Shown here: piece after piece, positions 1 through 64,000 of the stretch
Layout: each line of letters begins with the position of its first letter
Position numbering within the stretch: position 1 is the stretch's first letter
Origin: Lentimicrobiaceae bacterium
Lineage (GTDB): Bacteria; Bacteroidota; Bacteroidia; Bacteroidales; JAGNHN01
Length of the DNA stretch: 64,000 nt
NCBI GenBank assembly: GCA_018001695.1
Contig: JAGNHN010000006.1
Span: forward strand, 12,358 to 76,357
Direction: 5' to 3'
Position numbers and translations under genes: made by a program
The notes under the pieces: model-generated
What the model was told of the DNA's origin: nothing
What the model saw: the letters and a program-made list of their open reading frames with translations, nothing else
Database searches by the model: none

Positions 1-1652
1 AATAGACTTCTTGCCCCTGCGGCCGGCTCAAGTCCATCCTTGTATTCCTGTATAAAGCCATCCATCAGCGCAGCAATGTCATCCTGATTGATTTCTTCCG
101 GTACACCATCAACGATGAAGTCATCTCCGCTCAGCTCCCTGATTTCAAATCCCAATACTGTTAAATCCGGAATCAATTCCCGGAGAATGGAAGCATCTGC
201 AGGCGGCAAGCTGATCGTTTGCGGGAAAAGCTGCTGTTGTGAATAACCATGGTGACTGGCATATCTTTCTGCCAGCAGTTCATAGTAAATTCTTTCCCAG
301 GCCCTTTTCTGATGGATGATGAGAACCCCTGATTTCATTCCTGTGATGATATAACGATCCTGAATGGGAAGTATCGCCTGGCGATCCTCCTGATGGGTAG
401 AGGGTGAACTTTCTGCTTCTTCATGGTCATCTGCAGGTGTTTTGGATTCGCTACCTAACAGGGCGTCATGACGGTCAGCCGTGCTGAAAAGGCGCATCCA
501 TTCCTGGCGGTTTCTTCTATCCCGTTCCGACTTTAAATCCGTGTTTTCAAAAGGATTATAATCAGGATTGATCTTGATTTGTGGAATAACGGGCGTTCGC
601 TGGGCCATCCCTGGGGGCAATTCGAAGCTGCGTTCCCTGTCAAATTCAAGGCTTGGCATCAGGTTATGCTGACCCAGGGCCTGTCTGATAGCCGAACGTA
701 ACATGGCGTAAATCATCTTCTCGTCCTCAAACTTTACCTCCGTCTTTGTAGGATGAATATTGACATCAAGGCTGGCGGGATGTACATCCAGCATTAGGAA
801 GTAGGCCGGAAACGTGTTCTCTGCAATCAGGTCCTGGTAAGCGCTGACCACGCTGTGATGAAGGTAGGGATGACGGATGAACCGCTTATTTGCGAAGAAA
901 TACTGCTCTCCTCTCGTCTTTCTGCTGAATTCAGGCTTGGCGATGTATCCGTCCACCTTCAGGTAGTCTGTTTCGAGATGAACGGGTATGAGTCTTTCTT
1001 TATACGCCTGGCCAAACAGTGCAATGATCCGTTGTTTCAGGGGCGACGGGGCCAGCTTGTATATGTTCTTTCCATTGTGGAACAGGCTGAGCTGGATGTT
1101 GGTACGTATCAGTGCAATGTGTATGAATTCTTCAACGATATGCCTGAGCTCAGCGGTATTGGATTTAAGAAATTTCCGCCTGGCAGGCAGATTGTAAAAG
1201 ATATTTTTCACTGAGATCGTGGTACCGGCAGCACAAGCTACTGCGCTTTTATTCATTATTTTACCACCATCTATCTCAACCATTACTCCAAGATCATCTT
1301 CTGCTCGCCGGGTCTTCAATTCCAGTTGAGATATGGCGGCGATCGAGGCCAGGGCTTCTCCTCTGAATCCCATGGTACGAATAGCAAAAAGATCCTCAGC
1401 AGCAAGGATCTTGGATGTGGCATGGCGCTGAAAACAGCGGACCGCATCGTTTTCTGTCATTCCACAGCCATTGTCTGTCACCTGAACAAGAGTTCTGCCT
1501 GCATCCTTCACGATCAGATCAATGGTGGTAGCTCCGGCATCAACAGCGTTCTCCATGAGTTCCTTAACGACCGAAGCAGGCCGCTGAACAACCTCACCGG
1601 CCGCAATTTGGTTGGCTACATGATCCGGTAATACATGAATTAAATCTGGCAT
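1..1652 (-). CDS. mutL: DNA mismatch repair protein MutL (partial, runs off left edge)
   Basis: Not in the ORF track because there is no stop in the window. Manual minus-strand translation from ATG at 1652 gives MPDLIHVLPDHVANQIAAGEVVQRPASVVKELMENAVDAG, then RHATSKI and GFRGEALASI (GHKL ATPase motifs). Confidence 0.97.
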   Translation of the reverse strand, partial: MPDLIHVLPDHVANQIAAGEVVQRPASVVKELMENAVDAGATTIDLIVKDAGRTLVQVTDNGCGMTENDAVRCFQRHATSKILAAEDLFAIRTMGFRGEALASIAAISQLELKTRRAEDDLGVMVEIDGGKIMNKSAVACAAGTTISVKNIFYNLPARRKFLKSNTAELRHIVEEFIHIALIRTNIQLSLFHNGKNIYKLAPSPLKQRIIALFGQAYKERLIPVHLETDYLKVDGYIAKPEFSRKTRGEQYFFANKRFIRHPYLHHSVVSAYQDLIAENTFPAYFLMLDVHPASLDVNIHPTKTEVKFEDEKMIYAMLRSAIRQALGQHNLMPSLEFDRERSFELPPGMAQRTPVIPQIKINPDYNPFENTDLKSERDRRNRQEWMRLFSTADRHDALLGSESKTPADDHEEAESSPSTHQEDRQAILPIQDRYIITGMKSGVLIIHQKRAWERIYYELLAERYASHHGYSQQQLFPQTISLPPADASILRELIPDLTVLGFEIRELSGDDFIVDGVPEEINQDDIAALMDGFIQEYKDGLEPAAGARSL

Positions 1653-1656
1653 GTGG

Positions 1657-1956
1657 CTATCTGGCAAAAATAAACCACGCAAGGAGGGCAGCGATAACCA
1701 GATAAACAAGCATCATCATACTCGATGTCTTCTTGCGGGTGTCCTTATCGATTTTTCTTCTCCATCTGCGGGACAGCTGCTCACGTAAGGCATCCGTACC
1801 TTGTGGTGCATCTGTTCCGGCATATTTCTTTTGAATCCTTTCCAGCTCTTCCTTTCTCTCATCCCAATACCGGGGTCTGTAGATGAATTGCTTGGGTTTT
1901 GGCCGGCTGAAAAAAACAATGCGCATAATTCTGGCTTGTGCTACAAAAATACCCAT
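1657..1956 (-). CDS. Small membrane protein (Bacteroidota hypothetical typically found upstream of mutL)
   Basis: 99-aa ORF with FFSRPKPKQFIYRPRYWD N-terminus, basic middle and one C-terminal hydrophobic helix. The true start may be the internal Met (MRIVFF). Confidence 0.75.
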   Translation of the reverse strand: MGIFVAQARIMRIVFFSRPKPKQFIYRPRYWDERKEELERIQKKYAGTDAPQGTDALREQLSRRWRRKIDKDTRKKTSSMMMLVYLVIAALLAWFIFAR

Positions 1957-2033
1957 AATTCCGTGCCGATTCAGGATTAATCTTTACAGTGACTGCCCGG
2001 TTTATGCCTGTATGTTTATCCTGTGAAACAAGA

Positions 2034-2061
2034 CAGCCTGCCAGTATTCACGGGCAGGCTG
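2034..2061 (-). terminator. Putative intrinsic terminator hairpin downstream of the DUF6580-like gene
   Basis: CAGCCTGCC (2034-2042) pairs with GGCAGGCTG (2053-2061), followed by TCTTGTTT on the minus strand. Confidence 0.55.
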
Positions 2062-2083
2062 GCATCGTATTATTATGTTGGAT

Positions 2084-2614
2084 TTATGGATTCACCAACC
2101 TGGCAAAAGGAACGTAGGTTCTGATAAGGTAATATCCACCAAAGAGCAGTGTGCTGTAAAAGAGGTCTCCGGCAATCCCGTTCAGGTAGAATGGTAAGCC
2201 GGCAACGTAGCTGCTTATCAGTCCACCCAAATGCTGGGGATACATTGGATTAGCGTACCAGGCGGCAAGATTGGTAAGCAAATAAAACAATGTACTGGCC
2301 GCCAGGGAGCCACTGGCAACATTGATTGCACGTGGGTTCTTGCGCAATGCAAAACCGATCAGGACGGTTAGCATAAACGCCAGATATACAATCCCCATAT
2401 TGCTGTGAAAACCTAGCAACAGGTCCGAAATGAACATAGCTGCCAATGGAATCAAAAACGCAAGCCACTTGCGACTGATATAGGCTCCACCAAAAAGTGC
2501 GAGGGCGGCAATAGGGGTGAAATTGGGCCAGTGGGGCAGGAGACGCATGACAGCCGCCGCGATAATCAGGCCAATTACAACGAAAAACCGGGTATGGGTA
2601 AGGGTTTGCTTCAT
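2084..2614 (-). CDS. DUF6580-family putative transport/membrane protein (ECF S-component-like)
   Basis: Multi-TM protein with RLLPHWPNFTPIAALALFGGAY and GLPFYLNGIAGDLFY signatures. Start moved to MKQTL (2614) because a minus-strand -7 box covers 2639-2646. Confidence 0.75.
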   Translation of the reverse strand: MKQTLTHTRFFVVIGLIIAAAVMRLLPHWPNFTPIAALALFGGAYISRKWLAFLIPLAAMFISDLLLGFHSNMGIVYLAFMLTVLIGFALRKNPRAINVASGSLAASTLFYLLTNLAAWYANPMYPQHLGGLISSYVAGLPFYLNGIAGDLFYSTLLFGGYYLIRTYVPFARLVNP

Positions 2615-2638
2615 GATCGTTGAGGTATTATCGAAAAA

Positions 2639-2646
2639 CAAAAATA
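2639..2646 (-). promoter_or_regulatory. Bacteroidota -7 promoter box for DUF6580-like gene
   Basis: CAAAAATA on + equals TATTTTTG (TAnnTTTG) on -. Confidence 0.55.
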
Positions 2647-2700
2647 GATATTATAAGGTTGCCTGATCGTAAGAATTTTTCAACCTGCCGCATTCATGAG

Positions 2701-2708
2701 TATCTTTG
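2701..2708 (+). promoter_or_regulatory. Bacteroidota -7 promoter box for amidohydrolase operon
   Basis: TATCTTTG matches TAnnTTTG, 15 nt before ATG 2724. Confidence 0.55.
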
Positions 2709-2723
2709 AGCAAATTTCAAGCA

Positions 2724-4367
2724 ATGGTCTCTTCTCTTTCCCGTTGGTTGCTAATCATTTTGAATGTCGTAATCATGATGTCATGCCAGTCTGAAAAAAA
2801 AGCAGACATGCTGGTCTTTAACGGTATAATCTATACCGCAGATACAGCTTTTACAATCGCTGATGCGATGGTCATTCATCAGGGCAAGATATTGGATATC
2901 GGTCAGGAAGACGAGCTTCGGCAGCGTTATAAGTTCACAGAAGAGCGGGATGTTGCAGGTGCTGCGGTGTTCCCTGGTTTCATCGATGCACATTGCCATT
3001 TCCTGGGTTATGGCATTCTGTCAGAAACCAAGGCTGATCTCGTTGGTTGCCAGTCTCCTGCCGAGCTGGTTTCACGACTTAAGGCATTTGCAGAGGGAAA
3101 AGATCTGCCTTATCTGGAAGGCCGTGGCTGGGATCAGAACCTATGGGATACCGGGGCTTTTCCGGATAAATCACTTCTTGATAGTGTTTTTCCTGATATT
3201 CCTGTATTGTTGACACGTATTGATGGTCATGCCATGCTGGTCAATTCCAGGGCATTGAACCTGGCAGGAATAACAAAAGGCACACAGGTTGCCGGAGGTG
3301 AGATCCTTCTGACCAATGGTGAACCAAATGGCATTTTGATCGACAATGCCATGCGCCTGACAGATGACCTGATACCCCAACCTGACGATGCATTGCTGCA
3401 GCGTGCATGGCTTCGTTCTCAGAAAGATTGCTTCGCACAAGGTCTTACCATGGTCGCCGATGCCGGTCTGACAGTCGGTCGCATCAGGAAGCTGCAACAG
3501 ATGCAGGCTAAGGGCGACCTGGCCATGAGAATATATGCTATGATTGAGCCCGATGAAGAAAGCGAGTCCTTCATCCGCGATAATGGTGTGATCCAGACGG
3601 AGAGCTTGATAGTCAGGTCTATAAAACTCTATGCAGATGGTGCCCTGGGTTCCAGAGGGGCGCTGTTGCTGCAGCCCTATGAGGATGCACCAGCAACCCG
3701 AGGGATTTCGATGCTTGGTCAGGATTCGCTGGCAGGCTATTGCCGATTCGCCATCGATCACGACTACCAATTATGTATTCATGCTATCGGCGATAGCGCC
3801 GTCCGTCAGGTTCTCCAGGCCTACAGCGTGGTTCTGAGCCCTGGTAATGATCTTCGCTGGCGTGTGGAGCATGCGCAAGTGGTTCATCCTGAAGATATTT
3901 CGTTGTTTGGCATGTATGCCATCGTGCCCTCGGTGCAAGCTACCCATGCCACATCAGACATGGCCTGGGCCGCGGAACGCCTTGGGAACCGTGTAGTCAA
4001 TGCTTATGCCTATAAAGACCTCCTGAAACAGAACAGCTGGATTCCTAATGGCACGGATTTCCCAATAGAACAAATCAATCCTTTACATACCTTTCTATCA
4101 GCTGTTTACCGCGTTAACACCCACGGAGATCCCGAAGGAGGGTTCCAGATTAATAACGCACTAACTCCTCAGGAAGCACTTTTGTCCATTACGCGTTGGG
4201 CGGCAAAAGCCTGCTTCGCAGATGAATTCACGGGAAGCCTGGAAAGAGGAAAAGTGGCCGATTTTGTAATCCTGGATAAAGATATGATGAAGATACCTTC
4301 AGAAGAACTAGTCACAACACAGGTTTTATCCACTTATCTTGCTGGTAAAGAGGTGTTCAGAAGATGA
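2724..4367 (+). CDS. Amidohydrolase family 3 (YtcJ-like) metal-dependent hydrolase, probable lipoprotein
   Basis: DAHCH, KLYADGALGSRGA, IHAIGD, EHAQ and GTDFP motifs. Lipobox-like IMMSC. The track's TTG start at 2706 lies inside the promoter box, so ATG 2724 is preferred. Confidence 0.92.
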   Translation: MVSSLSRWLLIILNVVIMMSCQSEKKADMLVFNGIIYTADTAFTIADAMVIHQGKILDIGQEDELRQRYKFTEERDVAGAAVFPGFIDAHCHFLGYGILSETKADLVGCQSPAELVSRLKAFAEGKDLPYLEGRGWDQNLWDTGAFPDKSLLDSVFPDIPVLLTRIDGHAMLVNSRALNLAGITKGTQVAGGEILLTNGEPNGILIDNAMRLTDDLIPQPDDALLQRAWLRSQKDCFAQGLTMVADAGLTVGRIRKLQQMQAKGDLAMRIYAMIEPDEESESFIRDNGVIQTESLIVRSIKLYADGALGSRGALLLQPYEDAPATRGISMLGQDSLAGYCRFAIDHDYQLCIHAIGDSAVRQVLQAYSVVLSPGNDLRWRVEHAQVVHPEDISLFGMYAIVPSVQATHATSDMAWAAERLGNRVVNAYAYKDLLKQNSWIPNGTDFPIEQINPLHTFLSAVYRVNTHGDPEGGFQINNALTPQEALLSITRWAAKACFADEFTGSLERGKVADFVILDKDMMKIPSEELVTTQVLSTYLAGKEVFRR

Positions 4368-5308
4368 GTTCGATTCGCAAGCGATTGGTTGCCATCCGCG
4401 ACATCATCGCAACAGCCAATTTCAGTGAGCTCCTCTCCGAAGTGAACGGACTCCTTGAGGAAAGCCGGCATGATAGCCGCTTTCTTCCCCTAAAAGAAGC
4501 GGCAGAAATGAGAGAGTACAACCTGGCTGCGCAGCTTACAGATGGCTTGCTCTCAGCCTTCCAGCCTCCCGTTCTGAACAAAGATGTCCTGATTACAGGG
4601 TTGAAAACCAGCCTTAACCTCCTCGAAACCAAGTTGTCAGTCCTGAACCACCATAAACTGGAACTGCATCGTCATATCAATGAGTTCAGATTTTTGCACA
4701 ACAAATATCTGGGTAGTCTTATGGCAGAGATCTTTGAGCTTCGTAGAGATATTCTCTTTATTGAATACCAGGAAAATGCTTCGAATAAGGAAGCATTTGA
4801 TGAAGCGGAAAAAGACCTGGGGCAGTTTAATGAGGAACGAAGCCGCGTGAGCGAAGCCAGTATCCAGGTGCTCAGCAGGAGAGACCGTGCTGAGCTTACA
4901 TCGCTTTACCGTCAGGCGAGTAAGCGCTGTCATCCTGACCTGATTGCAGAAGAACTTCGTGAAGAAGCTACCTTGTTGTTTATCAGGCTAAACGAAGCCT
5001 ATTTGCAGAGTGACCTTGAAGGCCTCAGAGCTGTAATACGCATGTTGGATGAGGGCACAATAAGGCTGGCCAATCGCATGGAAACCTTGCATGAAGAAGA
5101 TAAATTACTGGCCAGGATCACACACCTCCAAACCGAGATCAGTCATTTAGAAAAGGAGATAGCAGGCATAAAGGAATCACGTGTATATCAGACTAGTTTG
5201 CATGAATCAGATCTTCATGCCTATTTCACCAGGCTGGAGGAAGCGTTTATTCGTGAAAGAGAAGTGTTAAGAACGACATATGAATCTAGAAAAGGGGCTG
5301 ATAGTTAG
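4364..5308 (+). CDS. Coiled-coil protein with internal DnaJ (J) domain
   Basis: LYRQASKRCHPD...FIRLNEAY J-domain core (HPD at 4931-4939) flanked by heptad-rich helices. ATGA overlap with the upstream gene. Confidence 0.85.
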   Translation: MSSIRKRLVAIRDIIATANFSELLSEVNGLLEESRHDSRFLPLKEAAEMREYNLAAQLTDGLLSAFQPPVLNKDVLITGLKTSLNLLETKLSVLNHHKLELHRHINEFRFLHNKYLGSLMAEIFELRRDILFIEYQENASNKEAFDEAEKDLGQFNEERSRVSEASIQVLSRRDRAELTSLYRQASKRCHPDLIAEELREEATLLFIRLNEAYLQSDLEGLRAVIRMLDEGTIRLANRMETLHEEDKLLARITHLQTEISHLEKEIAGIKESRVYQTSLHESDLHAYFTRLEEAFIREREVLRTTYESRKGADS

Positions 5309-6431
5309 GGATATAGCCCTGGAATTGGCTGGCGCGAACCAATTGCTTGTCCTTACGAATAAGTTGGTGAAGCTGAGCGATAACGGCATCTACCATGAGC
5401 AGCCGGTCTTTCGTCAGAACCCACTCAGAACAGGGATGATCAAAACGGCTGTTCCGTTGAACAGGGCACCTATGCTTGCCTGGCGCTTTCATCAGGTAAT
5501 GTCCGTACATTCATCACCTGTCTGCCTGGATGGGGTACTCTACTTCGGAGATGACAGTCGCTGCATACATGCGCTGGATGCCAGCTCAGGGCGGGAGATA
5601 TGGAAGTTCCAGACGAAGGGAAAGGTGCGTTCCACACCAGCTTTGTACAGGGGGGTGTTGTATACTGGGAGTTTTGACAAATCACTTTATGCTTTGAGGG
5701 CCTCCAGCGGGGTCCAGAAGTGGCGTTTTGATGCCGGCGATTGGATTTTCAGCTCTCCGGTTGTGCAGGATAACAGCGTGGTATTCGGATGCCTGGATGG
5801 CTATGTTTATTGCCTTGAAAATGCATCGGGGAAGCCAAGATGGAAATACAAGACCGAAGGATGGGTCATAGCCAGTCCGGCACTTCATGAGGACCACGTT
5901 TACATTGGCAGCAGGGACCGTCAGGTATATAAGCTGAGATTGCGTGATGGTAGCGTGTCCTGGCAATATAATGCAAACAGTAGCATCCATGCATCGGTTG
6001 CCATCATGAAGGACCATTTGTTTATTGCCGGTCTGGATGGCCGGGTTCATTGTATTGGGACAGAAGATGCTGGCATTCAATGGATCACTGAAGCAGGTGC
6101 ACCTGTGTTCTCCAGCCCTGCAGTGAGTCCTGGTTATATCGTATATGGTAGCAGGGACAGAAGAATCCGTTGCCTGGATACCGCCAACGGTCGATTACGC
6201 TGGCAATTTGACACCGATGGAGCAGTACATTCGTCCCCGCTTATCGCTGGCCATACGGTCATTGCCGGTTCAGATGATGGTTATGTCTATGCTATTGACC
6301 TTGAAAGGGGTTCGGAGAACTGGCGCATTAAAACTGAAGAGAAAATCCGGTCTTCGGCCTGCTTAGACCATGACATTATTTATGTCGGGGGTCACTCCAT
6401 GCATGCCTTCCGGCTTCCTGCTACCACTTGA
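5280..6431 (+). CDS. PQQ-like (BamB-type) beta-propeller repeat protein
   Basis: About 8 repeats of SSP-x-V...LY-x-G...LYALD...G...W-x-F. No signal peptide. Overlaps the J-domain gene by 29 nt. Confidence 0.9.
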   Translation: MNLEKGLIVRDIALELAGANQLLVLTNKLVKLSDNGIYHEQPVFRQNPLRTGMIKTAVPLNRAPMLAWRFHQVMSVHSSPVCLDGVLYFGDDSRCIHALDASSGREIWKFQTKGKVRSTPALYRGVLYTGSFDKSLYALRASSGVQKWRFDAGDWIFSSPVVQDNSVVFGCLDGYVYCLENASGKPRWKYKTEGWVIASPALHEDHVYIGSRDRQVYKLRLRDGSVSWQYNANSSIHASVAIMKDHLFIAGLDGRVHCIGTEDAGIQWITEAGAPVFSSPAVSPGYIVYGSRDRRIRCLDTANGRLRWQFDTDGAVHSSPLIAGHTVIAGSDDGYVYAIDLERGSENWRIKTEEKIRSSACLDHDIIYVGGHSMHAFRLPATT

Positions 6432-6443
6432 ACAATCTCCCGG

Positions 6444-6956
6444 GTGCCGTGTTTAACTCGCATGATCAGGAGATTTCTGTTTTCTATGATGCTTGGAGCC
6501 CTGTTGATGGTGAATGCTCAAACCATGCAGGAAGCCGATCCCGTCATTGAGATCGTCGACTTTGACACATTCGAACCCTATCTGCAGATCCAGGATGATA
6601 CCGTCCGTGTACTAAACTTTTGGGCTACCTGGTGTATCCCTTGCGTGAAAGAATTGCCTGTATTTCTCGAGGCGCACGAAATGTTCCAGGAACGGCCAGT
6701 CAAGATCAGTCTCATCAACCTTGATTTCCCCAATCATATGGAAACCAGGGTTATTCCGTTCATCAAGGCAAGGAACATTAAGCCGGAAGTTGTTATGTTG
6801 GATGATCCGGATGGCAACCGCTGGATTCCCAAGGTTGATCAAAACTGGTCCGGTGCCATTCCTGCAACTTTAGTATACAGCAACAAAGGGCGGTTGTTCC
6901 GCGAGGGCATGATTGATGAGAAGGTATTACATGATATGATCCGCAAACTATTGTAA
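6444..6956 (+). CDS. TlpA/ResA-like thioredoxin-fold disulfide reductase
   Basis: LNFWATWCIPCVKELP motif, cis-Pro GAIPAT, N-terminal signal peptide. The start may be a later Met. Confidence 0.9.
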   Translation: MPCLTRMIRRFLFSMMLGALLMVNAQTMQEADPVIEIVDFDTFEPYLQIQDDTVRVLNFWATWCIPCVKELPVFLEAHEMFQERPVKISLINLDFPNHMETRVIPFIKARNIKPEVVMLDDPDGNRWIPKVDQNWSGAIPATLVYSNKGRLFREGMIDEKVLHDMIRKLL

Positions 6957-6975
6957 AACTAATAAACCCAACAAC

Positions 6976-7626
6976 ATGATTAAGAACATCTTAAGTTTAT
7001 CTGCTTTCATAATCCTTTTCAGCATGATCCAGGCCCAGCCAGGATATAAGGTAGGGGACAAAGCCAAGGATTTTCGTCTGCTAAATGTAGATGGAAAGTA
7101 CTATAGCCTGAAGGATTTGCCTGAACATAAAGGCGTTATCCTCATTTTCACCTGTAATCATTGCCCTTACAGTATTGCTTACGAAGACCGTATCATTGAC
7201 CTGCATAAGAAGTATGCACCGAAAGGTTATCCCGTGGTGGCTATCAACCCGAATGACTCCCTCGTTCAACCTCAGGACTCATATAGTGCGATGAAGGTCA
7301 GGGCCGCTGAAAAAGGTTTTCCATTTCTTTATCTTTTGGATGATAGGCAAAAGGTCTATCCTGCCTATGGTGCAACCCGTACACCGCACGTGTATTTGCT
7401 GAGCAAGGATAAGAAAAACGCATACAAGGTTGCCTACATTGGTGCCATTGACGACAATTACAAGGATGCTGGCGCTGTGCAGGTCAGATATCTGGAGAAT
7501 GCGTTAGAAGCAGTGATGCAGGGCAGGGCAGTGGATCCTTCCACGACACGAGCTATTGGGTGTACCATCAAAACCCAGACAGCTGGTAAAGCAAAAGGTA
7601 AAGAAAATAAGAAATCCAAGGGGTAA
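6976..7626 (+). CDS. Thioredoxin/AhpC-TSA family redoxin, exported
   Basis: FTCNHCPY, AINPND, YGATRTP, YIGAIDD and AIGCTIK motifs; signal peptide. Confidence 0.9.
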   Translation: MIKNILSLSAFIILFSMIQAQPGYKVGDKAKDFRLLNVDGKYYSLKDLPEHKGVILIFTCNHCPYSIAYEDRIIDLHKKYAPKGYPVVAINPNDSLVQPQDSYSAMKVRAAEKGFPFLYLLDDRQKVYPAYGATRTPHVYLLSKDKKNAYKVAYIGAIDDNYKDAGAVQVRYLENALEAVMQGRAVDPSTTRAIGCTIKTQTAGKAKGKENKKSKG

Positions 7627-7635
7627 TTCATTGCT

Positions 7636-8223
7636 TTAAACCAGAAACCATAGATTGCTGATCTCAAGCATTATCCAAGCAAAGATGGTAAATCTGAGGA
7701 ACCGAAAAGCTGCGAATATCATAAATTGACCTTTAGGGTAGCCTATGGCACCCATGAGCATGCAAACGGCTGAATACGGTATTGGCGTCAGAGCAGCCAC
7801 GATCAGAAGGAAGAACCCATAACGTTTTAGGTTATGGGTTTGCTTTTTCAGCACTTTTGCATGTAACCAATGGTAGAAGCGGGTATGACTCAGCGCTCTT
7901 CCGATAAAAAAACCGCTTACGCCGGCGCCATAAGACAGTGCACCCAGGATGCCCATCATCACAGGGTATGAAATATTTCCCGAAGATCCTGCTGCCCACA
8001 ACATGAATATTTCTGGTGGGATGATGCCAAAGACCACTTCAGAAAGCACAAACACAAGCAAGACGAGGCCGGTTCTATCTGCAAGCCGGTCTATCAGGAT
8101 CTGGTAATCGATATTTAGGCTGATCTGAATGACAGCCATCAGTCCGATAATACCGGCAAACCAAACAAATCCCTTAAGGATATTCAGCAGGAGAAAACGA
8201 CGTTTTTCTATTTCTGGCACCAT
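7636..8223 (-). CDS. DedA/VTT (SNARE-associated) family membrane protein
   Basis: Hydrophobic protein with FGIIPPEIFM, GFFIGR, ALTPIPYS and RFLRF motifs. Start placed at MVPEIEKRR. Confidence 0.8.
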   Translation of the reverse strand: MVPEIEKRRFLLLNILKGFVWFAGIIGLMAVIQISLNIDYQILIDRLADRTGLVLLVFVLSEVVFGIIPPEIFMLWAAGSSGNISYPVMMGILGALSYGAGVSGFFIGRALSHTRFYHWLHAKVLKKQTHNLKRYGFFLLIVAALTPIPYSAVCMLMGAIGYPKGQFMIFAAFRFLRFTIFAWIMLEISNLWFLV

Positions 8224-8388
8224 ATTGGAGTAATGCGGTATAAAGGTACACAATCCCGGTATGCGATAATTTAGCCGGAATGTTCTAGTTATATTTATTT
8301 ATATTACAGAAAATGAACGCGTTGAATGTTATTAACAATTGTTGATAACCCATGTTTGTATGATGTGCAGATCTGAACCCAGAAAAAC

Positions 8389-8420
8389 TTGCATTCGGGG
8401 TGTCGTTCGTATTAACTTTG
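8389..8420 (+). promoter_or_regulatory. Bacteroidota housekeeping-sigma promoter (-33 TTG / -7 TAACTTTG) driving the intergenic RNA candidate
   Basis: TTG at 8389-8391, 21-nt spacer, TAACTTTG at 8413-8420. No credible ORF follows. Confidence 0.7.
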
Positions 8421-8423
8421 GTA

Positions 8424-8800
8424 GACCAAGTGAGCGAAAAAGGGTAAGTCGGGGTGCATGGAAGCTTGGGTTCTTTGGAACGCAGGACGAATGCACGGCG
8501 GGTCGGAAAGCCGAAAGGCCGGAAAACCCAACGACAAAGGGTCGTTAAAGCGTTGCCAGGCGCAACACGAGGCCCAGGTTCTTTGAAAGTGTGGCAGAAG
8601 GAGTTTCACCTGTTCTACGGAACAAGCCGTCCGGGCAAGCAATACTCTACGGAGCGCTGAACGGCATAGGCTGGTGGAGCAAAACCATGGCACAAACTAC
8701 ATCGAACAAAGCCACTTAACAGTAACTTGGCACCAACCCTGCGCTACGGCCAGGGCGAGTGAATGGGGAACTTTTCCGCAAGAAAGGTTCCCCATTGTGT
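8424..8800 (+). ncRNA. Putative large structured non-coding RNA, family unassigned
   Basis: Own promoter; 5' CCAAGT pairs with 3' ACTTGG; at least 9 local helices; three c(UACG)g loops plus GAAA and GCAA loops, all oriented for the + strand; terminal hairpin. Ends are estimated. Confidence 0.65.
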
Positions 8801-8803
8801 TTT
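8762..8803 (+). terminator. Strong hairpin ending the putative ncRNA (terminator-like)
   Basis: AATGGGGAAC (8762-8771) pairs with GTTCCCCATT (8787-8796), GCAA loop, followed by GTGTTTT. Confidence 0.65.
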
Positions 8804-8872
8804 AGGATCCACTTTCCTCTTCAGATATTCTTCAGGTAATCTTGAAATAGCTGCCCGACATGCGGTTTTAAG

Positions 8873-8880
8873 TACTTTTG
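8873..8880 (+). promoter_or_regulatory. -7 promoter box for relA/spoT
   Basis: TACTTTTG matches TAnnTTTG, about 30 nt upstream of ATG 8910. Confidence 0.6.
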
Positions 8881-8909
8881 CGTTTTATTATGATGGGACC
8901 CTATAAGAG

Positions 8910-11096
8910 ATGAGGCAGGAGGAAACCACTAATGATGTGCAGTTGAAGCAGAAAGCATTCAAGGATTTCCTGGCACGGCAGGCGAAGGAGGTGCAGGAAG
9001 ACCCTCATGTCAATGCTTGCTGGGCCTTTCTGATTCCCTTACCTCAGGAGTTGGATAAGAACGACCCGGAACCTGCCTGGCAGCATGCCTTATCGGTGGC
9101 ACAAATTGTCTCGGAGCAGGTTGGACTGGGTCCTCATTCTCTCGCAGCCGCATTGCTGCATGAATGGGTCGTGCAGGGCGAGATTCGCATCGATGATCTG
9201 AATCAGTGGCTTCATCCTGTTGTGGTCCGATTGCTGACCGGATTAAGGAAGGTCGCAGCGATCAGGACGGATCGGACAGCTTACCATTCAGAGAACTTCA
9301 TCAAACTCCTACTCACGGTGGGAGAGGATGTCAGGGTCACACTGATCCGACTGGCCGACCGGCTTCACCACTTGCGCAAGGCCGATCATCTTCCTCAAAA
9401 CCAACAACATCTGTTGGCAACCGAATGTGCACATCTATATGCACCTGTAGCGCATCGACTGGGACTTTATAAAATCAAGACTGAACTGGAAGAGCTCTCG
9501 ATGCGCATCCTTGAACCTGCGATCTTTGAAAGCCTCCAGAAGAAAGTTGCGCAGTCGGCCAGCAAACAGAAGGTGCTGATTGAGGACTTTACCCGGCCCA
9601 TAGAGAAAGCCCTGCTCAAGCATGGATTTGATTTCGAGATTAAATGGAGGACTAAATCCATTCCCTCTATCTGGCGAAAGATGAAAGTTCAGGGTGTTGA
9701 TTATGAGCAGGTTTACGATGTGTTTGCCATACGTGTCATTCTGAATCAGACCATTGAAAGTGAAAAAGCAGATGCCTGGAAAGTCTATTCCCTGATAACA
9801 GATATTTACCCGCCCAATCCTGAACGGTTGAGGGATTGGATTACTACGCCCAAAGCCAGTGGCTATGAATCCCTGCATACGACGGTATTTGGTCCAGGTA
9901 AGCGATGGTTTGAGGTTCAGATCAGATCGCGCAGAATGGATGATGTTGCAGAAAAAGGACATGCAGCACATTGGAGTTATAAAGATGCTGCTGCCGATGT
10001 GAGTTCAACAGCCTGGAACCAGATCCGTTCGCTTCTTGAACATCCGGTAGCGGAGGCTTTTGAAAAAGCCCACCAGGCTAAAACGGATTTATATAGTGAC
10101 AAGATATTCATTTTCACGCCAGATGGCGATCTGCGCAAACTGCCGGCCGGGTCTAGCGTGTTAGATTTTGCCTATGAGATCCATACCCGAATCGGAAACA
10201 CCTGCACCGGAGCCAAGGTTAACGGTAAGAATGTGACCCTCAAGCATAAGCTTGAGAATGGTGATAATGTTGCGATTCTCACTTCAAAAAACCAGCAGCC
10301 CAAGTCCGACTGGCTGGGTTATGTGGTCAGCACTAAAGCCAAATCCCGCATCAAAAGGGCCTTGAAGGAAGACCTGCTTAAGGAAGTTGCTTTGGGAAAG
10401 GAAATCGTGGAACGGAAATTCCGAAACTGGAAAATTCCTTTCTCCGATGAGGTGATCAACAAAGTGATCCGGCATTTCCATTTTCGTGACAGCCTGGAAT
10501 TCTATGCAGCCGTATCTGCAGGTAGATTTGACCTACTGGATGCCAAGGAGATACTGAAAGAGGAGAATGGCGTTGCCCATGAAAAGCAACCAATTTCACC
10601 CCCACAGTCCTTGCAACCTTCCAGATTATCCGAAACAGCAACGGTGGATATCCTGGAAATCGATGATTCTTTGGATCATGTGAACTACAACCTGGCACCT
10701 TGTTGTAATCCCATTTTTGGCGACGATGTTTTTGGATTTGTAACTGTTTCCAAAGGAATTAGCGTACATCGCCTTAATTGCCCCAATGCGGCAGATTTGC
10801 TTAATCGTTATCCATACCGTATCGTTGAAGTTAAGTGGAGGAAATCATCCGGTTTATCCAGTTATCAGGCCACCATTAAGGTTAGCGGAACAGATGAGCT
10901 GGGTATGGTAAACCAGATTTCCGAGGTGATTTCCCAGGACATGAAAGTCAATATGCGTTCACTCTCCTTTGAAACAAACGGTAGCCGCTTCGAAGGCTCC
11001 ATTACTCTCAATGTACATGACACGCAGCACCTCGAAGCCTTAATTCGTAAGATACAGAAGGTCAAAGGCGTACTGAGAGTAGTCCGGGGAGATTAA
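8910..11096 (+). CDS. relA: Long RelA/SpoT homolog, (p)ppGpp synthetase with degenerate hydrolase domain
   Basis: RTKSIPSIWRKM, DVFAIRVIL, PKASGYESLHTT, EVQIRS, AAHWSYK; TGS (FTPDG...LDFAYEIHT), APCCNP and C-terminal ACT domain. The HD motif reads LLHEWV. Confidence 0.92.
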   Translation: MRQEETTNDVQLKQKAFKDFLARQAKEVQEDPHVNACWAFLIPLPQELDKNDPEPAWQHALSVAQIVSEQVGLGPHSLAAALLHEWVVQGEIRIDDLNQWLHPVVVRLLTGLRKVAAIRTDRTAYHSENFIKLLLTVGEDVRVTLIRLADRLHHLRKADHLPQNQQHLLATECAHLYAPVAHRLGLYKIKTELEELSMRILEPAIFESLQKKVAQSASKQKVLIEDFTRPIEKALLKHGFDFEIKWRTKSIPSIWRKMKVQGVDYEQVYDVFAIRVILNQTIESEKADAWKVYSLITDIYPPNPERLRDWITTPKASGYESLHTTVFGPGKRWFEVQIRSRRMDDVAEKGHAAHWSYKDAAADVSSTAWNQIRSLLEHPVAEAFEKAHQAKTDLYSDKIFIFTPDGDLRKLPAGSSVLDFAYEIHTRIGNTCTGAKVNGKNVTLKHKLENGDNVAILTSKNQQPKSDWLGYVVSTKAKSRIKRALKEDLLKEVALGKEIVERKFRNWKIPFSDEVINKVIRHFHFRDSLEFYAAVSAGRFDLLDAKEILKEENGVAHEKQPISPPQSLQPSRLSETATVDILEIDDSLDHVNYNLAPCCNPIFGDDVFGFVTVSKGISVHRLNCPNAADLLNRYPYRIVEVKWRKSSGLSSYQATIKVSGTDELGMVNQISEVISQDMKVNMRSLSFETNGSRFEGSITLNVHDTQHLEALIRKIQKVKGVLRVVRGD

Positions 11097-11108
11097 CGCT
11101 CAGGCTGA

Positions 11109-11918
11109 TTATCTCAGCACGAGACGAAACACCTTTTCATTCAATCCGGAAGTCAGGAGGTACATGCCCCTGGGCAATCCGTCCACCGCAATAACCGTTT
11201 CGGAACCCTTGCTAATTCCGCTCGTCCAGATCTTGCCACTCATATCCATGATTTGATAAACAATACCTTCCTGGTTTTCGGGATGCGTCAGGTAGACGGT
11301 CTCTGTGGCTGGGTTGGGGTAGAGTTTAACAACAGCCAGGCTGGGATTGGATGGTACTGTCGCGGTGATGGCTTCCTGCACCAGCAAGGAAGAAGTGTAA
11401 ATCACATCGCCAGATGTTGTCCCATTTCCGTTTGCAGCGTTAAAGGCAGCATAAAACCCCACTGTTCCGGTGCCACTTACCGGAGCCTGCCAGTTGGCTG
11501 TCCAGGTCTTACTCCCACCAGCACCGGTTGTGCCGCTTAATGTATGGCTGACAGCTTTGCCGGCATTGGTCAGCTTTGTTTCGGATGCATTAATCAGGCT
11601 GAAAGTTCCTGTCTTTGTACCGGTGCTGTTTTCAGCGGTGAGTTCAAATCCATAACGGTTTGCGCCTGAATGAGTCAAGGTAGCAGTAATGGTGTAGGTT
11701 TGACCCGGAATCCAGCCTGTGGCCGGGATATTGGTTGTGATCCAACCCGTTTGGGCTGAGGCTGTTCCCCCATGGCATTGAGTACATGTGGCATTTCCAT
11801 CACCCGGGCTACCTGTTTTCCCGCCGGGACTACCACTTCCGTTGTTAAGCTCGGCTGTAAAAAGCATAAAAGCTGCCATTCCGGCAATAGGAATCACTAT
11901 CTTGTAGATGTTTTTCAT
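11109..11918 (-). CDS. Reeler-like (choice-of-anchor V type) secreted protein with T9SS type A sorting domain
   Basis: Signal peptide, GSPGGKTGSPGDGNATCTQCH, GFELTA, WTANWQAP, FYAAFNAANGNG; C-terminal LYPNPA...DMSGK...GMYLL. Confidence 0.8.
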   Translation of the reverse strand: MKNIYKIVIPIAGMAAFMLFTAELNNGSGSPGGKTGSPGDGNATCTQCHGGTASAQTGWITTNIPATGWIPGQTYTITATLTHSGANRYGFELTAENSTGTKTGTFSLINASETKLTNAGKAVSHTLSGTTGAGGSKTWTANWQAPVSGTGTVGFYAAFNAANGNGTTSGDVIYTSSLLVQEAITATVPSNPSLAVVKLYPNPATETVYLTHPENQEGIVYQIMDMSGKIWTSGISKGSETVIAVDGLPRGMYLLTSGLNEKVFRLVLR

Positions 11919-11991
11919 TGTCTGAGGTTTTGGTTTGTTCTAAGATACAACAAACACAAACAAACTCAGACAGTTTTTTGTTCTGACAGAC

Positions 11992-12882
11992 ATGACATTG
12001 GTAGAGGGTTTATCATACGAGTTTGAGGTCCGTGGTGCATTTTTAGGGCAGGACGAACCAGGTTTGATCCTGTCAGATCCCCATGGGATGCGTCACATTT
12101 TGCCAACGCTTCCCTACCAGCATCTGAATCTGCAGGGTCATGACCGCCTGTGGTGCAAAGTGGACAGGGTGAATTGTTCAGGTAAAGTGTTTCTTGAACC
12201 TCATGACCCTAATTATAAGGAAAACAATGATTTCTGGTTTGATTATCTTGCCAAAACACAGGGATTGGATTTCTTCGGACAAGCCCAGGCACAGGTCCTG
12301 ATCAAAGATGTTTATGGACGTGATTGGCATGCTCCTGAAGAAGCCGTGAAGGAATATGACCAGGTTAGCGGACGCGTATTATTGACTGTCTATAAAATCA
12401 GCAAGGGAAGACTTTCCTTCACACCACCTTTAAAGAAGGTGGATGGAGAGGGCATTGAGCCAGGTAAGCAATATTTGTTTCAAGTAGGAAAAACGGTCGA
12501 ATTGGGGGATGGGCATCGCTATCATATCCTGAAGGATCCCTATGGGGAGAAGCATTATCTGGAATGCCGGCATTATGAACGCTGGGGAATACAGCAGGGC
12601 CAGGAAATCATTTGTTGGGTAGACCGGTGGTCCACAAAAGGCTTTTACTTCCTTGAGCCATTGCACCCTGTATATAAAAGGGGAGAGATATATGATTTTC
12701 CTGTTTCCGGATTTGAGACTGCGGTTGGGGGTAAGATAATCCTGTATGTTCGCGAACACTTTGGGGCTGTTTTGCGCACGGAAATAGGGAACCATGATGT
12801 CAAACTCCTGGAAGCAGACCGTATCAGGCTCCAGGTCGAAGGTTTCCGAAAGGGATTACCATTATTGTCGTTACCGGATTAG
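11992..12882 (+). CDS. Hypothetical protein built from four ~70-aa beta-rich (OB/S1-like) modules
   Basis: Internal duplication visible in the translation (see findings). Confidence 0.7.
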   Translation: MTLVEGLSYEFEVRGAFLGQDEPGLILSDPHGMRHILPTLPYQHLNLQGHDRLWCKVDRVNCSGKVFLEPHDPNYKENNDFWFDYLAKTQGLDFFGQAQAQVLIKDVYGRDWHAPEEAVKEYDQVSGRVLLTVYKISKGRLSFTPPLKKVDGEGIEPGKQYLFQVGKTVELGDGHRYHILKDPYGEKHYLECRHYERWGIQQGQEIICWVDRWSTKGFYFLEPLHPVYKRGEIYDFPVSGFETAVGGKIILYVREHFGAVLRTEIGNHDVKLLEADRIRLQVEGFRKGLPLLSLPD

Positions 12883-12883
12883 C

Positions 12884-14914
12884 CTATTTCAGTTTCTTCA
12901 ATATCAATGCATTACGGTTTGGGTTATACAACCGGAGAAGGTGTTTTCCAGTAGATTCATCGAAACGGGTAGGGTAGAGGATATTTTGGTTAAATCTTCC
13001 TTCCCCTCCATATTCAGGCGCTTCGGAGTCTAGAACAACCTGGTAAATACCTTGCTCTGGCACCGGGAATTCATAATCGGGAACACTGAGATTTACATGG
13101 AAATTAAAGAGAAACAGAAGTCCTGCCTTTCTGAATATCAACGTCTTGTGCCATTCATCCACATAGATCTGCTCTCCGTAACCGGCTTCCAATACCCGGT
13201 AGCGCGAGACCATGGCAAGCATATCCCGGTCGAAATTGGCCAGATATTGATATTTAAGATCAGGATCATCCAGGAGGGACCATTGGCGTCTGGCATAGAA
13301 ATAGCTCCAGCCATTTCCTTCACGCGGAAAGTCAATCCATTCCGGGTGCCCAAATTCATTGCCCATGAAATTGAGGTAGGCTTGCCCACCCAGGCTAATG
13401 GTTAACATCCTGATCATCTTATGAAGGGCCATTCCGCGGTGGATGACAAGGTGCTCATCATCACGGTGCATATGGTCATACATGTATTTGTCCATCAGCC
13501 AGAAAGCGATGGTTTTATCACCAACGAGGGCCTGATCGTGCGATTCACAGTAGGCGACTGTCTTAACATCAGGTCTGCGATTTGTAAGTGTGTTCCAAAA
13601 ATCCTGCATGCGCCAGTCTTCGTCTTTAAGGTCACGAAGAAGTTGTATCCAGAAGTCTGGGATACCCATACCCAGTCGGTAATCAAATCCAATTCCGCCT
13701 TCATTGATAGGGCGGCAAAGACCTGGCATTCCTGTCACATCTTCCGCGATGGTCACTGTGTTCGGGTCGATGTGATGTGCGAGTTCATTGGCAAGCTGAA
13801 GATACGTGATGGCATCCCATTCGACACCCTGGTTAAAGTATTTGTCTGCATTGTCAAAGACCTCATGCCCATGGTGGTGGTACATCATTGAGCCCACGCC
13901 ATCAAAACGGAATCCATCAAAATGGTATTCTTCCAGCCAGTAGCGGATATTTGAAAGCAGGAAGCGGAGGACTTCCGTTTTCCCATAATCAAACAAACGG
14001 CTGTCCCAGTCGGGATGTTCTCCACGGGGACCAGGATGAAAGTATTGGTTATCAGATCCATCGAACTGATTAATACCTTCGAGAGTATTTTTCACCGTAT
14101 GCGAATGCACGATATCCATGATCACACGCAGGCCCATGCTGTGGGCTTTCATCACCAGCATTTTGAGGTCTTCCGGAGTACCAAACCGGGAAGATGGCGC
14201 GAAAAAATTGGAGACATGGTAGCCAAATGAACCGTAGTAGGGGTGTTCCATGACGGCCATAAGCTGGATGGCATTATATCCAGCGGCTTTGATACGTGGT
14301 AAAATGTTCTCCATGAACTCCCTGAAGGAGCCTATACCTTCTTTTTCCTGTGCCATACCTGGATGACACTCATAGATGAGCAGGTTGTCCGGTGGTGTTT
14401 CCAGCCAGGTATCACCTTTCCAGTCGAAGGCTTCAGGGAACCAGAGCTGGGAAGTGAAATTCTTGGTTTCAGGATCCTGTATAACACGTCGGATATAGGC
14501 AGGTATTCTGACATTGACACCATTGGGGCCATCCACCCAAACTTTGACAAGTGCCTGGTGAGGGCCTTGCTGGCCAAACCTTTCCAGGGGTAGTTGAATT
14601 TCCCATATCCCAAATTCATCTTTTTGCAGGGGATCGGATTCCGGATCCCAGAAATTGAAATCTCCGATCAGGGAAAGGCGAAAGGCGGCTGGCGCCCATT
14701 CGCGGTATATCAACAGTCCGGATTCCTGATCTATGGAAAATCCGAAATAATGATGTCCGGCTGCGAAGTCATACAGGCTGCCGAAGTTATCACCGATGGC
14801 TTCCAGGCGTTGCTCGTAACGGCTATGCCTGTTTGCCACTTCATGGGCGCTACTATGAAGCCAGGGATCGTCCTGGACCAGTTTATATGGATAAGGATTG
14901 TTCACATTTTCCAT
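12884..14914 (-). CDS. glgB: 1,4-alpha-glucan branching enzyme (GH13)
   Basis: IYECHPGMA, SFGYHVSNFFA, MDIVHSH, FDGFRFDG, IAEDVTG, YCESHDQALVGDKT, LNFMGNEFGHPEWIDFPREGN. Confidence 0.96.
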   Translation of the reverse strand: MENVNNPYPYKLVQDDPWLHSSAHEVANRHSRYEQRLEAIGDNFGSLYDFAAGHHYFGFSIDQESGLLIYREWAPAAFRLSLIGDFNFWDPESDPLQKDEFGIWEIQLPLERFGQQGPHQALVKVWVDGPNGVNVRIPAYIRRVIQDPETKNFTSQLWFPEAFDWKGDTWLETPPDNLLIYECHPGMAQEKEGIGSFREFMENILPRIKAAGYNAIQLMAVMEHPYYGSFGYHVSNFFAPSSRFGTPEDLKMLVMKAHSMGLRVIMDIVHSHTVKNTLEGINQFDGSDNQYFHPGPRGEHPDWDSRLFDYGKTEVLRFLLSNIRYWLEEYHFDGFRFDGVGSMMYHHHGHEVFDNADKYFNQGVEWDAITYLQLANELAHHIDPNTVTIAEDVTGMPGLCRPINEGGIGFDYRLGMGIPDFWIQLLRDLKDEDWRMQDFWNTLTNRRPDVKTVAYCESHDQALVGDKTIAFWLMDKYMYDHMHRDDEHLVIHRGMALHKMIRMLTISLGGQAYLNFMGNEFGHPEWIDFPREGNGWSYFYARRQWSLLDDPDLKYQYLANFDRDMLAMVSRYRVLEAGYGEQIYVDEWHKTLIFRKAGLLFLFNFHVNLSVPDYEFPVPEQGIYQVVLDSEAPEYGGEGRFNQNILYPTRFDESTGKHLLRLYNPNRNALILKKLK

Positions 14915-14939
14915 AGCTCAAAGCTCAAAGCTCAAAGCT
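14915..14939. repeat. Heptamer tandem repeat (AGCTCAA) x3.6 abutting the glgB start codon
   Basis: AGCTCAA AGCTCAA AGCTCAA AGCT read directly at 14915-14939. Confidence 0.9.
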
Positions 14940-14988
14940 AATCAATTCCGGCAGGGTATCACATGTCATAATGTGTCTGATAGAAAAT

Positions 14989-16143
14989 TTACCCTGCACG
15001 CTGGGCAACCGGGTTGACTTCTTCCTCCATGATCCTTAAGATAGGCCTGAACTTCTCTCTGAGGATGGGCCATTTTTGCGGATGTTGATGCATCAGCTTG
15101 ATAATGCGAGTTTTATGGGTACGGATACTATCCGAGATAGCAGGTGCAGAAATGGGGACAGGGCAGTGTGCTCCAACATGGGCACTTGTAAGTTTTAAAT
15201 TGTTATCCAACACCTTACGCGACGCCAGTTCAAGTTTATCAAGAAGTTCCATGGTCCGGCTTAATCCGCCACTCACACCTTTGATCGGGGTTGCTGTTTC
15301 TTTATTATCTTGTTGTGTAAATGGGAACGCATCCATGCACCAGGCAGGTATCTGGATTTCATCCGGTTTCATGTCCGCGTAAAGGGTAATGAGATAGTTT
15401 GCCCCTTGTGTGAGGAGCCAGATCAGCTCTGGGACAGTACCGCGGTAATTTCTGATCTTCTCATTCAACTCCTGAGAAAAGGTGAAGCGGATCTGATGCT
15501 TGTCGCTCAGAGATTGCAATGCATGCCTGCACCATTCCACACGGGTGTCCATCAGGTTTTCGCGTTCCGACTGAAGCAGACGGCGTGCATGGTCAAGGTG
15601 ACCAATGGCCTGACGGGTCTGTTTCAGAAATCCTTGCTGTGTAATATGGGCCTCCAGGTAGGCTGTATATATCAGTTGGAGAGAATAGCGCAGAATTTGT
15701 CCTCCAACCATTAATGCCTGCTTATGGATCCCACCACGCAACAACGCAAAAGTACCGGGCAACTGATTACCTGGAAAGGAGAGAAAAAGCAACAGTTGAT
15801 GGTCAATCTCTGCATTCGTAATACGAAGGAATAAAATGCTGTTATTCAATGATGAAAACAGATCCAGGGAAGCAGTTTGTTGCTTTTCCTTGCCAAAGGG
15901 GGTCTCCGATTCATCTATCCAATCATAGAGGCGATCAGGATTAAGGAAAGGGGAGAAGTCGAAATTCATCCCATCCTCTTTTTCCCATTGTATTTCATTC
16001 TCCGGGTGGAAGGTCATGGCAAGGTGGGTAATCAGGCTTTCTCCGTGAGCAGGCATGCGGTATACATGCGCCTTCAGAATGCCAGGCACCATGTCTGGTA
16101 ACTGAACTACCAGCTGATAAATATATTGATCCCGATAGTCCAT
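14989..16143 (-). CDS. Hypothetical protein, possible transcriptional regulator (C-terminal HTH-like segment)
   Basis: 384-aa ORF with its own -7 box. FSQELNEKIRNYRGTVPEL resembles an AAA+ lid; LTSAHVGAHCPVPISAPAISDSIRTH resembles an HTH. Function is inferred. Confidence 0.6.
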   Translation of the reverse strand: MDYRDQYIYQLVVQLPDMVPGILKAHVYRMPAHGESLITHLAMTFHPENEIQWEKEDGMNFDFSPFLNPDRLYDWIDESETPFGKEKQQTASLDLFSSLNNSILFLRITNAEIDHQLLLFLSFPGNQLPGTFALLRGGIHKQALMVGGQILRYSLQLIYTAYLEAHITQQGFLKQTRQAIGHLDHARRLLQSERENLMDTRVEWCRHALQSLSDKHQIRFTFSQELNEKIRNYRGTVPELIWLLTQGANYLITLYADMKPDEIQIPAWCMDAFPFTQQDNKETATPIKGVSGGLSRTMELLDKLELASRKVLDNNLKLTSAHVGAHCPVPISAPAISDSIRTHKTRIIKLMHQHPQKWPILREKFRPILRIMEEEVNPVAQRAG

Positions 16144-16160
16144 TGCTTATTAAGCGTTAG

Positions 16161-16168
16161 CAAATTTA
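16161..16168 (-). promoter_or_regulatory. -7 promoter box for the 384-aa hypothetical gene
   Basis: CAAATTTA on + equals TAAATTTG on -. Confidence 0.55.
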
Positions 16169-16290
16169 AGCTTAAGTTAAGGCAAATGCAAGATAGTTAA
16201 GAATAATTTTATTACCTTAATGAGATTAAGTTAAGCTAAACATATGAAAAATTAAACTTAAGTTATTGAATAATAATATATTAAATATTA

Positions 16291-16298
16291 TACATTTG
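16291..16298 (+). promoter_or_regulatory. -7 promoter box for the 74-aa small protein gene
   Basis: TACATTTG, about 40 nt upstream of ATG 16339. Confidence 0.55.
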
Positions 16299-16338
16299 GT
16301 CATAAACTTCTCTGCCCAGGAATTAAGAAAACTTAACT

Positions 16339-16563
16339 ATGGATTCGATAGAAACAGGGAAGACCCTAAGACCGCAATACAGTCAGGATGTTGAGCACTT
16401 CCTGAAGTCGCGCAAACCATCTCCACTGGTCATGAAGATGCAGACCCGTTATTCAGAACCGGAGGTGGTAATGACCTCTGGGCGTGAAGACAAGAAAGCC
16501 AGGAAGGAGGCGCCCAAACGTGGTGGGTTAATGCAGGCGTTGGCCCAGTTTTTTTCACTTTGA
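16339..16563 (+). CDS. Small hypothetical protein (74 aa)
   Basis: Only ORF in the gap, preceded by a promoter box and an A-rich translation-initiation region (AAGAAAACTTAACT-ATG). Confidence 0.6.
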   Translation: MDSIETGKTLRPQYSQDVEHFLKSRKPSPLVMKMQTRYSEPEVVMTSGREDKKARKEAPKRGGLMQALAQFFSL

Positions 16564-16686
16564 CCTAATGAGAATTGGGTATTTCAATTAGCTAGTATAT
16601 TAAATATCAGTCAAATATTATATTTTACTTGGCAAACCAGATGAATCTGCATACCTTTGGGAACCTCGAACTAAACATCTCCCATT

Positions 16687-17709
16687 ATGAAGGCATTAAA
16701 AGTCATTGTCGCCATCCTGCTTCTCCTGGTGGCGGCCTTTTTAATTGTGGCACTCTTTCTCCCTTCTTCAGCAAACACAACATACACGATGGAGATGAAT
16801 GCCCCTGCAAAGGTTATCTTCAAGCAGGTGAACCATCTCCCATCCTGGGAGGCATGGAGTCCCTGGGCTGCTGCCGACCCGGAAATGCAGGTAACGTATG
16901 CTGAAATTGTTGAAGGAGAAGGAGCCTCGTACTCCTGGACAAGTGCAAAGCAAGGGAATGGCAGCATGACCATAACAGGATCTTATCCGGACAGTCTCAT
17001 TTTGTTTGACCTGAATTTTGTTGGTCAGGGTAACGCTGGATCTTTCTGGAGATTTTATGAAAAAGAAGGTGGGGTCACCGAGGTAACGTGGGGCTTAAGC
17101 CTTGACAGTCTGGCATATCCTCTGTCCCGTTACTTTGGATTGTTCCTGGGATCGATGATGCAGTCCTCATTTGAAAAAGGCTTAAACAAACTGAAGGAAA
17201 TTGCTGAGGCACAGAAGGATGTATTGGTAGGTCGTACCGGGGAGATCACTGAGCAAGTTGTTTCTGATCAGTTCATTATGTCGATTAAGGACAGCTGCAA
17301 AATGGAGGAGTTTGCATCCTTTTTTGAGCATGGATTTGCACACCTCATGGAGTTGGTATCAGCGCAGGGACTGGAGGTTACAGCGCCTGTGATGGGTATA
17401 TGGCATACCTGGAATCCTGATGGATATTCAGTCGTTGAGGCGGCTATCCCGGTGAAGCAACTACCAACAACCAAAACTCCTTTTGAGCATGGCATACAGG
17501 GAAGGATGCTTGAGGGAGGTAAGGTAGTGACAGCTGTGCACTTCGGTGCCCCTGAAACAAGCCTGATCTCATATACTGCCCTTGATGCTTATGTTGCTGA
17601 TAAAGGATTACAGCAGCGTGATGAAGTGTGGGAGATCTACATCAAGAGCATGGCCTCGGAAATGGATCCGGATAAATGGGAAACACAGATCGTTTTCCCT
17701 TTGAAATAG
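16687..17709 (+). CDS. SRPBCC (polyketide cyclase-like) plus GyrI-like small-molecule-binding domain protein
   Basis: N-terminal TM, WEAWSPW...GASYSW SRPBCC domain, C-terminal AVHFGAPE...EVWEIY...WETQIVFPL GyrI-like domain. Confidence 0.88.
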   Translation: MKALKVIVAILLLLVAAFLIVALFLPSSANTTYTMEMNAPAKVIFKQVNHLPSWEAWSPWAAADPEMQVTYAEIVEGEGASYSWTSAKQGNGSMTITGSYPDSLILFDLNFVGQGNAGSFWRFYEKEGGVTEVTWGLSLDSLAYPLSRYFGLFLGSMMQSSFEKGLNKLKEIAEAQKDVLVGRTGEITEQVVSDQFIMSIKDSCKMEEFASFFEHGFAHLMELVSAQGLEVTAPVMGIWHTWNPDGYSVVEAAIPVKQLPTTKTPFEHGIQGRMLEGGKVVTAVHFGAPETSLISYTALDAYVADKGLQQRDEVWEIYIKSMASEMDPDKWETQIVFPLK

Positions 17710-17733
17710 TATCTATGTAAAGGTAGTATTGAT

Positions 17734-17763
17734 AAGCCCGGGGAAGAAGCATTCTCCGGGCTT
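17734..17763 (+). terminator. Putative intrinsic terminator
   Basis: AAGCCCGG (17734-17741) pairs with CCGGGCTT (17756-17763), followed by ATTTC. Confidence 0.55.
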
Positions 17764-17798
17764 ATTTCATTATATTCGCAGCACTCCAGTTTATTCAA

Positions 17799-19523
17799 AT
17801 GAAGAGATACCACTTTTTTTTCGTTGTACTAGCGTTTAGCCTGACAACCCTCAGCCTGGCTCAGTCCGGCATTCCCTTGCTGAATCCCAGCATCCAGGGT
17901 CTGTATCATGTTGAATCCGTGGATGAATTACAATCCCGTGACGCCATGCAGCTCTTGTTTACACCCACACCACCACCGGGTGGTATGGTGACAAATATTG
18001 CAGAATTCAACCGGATGCAGGGGGTGCTGATTACATTCAGGAGCGGATTTGGGATCCCTTACAATCTCATAGCTGAGATGGCTGAGGACGTCACCTTATA
18101 TACCATAGTGACTGGAGCCGCACAGGAAACCACGGTCAGGACACTTTACCAGAACGCCGGGGTGAACCTGTCGAATTGTCAGTTCGTCTATGCACCAAGT
18201 GATTCTTATTGGACGAGGGACTATGGGCCATGGTTTATTAAGTCAGATTCGGGCTATGTTGCCATTGTTGATTTTCCCTACAACCGTCCACGCCCAAATG
18301 ACAATAATGTCCCCGTTGTGATGTCGTCCTACCTCGGGATACCACTATTTGGAATGAACCTGATTCATACAGGTGGGAATTATATGACAGATGGGATGGG
18401 CATTTCAGCCAGTACAACCCTGGTTCAGACCGAAAATCCCACGCTGAGTCTTACACAGATCCAACAATATGTGCAGAATTACCTGGGAGTGCATACATAC
18501 CATCTCAACGTGGATCCATTGGGGCAATATATTGAGCATATAGATTGTTGGGGCAAGTTCCTTGATGTGGATAAAATTCTGATAGGGGAGGTACCCCCAT
18601 CGCATCCGCGTTACCTTAATTACGAGGCTGTCGCATCCTATTATGCCACCAGCATATCTTCATATGGTACACCATATCAGGTTTTCAGGGTTTATTCGCC
18701 GGATGGACAACCATATACTAATTCGCTAATACTGAATAATAAAGTGCTTGTTCCGATAGTTAGCTCGGCAAGCGCAGCAGTATGGAATGCGCCAGCTCTG
18801 GCTGTTTATCAGCAGGCCATGCCAGGTTATGAAGTTCTTGGTTTCATGCAAGCCAGCAATGCCCCCTGGCAGTCAACCGATGCATTGCATTGTCGAACAA
18901 AGGGTGTCGCAGATATCAGATTGCTGGATATCAGACATTTACCATTATCTGGTAATATTCCGGCCCAAAATGGTTTTGAAATACGGGCAAGGATTCAGGC
19001 TTATGCGGATTCGGGATTGGTCATGGACTCTGTCAGGCTGGTTTACAGGGTAAATGGTGGAAACTGGAGCAGTTTACAAATGGTGCAGGACACAGCCAGG
19101 GACTTTGTAGCCATGATTCCGGCACAGGGTAATGGCAGTGAGGTCGATTATTATGTTAGTGCGAAGGATTCAACAGGGCGTAAGGAAACACATCCATTTA
19201 TCGGGGGATTTGATCCGCATTCATTTACAGTCACAGGTTACACCGGACTAGACGGCAGTAGTCGCAATGAATTAAAAATCAGTGTTTATCCGAATCCTGC
19301 CACAGATTATACATTCCTGCGATTTCATTTGAGTACAGTTTCGGATGCGTCTTTGGTTGTCATGGATATGGGTGGAAGGATTGTCCGCGAGACAAAGTTG
19401 CATTCGATGACTCCAGGTGAGCAATTCTGGAAACTGGATCTTAAGGGTATTGAAAAAGGGAGTTACGTTATAAATATCATTTCGAATCTGGGTAAGCAGA
19501 CTGCAAAGCTGGTTGTTTTATAA
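17799..19523 (+). CDS. Agmatine/peptidylarginine deiminase family protein with T9SS sorting domain
   Basis: Signal peptide; WTRDYGPW, GGNYMTDG, EHIDCWGKF and ALHCRT (catalytic D/H/C); C-terminal VYPNPA...DMGGR...GSYVI...KLVVL. Confidence 0.9.
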   Translation: MKRYHFFFVVLAFSLTTLSLAQSGIPLLNPSIQGLYHVESVDELQSRDAMQLLFTPTPPPGGMVTNIAEFNRMQGVLITFRSGFGIPYNLIAEMAEDVTLYTIVTGAAQETTVRTLYQNAGVNLSNCQFVYAPSDSYWTRDYGPWFIKSDSGYVAIVDFPYNRPRPNDNNVPVVMSSYLGIPLFGMNLIHTGGNYMTDGMGISASTTLVQTENPTLSLTQIQQYVQNYLGVHTYHLNVDPLGQYIEHIDCWGKFLDVDKILIGEVPPSHPRYLNYEAVASYYATSISSYGTPYQVFRVYSPDGQPYTNSLILNNKVLVPIVSSASAAVWNAPALAVYQQAMPGYEVLGFMQASNAPWQSTDALHCRTKGVADIRLLDIRHLPLSGNIPAQNGFEIRARIQAYADSGLVMDSVRLVYRVNGGNWSSLQMVQDTARDFVAMIPAQGNGSEVDYYVSAKDSTGRKETHPFIGGFDPHSFTVTGYTGLDGSSRNELKISVYPNPATDYTFLRFHLSTVSDASLVVMDMGGRIVRETKLHSMTPGEQFWKLDLKGIEKGSYVINIISNLGKQTAKLVVL

Positions 19524-19745
19524 AAGAAACAAGAGCATTATAAGAGGTTTATCCGGAGACATTGTTCAATCTTTCCTTCTAACAATGTGAGTGGGTCGTT
19601 CAGTAGAATGGGACACTTAGTGTATATGCAATCTGATTGTAATACAGTTATTTATGAGTAATACAGCAGTATAGGCATATATAAGATATTGTTCTGTAAT
19701 TATCCTGATAATTTATATTATGTTAAGTAGGAAGGATAATAAGAT

Positions 19746-19775
19746 AACAGGGTGAGTATATGTACCCACCCTGTT
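19746..19775. terminator. Hairpin between convergent genes (probable terminator)
   Basis: AACAGGGTG (19746-19754) pairs with CACCCTGTT (19767-19775). Confidence 0.5.
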
Positions 19776-19821
19776 GCTCAATGACTGAATATCCTTTGAT
19801 GGCTGGTTCTGCCCCTCTGCC

Positions 19822-20970
19822 TTACTGGTTGCCCAGGTTTTGCAATGCTTCGTTCACTTTCTTCAACTTCTCCAGCTGATTCGTGCGGGCATAAATTTCC
19901 TTGAGAGCAATCAGCGTATCCCTGTCCTGTGGATTGATCTCATTCGCCTTTTCCAGATATGGCAATGCATCGTTCAGTAACTTATCGGCTTTGGCCTTTT
20001 CTGTATCGTACTTGGGGTCATTGAGCGGAAGCTTGTTCGCCTCTTCGATGATGGTTGCAGCCCGGTTCACATACAATGCACCAAGGTTATACTGTGGATC
20101 AAAATATGTCTGATCAAGTTCGATAGCTTGTTTATAAGCTGCTTCTGCTTTCTCCTTCTCTCCCATCTGGTCGTATGTTGTTCCTACGGCAAAGAAAATG
20201 GTTGGGTTCGTATTATCCAACTGAATGGCTAATTCCAGGTTTTCACGGGCACCTTTGAGATCTCCTTTACCCAGGAAATGATTTGTTTCTGCGATGATCA
20301 GGTTAAAATCGTTAGGGTGTTTGGTTCTGCCCTGGCGAATCACTGATTCAGCCATTGAAGTATCACCCTGATCCCTATAGATACCAGCTAACGAGCTGTA
20401 TATTATTGTGTTGTGATACCCCACTTCAATCAATTGCTGATATAAACTCTTGGCAGTTTTGGCATCCCCTGCCAGTTCACTGCATAAAGCGGCATTAAAG
20501 ATGGAGAGGGTGTCGATTCTGCCAAAACTGGCATTGATGTCTTTTGCCTTGATAAAATCCTGGGCAGCCTGAGCGAAGGTCTGGTTGTTGTATCCAGTCA
20601 CGCCCCTGTTGTAGAACTGCTCTGAGATGATCAGGAACCTGTCCTGGATTTCACCGGCATATTCCTTCTTTTGATCCAATTCAACGGCTTTGGCATAGGA
20701 TTCATGTGCAATCTCCAGTGCCTGGGTGCTCAATCCCTGGTATTTAGGATCATCAGACAACTGTATAGCAAGGTATACATTGCCCCTGTAGAACCATGTC
20801 TTAGCAGCACCCATGGTTTTTTCATGAGTGATTGTAGGATCGATAGCTTCTTTGGCTTTGTCTAGTTGACCATTGCGCAAATAATTGTAAGCGCTAACCA
20901 CCTTAGCCGTCTGCCCCATGACAGACCCCATGACCAGTGCGAACGTCAGGACTCCGATTAATCTTTTCAT
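19822..20970 (-). CDS. Exported tetratricopeptide repeat protein (commonly downstream of gyrA in Bacteroidota)
   Basis: Signal peptide and multiple TPR repeats (AKTWFYRGNVY, YNLGALY, ALPYLEKA). Confidence 0.9.
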   Translation of the reverse strand: MKRLIGVLTFALVMGSVMGQTAKVVSAYNYLRNGQLDKAKEAIDPTITHEKTMGAAKTWFYRGNVYLAIQLSDDPKYQGLSTQALEIAHESYAKAVELDQKKEYAGEIQDRFLIISEQFYNRGVTGYNNQTFAQAAQDFIKAKDINASFGRIDTLSIFNAALCSELAGDAKTAKSLYQQLIEVGYHNTIIYSSLAGIYRDQGDTSMAESVIRQGRTKHPNDFNLIIAETNHFLGKGDLKGARENLELAIQLDNTNPTIFFAVGTTYDQMGEKEKAEAAYKQAIELDQTYFDPQYNLGALYVNRAATIIEEANKLPLNDPKYDTEKAKADKLLNDALPYLEKANEINPQDRDTLIALKEIYARTNQLEKLKKVNEALQNLGNQ

Positions 20971-21037
20971 TGTGTTGAGTTTAAGTTTACTGCGGTCTCT
21001 CGACCCTTCAAATATAGGTTCAATTCCAGATATACCA

Positions 21038-21067
21038 AAAAGCCTGCCAATAATTCAGCAGGCTTTT
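21038..21067 (-). terminator. Intrinsic terminator of gyrA
   Basis: AAAAGCCTGC pairs with GCAGGCTTTT; T-run on the minus strand. Confidence 0.7.
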
Positions 21068-21075
21068 CTTGAATA

Positions 21076-23619
21076 TTAATCAGCTTGATTCTCGTGGCTT
21101 GTAGCTTCCGATTCTTCGCTCCCCTCCCCTATTTCTATATTCTCAATACCCTCATTATCAATATCTTGATCATCGGTATCATCTGTTTCAACCTTGGCTA
21201 CAGCAGCGATGGCATCGTTATCACGCAGGTCGATGAGTTTCACACCCTGGGTTGCGCGGCCCATCACTCTCAGTGTGGCTACAGAGATACGGATGATGAG
21301 ACCCGAGCGGTTGATAATCATCAGGTCATCGGAATCTGCGACGGCTTTGATCGCGATGAGGTCTCCGGTTTTATCAGTGATATTGATGGTTTTCACCCCT
21401 TTGCCACCCCTGTTGGTGACCCTGTAATCGTCAAGGCTTGAGCGTTTTCCGTAGCCATTTTCGGAAACGACAAGTATATCCTGACTTCCGTTTTCGAGGC
21501 AAATCATACCTATGACCTCATCTTTCGATCCTCCCAGGGTGATACCCCGAACGCCGGAAGCATTACGTCCCATGGGCCTGACTGTCTGCTCATTAAATCT
21601 GATCGCCCGGCCACTACGGAGTGCCATCACAATCTCATTGGTACCGTTGGTCAGCCTGGCTTCCAGCAACTGGTCATCATCCCTGACCGTAATGGCATTG
21701 ATCCCTGACTGTCTGGGCCTTGAATAGGCTTCCAGGCTGGTCTTTTTAATAATCCCTTTGCGCGTACAGAGAACGATGAAGTTGTTGTTAATGTAATCTT
21801 CTTCCTTAAGATTTTTCACATTGATAAAGGCCCGCACCCGGTCATCCGGTTCGATGTTGATCATGTTCTGGATGGCCCTTCCTTTGGATGTTTTATTTCC
21901 TTCAGGGATCTCAAAAACCCTTAACCAGAAGCACTTACCCTTCTCTGTGAAAAAGAGCATGTAATTGTGCATGGAGGCTATGTAGAGGTATTCGAGGAAA
22001 TCATCTCCCCGGATATTGGAGCCTTTGGCACCTCGTCCTCCTCTGTTCTGACGGCGGTATTCTGTTAGCGGTGTACGTTTGATATAACCCAGGTGAGAGA
22101 TGGTGATGACGACGTCTTCGTCTGCAATGGTGTCTTCGATCCTAAAGTCTTTGGCAGCGTAGACAATCTCTGTTCTGGCATCATCTCCATATTTTTCTTT
22201 GATTTCGGTCAGTTCCTGCTTGATGATGTCCATCCTCATCCACTCATGTTCCAGGATTTCCTTGTAAAGACGGATCTTATCCATGATTTCCTGGTACTCC
22301 TCTTTGATCTTTTCCCTTTCGAGTCCGGTCAGTCTCTGGAGTCGCATATCCAGGATAGCGCGGGCCTGTTCTTCGCTAAGATTGAAATTGGAAATCAGTC
22401 CATTGCGTGCTTCTTCCGGTGTTTGTGAAGCGCGAATGAGTGCTATCACGGCATCCAGGTGATCCAGTGCAATGAGCAGGCCTTCCAGGATATGGGCTCT
22501 TTTCTCTGCCTGAGCGAGGTCGTAGCGCGTCCTTCTGACAATCACCTCATGGCGATGATTGACGAAATGCCGGATAAGGTCTTTAAGGTTAAGCAGGACA
22601 GGCCGGCCATCGACCAGGGCGATGTTGTTGACGCTGAATGAGGTCTGCAGGGGTGTGAGTTGATAGAGCTTATTGAGAACGACATTGGTAATGACATCCC
22701 TTTTCAGTTCATACACGATGCGCAGGCCGCTGCGGTCACTTTCATCCCGGATATCTGTGATGCCCTCAATTTTCTTTTCGTTGATGAGGTCAGCTGTCTT
22801 TTTAATTAGCTCAGACTTATTGACCTGGTAAGGGATCGACGTCACGATGATGTTTTCCCTGCCCTGTTCATCAGGTTCTATCCTGGCTTCACCGCGGATC
22901 ACGATTCTGCCACGACCTGTTTCATAAGCTTCTCGGACGCCTTCATAGCCATAGATCACTCCACCCGTTGGAAAATCAGGAGCTTTAATGAACTTCATCA
23001 GTTCAGGGACAGTAATCTCATTGTTATCAATGAAGGCGATGGTTCCATCGACCACTTCACTGAGGTTATGTGGGGGCATATTGGTAGCCATCCCGACGGC
23101 AATACCTGAGGCGCCGTTGACGAGCAGGTTAGGTATCCTGGCAGGCAGCACGGAGGGTTCTTCCAGAGAATCATCGAAATTCAGCTGAAAGTTCACTGTA
23201 TCCTTGTCGATGTCTGTCAACATTTCCTCGGCGATCTTCTGCAGTCTTGCTTCGGTGTAACGCATGGCCGCGGGGCTGTCTCCGTCAATGGACCCAAAGT
23301 TTCCTTGTCCATCAACCAGTGGATATCGCAGCGACCATTCCTGGGCCATCCTGACCATGGCATCATAGACAGAGATATCTCCATGCGGGTGGTATTTACC
23401 AAGCACTTCTCCCACGATCCTGGCTGATTTCTTGTAAGGCCTGTTTGAGAGAACGCCCAGATCGAGCATACCATATAATACCCGGCGGTGAACCGGTTTA
23501 AGTCCGTCCCTGACATCTGGCAGGGCACGTGACACTATGACCGACATTGAATAATCAATGTAGGCCGACTTCATTTGGTTTTCGATATTAACCTTGATAA
23601 TCTTTTCGCCTTCTATCAT
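21076..23619 (-). CDS. gyrA: DNA gyrase subunit A
   Basis: [32 protein letters not shown], GyrA box QNRGGRG, C-terminal pinwheel repeats and acidic tail. Confidence 0.98.
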
Positions 23620-23653
23620 ATCGTTCTGTTACGCGCTGTTAAGAGTTCCCTGA

Positions 23654-23992
23654 TCAATGAAGCAATGCGCCAGGTTCAACCGGTCTTTCAGGTTGAGCGA
23701 TGACGATTCGGCCCTTATTGTCTTGAATTCCAGTGAGTAAAAACTGAGAAACAAAGGTACCAATCTGTTTTGGAGGCAGGTTGACAACTCCCAAAATCTG
23801 CATCCCGATCAATTCCTCCGCTGTGTAGAGGTGCGTGATCTGGGCACTGGTTTTCAGTAAGCCAATATCATCGCCAAAGTCTGCCCAAATCTTGTAAGCA
23901 GGTTGGTGGGCATCGGGGAAGTCCTGTACGTCCACAATGCTGCCAACCCGGATTTCTATCGACGTAAACTCTTCCCAGCTAATTTGTTTCAT
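23654..23992 (-). CDS. csaA: tRNA-binding OB-fold protein / export chaperone CsaA
   Basis: IRVGSIV...PAYKIWADFG...TSAQIT...VVNLPPKQIG. Confidence 0.9.
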   Translation of the reverse strand: MKQISWEEFTSIEIRVGSIVDVQDFPDAHQPAYKIWADFGDDIGLLKTSAQITHLYTAEELIGMQILGVVNLPPKQIGTFVSQFLLTGIQDNKGRIVIAQPERPVEPGALLH

Positions 23993-24263
23993 GATCAGAT
24001 TTCATTCAAAGAATAATTGTTATCTTATTGATTTACAGTATGTAAACAATAAAGAAACAAGATTACGAAGATACAGTTTTTCCCTGAAAAATTCCTCATT
24101 TATATTATAAACATGCTCATGTTGAAAATACAGGGATCCTGACAAATTTTGGTGGATAGTTTGAGGCCTAAATTTGAAACCTGCATCAACATGACTAGGT
24201 ATAATTTTCATTGTAAGAACTTATTTATACCCTTGCTTGTTGTATGTCATATTGTTTTGGCGT

Positions 24264-24271
24264 TATTTTTG
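24264..24271 (+). promoter_or_regulatory. -7 promoter box upstream of clpC
   Basis: TATTTTTG matches TAnnTTTG. Confidence 0.45.
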
Positions 24272-24357
24272 ATAGACCAGTTTGCCATCTTGTCGTTATA
24301 GGTGCAAAGGGTTGAAAGGCAAGGAAGCAAGGAATTTATGATATCAGGAGGTATTGG

Positions 24358-26931
24358 ATGGAAGCGAAATTCTCTCAACGGGTTAAGGATGTCCTGACAT
24401 ACAGTCGCGAAGAAGCACTCAGGTTGGGCAACGATTATATAGGAGTAGAACATTTATTACTGGGTATGATCAGGGAAGGTGAAGGCATGGGAATGCAGAT
24501 TCTCTCCTACCTGGGTGTGGATGTTGAAGAAATAAGGAAAGCCATAGAGCAGACCATTGGTAAGCCGGTCATTCAGGCACGGCAATTGGAAAACATTCCG
24601 CTGGTCAAGCAGGCTGAGCGTGCTTTGAAGATCACCTACCTCGAGGCGCGGTTTTTCAATAGTGAATTGATCGGCACTGAGCATCTGTTACTGGCCATAC
24701 TCAAGGATGAAGAAAATCTTGTCAGCCGCACTGTTCAAAAGTATGGCGTAGATTATCAGTCAGTTCGGGATGAATTGAAAGCCATGATTTCCAATCGCGA
24801 TAAGAACCGAGGAATGGTGAATCCCAAGGATGAGTTACCCGGGGGCGGGACCGCCGATGACGAAGAAGGTGAGGATGAAGGCAGGGGATATGGCAGCAGT
24901 CAGAAGAAAGGTGCTGATTCCAAATCGCGGACACCGGTTCTGGATAATTTCGGGCGGGATATTACGCGGGCTGCTGAAGAAGGCAGGTTGGATCCCATTG
25001 TAGGCCGGGAGAAGGAATTACAGCGTATTGCTCAGATTCTTAGCCGTCGAAAGAAAAATAACCCAATACTCATCGGTGAGCCAGGTGTGGGCAAGTCGGC
25101 CATTGCTGAAGGCCTTGCATTGCGCATTGTTCAGCGGAAAGTTTCAAGAGCCCTTTTCAACAAGCGTTTGTTCACCCTTGACCTGGCATCGCTGGTTGCG
25201 GGAACCAAATATCGTGGACAGTTTGAAGAGCGAATGAAGGCGGTATTGAATGAACTGGAGAAGAATCCGGATATTATTCTTTTCATTGATGAGATCCATA
25301 CCATCGTAGGCGCCGGCAATGCCAGCGGTTCCCTGGATGCATCCAATATGTTCAAACCTGCTCTGGCGAGAGGTGAGATTCAGTGCATCGGGGCAACAAC
25401 GCTGGATGAATACAGGCAATACATTGAGAAAGATGGTGCGCTGGAGCGGCGTTTCCAGAAGATCCTGGTGGATCCCACCTCTCCTGAAGAGACTGTGGAA
25501 ATCCTACATAATATCAAAGAGAAATACGAAGATCACCACCTTGTTACATACACGGATGAAGCCATAGATGCATGTGTCTCGCTGACTTCCAGGTATATGA
25601 GTGATCGTTATTTACCGGATAAGGCCATTGATGCGCTTGATGAAGCCGGAAGCCGTGTGCACATTACCAATATTATTGTCCCCAAGGAGATTGTCACCAT
25701 TGAAGAAGATATAGAGCGTTGCAAGGAACATAAGACCAGAGCCATCAACAGCCAGAAGTTTGAAGAGGCGGCCAAATACCGGGATCAGGAGCGGCTGCTG
25801 CAGGAAAGTCTGGAGAAGGCGAAGCGAAAATGGGAAGAAGAGGCCAAAATCAACCGTGAATTGGTAACAGCAGAAGAAGTAGCTGAAGTTGTTGCCATGA
25901 TGACCGGTGTTCCTGTTCAACGTATTGCCCAAAATGAGGGATTACGCCTGGTCAGGATGGAGGAAGAGCTCGAAGGGGCTGTTATCGGTCAGAACGATGC
26001 TATCAAGAAGGTGGTAAAGGCCATCAGGCGGAATCGTGCCGGTCTTAAGGATCCTCAGAAGCCCATTGGTACCTTTATTTTCCTGGGACCGACAGGGGTT
26101 GGCAAGACACATCTTGCGAAGGTTTTGGCACGCTATCTCTTTGATTCTGAGGATGCCCTTATTCGTATCGACATGAGCGAATACATGGAGAAGTTTGCTG
26201 TCTCGCGGCTCGTCGGTGCCCCTCCGGGGTATGTCGGATATGAAGAAGGAGGTCAGCTTACCGAAAAAGTGAGGAGAAAGCCCTATAGTATTGTGTTGCT
26301 GGATGAGATAGAGAAAGCCCATCCCGATGTTTACCACCTCCTTTTACAGGTACTTGATGATGGTGTGCTCACGGATAGTTTCGGACGCAGGGTTGATTTC
26401 AAGAATACTATTGTCATCATGACTTCCAACATTGGGTCCCGTCAACTCAAGGACTTCGGTCAGGGAGTGGGGTTCGCTACAAGTTCCAGGATGGGTTCCA
26501 GCGCTGATCATGCCCGCAGTGTCATTGAAAACGCCCTCAAGAAGACGTTCGCTCCGGAATTCCTGAACCGCATAGATGACATCATTATATTCAATTCGCT
26601 TGAGCGTGAGGATATTCACAAGATCATTGACATCGAGCTCAGTCATCTTCACAAGCGCCTGGAGAAGTTAGGATACGAGTTGGAGGTAACAGATACTGCC
26701 AAGGATTACATTATTGAAAAGGGATGGGATGCGCAATTTGGCGCCAGGCCATTGAAAAGGGCCATCCAGAAATACATTGAAGATGTGCTCGCAGAAGAGA
26801 TCATCAAAAATGTGCTCCAGGCAGGCGACAGGATCTATGTGGATCATGAGGAAGGCAAAGATGATATGACCATCGACATTCGCAAAGGGACACCTCTACC
26901 TGCGAATGCGACGGAACCGAAGGATAATTAG
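24358..26931 (+). CDS. clpC: ATP-dependent Clp protease ATP-binding subunit ClpC
   Basis: Clp-N repeats, two AAA+ modules (GEPGVGKS; GPTGVGKT), UVR middle domain, [18 protein letters not shown]. Confidence 0.96.
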
Positions 26932-26948
26932 TAAATAGTCAAAGGGAT

Positions 26949-28652
26949 CTACATCCTGAAATCGGAGATATCCCTGGTGGTGATGTGGTTGATATAGCTC
27001 ACCATTCCGATGTTGGCTGAACGGCCGTAACGAATAAACACTTCAGCTGTTTTGGTGTAGGTTTCATCCCTGTCTGCATCGAACAAAACCAGGTACCCCA
27101 TGATGATGTGGCCTGCCATTTCAACGAGTCGACGTGCGTGGAAGTCCAGCGTCTCGCTATCGTCTGACTCGGTCACCTTCTGCACCGTTTTGTCAAACTG
27201 ATCCGTCATTCGGGTCAGGCTGGCTTTCAGATGCTCCAGTCCTGGCTTAACCTTGCGCTCTTCATATTCCCGCATCAGCTTCAGAAAAGCGCCATTACCT
27301 ACGCCACGAATGGCTGCAACAACCTGAAGCTGTGAGGTTCCTTCGTAGATCGTGGTGATACGCGCATCCCTGTAGATCCGCTCGATCGGAAAATCCTTCA
27401 TAAAGCCGGTACCGCCATGAATCTGCAGGGCGTCGTATGCGATCTGGTTGCAGTATTCGCTGCTGAACAGTTTGAGAAGTGGAGTGAGGAAATCGGCATT
27501 ACGCTGGTAATACTTCATATCCTGCCTTTCTTCAGCATCCAGTTTCCTATGTTCGCCGAGTTGTCCGTAGCTCTTATAGATGTCCACGAAGCGACAGGTT
27601 TCATAAAGCAAGGAACGGATGGCATCTGTCTTCACCTTCATCTGGGTAAGCATCTCAAAGACAGCCGGATACTTGATGATAGATTTCCCGAACTGCTCGC
27701 GCTCCATGGCATACTTGTAAGCTTCGCGGTAGGCAGCCTCAGCAATACCAACGGATTGGGCACCCACACCCAGACGGGCGGAATTCATCAGGGACATGAC
27801 GTATTTGATCAGACCCAGTTTTCGCTCACCGATCAATTTGGCCGGGGCATTGCGAAACACCAGCTCACATGTAGGAGAGCCTTTGATACCCAATTTATTT
27901 TCTATTCTTCTGATTGTTAGTGCCTTTGATGCTCTGTCATAGACAAAGAGCGACAGACCGCGAGCATCTGTGGTTCCTTCTTCTGATCTGGCCAACACCA
28001 GGGAGATATCAGCATCCCCGTTGGTAATGAAGCGTTTTACGCCATTCAGGTACCAGGTGCCAGATGCTTCATCGAATGTAGCCTTGAGTTGAACCGCTTG
28101 CAGATCCGAACCCGCATCCGGCTCTGTAAGGTCCATAGCCGCGGTAGCACCTTTCGGAAAGCGGGGAAGGAATTCGTCCTTAAGTTCTTCAGAAGCAAAC
28201 TCATGGATGGTCTCCGCACAATCCTGCAGGCCCCAGATATTAGCGAATCCGGCATCAGCGCGAGAGACGATCTCAGCGGCCATGACATAGGGCACCAGTG
28301 AGAAATTCAATCCGCCATATTTCCGTGGCAGGGACATCCCAATCATCCCGGCTTTTACAAGGGCTTCGTAATTTTCCTGCGTTCCACGTGCGTATCTGAC
28401 TTCATTATTAATAAGTTCAGGTCCTTCGTGGTCCACTGATTCAGCGTTGGCTGCGACGATATCGCCGCAGATTTCACCTACGATTTCAAGGACGCGATGG
28501 TAACTATCCAGGGCGTCTTCCAGATCGAGGGGGGCTTCATCATACTTCTCTTTCTCGGCATAGTTGTCTTCTTTCAGTCTGACTGCTTTTTCCATCATGG
28601 GATGCGTCAGATGGAAATACAGGTTTTTATTATCGAGATAGAAGTTTTCCAT
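26949..28652 (-). CDS. Acyl-CoA dehydrogenase
   Basis: MDLTEPDAGSDL, GVKRFITNG, KLGIKGSPT, QIHGGTGF, RITTIYEGTSQLQ. Confidence 0.95.
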   Translation of the reverse strand: MENFYLDNKNLYFHLTHPMMEKAVRLKEDNYAEKEKYDEAPLDLEDALDSYHRVLEIVGEICGDIVAANAESVDHEGPELINNEVRYARGTQENYEALVKAGMIGMSLPRKYGGLNFSLVPYVMAAEIVSRADAGFANIWGLQDCAETIHEFASEELKDEFLPRFPKGATAAMDLTEPDAGSDLQAVQLKATFDEASGTWYLNGVKRFITNGDADISLVLARSEEGTTDARGLSLFVYDRASKALTIRRIENKLGIKGSPTCELVFRNAPAKLIGERKLGLIKYVMSLMNSARLGVGAQSVGIAEAAYREAYKYAMEREQFGKSIIKYPAVFEMLTQMKVKTDAIRSLLYETCRFVDIYKSYGQLGEHRKLDAEERQDMKYYQRNADFLTPLLKLFSSEYCNQIAYDALQIHGGTGFMKDFPIERIYRDARITTIYEGTSQLQVVAAIRGVGNGAFLKLMREYEERKVKPGLEHLKASLTRMTDQFDKTVQKVTESDDSETLDFHARRLVEMAGHIIMGYLVLFDADRDETYTKTAEVFIRYGRSANIGMVSYINHITTRDISDFRM

Positions 28653-28687
28653 AATCTTGTAATGAGTTGGTTTGCAATAGTAAATAC

Positions 28688-29710
28688 TTAGCGGATGTTT
28701 TTCTTATAGTATCTGATCATCCTGGGAACGACGTCCTCTACCCTGCCATTGATCGTGAAATCAGCAATCTGATTGATAGGAGCATGAGGATCAGTGTTGA
28801 TGGAGATGATCTGAGCAGACTGGTCCATTCCGGCTCTATGCTGAACTGCGCCCGAAATCCCGCAGGCGATATAGAGCTTGGGTCTAACGGTGATACCTGT
28901 CTGTCCGATTTGCCGCTCATGTTCAGCAAAACCGGCATCAACTGCTGCGCGGGATGCACCGACCTCACCGCCAATCACCTCTGCGAGTTCATGGAGCAGT
29001 TGAAAGTTCTCTTTGGAACCAACGCCATAACCACCTGCAATGATAATCCCTGCATTCTTGATATTGACTTTGCTTTTCTCTACATGGCGTTCAATGATCT
29101 CGATCGCGAGATCTTCTGGGTGGATCATCGTTGCCGTATCGAGCTTCAGGATCTCGCCCCGGTGGTTGGGGTCTGTTATTTCTTTTTTCATGACACCTTC
29201 CCTGACCGTGGCCATCTGTGGTCTGGTATCGGGATTGATGATGGTAGCGATAATGTTGCCACCGAAGGCGGGCCTGATCTGATAAAGCAGCGCAGGATAA
29301 TGTGTGTCTGTTTTCTTCTCGTAGTGCTCCCCTATTTCCAGGCTGGTGCAGTCAGCTGTCAGACCGCATTTAAGGGCTGATGCGACACGGGGGGCAAGAT
29401 CCCTGCCCACAGGGCTGGCACCAAAGAGGGCGACTTCCGGGGTTGACTCCCTGAAAAGGTCAATGACAAGCCGGGCATGCGGGAGTGTCCTGTACGGAAA
29501 CAAGGCTGGATGATCACCAATATGCAGGAAATCAACGCCATAGGGAAGGATTTGTGCTTCAATGCCATCAAGGCCATCTCCTAAAACAATGGCTTCCAGT
29601 TTAATACCCAATTGGTTTGCCAGTTTGCGTCCTTTGGAAAGCAGTTCTAGGCTGACATCAGCCACCATGCGATCTTCATTGATTTCGCAGTATACGAAGA
29701 CGTTATTCAT
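28688..29710 (-). CDS. etfA: Electron transfer flavoprotein alpha subunit
   Basis: GLTADCT, RPAFGGN, VGASRAAVD, QIGQTG, GISGAVQH. Confidence 0.95.
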   Translation of the reverse strand: MNNVFVYCEINEDRMVADVSLELLSKGRKLANQLGIKLEAIVLGDGLDGIEAQILPYGVDFLHIGDHPALFPYRTLPHARLVIDLFRESTPEVALFGASPVGRDLAPRVASALKCGLTADCTSLEIGEHYEKKTDTHYPALLYQIRPAFGGNIIATIINPDTRPQMATVREGVMKKEITDPNHRGEILKLDTATMIHPEDLAIEIIERHVEKSKVNIKNAGIIIAGGYGVGSKENFQLLHELAEVIGGEVGASRAAVDAGFAEHERQIGQTGITVRPKLYIACGISGAVQHRAGMDQSAQIISINTDPHAPINQIADFTINGRVEDVVPRMIRYYKKNIR

Positions 29711-29736
29711 GTGTCCTATTTTAACTGATCTTATTG

Positions 29737-30609
29737 TTATCCAATGATATGACTGCTCAGGAGGTGCTGCATCAGTTCTTCGATATCCTCATCACTGGCA
29801 GTAATGACCCTGGATTCTTTTTGCTGAAAGACCACGTTCTCGATTTTCTTAACCTTGGTAGGTGAGCCTCCGAGGCCTACTTTATCCTCTTCAGCTTTGA
29901 TTTCCATGGCACCCCATTCATCGATGAGAAGGTAAGGCCTGCTGTTGTAGAGTTCTGTATAGTCTTTGGTCTCCTCCTGCAGTTCTGTCAGGGTACGAGC
30001 ATGTTTATAGATCATTACCTGGCGGGCTATTCTGGCGCGGCAGCGGGGTGCTGAGCTATGTACGGTTACGGCAAGCGGCAGGTTTCCTTTGACGGTTTCA
30101 ACGCCATTTTCCAGCCTTCTCTTGATTGTAACAGATTGTTGATCAACATCAATGATCTCTTCAGCGTAGGTGATTTGCGGCAGGTTCAGTTTTTCGGCCG
30201 TCTGCGGTCCTACCTGGGCGGTATCACCGTCGATGGCTTGACGGCCAGCGATGAGAAGGTGATAGGGCTCCAGCTGCCGGATAGCCTGTGACAGCACATA
30301 AGAGGTGGCAAGGGTGTCAGATCCGGCGAATTTTCGGTCGGTGATGAGATATCCCTTATCTGCGCCTCTGTAGATAGCTTCACGGATGATTTCTGCGGCC
30401 CGGGAAGGTCCCATGGTAAGCACAATCACCTCGGCATCCCCCATTCTGTCCTTCACACGCAGGGCCAGTTCCAGGGCATTCAGGTCCTCCGGATTGAAGA
30501 CTGCAGGCAGTGCACCACGGTTCACGGTGCCATCCGCCTTCATGGCATCCTTGCCTACATTGCGGGTATCAGGTACCTGCTTTGCCAATAGAATGATACG
30601 AAAACTCAT
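29737..30609 (-). CDS. etfB: Electron transfer flavoprotein beta subunit
   Basis: KQVPDT, NPEDLNALE, FAGSDTLATS, GRQAIDGDTAQVGP. Confidence 0.95.
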   Translation of the reverse strand: MSFRIILLAKQVPDTRNVGKDAMKADGTVNRGALPAVFNPEDLNALELALRVKDRMGDAEVIVLTMGPSRAAEIIREAIYRGADKGYLITDRKFAGSDTLATSYVLSQAIRQLEPYHLLIAGRQAIDGDTAQVGPQTAEKLNLPQITYAEEIIDVDQQSVTIKRRLENGVETVKGNLPLAVTVHSSAPRCRARIARQVMIYKHARTLTELQEETKDYTELYNSRPYLLIDEWGAMEIKAEEDKVGLGGSPTKVKKIENVVFQQKESRVITASDEDIEELMQHLLSSHIIG

Positions 30610-30643
30610 AGATAGATAATTGATGTATTTTCAGGTAAGATGG

Positions 30644-30651
30644 CAAAAATA
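30644..30651 (-). promoter_or_regulatory. -7 promoter box for etfB-etfA-acd operon
   Basis: CAAAAATA on + equals TATTTTTG on -. Confidence 0.55.
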
Positions 30652-30713
30652 CAACAATCGCCTGAAGTTACAAGGGTGCTGGTGTGAAAGGCGACATCCA
30701 GACCAATTATACC

Positions 30714-30721
30714 TACCTTTG
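30714..30721 (+). promoter_or_regulatory. -7 promoter box for TonB-C domain gene
   Basis: TACCTTTG, 6 nt before ATG 30728. Confidence 0.5.
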
Positions 30722-30727
30722 TATGGT

Positions 30728-31192
30728 ATGAGAAAGAAGGACGACAGCAAGCCACAACGGGATAAGAAATTCCTGGCCTTACCGGAATATCCGGGCGGGA
30801 AGGAGGCCCTACAGGCGTTTATCCGTACACACCTGCGATATCCGGAGGAAGCCTTGTCCAGGAAGATAGAAGGAACAGTGCATGTTCAGTACTGGGTTGA
30901 TGGGCAGGGAAGGGTTTCTGAAGCCGAGGTTACGCATGGTATCGGTGGTGGTTGTGATGAAGAAGCCCTGCGGGTGATCAGCATGCTCAGATATGGGAAA
31001 GTCAAGAACCGTGGCCTGAAGGTCAAAGCCTCCATGAAGACACGGATTGAATTTAAATTGCCGGCTCAGCCTGCCCTTCAATTTCATTACACAACCCAGG
31101 CTACAAAGCAAAAAACAGGAGATCCTCAACCTGCAAGGCCCAGTTACACCTATAGTATTCGCATACCTGGCCCGGATAAGCCGGTGAACTAG
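30728..31192 (+). CDS. Stand-alone TonB C-terminal domain protein
   Basis: PEYPGGKEAL...LRYPEEA...IEGTVHVQYWVD...GCDEEALRVI. The track's upstream extension overlaps the divergent promoters, so it was discarded. Confidence 0.8.
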   Translation: MRKKDDSKPQRDKKFLALPEYPGGKEALQAFIRTHLRYPEEALSRKIEGTVHVQYWVDGQGRVSEAEVTHGIGGGCDEEALRVISMLRYGKVKNRGLKVKASMKTRIEFKLPAQPALQFHYTTQATKQKTGDPQPARPSYTYSIRIPGPDKPVN

Positions 31193-31207
31193 CGTTAAGA
31201 AAGGATC

Positions 31208-32053
31208 TTACTTTGTATCGCAGTCTTCGCATTCATCCAGGCTCTGCTGGTAGACATACATGGCTCTTGCGCTCATCCCCATACTAGAGAATCCGCCATC
31301 ATGATAGAGATTCTGCATGGTTACCTTCTTTGTCAGGTCTGAAAACAGCGTAATAACATAGTCGGCGCATTCCTCTGCACTGGCATTTCCCAGGGGAGAC
31401 ATACGTTCTGTGAAGTCCATCAGACCGTCGATGCCTTTCACCCCACTGCCTGCTGTTGTCATGGTTGGTGACTGCGAGATAGTATTGATGCGGATTTTCT
31501 TCTCCCTGCCGTAGATATAACCAAAACTACGTGCAATGGATTCCAGGGTAGCTTTGGCATCGGCCATATCATTGTAGCGGAACAAGGTTCGCTGTGCAGC
31601 GATGTAAGACAAGGCTACGACAGAGCCCCATTCCCTGATAGCATCTAGTTTCCTGGCGGTTTGCAATATCTTGTGAAATGAAAGCGCAGAAATATCAAGC
31701 GTTTTCATGTAGTAGTCATAGTCCAGGTCATCGTAAGGCCGGCCTTTGCGAACGTTCAGAGACATCCCGATGGAATGCAGCACGAAGTCGATTTTACCGC
31801 CAAAATGCTCCTGGGTCTTTATGAATACATTTTCAATATCCTGAACTGAAGTGGCATCAGCAGGAATGACGATGCTGCCGCATTTTTCTGCAAGCTCCCC
31901 AACTGTTCCAAGGCGGATTGAGACGGGGGTATTGGATAGGGTAAACCGGGCGCCTTCTGCATGGGCTTTTTCCGCTACTTTCCATGCAATGCTCATATCG
32001 TTCAAAGCGCCAAAGATGATGCCAGTTTTTCCTTGAAGTAGATTGTATGCCAT
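31208..32053 (-). CDS. fabI: Enoyl-ACP reductase (NADH)
   Basis: GIIFGALNDMSIAWKVA, LHSIGMS, YNDMADAKATLE, INTISQSP. Confidence 0.95.
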   Translation of the reverse strand: MAYNLLQGKTGIIFGALNDMSIAWKVAEKAHAEGARFTLSNTPVSIRLGTVGELAEKCGSIVIPADATSVQDIENVFIKTQEHFGGKIDFVLHSIGMSLNVRKGRPYDDLDYDYYMKTLDISALSFHKILQTARKLDAIREWGSVVALSYIAAQRTLFRYNDMADAKATLESIARSFGYIYGREKKIRINTISQSPTMTTAGSGVKGIDGLMDFTERMSPLGNASAEECADYVITLFSDLTKKVTMQNLYHDGGFSSMGMSARAMYVYQQSLDECEDCDTK

Positions 32054-32067
32054 GTTATTGATTTTGA

Positions 32068-33735
32068 TTATGATTTGGATGAAAATTGCAGTAATTGCCT
32101 GGCCGCTTCTTTAGAGATGTCGCCAACCAATGGGCCGCTGATCATTTTGGATATTTCCTCCACTCTCTCCTGTTCGCTGGCCAGGCTCACTGTTGTATTG
32201 GTCTTTCCCTGATGGGATTCTTTCCTGACGATGAAATGAATCTTACCCCTGGAAGCAATCTGAGGAAGATGTGTTATTACAATCACTTGCATTCGCTGTC
32301 CCATACTTTCCAGCATCTCTGCCACTTTGTTGGCTGTCGTACCCGATACGCCAGTGTCTATTTCATCGAAGATGATGGTTGGCAGCAAATTGCGACTAGT
32401 GATACAAGACTTCATTGCCAGCATCAGCCTGGATCTTTCTCCGCCCGAGGCTACTTTCGCGAGTTCATTCAGGTTACCTCCTTTATTGGCATTAAAAAGG
32501 ATCTGGATGTTTTCATAACCTTGAATCGAAGGTTTTTCACGATTTATCAGCCGGATGGCAATCTCAGCATCTGGCATGCCCAATTCTGATAGCAAAGCCA
32601 GCAGGTTACTTTCAAAAGCGGGTGATGCGGCCTTTCTGGCCTCACCCAGGGCCGTGGCACTCCGATGAAAAAGCGCTCTAGCTGCAATCGTGTCTTCCCG
32701 CAACTGTTTTATTAACAATTCGTTGGAGTCATATTCCTGAAGTTCTTGCTGAAGCCGTGACTGGATAATCAGCAGATGATCTTCATCGCGTGCATCATGT
32801 TTCCGGAGCAGGTCGTAAACGAGACTTAGCCGCTCTTCCAATTGCTCTAACCGTTGCGGATCTTCTTCTATTTTATCCAGTAATCCCTGCATATCCCTTG
32901 CCAGGTCATCAAGTTCTATTCTGACAATTTCGAGCCTGTCGGACAGGAAGCGGGCTTCCTGGAGGTAACGCGCACATTGAGATAATCCCTGAGCAATGTG
33001 GGATAGCATGCCTTTTACATTGCTGTCTCCATCTTCCAGCAGGTTAATGGATCTCCATAGGCTGGCCTTGATTTCTTCCTGGTTTCTCAAGAGACTTATC
33101 TCTTCTTCCAGGTTGGCAGTCTCCCCTACCCTTAATCTGGCAGTATCCAGCTCATGATAGAGATAGGATTTATAATCAAGATCCCGCTGTGCGGTTTTTT
33201 CACGTAATTCCAGTTCAATCAGCCTGTTATTAAGAATATACCACTGCTGGTAATACTGTTGAACCTCAGCGACATGGTCTTTCAAACCTGCAAATTCATC
33301 CAGGAGTGCAAGTTGGACATCGGATTGGTTGATGGCCAATGTTTTATGCTGTGAGTGGATATCAACGAGTTGATCCCCCAGCGTTTTCATCACTGTCAGC
33401 GACACGGGAGAGTCGTTGATAAAAGCACGTGATTTTCCATTTGGATGGATCTCCCTGCGGAAGATGCTCAGGTCGGCATATTCGATGTCTTCTGACAGGA
33501 AGTAGGGTTCCAGTCCGTAATCACGGATGTCAAAATGACCCTCGACTATACAGCGCTCAGCCGGATTCTTCAGCACGTCTGTCTCAGCCCTTTTTCCCAG
33601 TATGAGTGCCAGTGCTCCCAAAAGGATAGATTTCCCTGTTCCGGTTTCACCTGTGATGACAGATAAACCACCATCAAACCCTAAGGTGAGCTCCTCAATC
33701 AAGGCATAATTCCGGATGTAGAGTTCCGTCAGCAT
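32068..33735 (-). CDS. recN: DNA repair protein RecN
   Basis: ITGETGTGKS Walker A, long coiled coil, ASGGERSR, IIFDEIDTG, VITHLPQIA. Confidence 0.97.
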   Translation of the reverse strand: MLTELYIRNYALIEELTLGFDGGLSVITGETGTGKSILLGALALILGKRAETDVLKNPAERCIVEGHFDIRDYGLEPYFLSEDIEYADLSIFRREIHPNGKSRAFINDSPVSLTVMKTLGDQLVDIHSQHKTLAINQSDVQLALLDEFAGLKDHVAEVQQYYQQWYILNNRLIELELREKTAQRDLDYKSYLYHELDTARLRVGETANLEEEISLLRNQEEIKASLWRSINLLEDGDSNVKGMLSHIAQGLSQCARYLQEARFLSDRLEIVRIELDDLARDMQGLLDKIEEDPQRLEQLEERLSLVYDLLRKHDARDEDHLLIIQSRLQQELQEYDSNELLIKQLREDTIAARALFHRSATALGEARKAASPAFESNLLALLSELGMPDAEIAIRLINREKPSIQGYENIQILFNANKGGNLNELAKVASGGERSRLMLAMKSCITSRNLLPTIIFDEIDTGVSGTTANKVAEMLESMGQRMQVIVITHLPQIASRGKIHFIVRKESHQGKTNTTVSLASEQERVEEISKMISGPLVGDISKEAARQLLQFSSKS

Positions 33736-33832
33736 GAAGGTATTGGTACTGTTGGCTTAAAATGGAAGCAGGCAGGCCCTTGCTCCAAGGTCAAATATAC
33801 AAAAGTCTATATGGAATTGCAGATCCCTTGCA

Positions 33833-34738
33833 TTATTGTCCCTGGGTAATCTTGCGATACGTATTGCTATTGGCTGGATCGATTTCCGACAATACATTGA
33901 CAGCCTTGGTTTTATCCATGGGTGAAGCCTGGGAATAGACATTGATCAGCTCATCTCTTTTTGCATCCAATACAAGTTGCAACAGGAACAAGCCAGGTTT
34001 TTCCCTGCTGGCCTTGCGCAATGATTCGAGGCTCTGGGTAATTTCCGTTCGACCCATTTCAACGTTTTCTGCCATCTGGTCCAATCCTGAGCGATGGTAG
34101 CGGTAGAGGAACTCACGGATGGGACTATAGGAGGAATTCAGCAGGTTTTCAGCGAGCCAATACCTGTTGCGCAGGCTCTCAAAGGCCTTCCAACCTCTTT
34201 CCTGAGCGTTTTGGGCTGCATTGACGACATTCTGTGCCTTCTCATAGAACTGGCTACCACCATTCATGGAATAGGAGTCGAAATCAAGACCAAGCATGAT
34301 ATAACAATAGTATGCTATGACACTTGTAAGATTGGAGGTGTGTGTATTGTCTTGAAAATCAAGCGTCTCATATTCTACATAACGGAAGGTAAAATCCCGG
34401 TCAATATAATTGAGAAGCACGGAGTTATAGCTTGTACGGTAGATGGGTCTGCGAAGCTGGACGTTGATAGTAGCTTTAAATTCATCCGTGGAGATCCTTT
34501 CCTGGATGGTAATCATCATCGTACATTCGATGCGTTCCTCGACCTTGAAATTATAATTTGTCCATTTTTTCTGGTTCACAAACTCATAAAGAGCCGTCTG
34601 CAGAGTTTGGTAGATGTTGCGGTCGGTACCTTGAATCTGAGGTGTAGATACCGAAATAGAGCAATTAAATTCCTGGGCCCTGCTCCAGGATGTGGCCAAT
34701 AAAGTGGCCATTATGACAAGGATGATGCGGTTGATCAT
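33833..34738 (-). CDS. porD: DUF4835 family protein (T9SS component PorD)
   Basis: AQEFNCSISV N-terminus, GLDFDS, NRYWL; conserved position between coaBC and recN. Confidence 0.8.
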   Translation of the reverse strand: MINRIILVIMATLLATSWSRAQEFNCSISVSTPQIQGTDRNIYQTLQTALYEFVNQKKWTNYNFKVEERIECTMMITIQERISTDEFKATINVQLRRPIYRTSYNSVLLNYIDRDFTFRYVEYETLDFQDNTHTSNLTSVIAYYCYIMLGLDFDSYSMNGGSQFYEKAQNVVNAAQNAQERGWKAFESLRNRYWLAENLLNSSYSPIREFLYRYHRSGLDQMAENVEMGRTEITQSLESLRKASREKPGLFLLQLVLDAKRDELINVYSQASPMDKTKAVNVLSEIDPANSNTYRKITQGQ

Positions 34739-34754
34739 AATGGAAAATTTATTC

Positions 34755-35957
34755 TTACTTGCTGGCTGTCAGTTTCTCGCGAATCAAATCGACGATTTTC
34801 TCTGACAGTTCTGTTTTCAGCATTTTGGGAAGATGAAAGGATTCCCCGTATTTGGTATAGATGCTGACAACATTGGTATCAACGCCGAAACCGGCGCCTT
34901 CATTGCCCAGTGAATTGAGAATGATCATATCCAGGTTCTTGGATCTCAGCTTTTGAAGGGCATTCTCCTCCTCATTGTCTGTTTCGAGGGCAAAGCCGGC
35001 CACAAAGGCAGCATCGCGGCTGTTTTTGGACAATGCGCTGAGGATATCCATGGTGGGTGTCAGCGGCAATGCAGTATGCTGAGAAGCTTTCTTGATTTTA
35101 TGAGCAACAGGTTCACTGGGTGTATAGTCTGCAACGGCGGCAGCCATCACAATGATATCTGCTTTAGTGTACTGCATGCATGCCTCATACATTTCCGCTG
35201 CTGTTGTGACAGAAATCAGCTGAATTCCAGGCATATGCGTTTTTCTTTCTACCGGGCCTGAAACCAGGTGAACCAGAGCTCCGCGGCTTGCCAGCGTTTC
35301 CGCGATGGCATATCCCATGAGTCCCGAACTATGATTGCTGATAAACCTGACCGGGTCAATGGGTTCCTGGGTGGGTCCGGCGGTAACGAGGGCAGTATAG
35401 CCAGCCAGGTCCTTTTCAGTGAGGCCATACCTCAGTATCTCCAGCATGATTTCGGGTTCTTCCATCCTACCGGCTCCACACAAGCCTGAGGCAAGCTCAC
35501 CGACCTGGGGTTCGATTAGCTTGCATCCCATGGCCTCCAGTGACTTGATATTCTGCTGGGTCGCGGGATGATGGAACATATCCAGGTCCATGGCAGGTGC
35601 AAAGTACACCGGACATTTGGCTGACAGGAAGGTCGTCAGGAGAAAGTTGTCTGCAATACCATGGGCCATCTTTGCTAAGGTATTGGCTGATGCTGGCGCA
35701 ACAAGCATCAGATCAGCCCACCTGCCGAGGTCGACATGACTATTCCATGATCCATCCACCGGGTCAAAGGGCTCTGTCAGTACCGGATTTTTGGACAAGG
35801 TAGAAAGGGTCAGTGGTGTCACAAAATCCCTGGCCGAAGGCGTCATAGCGATTCTGACCTCTGCCCCCTCTTTGATGAGCAGTCGAACGAGCAGAGGTAT
35901 CTTGTAGGCAGCAATGCTACCCGTGATACCCAGCAGAATGTGTTTCCCCTTCAACAT
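34755..35957 (-). CDS. coaBC: Bifunctional phosphopantothenoylcysteine decarboxylase/ligase
   Basis: LGITGSIAAYK, APASANT, APAMD, GRMEEP, TAGPTQEPIDPVRFISNHSSG, AAVADY. Confidence 0.97.
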   Translation of the reverse strand: MLKGKHILLGITGSIAAYKIPLLVRLLIKEGAEVRIAMTPSARDFVTPLTLSTLSKNPVLTEPFDPVDGSWNSHVDLGRWADLMLVAPASANTLAKMAHGIADNFLLTTFLSAKCPVYFAPAMDLDMFHHPATQQNIKSLEAMGCKLIEPQVGELASGLCGAGRMEEPEIMLEILRYGLTEKDLAGYTALVTAGPTQEPIDPVRFISNHSSGLMGYAIAETLASRGALVHLVSGPVERKTHMPGIQLISVTTAAEMYEACMQYTKADIIVMAAAVADYTPSEPVAHKIKKASQHTALPLTPTMDILSALSKNSRDAAFVAGFALETDNEEENALQKLRSKNLDMIILNSLGNEGAGFGVDTNVVSIYTKYGESFHLPKMLKTELSEKIVDLIREKLTASK

Positions 35958-35962
35958 CAGTA

Positions 35963-36301
35963 TCAGAAGCCGTCTTTCTGGCTTTCCTTGACTGGATTAC
36001 GATGATAAATCTTGTCTTCCAGGAACTCCTGGATGGCCATCAACGTGGGTTTGGGAAGTTTCTCGTAGTATTTGGCGATCTCGATCTGCTCTTTGTTCTC
36101 GAATACTTCTTCCAGATTATCTGAACTCGAAGAGAATTCGGAGATCTTCTTATTGAGCTCCTCTTTCAGGTCGAGACCTATTTGATTAGCCCGTTTGGCA
36201 AGGATGACAACAGTTTCATAAACATTGCCGGTTCCTTTGGTAAAATCCTGCATTCTCCGGGTTACAGCCGTCGATTCTGTCTTGATCTTCTTGATTTCCA
36301 T
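35963..36301 (-). CDS. rpoZ: DNA-directed RNA polymerase subunit omega (Bacteroidota type)
   Basis: TGNVYETVVILAKRANQI...EQIEIAKYYEKLPKPT; conserved bamD-rpoZ-coaBC order. Confidence 0.9.
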   Translation of the reverse strand: MEIKKIKTESTAVTRRMQDFTKGTGNVYETVVILAKRANQIGLDLKEELNKKISEFSSSSDNLEEVFENKEQIEIAKYYEKLPKPTLMAIQEFLEDKIYHRNPVKESQKDGF

Positions 36302-36337
36302 ATAATGATGATAAAATGAAAACGAGATTATGAACGA

Positions 36338-37123
36338 TTACACTGAGGGTATTGTCTTGTGGAGGTTTTGCGCTTCCCTGATCATTTTGCTGTCGGGAAA
36401 AGTGGTGATGAATGTAATGTAAGCATCCCGGGCACCTGAAAATCGCTCTGCCTGCTTATCAGGGATGCTGCGTTGTGCATAAAATACATAGGACCTGAAA
36501 ATGTCAAAAAGGATCTGCTCCCTGTACTTCGTCCCCGGAAAATCCTTCAGCACATTTTCATAAGAAACAATGGCCGCCTTGTACTCCTGCATTCGGAAAT
36601 ACATGCGGGCAATACGGTATTCTTTCTCTTCCAGCTTATTTCTCAATTCATCGATGAGCTGATTACAACGTGCCACTTTTTGGCTTTCCGGATATTGGTT
36701 AACAAACAGCTGAAGTTCGTTGATAGCCTCAAATGTGGGGGTCTGGTCAAGGGAATAGGCAGGAGACTCCTTGTATTTGCAATAAGCGCTCATGAAACTG
36801 GCTTCCTCGGCATATGGACTTGAGGGGAAATTTCTTGCAAATCGTTTAAAATAGTAGCTTGCCAGAACGTAATCGCCTTGTTCATAGTGGCTGTTGGCGT
36901 AGTAATAATGCATCAATTCTGCTTTCTCAGTACCTCTGACGATTGGAATGAGCTGATCAAACAACTGTAATGCCCTGTAGTAATCCCCTTGCTCATAGTA
37001 AGCCATGGCTTTGGTGTACTTCAGGTCGTTGTCGGTGCTTTTCAGCAGTTTCTGATATTTTCCGCATGAGACGGCGAAAAACAGCAGCAGGCCGGACAGA
37101 ATCAAGCGGTATTTTACATTCAT
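36338..37123 (-). CDS. bamD: Outer membrane protein assembly factor BamD (lipoprotein)
   Basis: Lipobox AVSC, TPR repeats, LDQTPT..AINELQLF..YP, LEEKEY..ARMY. Confidence 0.93.
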   Translation of the reverse strand: MNVKYRLILSGLLLFFAVSCGKYQKLLKSTDNDLKYTKAMAYYEQGDYYRALQLFDQLIPIVRGTEKAELMHYYYANSHYEQGDYVLASYYFKRFARNFPSSPYAEEASFMSAYCKYKESPAYSLDQTPTFEAINELQLFVNQYPESQKVARCNQLIDELRNKLEEKEYRIARMYFRMQEYKAAIVSYENVLKDFPGTKYREQILFDIFRSYVFYAQRSIPDKQAERFSGARDAYITFITTFPDSKMIREAQNLHKTIPSV

Positions 37124-37127
37124 GGCG

Positions 37128-37135
37128 CAAAAGTA
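37128..37135 (-). promoter_or_regulatory. -7 promoter box for bamD operon
   Basis: CAAAAGTA on + equals TACTTTTG on -, immediately upstream of the start codon. Confidence 0.6.
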
Positions 37136-37201
37136 AGCAATTTAGACTGATTCCGATAACGTCATGCGACTGGTGTGTATTGCCAGATTTCCATGCAATT
37201 T

Positions 37202-38539
37202 TTATGGTTGGAGCGCATTTTTATATGCAGATAGACAGCGATTTCTGGCCATATCATGGTCAACAATGGGTTTGGGATACTTTGGTGTGCCCCATTCGGG
37301 AACCCATTGCAGCACATATTTCAACTTGGAATCAAATTTCTTTTGTTGAGCTATGGGATTGAATATCCTGAAATATGGGGCTGCATCACAGCCGGTACCG
37401 GCAGCCCACTGCCAATTGCCATTATTGGAAGAAAGCTCATAATCAAGAAGATGCCTTGCAAACCAAGCCTCACCCCATTTCCAATCGATAAGCAGGTGTT
37501 TTGTGAGAAAACTTGCAGTCACCATTCTTACCCTGTTGTGCATAAATCCTGTTGAGATAAGTTCGCGCATACCGGCATCGACAAGCGGGAATCCAGTCTG
37601 CCCCCATTTCCATCGCTCAAAATCGACAGGGTCATTACGCCAGATGATCCGGTCAAAGGCAGGTTTGAAAGCATGATCAACAACGTTTGGATAATGCCAG
37701 AGTATGTGCATAAAGAATTCGCGCCAGATGAGTTCGTTAACCCATGTTTCGCTATTGGCTGCACCTGCCTGATATGCTTTGCGGATGCTATAGGTTCCGA
37801 AGCGCAGATGAGGTCCTATCATGCTTGTCCCCGGAACTCCTGGATAATCACGCTGTTGGGCATAATAGGAAAGCAAATCCGGATTTGGTTCCCAGATGAT
37901 GTCATTCACATCCTGGTAAGTAAACCCGAAGTGTTGAAGGGATGGTAAATCAACAGGTCTTGATTCTGCCAAAAGCCCTTTAAAAGAGGGTTGCTGCTGA
38001 GGAGCAATGCGTCTATGTTCAAGAATACTCTTCCATTTACGTTGAAAGGGTGTGTAAATGGTATAAGGCTCACCATTTTCCTTCAGTACAGCACCTGGCT
38101 TCATAAGGATTTGATCCTGAAAGAGATGAAGCATCTTACCATTTCTGGCCAGCAATGCTGAAACGGCCTGATCTCTTTTTCTGCCGTAAGGTTCGTAGTC
38201 TTCATTGGCGAACACATCACGGAAATTAGGGTTTGTGCTTAGATTCTCAAAAACATCAGCCGGTTTTCCATGGATGAGAAACAGCTTGCTTCCGACATCT
38301 CCTGCAGTGGTATTGATGCGCTTCAATGCATCGTAAATAAAAGAGACCCTCCGGTCGGAAGGTGTTTCAAGGTTATTCAGAATATCGGAATCGAAAATAA
38401 AGAGCAGGACTACCGGCAATCCGGCCTTCATGGCCTGGTTGAGGCCTGGATTATCATCAGTTCTGAGATCCCGCCTGAACCAGAACACATTGAAAGGCAC
38501 TACTGGCCAATCTTGCATTATACTGGTGCTGGTCATCAT
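37202..38539 (-). CDS. phrB: Deoxyribodipyrimidine photolyase (cryptochrome/photolyase family)
   Basis: WFRRDLRTDDN, ELIWREF, MHNRVRM, LLDYELSSNNGNWQW, PYFRIFNP. Confidence 0.93.
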   Translation of the reverse strand: MMTSTSIMQDWPVVPFNVFWFRRDLRTDDNPGLNQAMKAGLPVVLLFIFDSDILNNLETPSDRRVSFIYDALKRINTTAGDVGSKLFLIHGKPADVFENLSTNPNFRDVFANEDYEPYGRKRDQAVSALLARNGKMLHLFQDQILMKPGAVLKENGEPYTIYTPFQRKWKSILEHRRIAPQQQPSFKGLLAESRPVDLPSLQHFGFTYQDVNDIIWEPNPDLLSYYAQQRDYPGVPGTSMIGPHLRFGTYSIRKAYQAGAANSETWVNELIWREFFMHILWHYPNVVDHAFKPAFDRIIWRNDPVDFERWKWGQTGFPLVDAGMRELISTGFMHNRVRMVTASFLTKHLLIDWKWGEAWFARHLLDYELSSNNGNWQWAAGTGCDAAPYFRIFNPIAQQKKFDSKLKYVLQWVPEWGTPKYPKPIVDHDMARNRCLSAYKNALQP

Positions 38540-38766
38540 TGATTCATATTTATTTCGAAGGTAACACCTATTGATGTGATTGGTTCAGGAATTCTATCCT
38601 TGTTAGATACATTGGATTGAATAGATGTTATTGTAGCAACATGTCCAGTCCTTCGCTCCTTTTTGTATTTTTATTTCAGATTTCATTGAAAACAATGAAT
38701 GCAACTGATCTTTATTTCGCGTTGGCGTGAGCCATACAACCTGATACTGCTAATTGTAATAACGAC

Positions 38767-40095
38767 TTGTCTATGAATGTTAAAGAGTTGGTCCGGACGC
38801 TACTTAGTTATGCGAATTTTGACGGTGAAGTCGATGACATTGACAAGATTCACGAGACGATAGAAAAGGATCTGGTATTCAAAGGCACTAACCTGTGGAT
38901 TCTGGTCTTTGCCATTCTGGTCGCTGCGGTTGGATTGAACATGAACTCTACAGCTGTAATCATCGGGGCCATGCTTATTTCCCCGCTGATGGGTCCCATC
39001 AATGGTATGGGATACAGTATTGCCACATATAATTTTCCCTTATTCCGCAAGGCTGTGAAGAATTTTGGCTTTGCAGTAGGTGCCGGACTTGTTGCATCCA
39101 CGATGTATTTTTCAATCAGTCCGATCAGCACAGCTCATTCTGAATTACTGGCACGTACGAGTCCTACCATCTACGATGTGTTGATTGCATTTTTTGGTGG
39201 ATTGGCCGGGATCGTCGCCATCAGCAGCAAGCAAAAAGGTAATGTCATACCGGGTGTGGCCATTGCGACAGCGCTGATGCCACCATTGTGCACCGCAGGT
39301 TATGGATTGGCAACAGCCCAGTTCAGTTATTTCTTCGGTGCTTTGTACTTGTTCACTATCAATACTGTATTCATCGGCATCGCCGCCATGATCGTTTCGC
39401 AGATCCTGGAGTTTCCTATCCGCACGCTCATCGACACGAATCAGAAGAAGCAGGTGAACCGCTGGATCAGTGCCGTGATTATTATGGTTTTGATTCCCAG
39501 CATCTATTTTGGTTACAACCTGGTGGTAAAGGAACGTTTCATGGAAAATGCCAACCGCTTTATCAGGAATGTCAGTATTTATGAAGGGAATTATTTGTTA
39601 AAACATGAGATTAATCCTGATAAACAATTAATTACGCTAGTTTATGGAGGCTCAGATCTAACAGAAGAACAGAAGGCAAATCTCACTTACAGAGCGAATG
39701 ACTTTGATCTTGGAAGGGCAGAAATAAAGTTCCAACAGGGTCTTTCTTTTGATAACATTACCAAACGTACAGGCGAGCTCGAACAGCTGAAAGCCAAACT
39801 GCTGGAAGTATCGCAGCAATCATTGGAAAAAGACCGGAGGATAGACAGTCTGACCGCCCGTCATCATATGGGTACAGTTCTGCTCGAGGAGATACAGGCA
39901 TTTTACCCTTTCATCTCAGATTGCCTTTACACAGAATCTTATATGACGCATGGGGCAGACGGGTCCCAGGAAAAGATTGTGATTGTTGTGTTCTCTTTGG
40001 GTTCTAAGGACCTGGATCCGGCTGACAAGACGCGTATCAGGAGCTGGGTTCGCCAGCGGATAGATGCAGATCAGGTAAAGGTTTTCTTTGACTGA
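38767..40095 (+). CDS. DUF389 / TIGR00341 family membrane protein
   Basis: GLNMNSTAVIIGAMLISPLMGPI, RTSPTIYDVLIA, PGVAIATALMPPL. Confidence 0.9.
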   Translation: MSMNVKELVRTLLSYANFDGEVDDIDKIHETIEKDLVFKGTNLWILVFAILVAAVGLNMNSTAVIIGAMLISPLMGPINGMGYSIATYNFPLFRKAVKNFGFAVGAGLVASTMYFSISPISTAHSELLARTSPTIYDVLIAFFGGLAGIVAISSKQKGNVIPGVAIATALMPPLCTAGYGLATAQFSYFFGALYLFTINTVFIGIAAMIVSQILEFPIRTLIDTNQKKQVNRWISAVIIMVLIPSIYFGYNLVVKERFMENANRFIRNVSIYEGNYLLKHEINPDKQLITLVYGGSDLTEEQKANLTYRANDFDLGRAEIKFQQGLSFDNITKRTGELEQLKAKLLEVSQQSLEKDRRIDSLTARHHMGTVLLEEIQAFYPFISDCLYTESYMTHGADGSQEKIVIVVFSLGSKDLDPADKTRIRSWVRQRIDADQVKVFFD

Positions 40096-40154
40096 TTTTT
40101 TTCCACTACTCCAGGCACTCCCTGGAATACCCTATTTTTGCCCTGACCTTAGAC

Positions 40155-42335
40155 ATGGTCGCATCAATGGTCATCCTGTCGATCCTATCCAGCTTCAGGC
40201 TCCCTCTGGAAAATCCGGTGCTGATTTTCTCTACGATCCTGTTTATCATTCTCTTCGCTCCTATTGTTCTCAATAAGTTCCGTATACCTTACCTGATCGG
40301 GTTAATCATTGCCGGTGCCATCATAGGACCCAATGGGCTGAATATATTGTTGAGGGACAGCAGTGTGGTGTTGTTCAGTACGGTTGGCCTCCTATATATT
40401 ATGTTCCTGGCCGGGATTGAGGTAGATATGAACGAATTCCGAAAAAACCGCTGGAGAAGCCTGGTATTTGGGATGTTCACTTTCCTGATTCCCATGGGAA
40501 TGGGTATTGCATCGGGCCAGTATCTGCTGGGCTTCGCCTTACCTACTGCCATTCTGTTAGCGAGTATGTTTGCATCCCATACCCTTATTGCCTATCCCAT
40601 CATACGCAATCTTGGGGTTGCTAGAAATAAGGCAGTCAACATCGCTATTGGCGGAACCATTATTACCGATACACTCGCATTGCTGGTACTCGCGGTTATC
40701 GCCGGCATGTACACGGGATCTTATTCCGAGCTGTTATGGTACAGGATTTCGATAAGTCTGGTTATCTTCAGCCTGATTATCCTTGTGGGGTTTCCATACC
40801 TGGGACGGTGGTTTTTCAAGAAATATGACGATAGTATCAGCCAATATATATTTGTTCTTGGGCTTGTCTTTCTAGGTGCATTTTTAGCCGAGGCAGCGGG
40901 CATAGAAGCCATCATCGGGGCATTTTTTGCCGGGCTGGCGCTGAACAGGTTAATACCCCATACCTCTCCTCTGATGAACCGCATTGAATTCGTGGGCAAT
41001 GCCTTGTTCATACCCTTTTTTCTGATTGGGGTAGGCATGCTGGTAGATATTCGTGTGTTTTTCAAGGATTTTGAGACCATCTGGGTGGCAATTGTCATGA
41101 CGGTTGTGGCAACAACATCCAAGTTTGTTGCGGCCTGGTTGACCCAGAAATCATTCAGATTCTCAGCCGATGAGCGCAGGCTCATCTTTGGTCTGAGTAA
41201 TGCCCAGGCTGCCGCCACATTGGCCGCTGTTCTGGTTGGGTACAATATTATTATTGGCACTGATGAGTCTGGTGAGCCTATACGACTGCTGAATGAGGCG
41301 GTTTTGAATGGTACGATTGTCATGATCCTCGTTACCTGCACCATTGCATCCTTTGTTGCTCAGAAAGGAGCTTCAAACCTCGCATTGCAGGAGTCGCAGG
41401 ATGTTGACATTGATGAAACACCATCTAATCAAAAGGAGAGAATCTTGCTTCCGATGAATCAGTTGAGTACCGTTGAAGAACTGGTCCAGCTGAGTGTTAT
41501 CGTGAAAAACCCCGGAACGAAAGATAATTTATACGCACTAACGGTTGTCACCAGTGACGAGGAAGAGGCGTTGATGAAAAAGAATGCAGGGAAAATCCTT
41601 GACAAAGCTGCAGTCACAGCCTCAGCTACCGACAACCGGGTACATACGCTGCTAAGGTATGATCTGAACATTGTCAATGCCATTGAGAACATCGTTAAGG
41701 AACATGACATTTCAGACATCGTCCTGGGTGTCAACCCTGCTAAGGGCATGACCAGTACTTTTCTGAGCAATGTTACTGAGGGTATTCTTAACAAATGTGA
41801 GACTACAACCCTCATTTACAGAAGTATACAGCCTCTGAGTACCATCCGTCGAAATATCATTCTGATTCCTGAGAAAGCTGAGCTGGAGATAGGGTTTCCA
41901 TTGTGGCTGGCAAAACTCTGGAACCTGAGCAGAAATACAGGAGCGCAACTGGTCAGTTATGCACATGAGGACACGACGAAGTACCTGAAGCAGGTTCACA
42001 AGGAGCATCCAATCAATGCTGTTTTCAAACATTTCAGCGATTGGGACGATATGTTGGTTTTATCGCGGGATATTGCCACCAACGACAACCTCATCATCGT
42101 CATGAGCCGCCGTAACAGGCCATCGTATACACCTGCCATGCTGAAGATCCCCTCCTATCTCAACAAATATTTTCAGCAGAATAACTATTTGATTATATAT
42201 CCATTACAATACGGTATCTCCAGTGATAGTTCAATAGATATCAACAATGCGGCAGACTATGAGAGTCTTGGTCAGAATATCGTCGTTTTTGATGATATTG
42301 CGAAGGCCATCTCCAGGCTTTTCGGAAAGAAGTAG
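40155..42335 (+). CDS. Cation:proton antiporter (CPA2) with C-terminal USP-like domains
   Basis: About 13 TM helices, GLLYIMFLAGIE, GGTIITDTLAL, IEAIIGAFFAG, soluble C-terminal region. Confidence 0.92.
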   Translation: MVASMVILSILSSFRLPLENPVLIFSTILFIILFAPIVLNKFRIPYLIGLIIAGAIIGPNGLNILLRDSSVVLFSTVGLLYIMFLAGIEVDMNEFRKNRWRSLVFGMFTFLIPMGMGIASGQYLLGFALPTAILLASMFASHTLIAYPIIRNLGVARNKAVNIAIGGTIITDTLALLVLAVIAGMYTGSYSELLWYRISISLVIFSLIILVGFPYLGRWFFKKYDDSISQYIFVLGLVFLGAFLAEAAGIEAIIGAFFAGLALNRLIPHTSPLMNRIEFVGNALFIPFFLIGVGMLVDIRVFFKDFETIWVAIVMTVVATTSKFVAAWLTQKSFRFSADERRLIFGLSNAQAAATLAAVLVGYNIIIGTDESGEPIRLLNEAVLNGTIVMILVTCTIASFVAQKGASNLALQESQDVDIDETPSNQKERILLPMNQLSTVEELVQLSVIVKNPGTKDNLYALTVVTSDEEEALMKKNAGKILDKAAVTASATDNRVHTLLRYDLNIVNAIENIVKEHDISDIVLGVNPAKGMTSTFLSNVTEGILNKCETTTLIYRSIQPLSTIRRNIILIPEKAELEIGFPLWLAKLWNLSRNTGAQLVSYAHEDTTKYLKQVHKEHPINAVFKHFSDWDDMLVLSRDIATNDNLIIVMSRRNRPSYTPAMLKIPSYLNKYFQQNNYLIIYPLQYGISSDSSIDINNAADYESLGQNIVVFDDIAKAISRLFGKK

Positions 42336-42411
42336 CCATTGACTGCGGATGGTTGATATGCAGTGAACTTTTTTATGGCAAAATGGTTTATTAGTATCAT
42401 TATCTTGTTTC

Positions 42412-42957
42412 ATGGACAAACTAGCACGCGTAGTATCCCCCGACGATATTTTTGAGTCCTACCGTGACACGCCAATCGGAAGGCTGCTTGAATACCACAA
42501 TATGGGACGTCCACATGAATCCTATGACACAGCTCAGCTGCTGATAGGTATGTGTGTTGACAATCGCAAGCAGATGCGAATTCCGCAGAATTTTGCTTTC
42601 ATCATCAGGGCCGGGGGTGCCAATATGAGGTATAGCGAGTTCAAGGTTTCTTTTGCTATTGCCATCGGACAAGTATCGCATATGGCCCTCATCGGTCATA
42701 ACCATTGTGGTATGGTGAACCTTGCATCCAAGCAGGAAGTCTTCATCGAAGGTCTGGTGAAACGGGCAGGATGGAACAGGGAGCGGGCCGAGGCGCATTT
42801 TCTACATTATTCTCCTATGTTTGAAATCCACAACGAGACCGAGTTTGTGATATCTGAAGCCAAAAGATTGAGGTTACAATATCCTGGGATTCAGATAGCT
42901 CCCATGATGTACATTGTAGAAGACAACCAGTTGTACCTCGTTCGCGAGGATATATAG
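42412..42957 (+). CDS. Beta-class carbonic anhydrase-like protein
   Basis: Zn ligands C-x-D-x-R (CVDNR) and H-x-x-C (HNHCG). Confidence 0.8.
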   Translation: MDKLARVVSPDDIFESYRDTPIGRLLEYHNMGRPHESYDTAQLLIGMCVDNRKQMRIPQNFAFIIRAGGANMRYSEFKVSFAIAIGQVSHMALIGHNHCGMVNLASKQEVFIEGLVKRAGWNRERAEAHFLHYSPMFEIHNETEFVISEAKRLRLQYPGIQIAPMMYIVEDNQLYLVREDI

Positions 42958-43053
42958 CCAGTTTTCGATTGCTTTCTTTTTAACTTTCTTGCAGGAAACT
43001 CTGACAGGGGATTTTCTTAATTTCGCAGCTTCAATGTTCTAAACGAAGAAGTC

Positions 43054-44307
43054 GTGGATATTTTCGAAAAAGTATTACAAAACCTGGGACCGCTGGGCAA
43101 GTATTCTGACCTGGCACATGGGTATTTTACATTTCCCAAGCTGGAAGGTGAAATCAGCAACCGCATGATTTTTCAGGGTAAGGAAAGGCTGGTATGGAGC
43201 CTGAACAATTATATCGGCCTGGGTAATCATCCGGAAGTTCGCAAGGCTGATGCAGAGGCCAGTCGTGACTATGGACTCGCCTACCCCATGGGAGCCCGCA
43301 TGATGTCGGGCCAAACAACCCTGCATGAGCAACTGGAACGTGAGCTGGCTGCCTTTGTCGGGAAAGAGGATGCATTTTTGCTCAACTTTGGCTATCAGGG
43401 CATGGTCAGTATCATTGATTCCCTGGTTGACCGAAAGGATGTCATTGTGTATGACAGCGAAGCCCATGCCTGTATCATCGATGGGTTGCGGATGCACTTA
43501 GGGAAACGCTATGTTTATCCGCACAACAACATGGAAAGCTTCCGCAAGCAGTTGGAACATGCGCGGAAGATGACGGAGACTACCGGAGGCGGTATATTGG
43601 TGATCACGGAAGGTGTTTATGGAATGTCCGGTGATCTTGGAAAATTGAAAGAAATCGTTGCGTTTAAGAAGGAATATAATTTCAGGCTGCTGGTTGATGA
43701 TGCCCACGGTTTTGGTACCATGGGCGCAACCGGAGCTGGTACCGGTGAGCACCTCGGTGTGCAGGATGAAATAGATGTTTACTTTGCCACTTTCGCCAAA
43801 GCCATGGCTGGCATAGGTGCTTTTGTGGCCAGCCGTGCCGACATTGTTCAGTACCTCAGGTACAATATGCGTTCACAGACATTTGCGAAGTCCCTGCCCA
43901 TGCCCATGGTGATTGGGTCCCTGAAGCGTCTGGAATTGTTAAAAAATGAACCTGGCCTTCGCGAAAAGCTGTGGACCATCGTCAATGCGCTGCAAAGCGG
44001 TTTGAAGGAAGCGGGCTTCAACCTGGGAGCGACAGAATCCCCGGTGACACCCGTTTTTCTGAATGGCGGATTATCTGAAGCCACCAACCTCACCTATGAG
44101 ATGCGCGAGAAATACAATATTTTCTGTTCGATCGTAACCTATCCTGTTATTCCCAAAGGGTTCATTCTCATTCGATTAATTCCGACATCCGTGCATACAC
44201 TGGACGATGTGGCTTATACCATCCAGGCGTTTAAAGCGCTGAAGGCCAAGCTGGATTCGGGAGAGTTCGCATCACGCGAAATGGTTGATGCCTCGAGTAT
44301 CAGGTAA
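43054..44307 (+). CDS. PLP-dependent alpha-oxoamine synthase, probably cysteate acyl-ACP transferase (SulA/CapB-like, sulfonolipid synthesis)
   Basis: WSLNNYIGL, GARMMSG, VDDAHGFG, TFAKAM (PLP Lys), AKSLPMP. Resembles my recollection of Alistipes SulA more than canonical SPT, BioF or Kbl. Confidence 0.75.
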   Translation: MDIFEKVLQNLGPLGKYSDLAHGYFTFPKLEGEISNRMIFQGKERLVWSLNNYIGLGNHPEVRKADAEASRDYGLAYPMGARMMSGQTTLHEQLERELAAFVGKEDAFLLNFGYQGMVSIIDSLVDRKDVIVYDSEAHACIIDGLRMHLGKRYVYPHNNMESFRKQLEHARKMTETTGGGILVITEGVYGMSGDLGKLKEIVAFKKEYNFRLLVDDAHGFGTMGATGAGTGEHLGVQDEIDVYFATFAKAMAGIGAFVASRADIVQYLRYNMRSQTFAKSLPMPMVIGSLKRLELLKNEPGLREKLWTIVNALQSGLKEAGFNLGATESPVTPVFLNGGLSEATNLTYEMREKYNIFCSIVTYPVIPKGFILIRLIPTSVHTLDDVAYTIQAFKALKAKLDSGEFASREMVDASSIR

Positions 44308-44328
44308 ACTGCATTTAAGAGAACAGAT

Positions 44329-46035
44329 CTAGCTTCTGATATGAAGCTTCACTGCACAGGGCTGCCTTAGGGCGGCCCTGTTTGTTATCCAGAACCTTGC
44401 AACATACACCCCCGGCCTGGTTTGGCCCGACAGGGGAAGCAGAACAGGCAAGGAAACCGCATGTGGATGCGTCATGACAAGTCGGCCCTGCATATCGAAA
44501 AGCTCCAGGGATGATAGTACCCCATCGCCTGCCACTTGCAAGCAATGTTGCTCCGGATGGTAGACAATGTCAACCATGCTTTCCTGGTGAATTTCCGCCT
44601 GGGCAAAGAGGGGAAGCAATGCCACATCCCTGATAACAGCCTGGCCTGGAACCACTGGTATGCCTGTGATTGTCCGGGAAAAATAACCTGGAGAACTATA
44701 GGTGACATCATACAGCCCCGGATACAGGTAGCGGTAATAGTCACCAAATGGCATCCGTGTGCGAGCATGGCTGCTGTCCAGATCATGTCCGTTGATGGTA
44801 ATCATAGCCGGAATGGCCTGATTTGTAAGAGAGTCGTAAACAATGCCCCTCAGCCCGTAGGTTGCCTGTTCCATATAATGCAGCAAGGATCTGTAATTGG
44901 CATTCCAGAATGTTGGCAGGGTCGAAGCTGCAGGCAATTTGACCTGTGATATCTCCAATGTGAATTCACGGCACAAATGGAAGTAGTTCATATAGTCCTG
45001 TCTTCCACCGCTAATGGTATACCAGGTGTAACCATTCACCACACCTGTTCCGAAATCGTTGAAATAGCCTGTGGGACCATAAAACTGGGCTGAATCAGCA
45101 TACTGGTTGCAAACCATCACCCACCAGCTGTTGTCGGCAGGGTATTGCGGCCAGGTGTCCCAAGGATAATTACATACTTCTGCACCCCCATGAATATTAG
45201 CAGACATGTTAAATTTCAGGGAATCTGCCAGTGCCATGAAGTACAAGGTTTCCTGTTGCCAGGGTTTATTGTCGGGATGTGGCCCATCCTCCGGATCAGG
45301 GAAGTTTCGGTTGAAATCAACCCAATTTGCATTAAAACGTATAGCATTGTTCACCGTATGGTTGCCACCGTAAAAGGTTCCATTAGGATTCGCAAGGGGG
45401 TTAATCCAGATTTCGAGATTGTCCAACAGATGGGTAACGAGTGGGTTAATCCCGTATTCATCGAGCAGGTATTGTATCAGCTGCAGCGTAAGCACATAAC
45501 CCACCAGTTCATCTCCGTGCATGGAAGAAGTATAGAGAAACCTGGGTTCCATTTCTATGCTGTCCACATTGGTACTGATCACAGCTGCCAGCAATTTTCT
45601 TCCACCCGCCAGGGTTCCGATTTCCTCTATGCGGCAGAGATCAGGATAATTTGCCTCAAACTGTGACATCAGACTTAGGTAGGAAGTATACGTTGGGTAG
45701 AAATCCCAGATAGAATCCGGCAGGGTCATTACATCCCGCATACAGTGCTCCGTTATCTGAGATGGATGAGGCAACTCCGTGTACGGAATACCTAAGCTGC
45801 GAAAAGCCGGAAGATCTGCTGTTGTTGTATAAGCAATGGCAAAGCCATCTTCGACACGGTCGATGGTAACGAGTTTATTCAGGGCGTCGCTAATCCCGCC
45901 TTCTGGCACCTGAAAACGAATGATATGTTGTGACTGATAATCTGTAACAGTCTGGGAATAGGTATTATAAACATGTGCGACAAGGATCAGAAAAATGAAT
46001 CCAGCCAACTTTATCCCCTTCATCATACGCATCAA
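44329..46035 (-). CDS. M14 zinc carboxypeptidase with regulatory (transthyretin-like) domain and T9SS-like C-terminal domain
   Basis: Signal peptide; SSMHGDE, NRNFPD, NIHGGAEVCNYPWD, EFTLEIS; C-terminal LFDMQGRLV...PGVYV. Confidence 0.88.
   Translation of the reverse strand: MMRMMKGIKLAGFIFLILVAHVYNTYSQTVTDYQSQHIIRFQVPEGGISDALNKLVTIDRVEDGFAIAYTTTADLPAFRSLGIPYTELPHPSQITEHCMRDVMTLPDSIWDFYPTYTSYLSLMSQFEANYPDLCRIEEIGTLAGGRKLLAAVISTNVDSIEMEPRFLYTSSMHGDELVGYVLTLQLIQYLLDEYGINPLVTHLLDNLEIWINPLANPNGTFYGGNHTVNNAIRFNANWVDFNRNFPDPEDGPHPDNKPWQQETLYFMALADSLKFNMSANIHGGAEVCNYPWDTWPQYPADNSWWVMVCNQYADSAQFYGPTGYFNDFGTGVVNGYTWYTISGGRQDYMNYFHLCREFTLEISQVKLPAASTLPTFWNANYRSLLHYMEQATYGLRGIVYDSLTNQAIPAMITINGHDLDSSHARTRMPFGDYYRYLYPGLYDVTYSSPGYFSRTITGIPVVPGQAVIRDVALLPLFAQAEIHQESMVDIVYHPEQHCLQVAGDGVLSSLELFDMQGRLVMTHPHAVSLPVLLPLSGQTRPGVYVARFWITNRAALRQPCAVKLHIRS
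44356..44386 (+). terminator. Intrinsic terminator of the oxoamine synthase gene, overlapping the 3' end of the convergent peptidase CDS
   Basis: ACAGGGCTGCC-TTAG-GGCGGCCCTGT followed by TTGTT. Confidence 0.6.
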
Positions 46036-46148
46036 TTTTCTTAAATCATCCCAAAAATCTTATCCCGGGCCATGATAGGAATTCAATTGGAAACTAGTTG
46101 TTTAATTAACTGGCATCACGCCCTGTATGATCTTTTCTCTTCTTTCAA

Positions 46149-48059
46149 TTAGGGTGATGCTGGTAAATAGCTACTGTCCGCATCACCGGTGCAGTGCACT
46201 TTAATGGTTACCTGGATGTGATTATCCAGGTTAACATCCAATACTTCACTGAGCCAGTCAGGCTTGCTAAAGTTATTGATAAGTCCGGCAAATCTCTTCT
46301 GAATCAGCAGGGCATCGTTGGCATTAAGGAATTCGGACTGGTTTACATCGCCCGCATGAAATGCCAGCCCTGTGATTGGAGGGCCCATTTCCACAAAATG
46401 ACGCATCACGGCGAGTGCATCTGCACTATTGACCCCACCCCAGACATGGGATGCCTGTGCTTTGAGCTGATAGGTACCTGCTTGTAGCCAATTGAAAACG
46501 AAATAGCCCGTTGAATCAGTGGTGGTGCTGTCAAGGACCTGCCCGCCTGAATCCAACAGGAAAACCGACGCCAGAGCCATCGGTGTTTGATTGGTGTTGT
46601 TGTAAACCACATGTCCTGCGAGATGATAGCCGGTTCTAACCAGAGCTACATCGCGTCGTGTGGACTGACCATTTGTAATCACTACACCTGGGACGGTTTT
46701 GGTATTATAACCAGTTGCAGCATAGGTGAGCGTATAAGTTCCTGCAGGCAGATATCGGTTGTAATAACCCAAAGGCATGCGTGTGTATACCCATGAACTA
46801 TCCTGGTCATGACCCACGGCAAAAACTTTAGCATAAACAGGTTGTTGCGTCAGAGAGTCGGTCACTGTTCCATGAAGACCATTGATTGCATGACTGAGGT
46901 AATTCAGCAAAGAGCGGTAGTTCCACGCCCAATAGTTATTCAGCGTTGAGGGGGCTGGTAGTTTTTGTTGACTTATCTCCAAAGTGAATTCCCTGCATTG
47001 ATGAAAGAAATTCATGTAATCCTGCCTGCCGCCTGTGATCATATACCAGGCATATCCGTTCGTTATGCCGTTGTTGAAATCATTCAGGTATCCTGCAGGG
47101 CTGTAATACTGGGCTGTATCAGCATATTGACGGCAAACATGCACCCACCAGGCATTATCGGGATGAAGGCGACTCCATACATCCCAGGGGTAGTTACAAA
47201 CCTCGGCCCCACCATGAATATTGACACCCAGGGAAAACTTACGGGTCTGCGCCAGCGCCATATAGATGATGGTTTCGGGCTGCCAGGCTTTATTGTCGGG
47301 GTGTGGACCGAATTGGGCATCGGGGTAATTTCTGTTAAGATCGACATAGGCAGCGTTGAAGCGTGTGGCTCCGTAGATAGTGTTGTTTCCGGCTGCATAT
47401 GTGCCATTGGGATTCGCCAGCGGGCTGATCCAGATATCGATATTGTCCACCAATCGCTTGACCGCTGTATCCGTATTGTAATTAGACAACAAGTGATCGG
47501 CCAGCCTGAGCATCAGAATATAACCCACTACCTCATCTCCATGCATTGTTGAAGAATACAATACAGAGGGCTTTGGTAGCACAGAATCAGGATATTGTGT
47601 TATCTGCAAAGCCAAAATCTTCCTGCCACTGGAGAGGGTTCCGAGATCATGAAGACGGCAAAGCGATGGAAATTGTTGTGCGAAACCACTCATCAGCGCC
47701 TCATATCCCTGGTATGTTGGATAATAATCCCAGCTTAAGATGCCCTTACTGCCTGGGTCATCCGACATTGGCCAGGGGCCTGTTTGCATGGAAGGTGGTG
47801 GCAGCACTACATGAGGAATTCCCAATGCCTGAAACAATGTAAACCCCTGCTGGTCGGCATAAGCCCAGACGCTGTCTTTGCTCACGGCATCAACGGAAAC
47901 GATCCGGTTAACCTGACTAAGGGCTGCTGTGTCTATTGGAAAACGAAAGTATACTTCTCCCCTCCCATTGGCGAATGGCTGGATTTGTCCAAGCACCACA
48001 CCTGTAAGGAGGATACCAATGAATATGATGACCCCGCGTTTCACCAACAACAGACTCAT
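46149..48059 (-). CDS. M14 zinc carboxypeptidase with regulatory domain, Ig-like domain and dockerin-like C-terminus
   Basis: Signal peptide; STMHGDE, NRNYPD, NIHGGAEVCNYPWD, EFTLEIS; VNSADAL and GDVNQSEFLNANDAL dockerin-type repeats. Confidence 0.88.
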   Translation of the reverse strand: MSLLLVKRGVIIFIGILLTGVVLGQIQPFANGRGEVYFRFPIDTAALSQVNRIVSVDAVSKDSVWAYADQQGFTLFQALGIPHVVLPPPSMQTGPWPMSDDPGSKGILSWDYYPTYQGYEALMSGFAQQFPSLCRLHDLGTLSSGRKILALQITQYPDSVLPKPSVLYSSTMHGDEVVGYILMLRLADHLLSNYNTDTAVKRLVDNIDIWISPLANPNGTYAAGNNTIYGATRFNAAYVDLNRNYPDAQFGPHPDNKAWQPETIIYMALAQTRKFSLGVNIHGGAEVCNYPWDVWSRLHPDNAWWVHVCRQYADTAQYYSPAGYLNDFNNGITNGYAWYMITGGRQDYMNFFHQCREFTLEISQQKLPAPSTLNNYWAWNYRSLLNYLSHAINGLHGTVTDSLTQQPVYAKVFAVGHDQDSSWVYTRMPLGYYNRYLPAGTYTLTYAATGYNTKTVPGVVITNGQSTRRDVALVRTGYHLAGHVVYNNTNQTPMALASVFLLDSGGQVLDSTTTDSTGYFVFNWLQAGTYQLKAQASHVWGGVNSADALAVMRHFVEMGPPITGLAFHAGDVNQSEFLNANDALLIQKRFAGLINNFSKPDWLSEVLDVNLDNHIQVTIKVHCTGDADSSYLPASP

Positions 48060-48940
48060 GCTTTCAGGCTTTTTATTAGCTCATTCAACTTTTGATAGAC
48101 ATGTTTTTCAACCTTTACCAGCGGGAGGCGAAGGTTGTTTTCACAAATCCCCATTATTTCAAGCGCGGCTTTGATGCCGGATGGACTCCCATCCGCAAAG
48201 AGCTCATTGATGAAAGGCGCCAGGCGGTAATGGATATCGCGTGCAGCAGAAGTATTGCCTTCTTTCGCCAACCTAACCATGCTGCTGAACTCCTGCGGGC
48301 AGGTATTGGCTACAACGCTGATCACGCCATCGGCGCCAAGTGTCATGAGAGGAAAGGTCAGAATATCATCTCCGGAAATGACCAGGAAATCCTTGGGCTT
48401 GTTCCTGATAATGTCCATGATCTGAACCAGATTGCCGGAAGCCTCCTTGATCCCGATGATATTATCTACCTCCCTTGCCAGACTGAGTGTCGTTTGGGCT
48501 GTCATATTGGAGGCTGTTCTTCCTGGTACATTGTATAATATCATTGGAAGAGGCGATGCAGCAGCCAGGGTCTTGAAGTGATGAAAGATGCCCTGCTGCT
48601 GAGGCTTGTTATAGTAAGGCGAAACAGAAAGGATAGCTGATATTCCTTCAAAATCAGTGGTTTTGATCGTGTTAACAAGCTCCTGTGTATTGTTTCCTCC
48701 TATGCCCAGAACGATGGGGACACGTTTCTCAGTGACTTCCACAACGTACTGAATCAAGGCTGTTTTTTCATCCTTCGACAGGGTAACGGATTCACCCGTC
48801 GTTCCCATTACAACGAGGTAATCTACACCCCCTTCGATCACGTGTTGCAGGAGTCTGTTCAGGGCCGAGAAATCTATCGTGCCATACTTATGGAACGGCG
48901 TTACGAGGGCAACACCCGTGCCGCTGAGGTTTACTTTCAT
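48056..48940 (-). CDS. dapA: 4-hydroxy-tetrahydrodipicolinate synthase
   Basis: ALVTPF, GTTGES, PYYNKP, LYNVPGRT, IKEASG, SGDD. Confidence 0.97.
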   Translation of the reverse strand: MKVNLSGTGVALVTPFHKYGTIDFSALNRLLQHVIEGGVDYLVVMGTTGESVTLSKDEKTALIQYVVEVTEKRVPIVLGIGGNNTQELVNTIKTTDFEGISAILSVSPYYNKPQQQGIFHHFKTLAAASPLPMILYNVPGRTASNMTAQTTLSLAREVDNIIGIKEASGNLVQIMDIIRNKPKDFLVISGDDILTFPLMTLGADGVISVVANTCPQEFSSMVRLAKEGNTSAARDIHYRLAPFINELFADGSPSGIKAALEIMGICENNLRLPLVKVEKHVYQKLNELIKSLKA

Positions 48941-49485
48941 GATGTAGTGGATTGAATCTGTTGAAGGTAATGTGTCATATGCTTCAGTACGATCTCCATC
49001 TCAGCATTCTGATCGTTGATGTGAATCAGGATATCGGCAACCTGCTTTTTCCGTCCGGAAAACAAGCTGACAGTCAGCTTGCTTTTGGCGTTTGCCATCA
49101 GGTACATTAATGGAATGTGGTCATTCAGACTTATATCGAAAACAATATCGTATTCTTTCTTCAGGAATTGGCTTATGACAGGAAGCGGTTTTGGCAGCAT
49201 CTTCCAGTCCACGTCATTGGCAGTGAAAACACCCATTCCAGGATTCTCATGTTTCGCTGGCTTTACCGGAAGGTAACCTACCAATTCGATATCGGCCGCT
49301 TTGAAAACATCACTTTTGATGATCTGCATAAGCCTATGGTAATGTGTACCGCTCCACTCGTAGAGGATGGCAATATGCCGGGCCTCCCCTATCTGCAAAT
49401 ACTTCTTAATCCGTCGGTTAGACTTCTTTGCTTTAAGTACCGCATCAAATCCAAGACGCTGGCGAAAGCTGATAAATAGGTTCAC
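48937..49485 (-). CDS. Conserved hypothetical protein (DUF6913-like, Bacteroidota gene upstream of dapA)
   Basis: 182-aa ORF with FLKKEYDIVFD and LMANAKSKLTV, ATGA-coupled to dapA. Family label is recalled from synteny. Confidence 0.65.
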   Translation of the reverse strand: MNLFISFRQRLGFDAVLKAKKSNRRIKKYLQIGEARHIAILYEWSGTHYHRLMQIIKSDVFKAADIELVGYLPVKPAKHENPGMGVFTANDVDWKMLPKPLPVISQFLKKEYDIVFDISLNDHIPLMYLMANAKSKLTVSLFSGRKKQVADILIHINDQNAEMEIVLKHMTHYLQQIQSTTS

Positions 49486-49580
49486 TACCTTGATTTTTCA
49501 GTTGGTTAGATGTTGAGCTACCAGCAAGCTGTTGAAAAGCGTAAATTGCAGCGTCTGGTTATAACAAAAGTAATACAAAA

Positions 49581-50342
49581 TTGAGAATACAGTTTTTAGG
49601 TACAGGCACCAGTCAGGGCGTTCCCGTCATCGCTTGTCCTTGCGACGTTTGTGCATCTGCGGACACTCGGGACAAAAGACTGAGGTCCTCGGTCCTGGTG
49701 GAAACAGGTGGCATTACCCTGGTTATTGATACGGGGCCTGACTTCAGGCAGCAGATGCTGCGCACAGATACCCGGAGACTGGATGCTGTCCTTCTTACCC
49801 ATGGGCACAAGGATCACATTGGTGGACTGGATGATGTACGGGCATTCAATTATCTGCAGCGCAAACCCATGGACATTTATGGGCAAGCGGATGTATTGGA
49901 AGATATCCGGCGCGAATTCTCCTATGCTTTTGGACATGATCGTTATCCAGGTGTTCCGGAGCTCAGGCTCATTGACATTGAAGGCAAAGATTTTTTTGTT
50001 GGTGAGACGTTGATTAAGCCTGTTCATGTAATGCATGCTGATTTGCCGGTGATGGGATTCAGGATAGGCCCATTTACCTACATAACCGACGCTAGCTTCA
50101 TCTCTGACCTGGAGATGGAGAAAATAAAAGGAAGTGAAATATTGGTAATCAATGCATTAAGGAAGAGAAAACATCATTCCCATTTCAACCTGGAAGAGGC
50201 ATTGGACGTTATTTCCACCATCCAACCGAGGCAGTCCTACCTCACGCATATCAGCCATCAAATGGGTAAATATGAAGAAGTTATGCCATCATTGCCACCA
50301 GGTGTGAGCCTGGCCTTTGACGGTCTTATTCTTGATCTTTGA
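49581..50342 (+). CDS. Metallo-beta-lactamase fold hydrolase (PhnP/YycJ-like)
   Basis: FLGTGTSQGVP, CPCDVC, IDTGPDFRQQ, THGHKDHIGG, YLTHISH; TTG start. Confidence 0.92.
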   Translation: MRIQFLGTGTSQGVPVIACPCDVCASADTRDKRLRSSVLVETGGITLVIDTGPDFRQQMLRTDTRRLDAVLLTHGHKDHIGGLDDVRAFNYLQRKPMDIYGQADVLEDIRREFSYAFGHDRYPGVPELRLIDIEGKDFFVGETLIKPVHVMHADLPVMGFRIGPFTYITDASFISDLEMEKIKGSEILVINALRKRKHHSHFNLEEALDVISTIQPRQSYLTHISHQMGKYEEVMPSLPPGVSLAFDGLILDL

Positions 50343-51978
50343 GTTTATAGACGCGCTTCAGGCTGAGCATATTGATGGGATTGCTACCCAGACCTTTCAC
50401 CCTGGTGGATGTAAACCTCAGGACCATATCATAATACAGTATCATCACCGGGGAGGCATCCATAAGCAGGCTATCCATCCTGTGATATAATTCAGCCCGC
50501 AAGGGATTACTGGTCTCCTTCATGGCAAGTTGGTAGAGCCCGTCAAATTCCGGAGAGGAGAAACGGCTGTAGTTAGGTCCCTGCGGACTAAAATTCCGGG
50601 AAAGAAAGACAGAGAGGTAGTTTTCGGCATCCGGATAATCCGCAATCCATGAGCCTCTATAGAAAGGTAGCCTGGCCTGGGCGCGCATTTCCTTGAGCGC
50701 TGCGGGCGGTGTGACTTCGATGCGCATCGGGATACCGATATCATTCAGCTGATGCTGCACATATTTGCAGATATCCAGGTATTCCGGGCTTGTGACAAGG
50801 GTTATATCCGGCAGCCCCTTCCCTCCAGGATAACCAGCCTCAGCGAGCAGGCGTTCCGACTGTTGCGGGTCGTAATCATACCCGATAGCAGACAGCGAGT
50901 CAAATCCAGGTAAGCCTTTGGGGATGAAACCTCCAGTTCCGGGAGTACCAATATTGTTGCGCAGGTAACGGATCATCTTATGTCTGTCAAAACCGAGATT
51001 CATGGCTTTGCGCAGGCGAACATCCAGATATGGTGAAGCTGAAACGGCAGGGTTGCCTCTTTCAATAAGGAAACCAAGGTATTCTGTATTTAAATAAGGC
51101 TGCATGGCAAGGGTCACCTGCCCTTCATACTTTGACCTGAGTATTCCTTCAGGTGTGAGTAACTCATCCTTGTAACTGGGGTCGATGCCAGACATAAAGT
51201 CCAGATTACCTTTGATAAACTCCAGGAAAGCAGCCTGCCTGTCAATGACAAATGTGATACTCACTGCCTCGAGAAAAGGCAGTTGCTTACCATCAAGGTA
51301 CTCGAAGTAATATGGATTTCTCCGCAGCACCAATTTCATCCCCTCTTTCCAGTATTTGAAGCGGAAAGGACCTGTTCCGACAGGATGTTGCCTGAAATCC
51401 TCACCGTACCGTACTACCGCTTCCGGCATCACTACAGCACAATAGGGCATGCTCAGTATTCCCAGAAAGGGAGGGAAGGGCTCAGACAATCTGATTTGCA
51501 AGGTGGTGTCATCTATGGCTTTAACATCAAGCCTCCCGCTCTTATCCCTGGCTACGGACTGAAACACCCATGCGCCGGGACTGGCGGTGGCTGGATCCTG
51601 AATCCGGTTGAAGCTGAACGCGAAATCCTCCGCCCTGACTTTACGCCCGCGTGACCCGGAAAGCATCTCATCATGGTGAAAATAGACATCATCGCGCAGA
51701 TGGAATGTATAGATCAATCCATCCTCAGAGATATCCCAATCTTCTGCAATACAGGTCTGAATCTGAAGTTGGTCATCGAGTTGCACCAATCCGTTAAAGA
51801 TCTGATTGGTCGCCCAGATGTTGGAAAGGTTTCTGGCATAAGCAGGATCCAGGGAGGTAATACCTGCCGGTTCGTTGTATCGAAAAATGGAAACATCCTC
51901 TTCCTTACTTTCATTGCGGCAGGCCGGAAGAAGGATAATGGCGACCAGCAGTATCGGAACCAGCAGAAGGGTTTTCAT
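50326..51978 (-). CDS. ABC transporter family-5 (peptide/nickel) substrate-binding lipoprotein
   Basis: Lipobox LLPAC, ITSLDPA, YTFHLR, PVGTGPF, WIADYPD. Start placed at MKTLLL. Confidence 0.92.
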   Translation of the reverse strand: MKTLLLVPILLVAIILLPACRNESKEEDVSIFRYNEPAGITSLDPAYARNLSNIWATNQIFNGLVQLDDQLQIQTCIAEDWDISEDGLIYTFHLRDDVYFHHDEMLSGSRGRKVRAEDFAFSFNRIQDPATASPGAWVFQSVARDKSGRLDVKAIDDTTLQIRLSEPFPPFLGILSMPYCAVVMPEAVVRYGEDFRQHPVGTGPFRFKYWKEGMKLVLRRNPYYFEYLDGKQLPFLEAVSITFVIDRQAAFLEFIKGNLDFMSGIDPSYKDELLTPEGILRSKYEGQVTLAMQPYLNTEYLGFLIERGNPAVSASPYLDVRLRKAMNLGFDRHKMIRYLRNNIGTPGTGGFIPKGLPGFDSLSAIGYDYDPQQSERLLAEAGYPGGKGLPDITLVTSPEYLDICKYVQHQLNDIGIPMRIEVTPPAALKEMRAQARLPFYRGSWIADYPDAENYLSVFLSRNFSPQGPNYSRFSSPEFDGLYQLAMKETSNPLRAELYHRMDSLLMDASPVMILYYDMVLRFTSTRVKGLGSNPINMLSLKRVYKLKDQE

Positions 51979-51979
51979 G

Positions 51980-52558
51980 CTATTGCATTTTTTGCCCAAG
52001 ATCAGCGATCCTTTTCAACCAGCGTGCTCTTTTCTTTTCCGTACTGATTTTGATAGGCCCCAGCGTAGTAACACGAACCGGATTGAATCCACAGAAACCC
52101 AGAACACCTTTTTTCATGGCGTTATGTCCGGGTTTTCCTAAAACGTAGCGATAATACCAGGGTGGCGTGTCCATCGTAACGATGATGCGTGCTGAGCGGC
52201 CAGTCAACAGTTTGTCCCAGAGCAGGCTGCCTTTGCGGTATTTGAATGCAAAGCCTGGCAGCAGGGTCCGGTCGATGAACCCCTTTAACAGGGCTGGGAA
52301 AGTGGACCACCAGTTGGGATAAATGAGTACGAGATGGTTGCACCATTGAATGGACTCCTGAGCGGCTACAAGATCGGGCTCCAGCGTTTGCTCCCCGCGA
52401 TATCCGGCTTTAAAGTTGATCTCAAACGACAGTTCCCGCAATTTGATGACCCTTACCTCCGCTCCAGCATTGCGGGCAGCATTGGTATAGGTGTCGAAGA
52501 CTGTATTCGAAAAGGTGTCAGCCAATGGATGGCCCAGAATTACCAGGATTTTTTTCAT
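51980..52558 (-). CDS. NAD(P)H-dependent oxidoreductase, flavodoxin-like fold (MdaB/KefF family)
   Basis: MKKILVILGHP, YPNWWSTFPALLKGFIDR, IVTMDTP. The track's upstream extension overlaps lon, so it was discarded. Confidence 0.92.
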   Translation of the reverse strand: MKKILVILGHPLADTFSNTVFDTYTNAARNAGAEVRVIKLRELSFEINFKAGYRGEQTLEPDLVAAQESIQWCNHLVLIYPNWWSTFPALLKGFIDRTLLPGFAFKYRKGSLLWDKLLTGRSARIIVTMDTPPWYYRYVLGKPGHNAMKKGVLGFCGFNPVRVTTLGPIKISTEKKRARWLKRIADLGQKMQ

Positions 52559-52586
52559 CTGGAATGCCTGTTTAAGTCTGAAATTA

Positions 52587-55073
52587 TCAGACAGTTTTTT
52601 TCTCATGCATGGCCTGGGCCAGATCCACAGCGTGGTCCACTTTATCATGAAGCAGGGCCAGTTGGGCCACTTCCATCATCTCTTCGACATAATGGAAAAT
52701 GAGTCCCTGGATATAGTCGGCTTTTATCTCAGCAATATCATTTTTATTCTCTGAAGGCAGAATAATATGACTCAGTCTTGCGCGGCGCGCGGCCAATATC
52801 TTCTCCTTAATACCTCCCACGGGCAGTACCTTACCCCTTAATGTCACCTCCCCAGTCATGGCATAGCCCTCACGCACTTTGCGCTGCGTGAATGCTGAAA
52901 CCAGGGCAGTAAACATAGTTATACCGGCAGATGGCCCATCTTTCGGGGTTGCTCCTTCAGGCACATGCACATGAACGTTCCAGAAATTGAATAAGTCCGG
53001 ATCAATGTCAAACGACCTCGCGTGTGATTTCAGGTATTCAAAGGCCAGGGTGGCGGATTCTTTCATTACCTCACCCAGGTTGCCTGTCATGGTAAGATTG
53101 CCTTTCCCTTTACTAAGACTCACTTCGACAAAGAGGATTTCTCCACCAACAGAAGTCCAAGCTAAGCCTGTGGCGATACCGGCAATGCGGTTGGTGAAAC
53201 TACGCTCTTTCTTGAAAACCGGGGAGCCCAGAAAAGCAACAAGATCTTCTTCCTGTATCCGCTTCTCGTATGGTTTATCCATCGCGATGTATTTCGCGCG
53301 GCTGCGGATGATTTTCGCGAGATTCTTTTCCAGTTGCCTAACACCTGATTCCCGTGTATAATCATCAATGATTCTCTCCAGCATATTCCGGGTGATGGTG
53401 ATCATAGATTTTTTCACGCCATTCTCTTCCAATTGCCTCGGAAGCAGGTGATTACGTGCGATCTCAATCTTCTCTTCCAATAAGTAACCTGGAATTTCAA
53501 TCACCTCCATCCTGTCGCGCAAGGCCGGGTGTACCGTGGACAAGCTATTTGCTGTGGCAATAAACATAACCCTTGACAGGTCATATTCTACCTCAAGAAA
53601 GTTGTCATAGAAGGCAATATTCTGTTCAGGATCAAGCACTTCCAGCAAAGCTGCTGAAGGGTCACCGTTGACCGTATTACCTGAGACCTTGTCGATTTCA
53701 TCAAGTACGAAGACTGGGTTTGACGATTTGGCCTTGCGAAGGCTCTGTAAAACCCTGCCTGGCATTGCCCCGATATAAGTTTTCCGGTGCCCCCTGATCT
53801 CTGCTTCATCCCGCAGGCCTCCCAGGCTCATCCTGACGTATTTTCGTCCCAGGGCATGGGCTATCGATTTTCCAAGAGATGTTTTGCCCACACCCGGAGG
53901 GCCGACCAGGCATATGATCGGTGATTTGAGGTTCCCTTTGAGCTTTAGAACCGCCAGGTGTTCGATGATGCGCTCCTTGACCTTCTCGAGCCCGAAATGG
54001 TCTCTGTCGAGGATCCGCTGGGCCCTGTCGAGATCAAAATTGTCTGTTGTGTAATCCTCCCAGGGCAGGTCTGTCAGCACCTCCAGATAGTTCATCTGGA
54101 TAGAATACTCAGCTGCCGAGGGGTTCATTCGTTGCAGTTTGCCCATCTCCCTTTCGAAAGTCTCGGCAACCTGCTTGTTCCATTTCTTTTTAAGTGCCTT
54201 GGCCCGCAGTTCTTTCAGCTCCTGCTCCATCGGGTCACCTCCCAGTTCAGCCTGTATCGTTTTGAGCTGCTGGTTCAGGAAATAATCCCGTTGCTGCTTG
54301 TCTATATCATTCTTGACCTTGTCCTGGATTTTATTTCTCAGCTCCAGAAGCTGGAGCTCCTTCGTCATATGAACCAACACCTTATGCGCACGTTCCTGCA
54401 GGTCTGAGAGCTCCAGTAACTGCTGTTTTTCATCCACTTCAATATTCAGGTTGGATGAGATGAAGTTGATCAGAAAGACCGGGCTCTCGATGTTCTGGAT
54501 GGCGAAGGTGGCCTCGGAAGGTAAATTGGGGGATTGACGGATAATATTGATGGACATCTCCTTAAGGCTATACACCAGGGCGTCAAAGTTTTCATCATCC
54601 GTAGGCTCCGTAGGTGCCTTGTCGAAAAATGGTGTCACATAGGCTCTCATATATGGTTCATAATGAACCAATTCACCCAGATGAAATCGTTTTTTCCCCT
54701 GTATGATGGCGGTGGTATTTCCATCGGGCATCTGCAACAGCTTGATGATGTGAGCAACAGTACCGATGGCATTCAGGTCTTCATATCGCGGATCTTCAAT
54801 GTCTCCATCCTTCTGGGCAACCACGCCGATGATCCTGTCCCGGGAATAAGCCTCACGTATGAGGCGGATGGATTTATCGCGCCCCACTGTAATAGGTATG
54901 ACGACTCCGGGAAACAAGACCGTATTGCGCAGTGGTAGAATAGGCAAATGTTCAGGAATGTCTTCATCATGCATGAGTTTTTCTTCCTCGGCTGACATCA
55001 AAGGAATAAACTCTGTATCAGGATCCAGCATGTCTGAATGTTGCAGCATATTATATTTCAGGGTGATTTCCAT
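52587..55073 (-). CDS. lon: ATP-dependent protease La (Lon)
   Basis: [42 protein letters not shown] (catalytic Ser), GGIKEK. Confidence 0.98.
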
Positions 55074-55103
55074 TCTGTTGCTTTAAATTGGGCGGTTTCT
55101 GCC

Positions 55104-56297
55104 TTATTTGCGGGCGAACATCCGGCAATGGTTGTGCAGATACCGGAATATCTCCCGCTCGGTCTCATCAAATACCATTCCACGCCTTTGCATGACACTT
55201 TCGGCCACCTGCATGGCCTTATCCAGGTCATAGAGGTGAAAACCCTGCGGACCGCCCCAGGAGAAGGAAGGAATGAAGTTACGATGGAAGCCGCTGCCGT
55301 AGAGATTGGATGACACACCTACAACCGTACCTGTATTAAACATAGTATTGATGCCGCATTTGCTGTGGTCGCCCATGATTAGTCCACAGAACTGCAGGCC
55401 GGTGTTGATGAAGCGCCAGGACGGATAATGCCACATCTTGACCTCCGCATAGGTATTCTTCAGGTTGGAGCAATTGCTATCAGCACCGATGTTGCACCAC
55501 TCGCCTATGACAGAATGTCCGAGGAATCCGTCATGTGCTTTGTTGGAATATCCCTGGATTACGACATTGTTCAGCTCTCCTCCCACCCTGGAATATGGTC
55601 CGATGGTAGTCCCTCCATAAATTTTTGCGCCCATTTTAAGCTGGGCATGGCTGCATAGCGCGAAAGGCCCGCGTATCAGGCTGCCTTCCATGATTTCTGT
55701 ATCTGCGCCGATATAGACGGGCCCATCTATCGCATTGATCATGGCACCGCGGATCTCAGCTCCTTCCTCAATAAAAACCGGCTGGTCGCCCCATACCCTT
55801 GTTCCTGCCGGAACAGGCAGCGAAGTTCTTCCTGCTGTCAAAATGGCAAAGTCACGGTGAATTTCTGCGGCATTCATCGTAAAAATATCCCAGGGATACT
55901 GGAGCATTGTCACATCTGCCGTGTATTCTCTTACTTCTGCGGAAGGCAGGACGGCATCCTGGCCTTCTTCGAATTCATGAGAGCTGATGTATTGCGCCAG
56001 TACTGTATCGCCCTTAACCAGGGCTTCTCCTGATTTCAGAGCAAGGATCTGACTGACCAGCGCCGGATCCGGACAGAGGGCACCATGGATAAGGATGCTG
56101 TGTTCTGCCTGTTGAAGCGGGTATTTCTTTTGAAGATAGGCTTCTGTCAGGAAGGTTGGCGGCTGACCCAGCCAATGGGTCCATTTTTCCTGGATGGTAA
56201 GGATTCCAACCCGCAGGGCAGCAATGGGTTTCATATAAGTTAACGGCAACAAGTCGTTGCGAATCTGATCATCATACAATACAAACTGAGGTTTCAT
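55104..56297 (-). CDS. GlmU-related putative sugar nucleotidyltransferase / hexapeptide-repeat protein
   Basis: LLPLTYMKPIAALRVGILTI N-terminus, left-handed beta-helix repeats, SNKAHDGFLGHS, GADSNCSNLKN. Confidence 0.85.
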   Translation of the reverse strand: MKPQFVLYDDQIRNDLLPLTYMKPIAALRVGILTIQEKWTHWLGQPPTFLTEAYLQKKYPLQQAEHSILIHGALCPDPALVSQILALKSGEALVKGDTVLAQYISSHEFEEGQDAVLPSAEVREYTADVTMLQYPWDIFTMNAAEIHRDFAILTAGRTSLPVPAGTRVWGDQPVFIEEGAEIRGAMINAIDGPVYIGADTEIMEGSLIRGPFALCSHAQLKMGAKIYGGTTIGPYSRVGGELNNVVIQGYSNKAHDGFLGHSVIGEWCNIGADSNCSNLKNTYAEVKMWHYPSWRFINTGLQFCGLIMGDHSKCGINTMFNTGTVVGVSSNLYGSGFHRNFIPSFSWGGPQGFHLYDLDKAMQVAESVMQRRGMVFDETEREIFRYLHNHCRMFARK

Positions 56298-56330
56298 GGA
56301 TTCCTTTCTATTTGTTATTCAAGTAACAAA

Positions 56331-56353
56331 AAAAGTCCTCAACGAGGACTTTT
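56331..56353 (-). terminator. Intrinsic terminator of rpmE2 (possibly bidirectional)
   Basis: AAAAGTCCTC-AAC-GAGGACTTTT with T-runs on both strands. Confidence 0.75.
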
Positions 56354-56386
56354 TCAAAAATTTTAACAGAAAAAAAGAAAAGGTGT

Positions 56387-56656
56387 TCAGCCTTGCTGTT
56401 TCTTTTCCATATGATTCTGATAACGGTTCTTGAATTTATCCACGCGACCGGCGGTATCCACCAGCTGCATCTTACCTGTATAGAAAGGATGTGAGGTATT
56501 GGAGATTTCCAGTTTCACAAGCGGGTATTCATTTCCGTCCTCCCATTTAATGGTATCCTTACTCCGTACTGTCGATTTGGTCATAAAGGTATAGCCATTC
56601 GACATATCCTGAAATACCACTTTCCTGTATTCCTTGGGATGAATATCTTTTTTCAT
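56387..56656 (-). CDS. rpmE2: 50S ribosomal protein L31 type B (Zn-independent)
   Basis: MKKDIHP...VVFQD...[13 protein letters not shown]...DTAGRVDKF; no Cys ligands. Confidence 0.97.
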
Positions 56657-56682
56657 AATGCTAAATAATAAATTTCGGCTTG

Positions 56683-56690
56683 CAAAGGTA
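56683..56690 (-). promoter_or_regulatory. -7 promoter box for rpmE2
   Basis: CAAAGGTA on + equals TACCTTTG on -. Confidence 0.6.
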
Positions 56691-56704
56691 AGAGAAATAT
56701 TCGT

Positions 56705-57682
56705 TTAACCTTCGTTGGTACCTTGAAAAATATTTTTCAACCAATTCACATTAGCCCTTATACGGCCCGCCCATCCATCGAATCCTTCCTTGATAAGTAG
56801 CATTTCCTGTCCAGCGACAAGCATTTCGTGCAGGGCATGACCCTCTCCGGCCACGGCAGCGGCCTGGGCTGCCGATAAGCCTGTATCATCATAGTGAATC
56901 ACACCAGGGTATGGCGAGGGTTGATCAGACTGACGAAAGAGGCATTCGGGAGTATCCATAAAGGCTACCCTATTGATCATAAATGCAGCTTTCCAGTACT
57001 CATAGTTATTCATCCAGTAGGAAGAAGTACCGGTGCCTGGTTTTTCTCTGAAATAGGTAAGCAGTTCATTTAAAGTGTCTTCATTATCCATTAATACCAA
57101 TTTGATATTATCCGGGGCATGGCCGCCATGGAGCACAATCCGCTCGCGAATTATTCCCATGGATTCTGCGGAAGGCTTGCTGTCGAACGCCAGAATGCTA
57201 AATCCCGGCAGCGTATTTCGCCAGGGCTGATGGATATAAGGCTCAAATTTAGCGCTGTCCGCCGTCCCGAGTTCACTAAAAATCGCATGACTGCGAGGTA
57301 ATGGTCCTTCGGTATATGAGAAAATCTGACGGCTACCACTAACCTTCGTCAGGCAGTATGACAACTCCTTTAAAAATCCGCTTCGACCCTCCGGGAGGCG
57401 AATGCAGAGATCGGCTCCAGCAAGCCATGCGGTGAGCAGGGCATCCATACCCTGGTGTGGATACAATCCAGGATAAAAAGCAGTCAATACCAAGTTTTCA
57501 GCCTGAATATCCACGCTGTGCAACCAGGATTCCTGCGTTCCCAGTCTATGGATGGTTTCCAGGACGATACGGTAGCTGAGTCTTATTTCAGCCTGGTCTG
57601 TCAGGTGGATCTTGTCCACAAGCCAATCAGACAGCTTATTTACCTGTGTCTTAAAGCATGTGGAATGAACAGGTAGTTTCAT
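56705..57682 (-). CDS. Divergent acyl-CoA reductase (LuxC-like, Bacteroidota type) homolog
   Basis: NNYEYWKAAFMIN and SPYPGVIHY match the Bacteroidota acyl-CoA reductase family, which is usually found near serC. The catalytic Cys motif is not recognisable. Confidence 0.55.
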   Translation of the reverse strand: MKLPVHSTCFKTQVNKLSDWLVDKIHLTDQAEIRLSYRIVLETIHRLGTQESWLHSVDIQAENLVLTAFYPGLYPHQGMDALLTAWLAGADLCIRLPEGRSGFLKELSYCLTKVSGSRQIFSYTEGPLPRSHAIFSELGTADSAKFEPYIHQPWRNTLPGFSILAFDSKPSAESMGIIRERIVLHGGHAPDNIKLVLMDNEDTLNELLTYFREKPGTGTSSYWMNNYEYWKAAFMINRVAFMDTPECLFRQSDQPSPYPGVIHYDDTGLSAAQAAAVAGEGHALHEMLVAGQEMLLIKEGFDGWAGRIRANVNWLKNIFQGTNEG

Positions 57683-57735
57683 ATCTTTGAATGATGCCCA
57701 AAATAAAGAAAAATATACGGGCAGTCTTCTTCGTT

Positions 57736-58698
57736 ATGCCAGGTATGTTTGGGAGATTTCAACTTGCAGCCATAATTCTGATGTGCATATTCTGTCCACC
57801 ACCAACATTGGTTAGTCAGGACTTGATGATGCTACAGGATAGCATGCGCAGTCTGGCCCCACAAATACGCTACTCCCCCACGGATCCTGAGCGCTTTGCA
57901 TCCAATGATTTGTTTATGAAGGTATTGGATGATGCCTTGGCGATGGATCACAAAATGAAACACAACTGGGATTCCATTGAAGGTATCAGCATCCTGAGCA
58001 GCCCGGATAAGAGGTGCCGCATTTTTTCCTGGTTTGTGCCGCTAACGGATGGAACTTATCAGTACTTTGGTGTAATTCAGAGTTTTGACAACCGCCATGG
58101 ACGCTATAACAGTCATTGGCTTCAGGACCATTCAAGTCAGATCACACAGCCTGAGCAGGCGCTACTGAATGCAGATAACTGGTTCGGTGCCATGTATTAT
58201 GAAATGATTCCCGTAGAATCTGGTCAGACAACCTATTATACCCTGCTGGGATGGGATGGGAATGACAATATCTCCAGGCGCCGGATCATCGAAGTCCTTA
58301 CCCTGCGCAGCAATGGCAGCCCCGTGTTTGGTTATTATCTATTCAGGCATAAGGGGCAGAAGAACCGCAGGGTTATCATGGAGTACAGCGGACAAAGCCA
58401 GATGATGCTGAAATATGACAAGCAGACCTACATTCAAAAGATCAGGCAAAAAGGCAAAGGACTCGTAGAGAAGCCCATCACCAAAGATATGATCGTGTTC
58501 GACCGCTTGATTCCCATGCATCCATCTATGGAAGGTCAGTTTGCGTTTTACGTGCCTGAGACAAATGTTGTGGATGCTTATGTTTTTGAAAACGGTCGCT
58601 GGAATTACGTTGCAAATATTGATGCCAGAAATCCGGTCCGGCGTGATAAAAAAGCGCCTCCACGTCCAACCCGGCTTGAATTATTACCCCGTCCCTGA
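57736..58698 (+). CDS. Conserved exported hypothetical protein
   Basis: Signal-peptide-like N-terminus; WFGAMYY, YTLLGWDG, IVFDRLIP. Start moved downstream of the TATCTTTG box at 57682-57689. Confidence 0.7.
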   Translation: MPGMFGRFQLAAIILMCIFCPPPTLVSQDLMMLQDSMRSLAPQIRYSPTDPERFASNDLFMKVLDDALAMDHKMKHNWDSIEGISILSSPDKRCRIFSWFVPLTDGTYQYFGVIQSFDNRHGRYNSHWLQDHSSQITQPEQALLNADNWFGAMYYEMIPVESGQTTYYTLLGWDGNDNISRRRIIEVLTLRSNGSPVFGYYLFRHKGQKNRRVIMEYSGQSQMMLKYDKQTYIQKIRQKGKGLVEKPITKDMIVFDRLIPMHPSMEGQFAFYVPETNVVDAYVFENGRWNYVANIDARNPVRRDKKAPPRPTRLELLPRP

Positions 58699-58759
58699 TC
58701 GCTTACTTGGAACCATTCTATTTCAGGCTCACCCGGCAACATCATATAGGGAATTTCCT

Positions 58760-58767
58760 TACCTTTG
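58760..58767 (+). promoter_or_regulatory. -7 promoter box for serC operon
   Basis: TACCTTTG followed by CGA, upstream of an A-rich leader. Confidence 0.6.
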
Positions 58768-58836
58768 CGAATACCCGATAGACTTTATCTAACAACATCA
58801 TAATCAAAAAATTAACCAACTAAAACCCATTTTGTC

Positions 58837-59910
58837 ATGAGAAAACACATTTTTAACGCAGGTCCTTGTGTTCTGCCTGTTCCGGCACTCGAGAAAACGG
58901 CTGAAGCTGTCAGGGATTTCAACGGTATCGGTCAATCGATCCTTGAAGTATCGCACCGCAGTAAAGATTTTGAGGCAGTGATCAATGAGGCCGTTGCGCT
59001 CATGAAAGAGTTGCTGGCCATTCCTGAAGGATACAGCGTGCTCTGGCTGGGCGGCGGTGCCAGTACACAGTTCGCGATGGTACCTTATAATCTCATGCAG
59101 AAGAAATCTGCCTACCTGAATACTGGAGAATGGGCATCCAAAGCCATCAAGGAAGCTAAAGGATTTGGTGAAGTGGTGGTTGTAGGCAGCTCAGAAGACG
59201 GGAACTTCAGCTATATCCCCAGGGGTTATGAAATTCCGGCCGATGCGGACTATTTCCATATCACCACCAATAACACCATTTTCGGAACGGAGATCCGTGA
59301 AGATCTCGATTCTCCTGTTCCTCTCATCGCTGATATGTCTTCCGACATCATGAGCCGCCCGGTAGATGTGAGCAAATACGCGCTCATCTATGGTGGCGCA
59401 CAGAAGAACCTGGGACCTGCCGGGGTTACGTTCGTGATCATCCGCAACGACATTGTGGGCAAGGTGGACCGTTATATTCCAACGATGATGCGTTACAAGA
59501 CCCACATCGACAAGGAATCCATGTTCAACACACCTCCCTGCGTCAATATTTTCGTGGTCAAGGAAGTTTTGAAATGGGTGAAGGAGAACGGTGGTGTGGC
59601 AGAGATGGAACGCCGTGCCATTGAGAAAGCCAATCTGTTATATGCTGCCATCGATGAAAGTCCTGTTTTCGATGCCACAGTGAAGGATCCGCGTGACCGC
59701 TCACTCATGAACATCACCTTTGTTCTTAAAGATGCCTATAAGGAGCATGAAGCAGCATTCATTGATTTCGCCAAAGCCAGAGGTGTTGTAGGCATAAAGG
59801 GACACCGCAGCGTTGGTGGTTTCCGCGCTTCATGCTATAATGCACTGGAAAAGGAAAGCGTCCAGGTACTGGTGCAGGCCATGAAAGATTTTGAAAAAAA
59901 CATCGGATAA
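58837..59910 (+). CDS. serC: Phosphoserine aminotransferase
   Basis: [56 protein letters not shown]. Confidence 0.97.
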
Positions 59911-59928
59911 TACTAACAACGGAAAACC

Positions 59929-60852
59929 ATGAAGACGATACTCATCGCTACCGATAAGCCCTTTGCCCCTGTGGCTGTAAAGGGCATCCGTGAAATTGTG
60001 GAAGGTGCCGGCCACAAGCTTGCTTTGCTTGAAAAATACACCTCCAAAGACGAGCTGCTGGCTGCTGTGAAAGAGGCAGATGCCATGATCGTCCGCTCCG
60101 ACATTGTAGATCAGGATGTGGTGAATGCGGCAGACAATCTGAAAATCGTTGTCAGGGCCGGTGCCGGCTATGACAACCTCGATCTGGTAGCCTGTTCTGC
60201 AAAAGGCATCGTGGCCATGAACACACCCGGGCAGAATGCCAATGCCGTGGCCGAGCTGGCTATCGGAATGATGATCTATTTCGCCCGCAAACAGTTCAAC
60301 GGCAGCTCAGGTACTGAACTCATGGGCAAGACCATCGGCATCCATGCCTATGGCAATGTCGGCCGCAGGGTTGGACAAATTGCCAAAGGCTTTGGAATGG
60401 AGGTTTATGCCTATGATCCTTTCATCCCTTCCCAGAAAATGGCCGACGACGGCGTGAAGGCTGTGAGCAGCGTGGAGGAATTATACCAAAAATGTCAGTA
60501 TATCTCCCTTCATATCCCTGCCACCAAGGAAACCAGGGGATCTATCAATGCTGCCCTGATGATGGGCATGCCGGCAGATGCCGTCGTGGTCAACACTGCC
60601 CGCAAAGAAGTGATCCATGAGGAAGATCTGAAGCTGGTGCTGGCAAGCCGTAAAGATTTTGGTTATGTATCTGATATCGCACCGGATAATGCAGCCGAAC
60701 TAGTGGAGGCATTCCCTGCTAAAGTGTATTTTACACCCAAGAAGATGGGGGCACAGACCGCAGAAGCCAATATCAACGCAGGCCTTGCTGCAGCCAGGCA
60801 GATCATCAGCTATTTCACCAATGGGGATACGACTTACCAGGTAAATAAATAG
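59929..60852 (+). CDS. serA: D-3-phosphoglycerate dehydrogenase (short type, D-2-hydroxyacid dehydrogenase family)
   Basis: RAGAGYDN, NTPGQNANAVAE, GIHAYGNVG, NTARKEV; located in the serC operon. Confidence 0.85.
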   Translation: MKTILIATDKPFAPVAVKGIREIVEGAGHKLALLEKYTSKDELLAAVKEADAMIVRSDIVDQDVVNAADNLKIVVRAGAGYDNLDLVACSAKGIVAMNTPGQNANAVAELAIGMMIYFARKQFNGSSGTELMGKTIGIHAYGNVGRRVGQIAKGFGMEVYAYDPFIPSQKMADDGVKAVSSVEELYQKCQYISLHIPATKETRGSINAALMMGMPADAVVVNTARKEVIHEEDLKLVLASRKDFGYVSDIAPDNAAELVEAFPAKVYFTPKKMGAQTAEANINAGLAAARQIISYFTNGDTTYQVNK

Positions 60853-60881
60853 ACACAAACCACACATAACTTACCATCCAT

Positions 60882-62129
60882 ATGGCAGTATTAAAAGCCT
60901 TCAGGGGCTGGCGCCCCCCCAGGGATATTGCATCATTACTGGCCTCCAGGCCCTACGACGTTCTTAACTCAGAAGAAGCCCGGGAAGAAGCCAAGGGCAA
61001 CCCCTATTCTCTTCTGCATATCATCAAACCGGAAATTGATCTGGATCCTGCCATTGACGTTCATGCCGATGAGGTCTATGACAAAGCAGTGGAGAATTTT
61101 ACCATGTACCGGGAGAAAGGATGGCTCGTACAGGATGCTGAAGACCGTCTGTATATCTACGCCCAAACCATGAACGCCAGGACACAATATGGCATCGTGG
61201 GTTGCGCATCGGTAGCGGATTACATGAACGGGATCATCAAAAAACATGAGCTGACACGCAAGGATAAGGAAGAAGACAGGATGAAGCATGTGCGTGTCAA
61301 CAATGCCAACCTGGAGCCCGTATTCTTTAGCTATCCGGCTTTACCTGAGCTGGATAACCTCATTCTGGAATATGCCCGCCAGCATGAGCCTGAGTATGAC
61401 TTTGTGGCAGCGGATGGCGTTGGACATCACTTCTGGGTGATTGAGGATGCATTGCTGACAGAGAAGATCATCAGGCTCTTTGACGGTATTCCTTTTATCT
61501 ATGTCGCCGACGGTCACCACCGCACTGCAGCCGCTGCCCTGGTAGGTAATGAGAAAAAGGCCAATAATCCGGATCATAAAGGTGATGAGGAATACAATTT
61601 CTTTCTGTCTGTAAATTTCCCCGATAACCAGCTCACCATCATCGATTACAACCGCGTTGTGACGGATTTGAACGGGCTGACATCAGCGGAATTTTTAAGC
61701 AGGCTAGCGGAGATTTTCGTCATTGAACCCAAAGGAAATGCGCTGCATAAGCCCTGTTGCCTCCATAATTTTGCCTTGTATCTAGAGGGAAATTGGTATT
61801 CTCTCACAGCCAGGGAAGGTACTTATGATGATACCGATCCTATCGGTGTGCTGGATGTGACCATCCTCAGTAAGCAGGTGCTTGATCATATTCTGGATAT
61901 CAAAGACCTCAGAACCTCCAAACGGATTGATTTTGTAGGGGGTATCCGGGGTTTGGGTGAATTGGTCAAACGCGTTGACAGTGGTGAAATGAAAGCAGCC
62001 TTTGCGTTGCATCCTGTATCTATGCAACAGCTCATTGATATCGCGGATACCGGCAATATCATGCCGCCGAAGACGACCTGGTTTGAACCCAAGCTACGCA
62101 GTGGACTGGTTGTCCATACGCTGGATTAA
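60882..62129 (+). CDS. DUF1015 family protein
   Basis: ASRPYDV, SLLHIIKPE, IKKHELTR, YVADGHHRTA, MPPKTTWFEPKLRSGL. Confidence 0.92.
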   Translation: MAVLKAFRGWRPPRDIASLLASRPYDVLNSEEAREEAKGNPYSLLHIIKPEIDLDPAIDVHADEVYDKAVENFTMYREKGWLVQDAEDRLYIYAQTMNARTQYGIVGCASVADYMNGIIKKHELTRKDKEEDRMKHVRVNNANLEPVFFSYPALPELDNLILEYARQHEPEYDFVAADGVGHHFWVIEDALLTEKIIRLFDGIPFIYVADGHHRTAAAALVGNEKKANNPDHKGDEEYNFFLSVNFPDNQLTIIDYNRVVTDLNGLTSAEFLSRLAEIFVIEPKGNALHKPCCLHNFALYLEGNWYSLTAREGTYDDTDPIGVLDVTILSKQVLDHILDIKDLRTSKRIDFVGGIRGLGELVKRVDSGEMKAAFALHPVSMQQLIDIADTGNIMPPKTTWFEPKLRSGLVVHTLD

Positions 62130-62300
62130 ACCTGTATTTCTTCTTGCTTTTTTCCCTTTACTGACATTTCTCTCTCCTGCAGTATTTGCTGTTCGTCAGA
62201 TTAGTATGTCCTATAGGGATGCGTCAGCACATCCTCAAGGTTACTCCCCTTGTTTCCGTTTTTTTATTCATAAATCAATGGATATATATTGGATGTTTCA

Positions 62301-62308
62301 TAACTTTG
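62301..62308 (+). promoter_or_regulatory. -7 promoter box for thiolase gene
   Basis: TAACTTTG, 15 nt before ATG 62324. Confidence 0.6.
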
Positions 62309-62323
62309 GAAAAACGAATTACG

Positions 62324-63505
62324 ATGAAGCAGGAAGTATATATTGTTTCGGCGGTCCGTACCCCCCTGGGTAGTTTTGGCGGAAGCCTGGCCGCACTCAG
62401 TGCCACAAAACTTGGGGCCATTGCCATCAAGGGCGCTCTGGATAAGGTCAAACTGGACCCTGCACAGGTGCAGGAAGTGTTCATGGGTAGTGTGCTTCAG
62501 GCCAACCTGGGGCAGGCGCCTGCGCGACAGGCAGCCCTGTTTGCCGGTTTGCCCGATTCTGTTCCCTGTACTGCGGTGAACAAAGTATGTGCATCAGGGA
62601 TTAAGGCGGTCATGCTGGCCGCTCAGAGCATCCTGGCCGGTGACAATGATGTCGTTGTTGCCGGGGGCATGGAAAGCATGTCCAATGTCCCACATTATAT
62701 ATCAGGTGTAAGGTCTGGCATTAAGCTGGGCCATGGTCAGGTTTTGGACGGGATGATTCGTGATGGATTATGGGATGTTTACAAAGATTATCATATGGGC
62801 AACGCAGCTGAGAACACAGCCCGCGAGCTGTCAATCAGCCGTGAAGATCAGGATGCCCTCGCGATTGAATCCTATACCCGTGCTGCAAAGGCATGGGAAC
62901 AAGGTGTTTTCAGCAATGAGATCGTGCCCGTCGAGATCCCACAGCGTAAGGGTGATCCGCTTGTTATCAAGGAAGACGAGGAATACCGGAAGGTTGACTT
63001 TGCGCGTATCCCAGGGTTGAAACCTGTTTTTGAGAAGGATGGCACCATCACGGCTGCCAATGCTTCGACGATCAACGACGGAGCTGCCGCCCTCATTCTG
63101 ATGAGTCGCGCCAGGGCTGAATCTCTGGGCATCAAACCGCTGGCCATTATCCGGTCCTATGCTGATGCCGCACAGGCACCCGAATGGTTTACAACAGCCC
63201 CTGCCAAGGCGATCCGTTTGGCTCTCGAAAAATCCGGGCTTCAGCTCGATGAGATCGACTTCTTTGAGATCAATGAAGCCTTTGCGGTGGTTGCGCTGGC
63301 TGCAATCCGTGAGCTGGGCCTCGACACCTCCAAAGTAAACGTGCGTGGATCAGGCATTTCGCTTGGACATCCTCTTGGTGCGACCGGTGCCCGCATTCTG
63401 GTGACCCTGGTGCATATCCTGGACCAAAACCAAGGAAAGTACGGCCTGGCCGGTCTCTGCAACGGTGGCGGGGGTGCATCAGCCCTGGTTATTGAAAAGC
63501 CATAA
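62324..63505 (+). CDS. Acetyl-CoA C-acetyltransferase (thiolase)
   Basis: VSAVRTPLGSF, NKVCASG (catalytic Cys), GGMESMS, NEAFA, GHPLGATG, LCNGGGGA. Start placed at MKQEV. Confidence 0.95.
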   Translation: MKQEVYIVSAVRTPLGSFGGSLAALSATKLGAIAIKGALDKVKLDPAQVQEVFMGSVLQANLGQAPARQAALFAGLPDSVPCTAVNKVCASGIKAVMLAAQSILAGDNDVVVAGGMESMSNVPHYISGVRSGIKLGHGQVLDGMIRDGLWDVYKDYHMGNAAENTARELSISREDQDALAIESYTRAAKAWEQGVFSNEIVPVEIPQRKGDPLVIKEDEEYRKVDFARIPGLKPVFEKDGTITAANASTINDGAAALILMSRARAESLGIKPLAIIRSYADAAQAPEWFTTAPAKAIRLALEKSGLQLDEIDFFEINEAFAVVALAAIRELGLDTSKVNVRGSGISLGHPLGATGARILVTLVHILDQNQGKYGLAGLCNGGGGASALVIEKP

Positions 63506-63543
63506 GGTATCCGAAGACCAGCCATACCCTTCAGCGAGTTTAT

Positions 63544-63551
63544 TACCTTTG
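63544..63551 (+). promoter_or_regulatory. -7 promoter box for yggS
   Basis: TACCTTTG, 15 nt before ATG 63567. Confidence 0.55.
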
Positions 63552-63566
63552 CTGAAAATCCTTGTC

Positions 63567-64000
63567 ATGTCTGTCGAATCCAATATTCAGCAGATCATCA
63601 CACAGCTGCCCCGGCATATTCGCCTCGTTGCTGTTACCAAGACCGTGGAACCTGATGTAATACGGCACGCTTATCAGGCCGGACTGAGGGATTTTGGAGA
63701 AAACCGGGCGCAGGAACTCATACGCAAGGCACCCATACTGCCCCCGGATATCCGTTGGCATTATATCGGGCACTTGCAGCGGAATAAAGTCAGACAGATC
63801 ATCCCCTTTGTCTCGCTCATACACAGCACCGATAGCCTGCGTTTGCTGGAAGTTATCAATCATGAAGCCAGTCGTGCAGGAAGGCAGGTTGATGTGCTGC
63901 TTCAGTTCCATATCGCTGAAGAAGAGACTAAGTATGGCCTGGACCTGGATGAAGCCATTGGCCTTCTCAATAGTCCGGCCTACGCTTCCATGCATCATGT
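63567..64000 (+). CDS. yggS: PLP homeostasis protein YggS/PROSC (partial, runs off right edge)
   Basis: Not in the ORF track. Manual translation gives MSVESNIQQIITQLPRHIRLVAVTKT...FGENRAQEL...WHYIGHLQRNKV...IHSTDS. Confidence 0.95.
   Translation, partial: MSVESNIQQIITQLPRHIRLVAVTKTVEPDVIRHAYQAGLRDFGENRAQELIRKAPILPPDIRWHYIGHLQRNKVRQIIPFVSLIHSTDSLRLLEVINHEASRAGRQVDVLLQFHIAEEETKYGLDLDEAIGLLNSPAYASMHH

Follow-up and report, generated by a model that had tools for sequence, protein, structure and literature searches.

What fills the 656-bp gap (8254-8909) that separates a minus-strand gene for a VTT-domain membrane protein (7636-8253) from a full-length relA/spoT gene on the plus strand (8910-11096; domains HD_4, RelA_SpoT, TGS and ACT)? 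The preliminary description of the window – the whole stretch of 64,000 nucleotides analysed here – placed in this gap an independent, undescribed structured non-coding RNA and, because of its location, suggested a possible link to the stringent response. The first of these proposals is upheld by the fold, by covariation, by the promoter and terminator and by absence from Rfam 15: judged by the sequences compared below, the RNA very probably represents a real, independent family of structured RNAs outside that database. The second proposal is taken up with the neighbouring genes.

Fold of the RNA in the window

The RNA gene is predicted to occupy about 379 nt of the plus strand (8425-8803), its start being placed from the position of the promoter and from the 5' end that the family conserves, and its end from the U run of the terminator. 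It lies on the same strand as relA and ends 106 nt upstream of it. The plus strand of this segment has a minimum free energy (MFE) of -143.2 kcal/mol (z -4.45), which none of 100 shuffles equalled, and the early claim of an unusually stable fold is thereby confirmed; the z-score of the minus strand is -1.78.

The fold is closed by helix P1, in which CCAAGU (8426-8431) pairs with ACUUGG (8725-8730). Within P1 lies an internal loop with the strands J1/2 (GAGCGAAAAA, 8432-8441; family consensus GAGnGAUAAAA) and J2/1 (AACAGUA, 8718-8724; family consensus AAUAACAGUA), and within the loop lies helix P2, whose 5' strand AAGGGU (8440-8445; family GGYY) pairs with the 3' strand GCCACUU (8711-8717; family AGYC), leaving one bulged A. 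The next element is variable domain 1 (8448-8535), which in the MFE structure consists of helix P3 (GUCGGGGU with ACCC..CGAC) around two hairpins that have internal loops and GAAA or UUUG tips; P3 is kept in both congeners (two genomes of the same genus), each with about four extra hairpins inside it. Hairpin P4 (8539-8575 in the MFE structure; GGGUC/GGCCC with an inner GUUGC/GCAAC) follows, and the MFE folds of both congeners likewise have a hairpin at this position (CGGG/CCCG in G002, CGAAG/CUUCG in G001). The 3' domain (8577-8710) carries two c(UACG)g hairpins and begins with GGUUCUUUGAA, paired to the CGAACAAAG region; the same opening recurs in other subfamilies, including one of 400 nt, and pairs there with AAAGAAC. 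Beyond P1 stand a conserved 3' hairpin (CAC..CCCUG..GC-UACG-GC..CAGGG..GUG, 8731-8761) and an intrinsic terminator (8762-8803), made up of a 15-bp stem-loop (8762-8796) and a U-rich tail.

Most of the elements named in the preliminary description are found where it had put them. The promoter elements TTG (8389-8391) and TAACTTTG (8413-8420), the complementary ends CCAAGT and ACTTGG (8426-8431/8725-8730) and the three c(UACG)g loops (8616-19, 8648-51 and 8745-48) are present in the sequence; the terminal hairpin (8762-8796), followed by a T run, was recovered by a terminator search as well. The MFE structure contains the proposed helices GTGCAT/ATGCAC, GTTC-TTTG-GAAC, GTTGC/GCAAC, GCCGT/ACGGC and CCCTG/CAGGG, as well as GGGT/ACCC around GCC-GAAA-GGC. 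Two pairings fared worse. A hairpin formed by AACGAC and GTCGTT competes with a longer-range helix (GTCG 8448-51/CGAC 8532-35) that is kept in both congeners (CUGCCGG/CCGGCAG and GUCGGU/GCCGAC), and a pseudoknot between CTTGGG and CCCAGG is unsupported, because one congener has no counterpart of it. The interior model of the window RNA is built on three divergent sequences only; in this three-congener comparison compensatory changes occur in 26 of 87 pairs. RNAalifold, run on the three sequences or on the excised 3' domain, mis-paired the orphan P1 strand and was left out of the model.

Homologues and their distribution

BLASTN against 60 relatives returned the RNA itself and nothing else. Even the relA proteins of the two congeners are only about 61% identical, and the homology of their RNAs becomes visible only when the syntenic gaps are aligned. 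In both genomes the order thioredoxin, AhpC, minus-strand VTT gene, gap and relA is kept, the matching gaps measuring about 700 and 480 bp, and alignment reveals homologous RNAs of 491 nt that have promoter, closing helix, 3' hairpin and terminator in common with the RNA of the window. The closing helix of one congener shows an exchange of A-U for G-C.

An exact pattern for the 3' end (AACAGT-N1-3-RCYTGGC-N11-GCTACGGC), searched in 185,579 species genomes, matched 32 stretches, 28 of them true. All 28 come from Bacteroidota MAGs (Bacteroidales, Lentimicrobiaceae and one Flavobacteriales). With a looser pattern, metagenomes gave about 19 true matches, one of which is a copy almost identical to the window. 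A covariance model built on the 81-nt 3' element, with E-values that are rough, was run on 301 genomes from across Bacteroidales and recovers the RNA in 72 of them (53 of 208 genera), an upper figure that is soft because weak covariance matches are unreliable; strong matches (E <1e-8) are found in 43 of the 301. Its frequency is thus roughly 14-24% of the sampled Bacteroidales species. In a sample of 401 genomes covering the phylum outside Bacteroidales, five of seven matches at E about 1e-5 were false, and the two true homologues belong to one genus in another order of the same class.

Genomes mostly carry one copy of the RNA; a few have two, and there is one tandem pair. No match to the RNA was found by blastn in 72,556 plasmids and 50,697 phages. 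The family is chromosomal, usually single-copy, and rare in another order of the class.

Invariant ends and covarying helices

Fifty-odd full-length members have a median length of 326 nt. Their interiors cannot be aligned between subfamilies, and their ends are nearly invariant: the 5' end reads yACCArGU-GAGnGAUAAAA-GGyy, and the 3' end rrYC-nn-AAUAACAGUA-rCyUGG-C, followed by the hairpin CAC..CCG..GC-UACG-GC..CGG..GUG and the terminator. P2 carries a bundle of GNRA- or UNCG-capped hairpins that varies between lineages, and the length of the RNA therefore ranges from 281 to 630 nt across genomes.

Base pairs of a named structure were counted in a gapless alignment in which the first 28 nt of 51 distinct members were joined to their last 66 nt. 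Taking P1, P2 and the 3' hairpin together, 80.7% of cells are paired, compared to 16-40% when the partners are slid by one to three columns. Cells changed on both sides number 132 (52 in shuffles), and the covariation score of 0.346 (0.03-0.12 for slid partners) was reached by none of 500 shuffles. The end-closing helix P1 is paired in 96% of cells across the 51 sequences, with C-G/U-G/U-A, A-U/G-C and G-C/A-U exchanges. Three of the first four pairs of P2 hold in 80-86% of sequences and the fourth in 55%; here the exchanges are G-C/G-U/A-U and C-G/U-A, with many double changes. The stems of the 3' hairpin are paired in 77-86% of cells, again with many double changes (C-G/U-A, G-C/A-U and others), around a tip, GCUACGGC, that is invariant or nearly so. 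Covarying pairs are thus present in all three helices of the 51 homologues, P1 included. Compensatory changes are also seen in the terminator hairpin of all homologues, and in 19 of 65 pairs of the subfamily of 285 nt (n = 8), for which the full consensus consists of P1, the loop, P2 and then three stems.

Conservation in the family is highest in the internal loop that separates P1 from P2. In the 51-sequence alignment the J1/2 columns A10, G13 and A14 are invariant, and G11 and U15-A18 nearly so; in J2/1 the columns A47, A48, C49, G51, U52 and A53 are invariant, the sole variable base being the one that precedes GUA. The loop thus has AGUA on its 3' strand directly before P1 and GA on its 5' strand directly after P1, which is, in our reading, how a bulged-G (sarcin-ricin/loop E) module sits beside a helix. 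From this we infer that J1/2 and J2/1 together may form a sarcin-ricin-like module of the bulged-G type, which G13-C49, U15-A47 and A16-U46 could extend as an irregular stem.

Absence from Rfam

At gathering scores none of the 4227 models of Rfam 15 matched the 64-kb window or any of 18 homologous loci. Within the gap, searches at E up to 10 gave chance-level partial matches only: mir-722, for example, scores 21 bits on the terminator hairpin against a cut-off of 81 bits. There is no credible match, and the RNA is absent from Rfam 15. No account of this Bacteroidales RNA came up in literature searches, whether by topic or with literal stretches of sequence.

Neighbouring genes

An RNA gene that ends shortly before relA invites a connection with the stringent response. 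Among about 50 homologous loci, however, only the window and the two congeners have relA, the VTT gene and AhpC around the RNA. At the other loci the neighbours differ, and the gene downstream is often convergent; they include glycyl-tRNA synthetase, a POT transporter, a giant alpha-2-macroglobulin-like protein and one PIN-PhoH protein. Because the neighbours vary across the family, adjacency to relA is incidental: the position of relA beside the RNA is a local accident of the genus. Neither the link to the stringent response nor the synteny with relA on which a check of it was to depend has survived this comparison. Nor does the RNA hold a fixed same-strand position before one class of gene, as a cis-regulatory leader would, relA being downstream in three related genomes. 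The genes that flank the RNA are housekeeping genes, which argues against an RNA of mobile elements.

The primase gene dnaG is convergent and immediately downstream of the RNA in 22 of about 45 loci with enough flanking sequence; these loci belong to several RNA subfamilies, and all primase domains are present in the dnaG neighbours. It is the sole recurrent neighbour of the family, and no neighbour is conserved family-wide. In the genome of the window dnaG, dnaA (contig C7) and phoH2 (contig C39) all lie on contigs other than that of the RNA.

Promoter and upstream array of 9-mers

On the plus strand, the start of the RNA is preceded by an A-tract with a -33 element (AAAAACTTG, 8383-8391) and by a -7 element of the TAnnTTTG type (TAACTTTG, 8413-8420). 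The AAAAACTTGAC/TTGCA element keeps its spacing in almost every locus, and the -7 motif is found in 51 of 52; with the terminator present in all homologues, the claim that the RNA has its own promoter and terminator stands. The promoter of the RNA gene is of the Bacteroidota sigma-A type (TTG/TAnnTTTG, assigned after PMC7366714).

Further upstream, centred about 86 nt before the RNA start, is a palindromic pair of DnaA-box-like 9-mers, TTATTAACA-AT-TGTTGATAA (8329-8348). Two degenerate direct 9-mers about one helical turn apart follow on the plus strand (8353-8372; TGTTTGTAT at 8353-61 and TGTGCAGAT at 8364-72). The palindrome, as TTATTAACA-AT-TGTTAATAA with up to three mismatches, recurs in 37 of 52 loci and is always centred at -85 to -87; the direct 9-mers of other loci read TGTTGATnn, then TGTGAATAA, TGTGGATAC or TGTGCATAC. 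Upstream regions contain a mean of 2.79 DnaA-like 9-mers, compared to 0.13 in control stretches. The commonest box, TTATTAACA, is one position off the DnaA box TTATNCACA, and the two out-of-order homologues have perfect TGTGGATAA boxes upstream. By this resemblance the array is a putative target of DnaA.

Does the array belong to the RNA gene, or to a wider set of sites? In the genome of the window the palindrome is unique, and no box clusters were found elsewhere in that genome, nor any 9-mer boxes near dnaA. Across 12 genomes the 14-mer core of the palindrome is no commoner than its reversed control, and five other exact copies of the palindrome stand without the RNA or an array alongside. 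A genome-wide regulon of the palindrome was rejected on its uniqueness in the genome and on the unenriched core. Since the array is not an origin by skew (see below), the palindrome is unique, its core is unenriched and its other copies are unrelated, the array would appear to be a control site dedicated to the RNA gene.

DnaA-regulated promoters include those of dnaA and nrdAB in Escherichia coli and those of sda and ywlC in Bacillus subtilis. The RNA locus resembles them in having several TTATNCACA-like 9-mers, in helical phase, just upstream of the promoter. It differs in that the product is a structured RNA and the commonest box is TTATTAACA, and its boxes are DnaA-like by sequence only.

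Alternative explanations

That the gap holds nothing but short protein-coding ORFs, or a chance structure in a long spacer, is scarcely credible. ORFs of 68-93 codons do overlap the region on both strands, but they have no Pfam match; moreover, homologues vary by hundreds of bases in length, with whole hairpins inserted, conservation is concentrated on stems and loops and comes with compensatory changes, and promoter and terminator exactly bracket the fold. A strongly diverged housekeeping RNA (RNase P, tmRNA, 6S or SRP) that the Rfam models miss is very improbable too, although the RNA is similar in size to RNase P RNA and tmRNA, is single-copy and has a strong promoter, and although the Rfam 6S model (RF00013) is blind in Bacteroidota: it found nothing in the genome of the window and missed the B. 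thetaiotaomicron control as well. Diverged RNase P and tmRNA were rejected, in agreement with the preliminary description, because the same genome has canonical copies on other contigs (RF00010 at G000:C79:64565-64939, 247 bits; RF00023 at G000:C96:13230-13599, 144 bits) and neither model matches at the RNA locus. As to 6S, which is a rod of about 180-200 nt with a large central bubble, the fold here is multi-branched and lacks such a rod, members of the family measure 281-630 nt, and B. thetaiotaomicron has a validated 6S RNA of its own (PMC7366714). A further point against a housekeeping RNA is its presence in only 14-24% of the species of the order. Just as hard to sustain is a cis-acting, riboswitch-like leader or attenuator of relA/spoT, in which the terminator at 8762-8796 would gate read-through. 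The shared strand, the short distance to relA, the terminator at the end and the retention of this arrangement in both congeners are what such a leader predicts, but about 48 other loci have no relA nearby, the gene that follows the RNA is frequently encoded on the opposite strand, there is no conserved alternative pairing that could act as anti-terminator, and relA may have a separate -7 box of its own, which the preliminary description put at 8873-8880.

Two alternatives deserve more weight, and both are improbable. The RNA might belong to the same family as, or be a branch of, the PhoH2-associated multistem ncRNAs of COMPASS cluster 1,412,455 and work with the PIN-PhoH nuclease/helicase PhoH2, a reading that we consider distinctly unlikely. 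In an October 2026 preprint this cluster is described as Bacteroidota-enriched, multistem and without Rfam match, with a motif of 357 nt in the Pedobacter mucosus genome GCF_022200785.1 and with phoH2 adjacent in 148 of 326 loci (about 45%) and within 5 kb in about 70% (10.64898/2026.10.21.760802). The new RNA is like it in phylum, in a size of several hundred nucleotides, in its multistem structure and in lacking an Rfam annotation; about 30% of the cluster's loci are away from phoH2, PhoH2 is encoded in 68 of 72 RNA-positive genomes, and at one locus, in a Flavobacteriales MAG (L018), the RNA and a PIN_4+PhoH gene are divergent, with 240 bp between them. However, the co-occurrence is meaningless because PhoH2 is found in 231 of 301 Bacteroidales genomes (77%) anyway. 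The adjacency seen in almost half of the cluster's loci is missing in about 49 of 50 loci of the new RNA, phoH2 adjoining a single one, and the 5' and 3' motifs of the family are absent beside phoH2 both in 12 sampled phoH2 loci and in the genome of the window, where no large RNA lies beside that gene; the comparison is one of description and context, as the preprint prints no sequence. The other alternative, which we hold to be quite improbable, is that array and structured transcript form a replication-linked element: an origin or a DnaA-titrating site, the RNA of which could aid the opening of the origin or its priming, or signal the status of DnaA. The conserved and strictly positioned array, the perfect boxes of the out-of-order homologues and the convergent dnaG in almost half of the loci, over several subfamilies, all speak for such a role. 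Yet GC skew does not switch at the locus, either in the window or in its contig, and in a closed carrier genome the locus lies within mostly negative skew without a change of sign (20 sampled 20-kb windows; noisy); in the genome of the window neither dnaA nor dnaG shares a contig with the RNA, no AT-rich unwinding element was noted, and the array is at activator distance from a normal promoter. Identity with oriC was rejected: there is no skew switch, dnaA has no such boxes nearby, and the array comprises only two to four boxes at a fixed distance from the promoter.

A putative ribonucleoprotein RNA

The reading that we prefer over these alternatives, and consider likely, is that of a stand-alone ncRNA gene of about 379 nt, the product of which would act in trans as a protein-binding RNA and the transcription of which would be controlled by the upstream array. 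It would then be the RNA component of a ribonucleoprotein: the invariant core of P1, loop and P2 may serve as docking site or recognition surface for a protein, and the variable domain as a structural scaffold. Transcription would be set by a factor bound to the DnaA-box-like array at -85, for which DnaA is the leading candidate. Protein binding combined with control by DnaA, as a specific mechanism suggested by the invariant loop and the boxes, is possible but doubtful. A bolder version, namely a new class of large RNA that is specific to Bacteroidales, is wired to DnaA through the box array and forms a ribonucleoprotein through a loop-E-like core, is on the present comparisons unlikely; if true, it would make the RNA a previously unseen output of the DnaA/replication-status circuit, often placed beside the primase gene.

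Bacteroidales are dominant in communities of gut, sediment and digesters, and to our knowledge few large RNAs have been described from them. Comparable single-copy, covarying RNAs of 280-630 nt have turned out to be ribozymes, scaffolds of ribonucleoproteins or global regulators. Here an invariant core, together with an apparently dedicated upstream array, is found in roughly one in five or six Bacteroidales species, and the fixed DnaA-box-like array with its frequent dnaG neighbour offers a testable lead towards coupling with replication or the cell cycle. For annotation, the misleading label of a 'relA riboswitch' or of a stringent-response RNA can be dropped, and a motif and a model become available for MAGs.

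The general architecture has a parallel in Y RNAs, YrlA and other RNAs in which the 5' and 3' ends pair into a conserved stem that binds protein, with a variable apical domain above it: the new RNA likewise has paired termini, an invariant irregular stem beside them and a distal domain that varies freely. It is unlike these RNAs in its far larger size and in the sequence of its conserved loop; it has no tRNA-like module, and no Ro (TROVE) gene is among the neighbours examined.

A second comparison, with the ornate RNAs GOLLD, ROOL and OLE, had been drawn in the preliminary description. It holds for size and ornateness and does not extend to membership, as there is no match to the Rfam models of these RNAs. 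The new RNA differs from OLE, GOLLD, ROOL and raiA motif RNAs in phylum and niche (Bacteroidales), in its smaller median size and in the array of 9-mers upstream of its promoter, and from GOLLD and ROOL also in being associated with neither prophages nor tRNA clusters. What it has in common with all four is that it is stand-alone, long, multi-domain and rich in GNRA and UNCG loops, with a conserved core and a variable periphery, a role that is not cis-regulatory and a genomic context that is uninformative on function.

Copy number of the RNA and a possible shared terminator

One genome carries a tandem pair of RNA-family copies (locus L038, G223:C4), 379 and 424 nt in length and separated by ~530 nt; a 9-mer array, a promoter and a terminator are present separately for each copy. 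In the second copy the tip of the 3' hairpin is UUCG instead of UACG. Two copies were also found in a few further genomes, in these cases on separate contigs. At loci with a convergent dnaG (e.g. the homologous locus L028, oriented positions 4606/4613) no more than ~10 nt separate the end of the RNA terminator hairpin from the stop codon of dnaG: a single hairpin may thus serve as terminator for both genes.

The palindrome core also occurs outside the family. A further exact copy of the 14-mer core is present on the minus strand of L141 (G096:C42:1-1400), with a promoter-like TTTATACCTTTG and a GTTCTTTGAG element downstream of it; no member of the RNA family was found at this locus.

Annotation of 6S RNA and of protein-coding genes

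A search of the B. thetaiotaomicron control genome with RF00013, the Rfam 6S model, gave no match, even though 6S RNA has been validated by experiment in this species (PMC7366714). RF00013 is an unreliable basis for 6S annotation in Bacteroidota.

The PhoH2 protein (PIN+PhoH) of the window's genome (G000:C39:26511-28004) has an N-terminal extension of ~50 residues that is rich in lysine and alanine and missing from some orthologues; no large RNA was found adjoining its gene.

Bacteroidales carry two long RelA/SpoT homologues per genome, the second being ~40% identical, and the RelA/SpoT encoded in the window (8910-11096) is the homologue with 58-62% identity inside the genus. For the congeners' copies the longest listed ORFs extend too far in the 5' direction; that of G001, one of the two congeners, overlaps the 3' end of the RNA.
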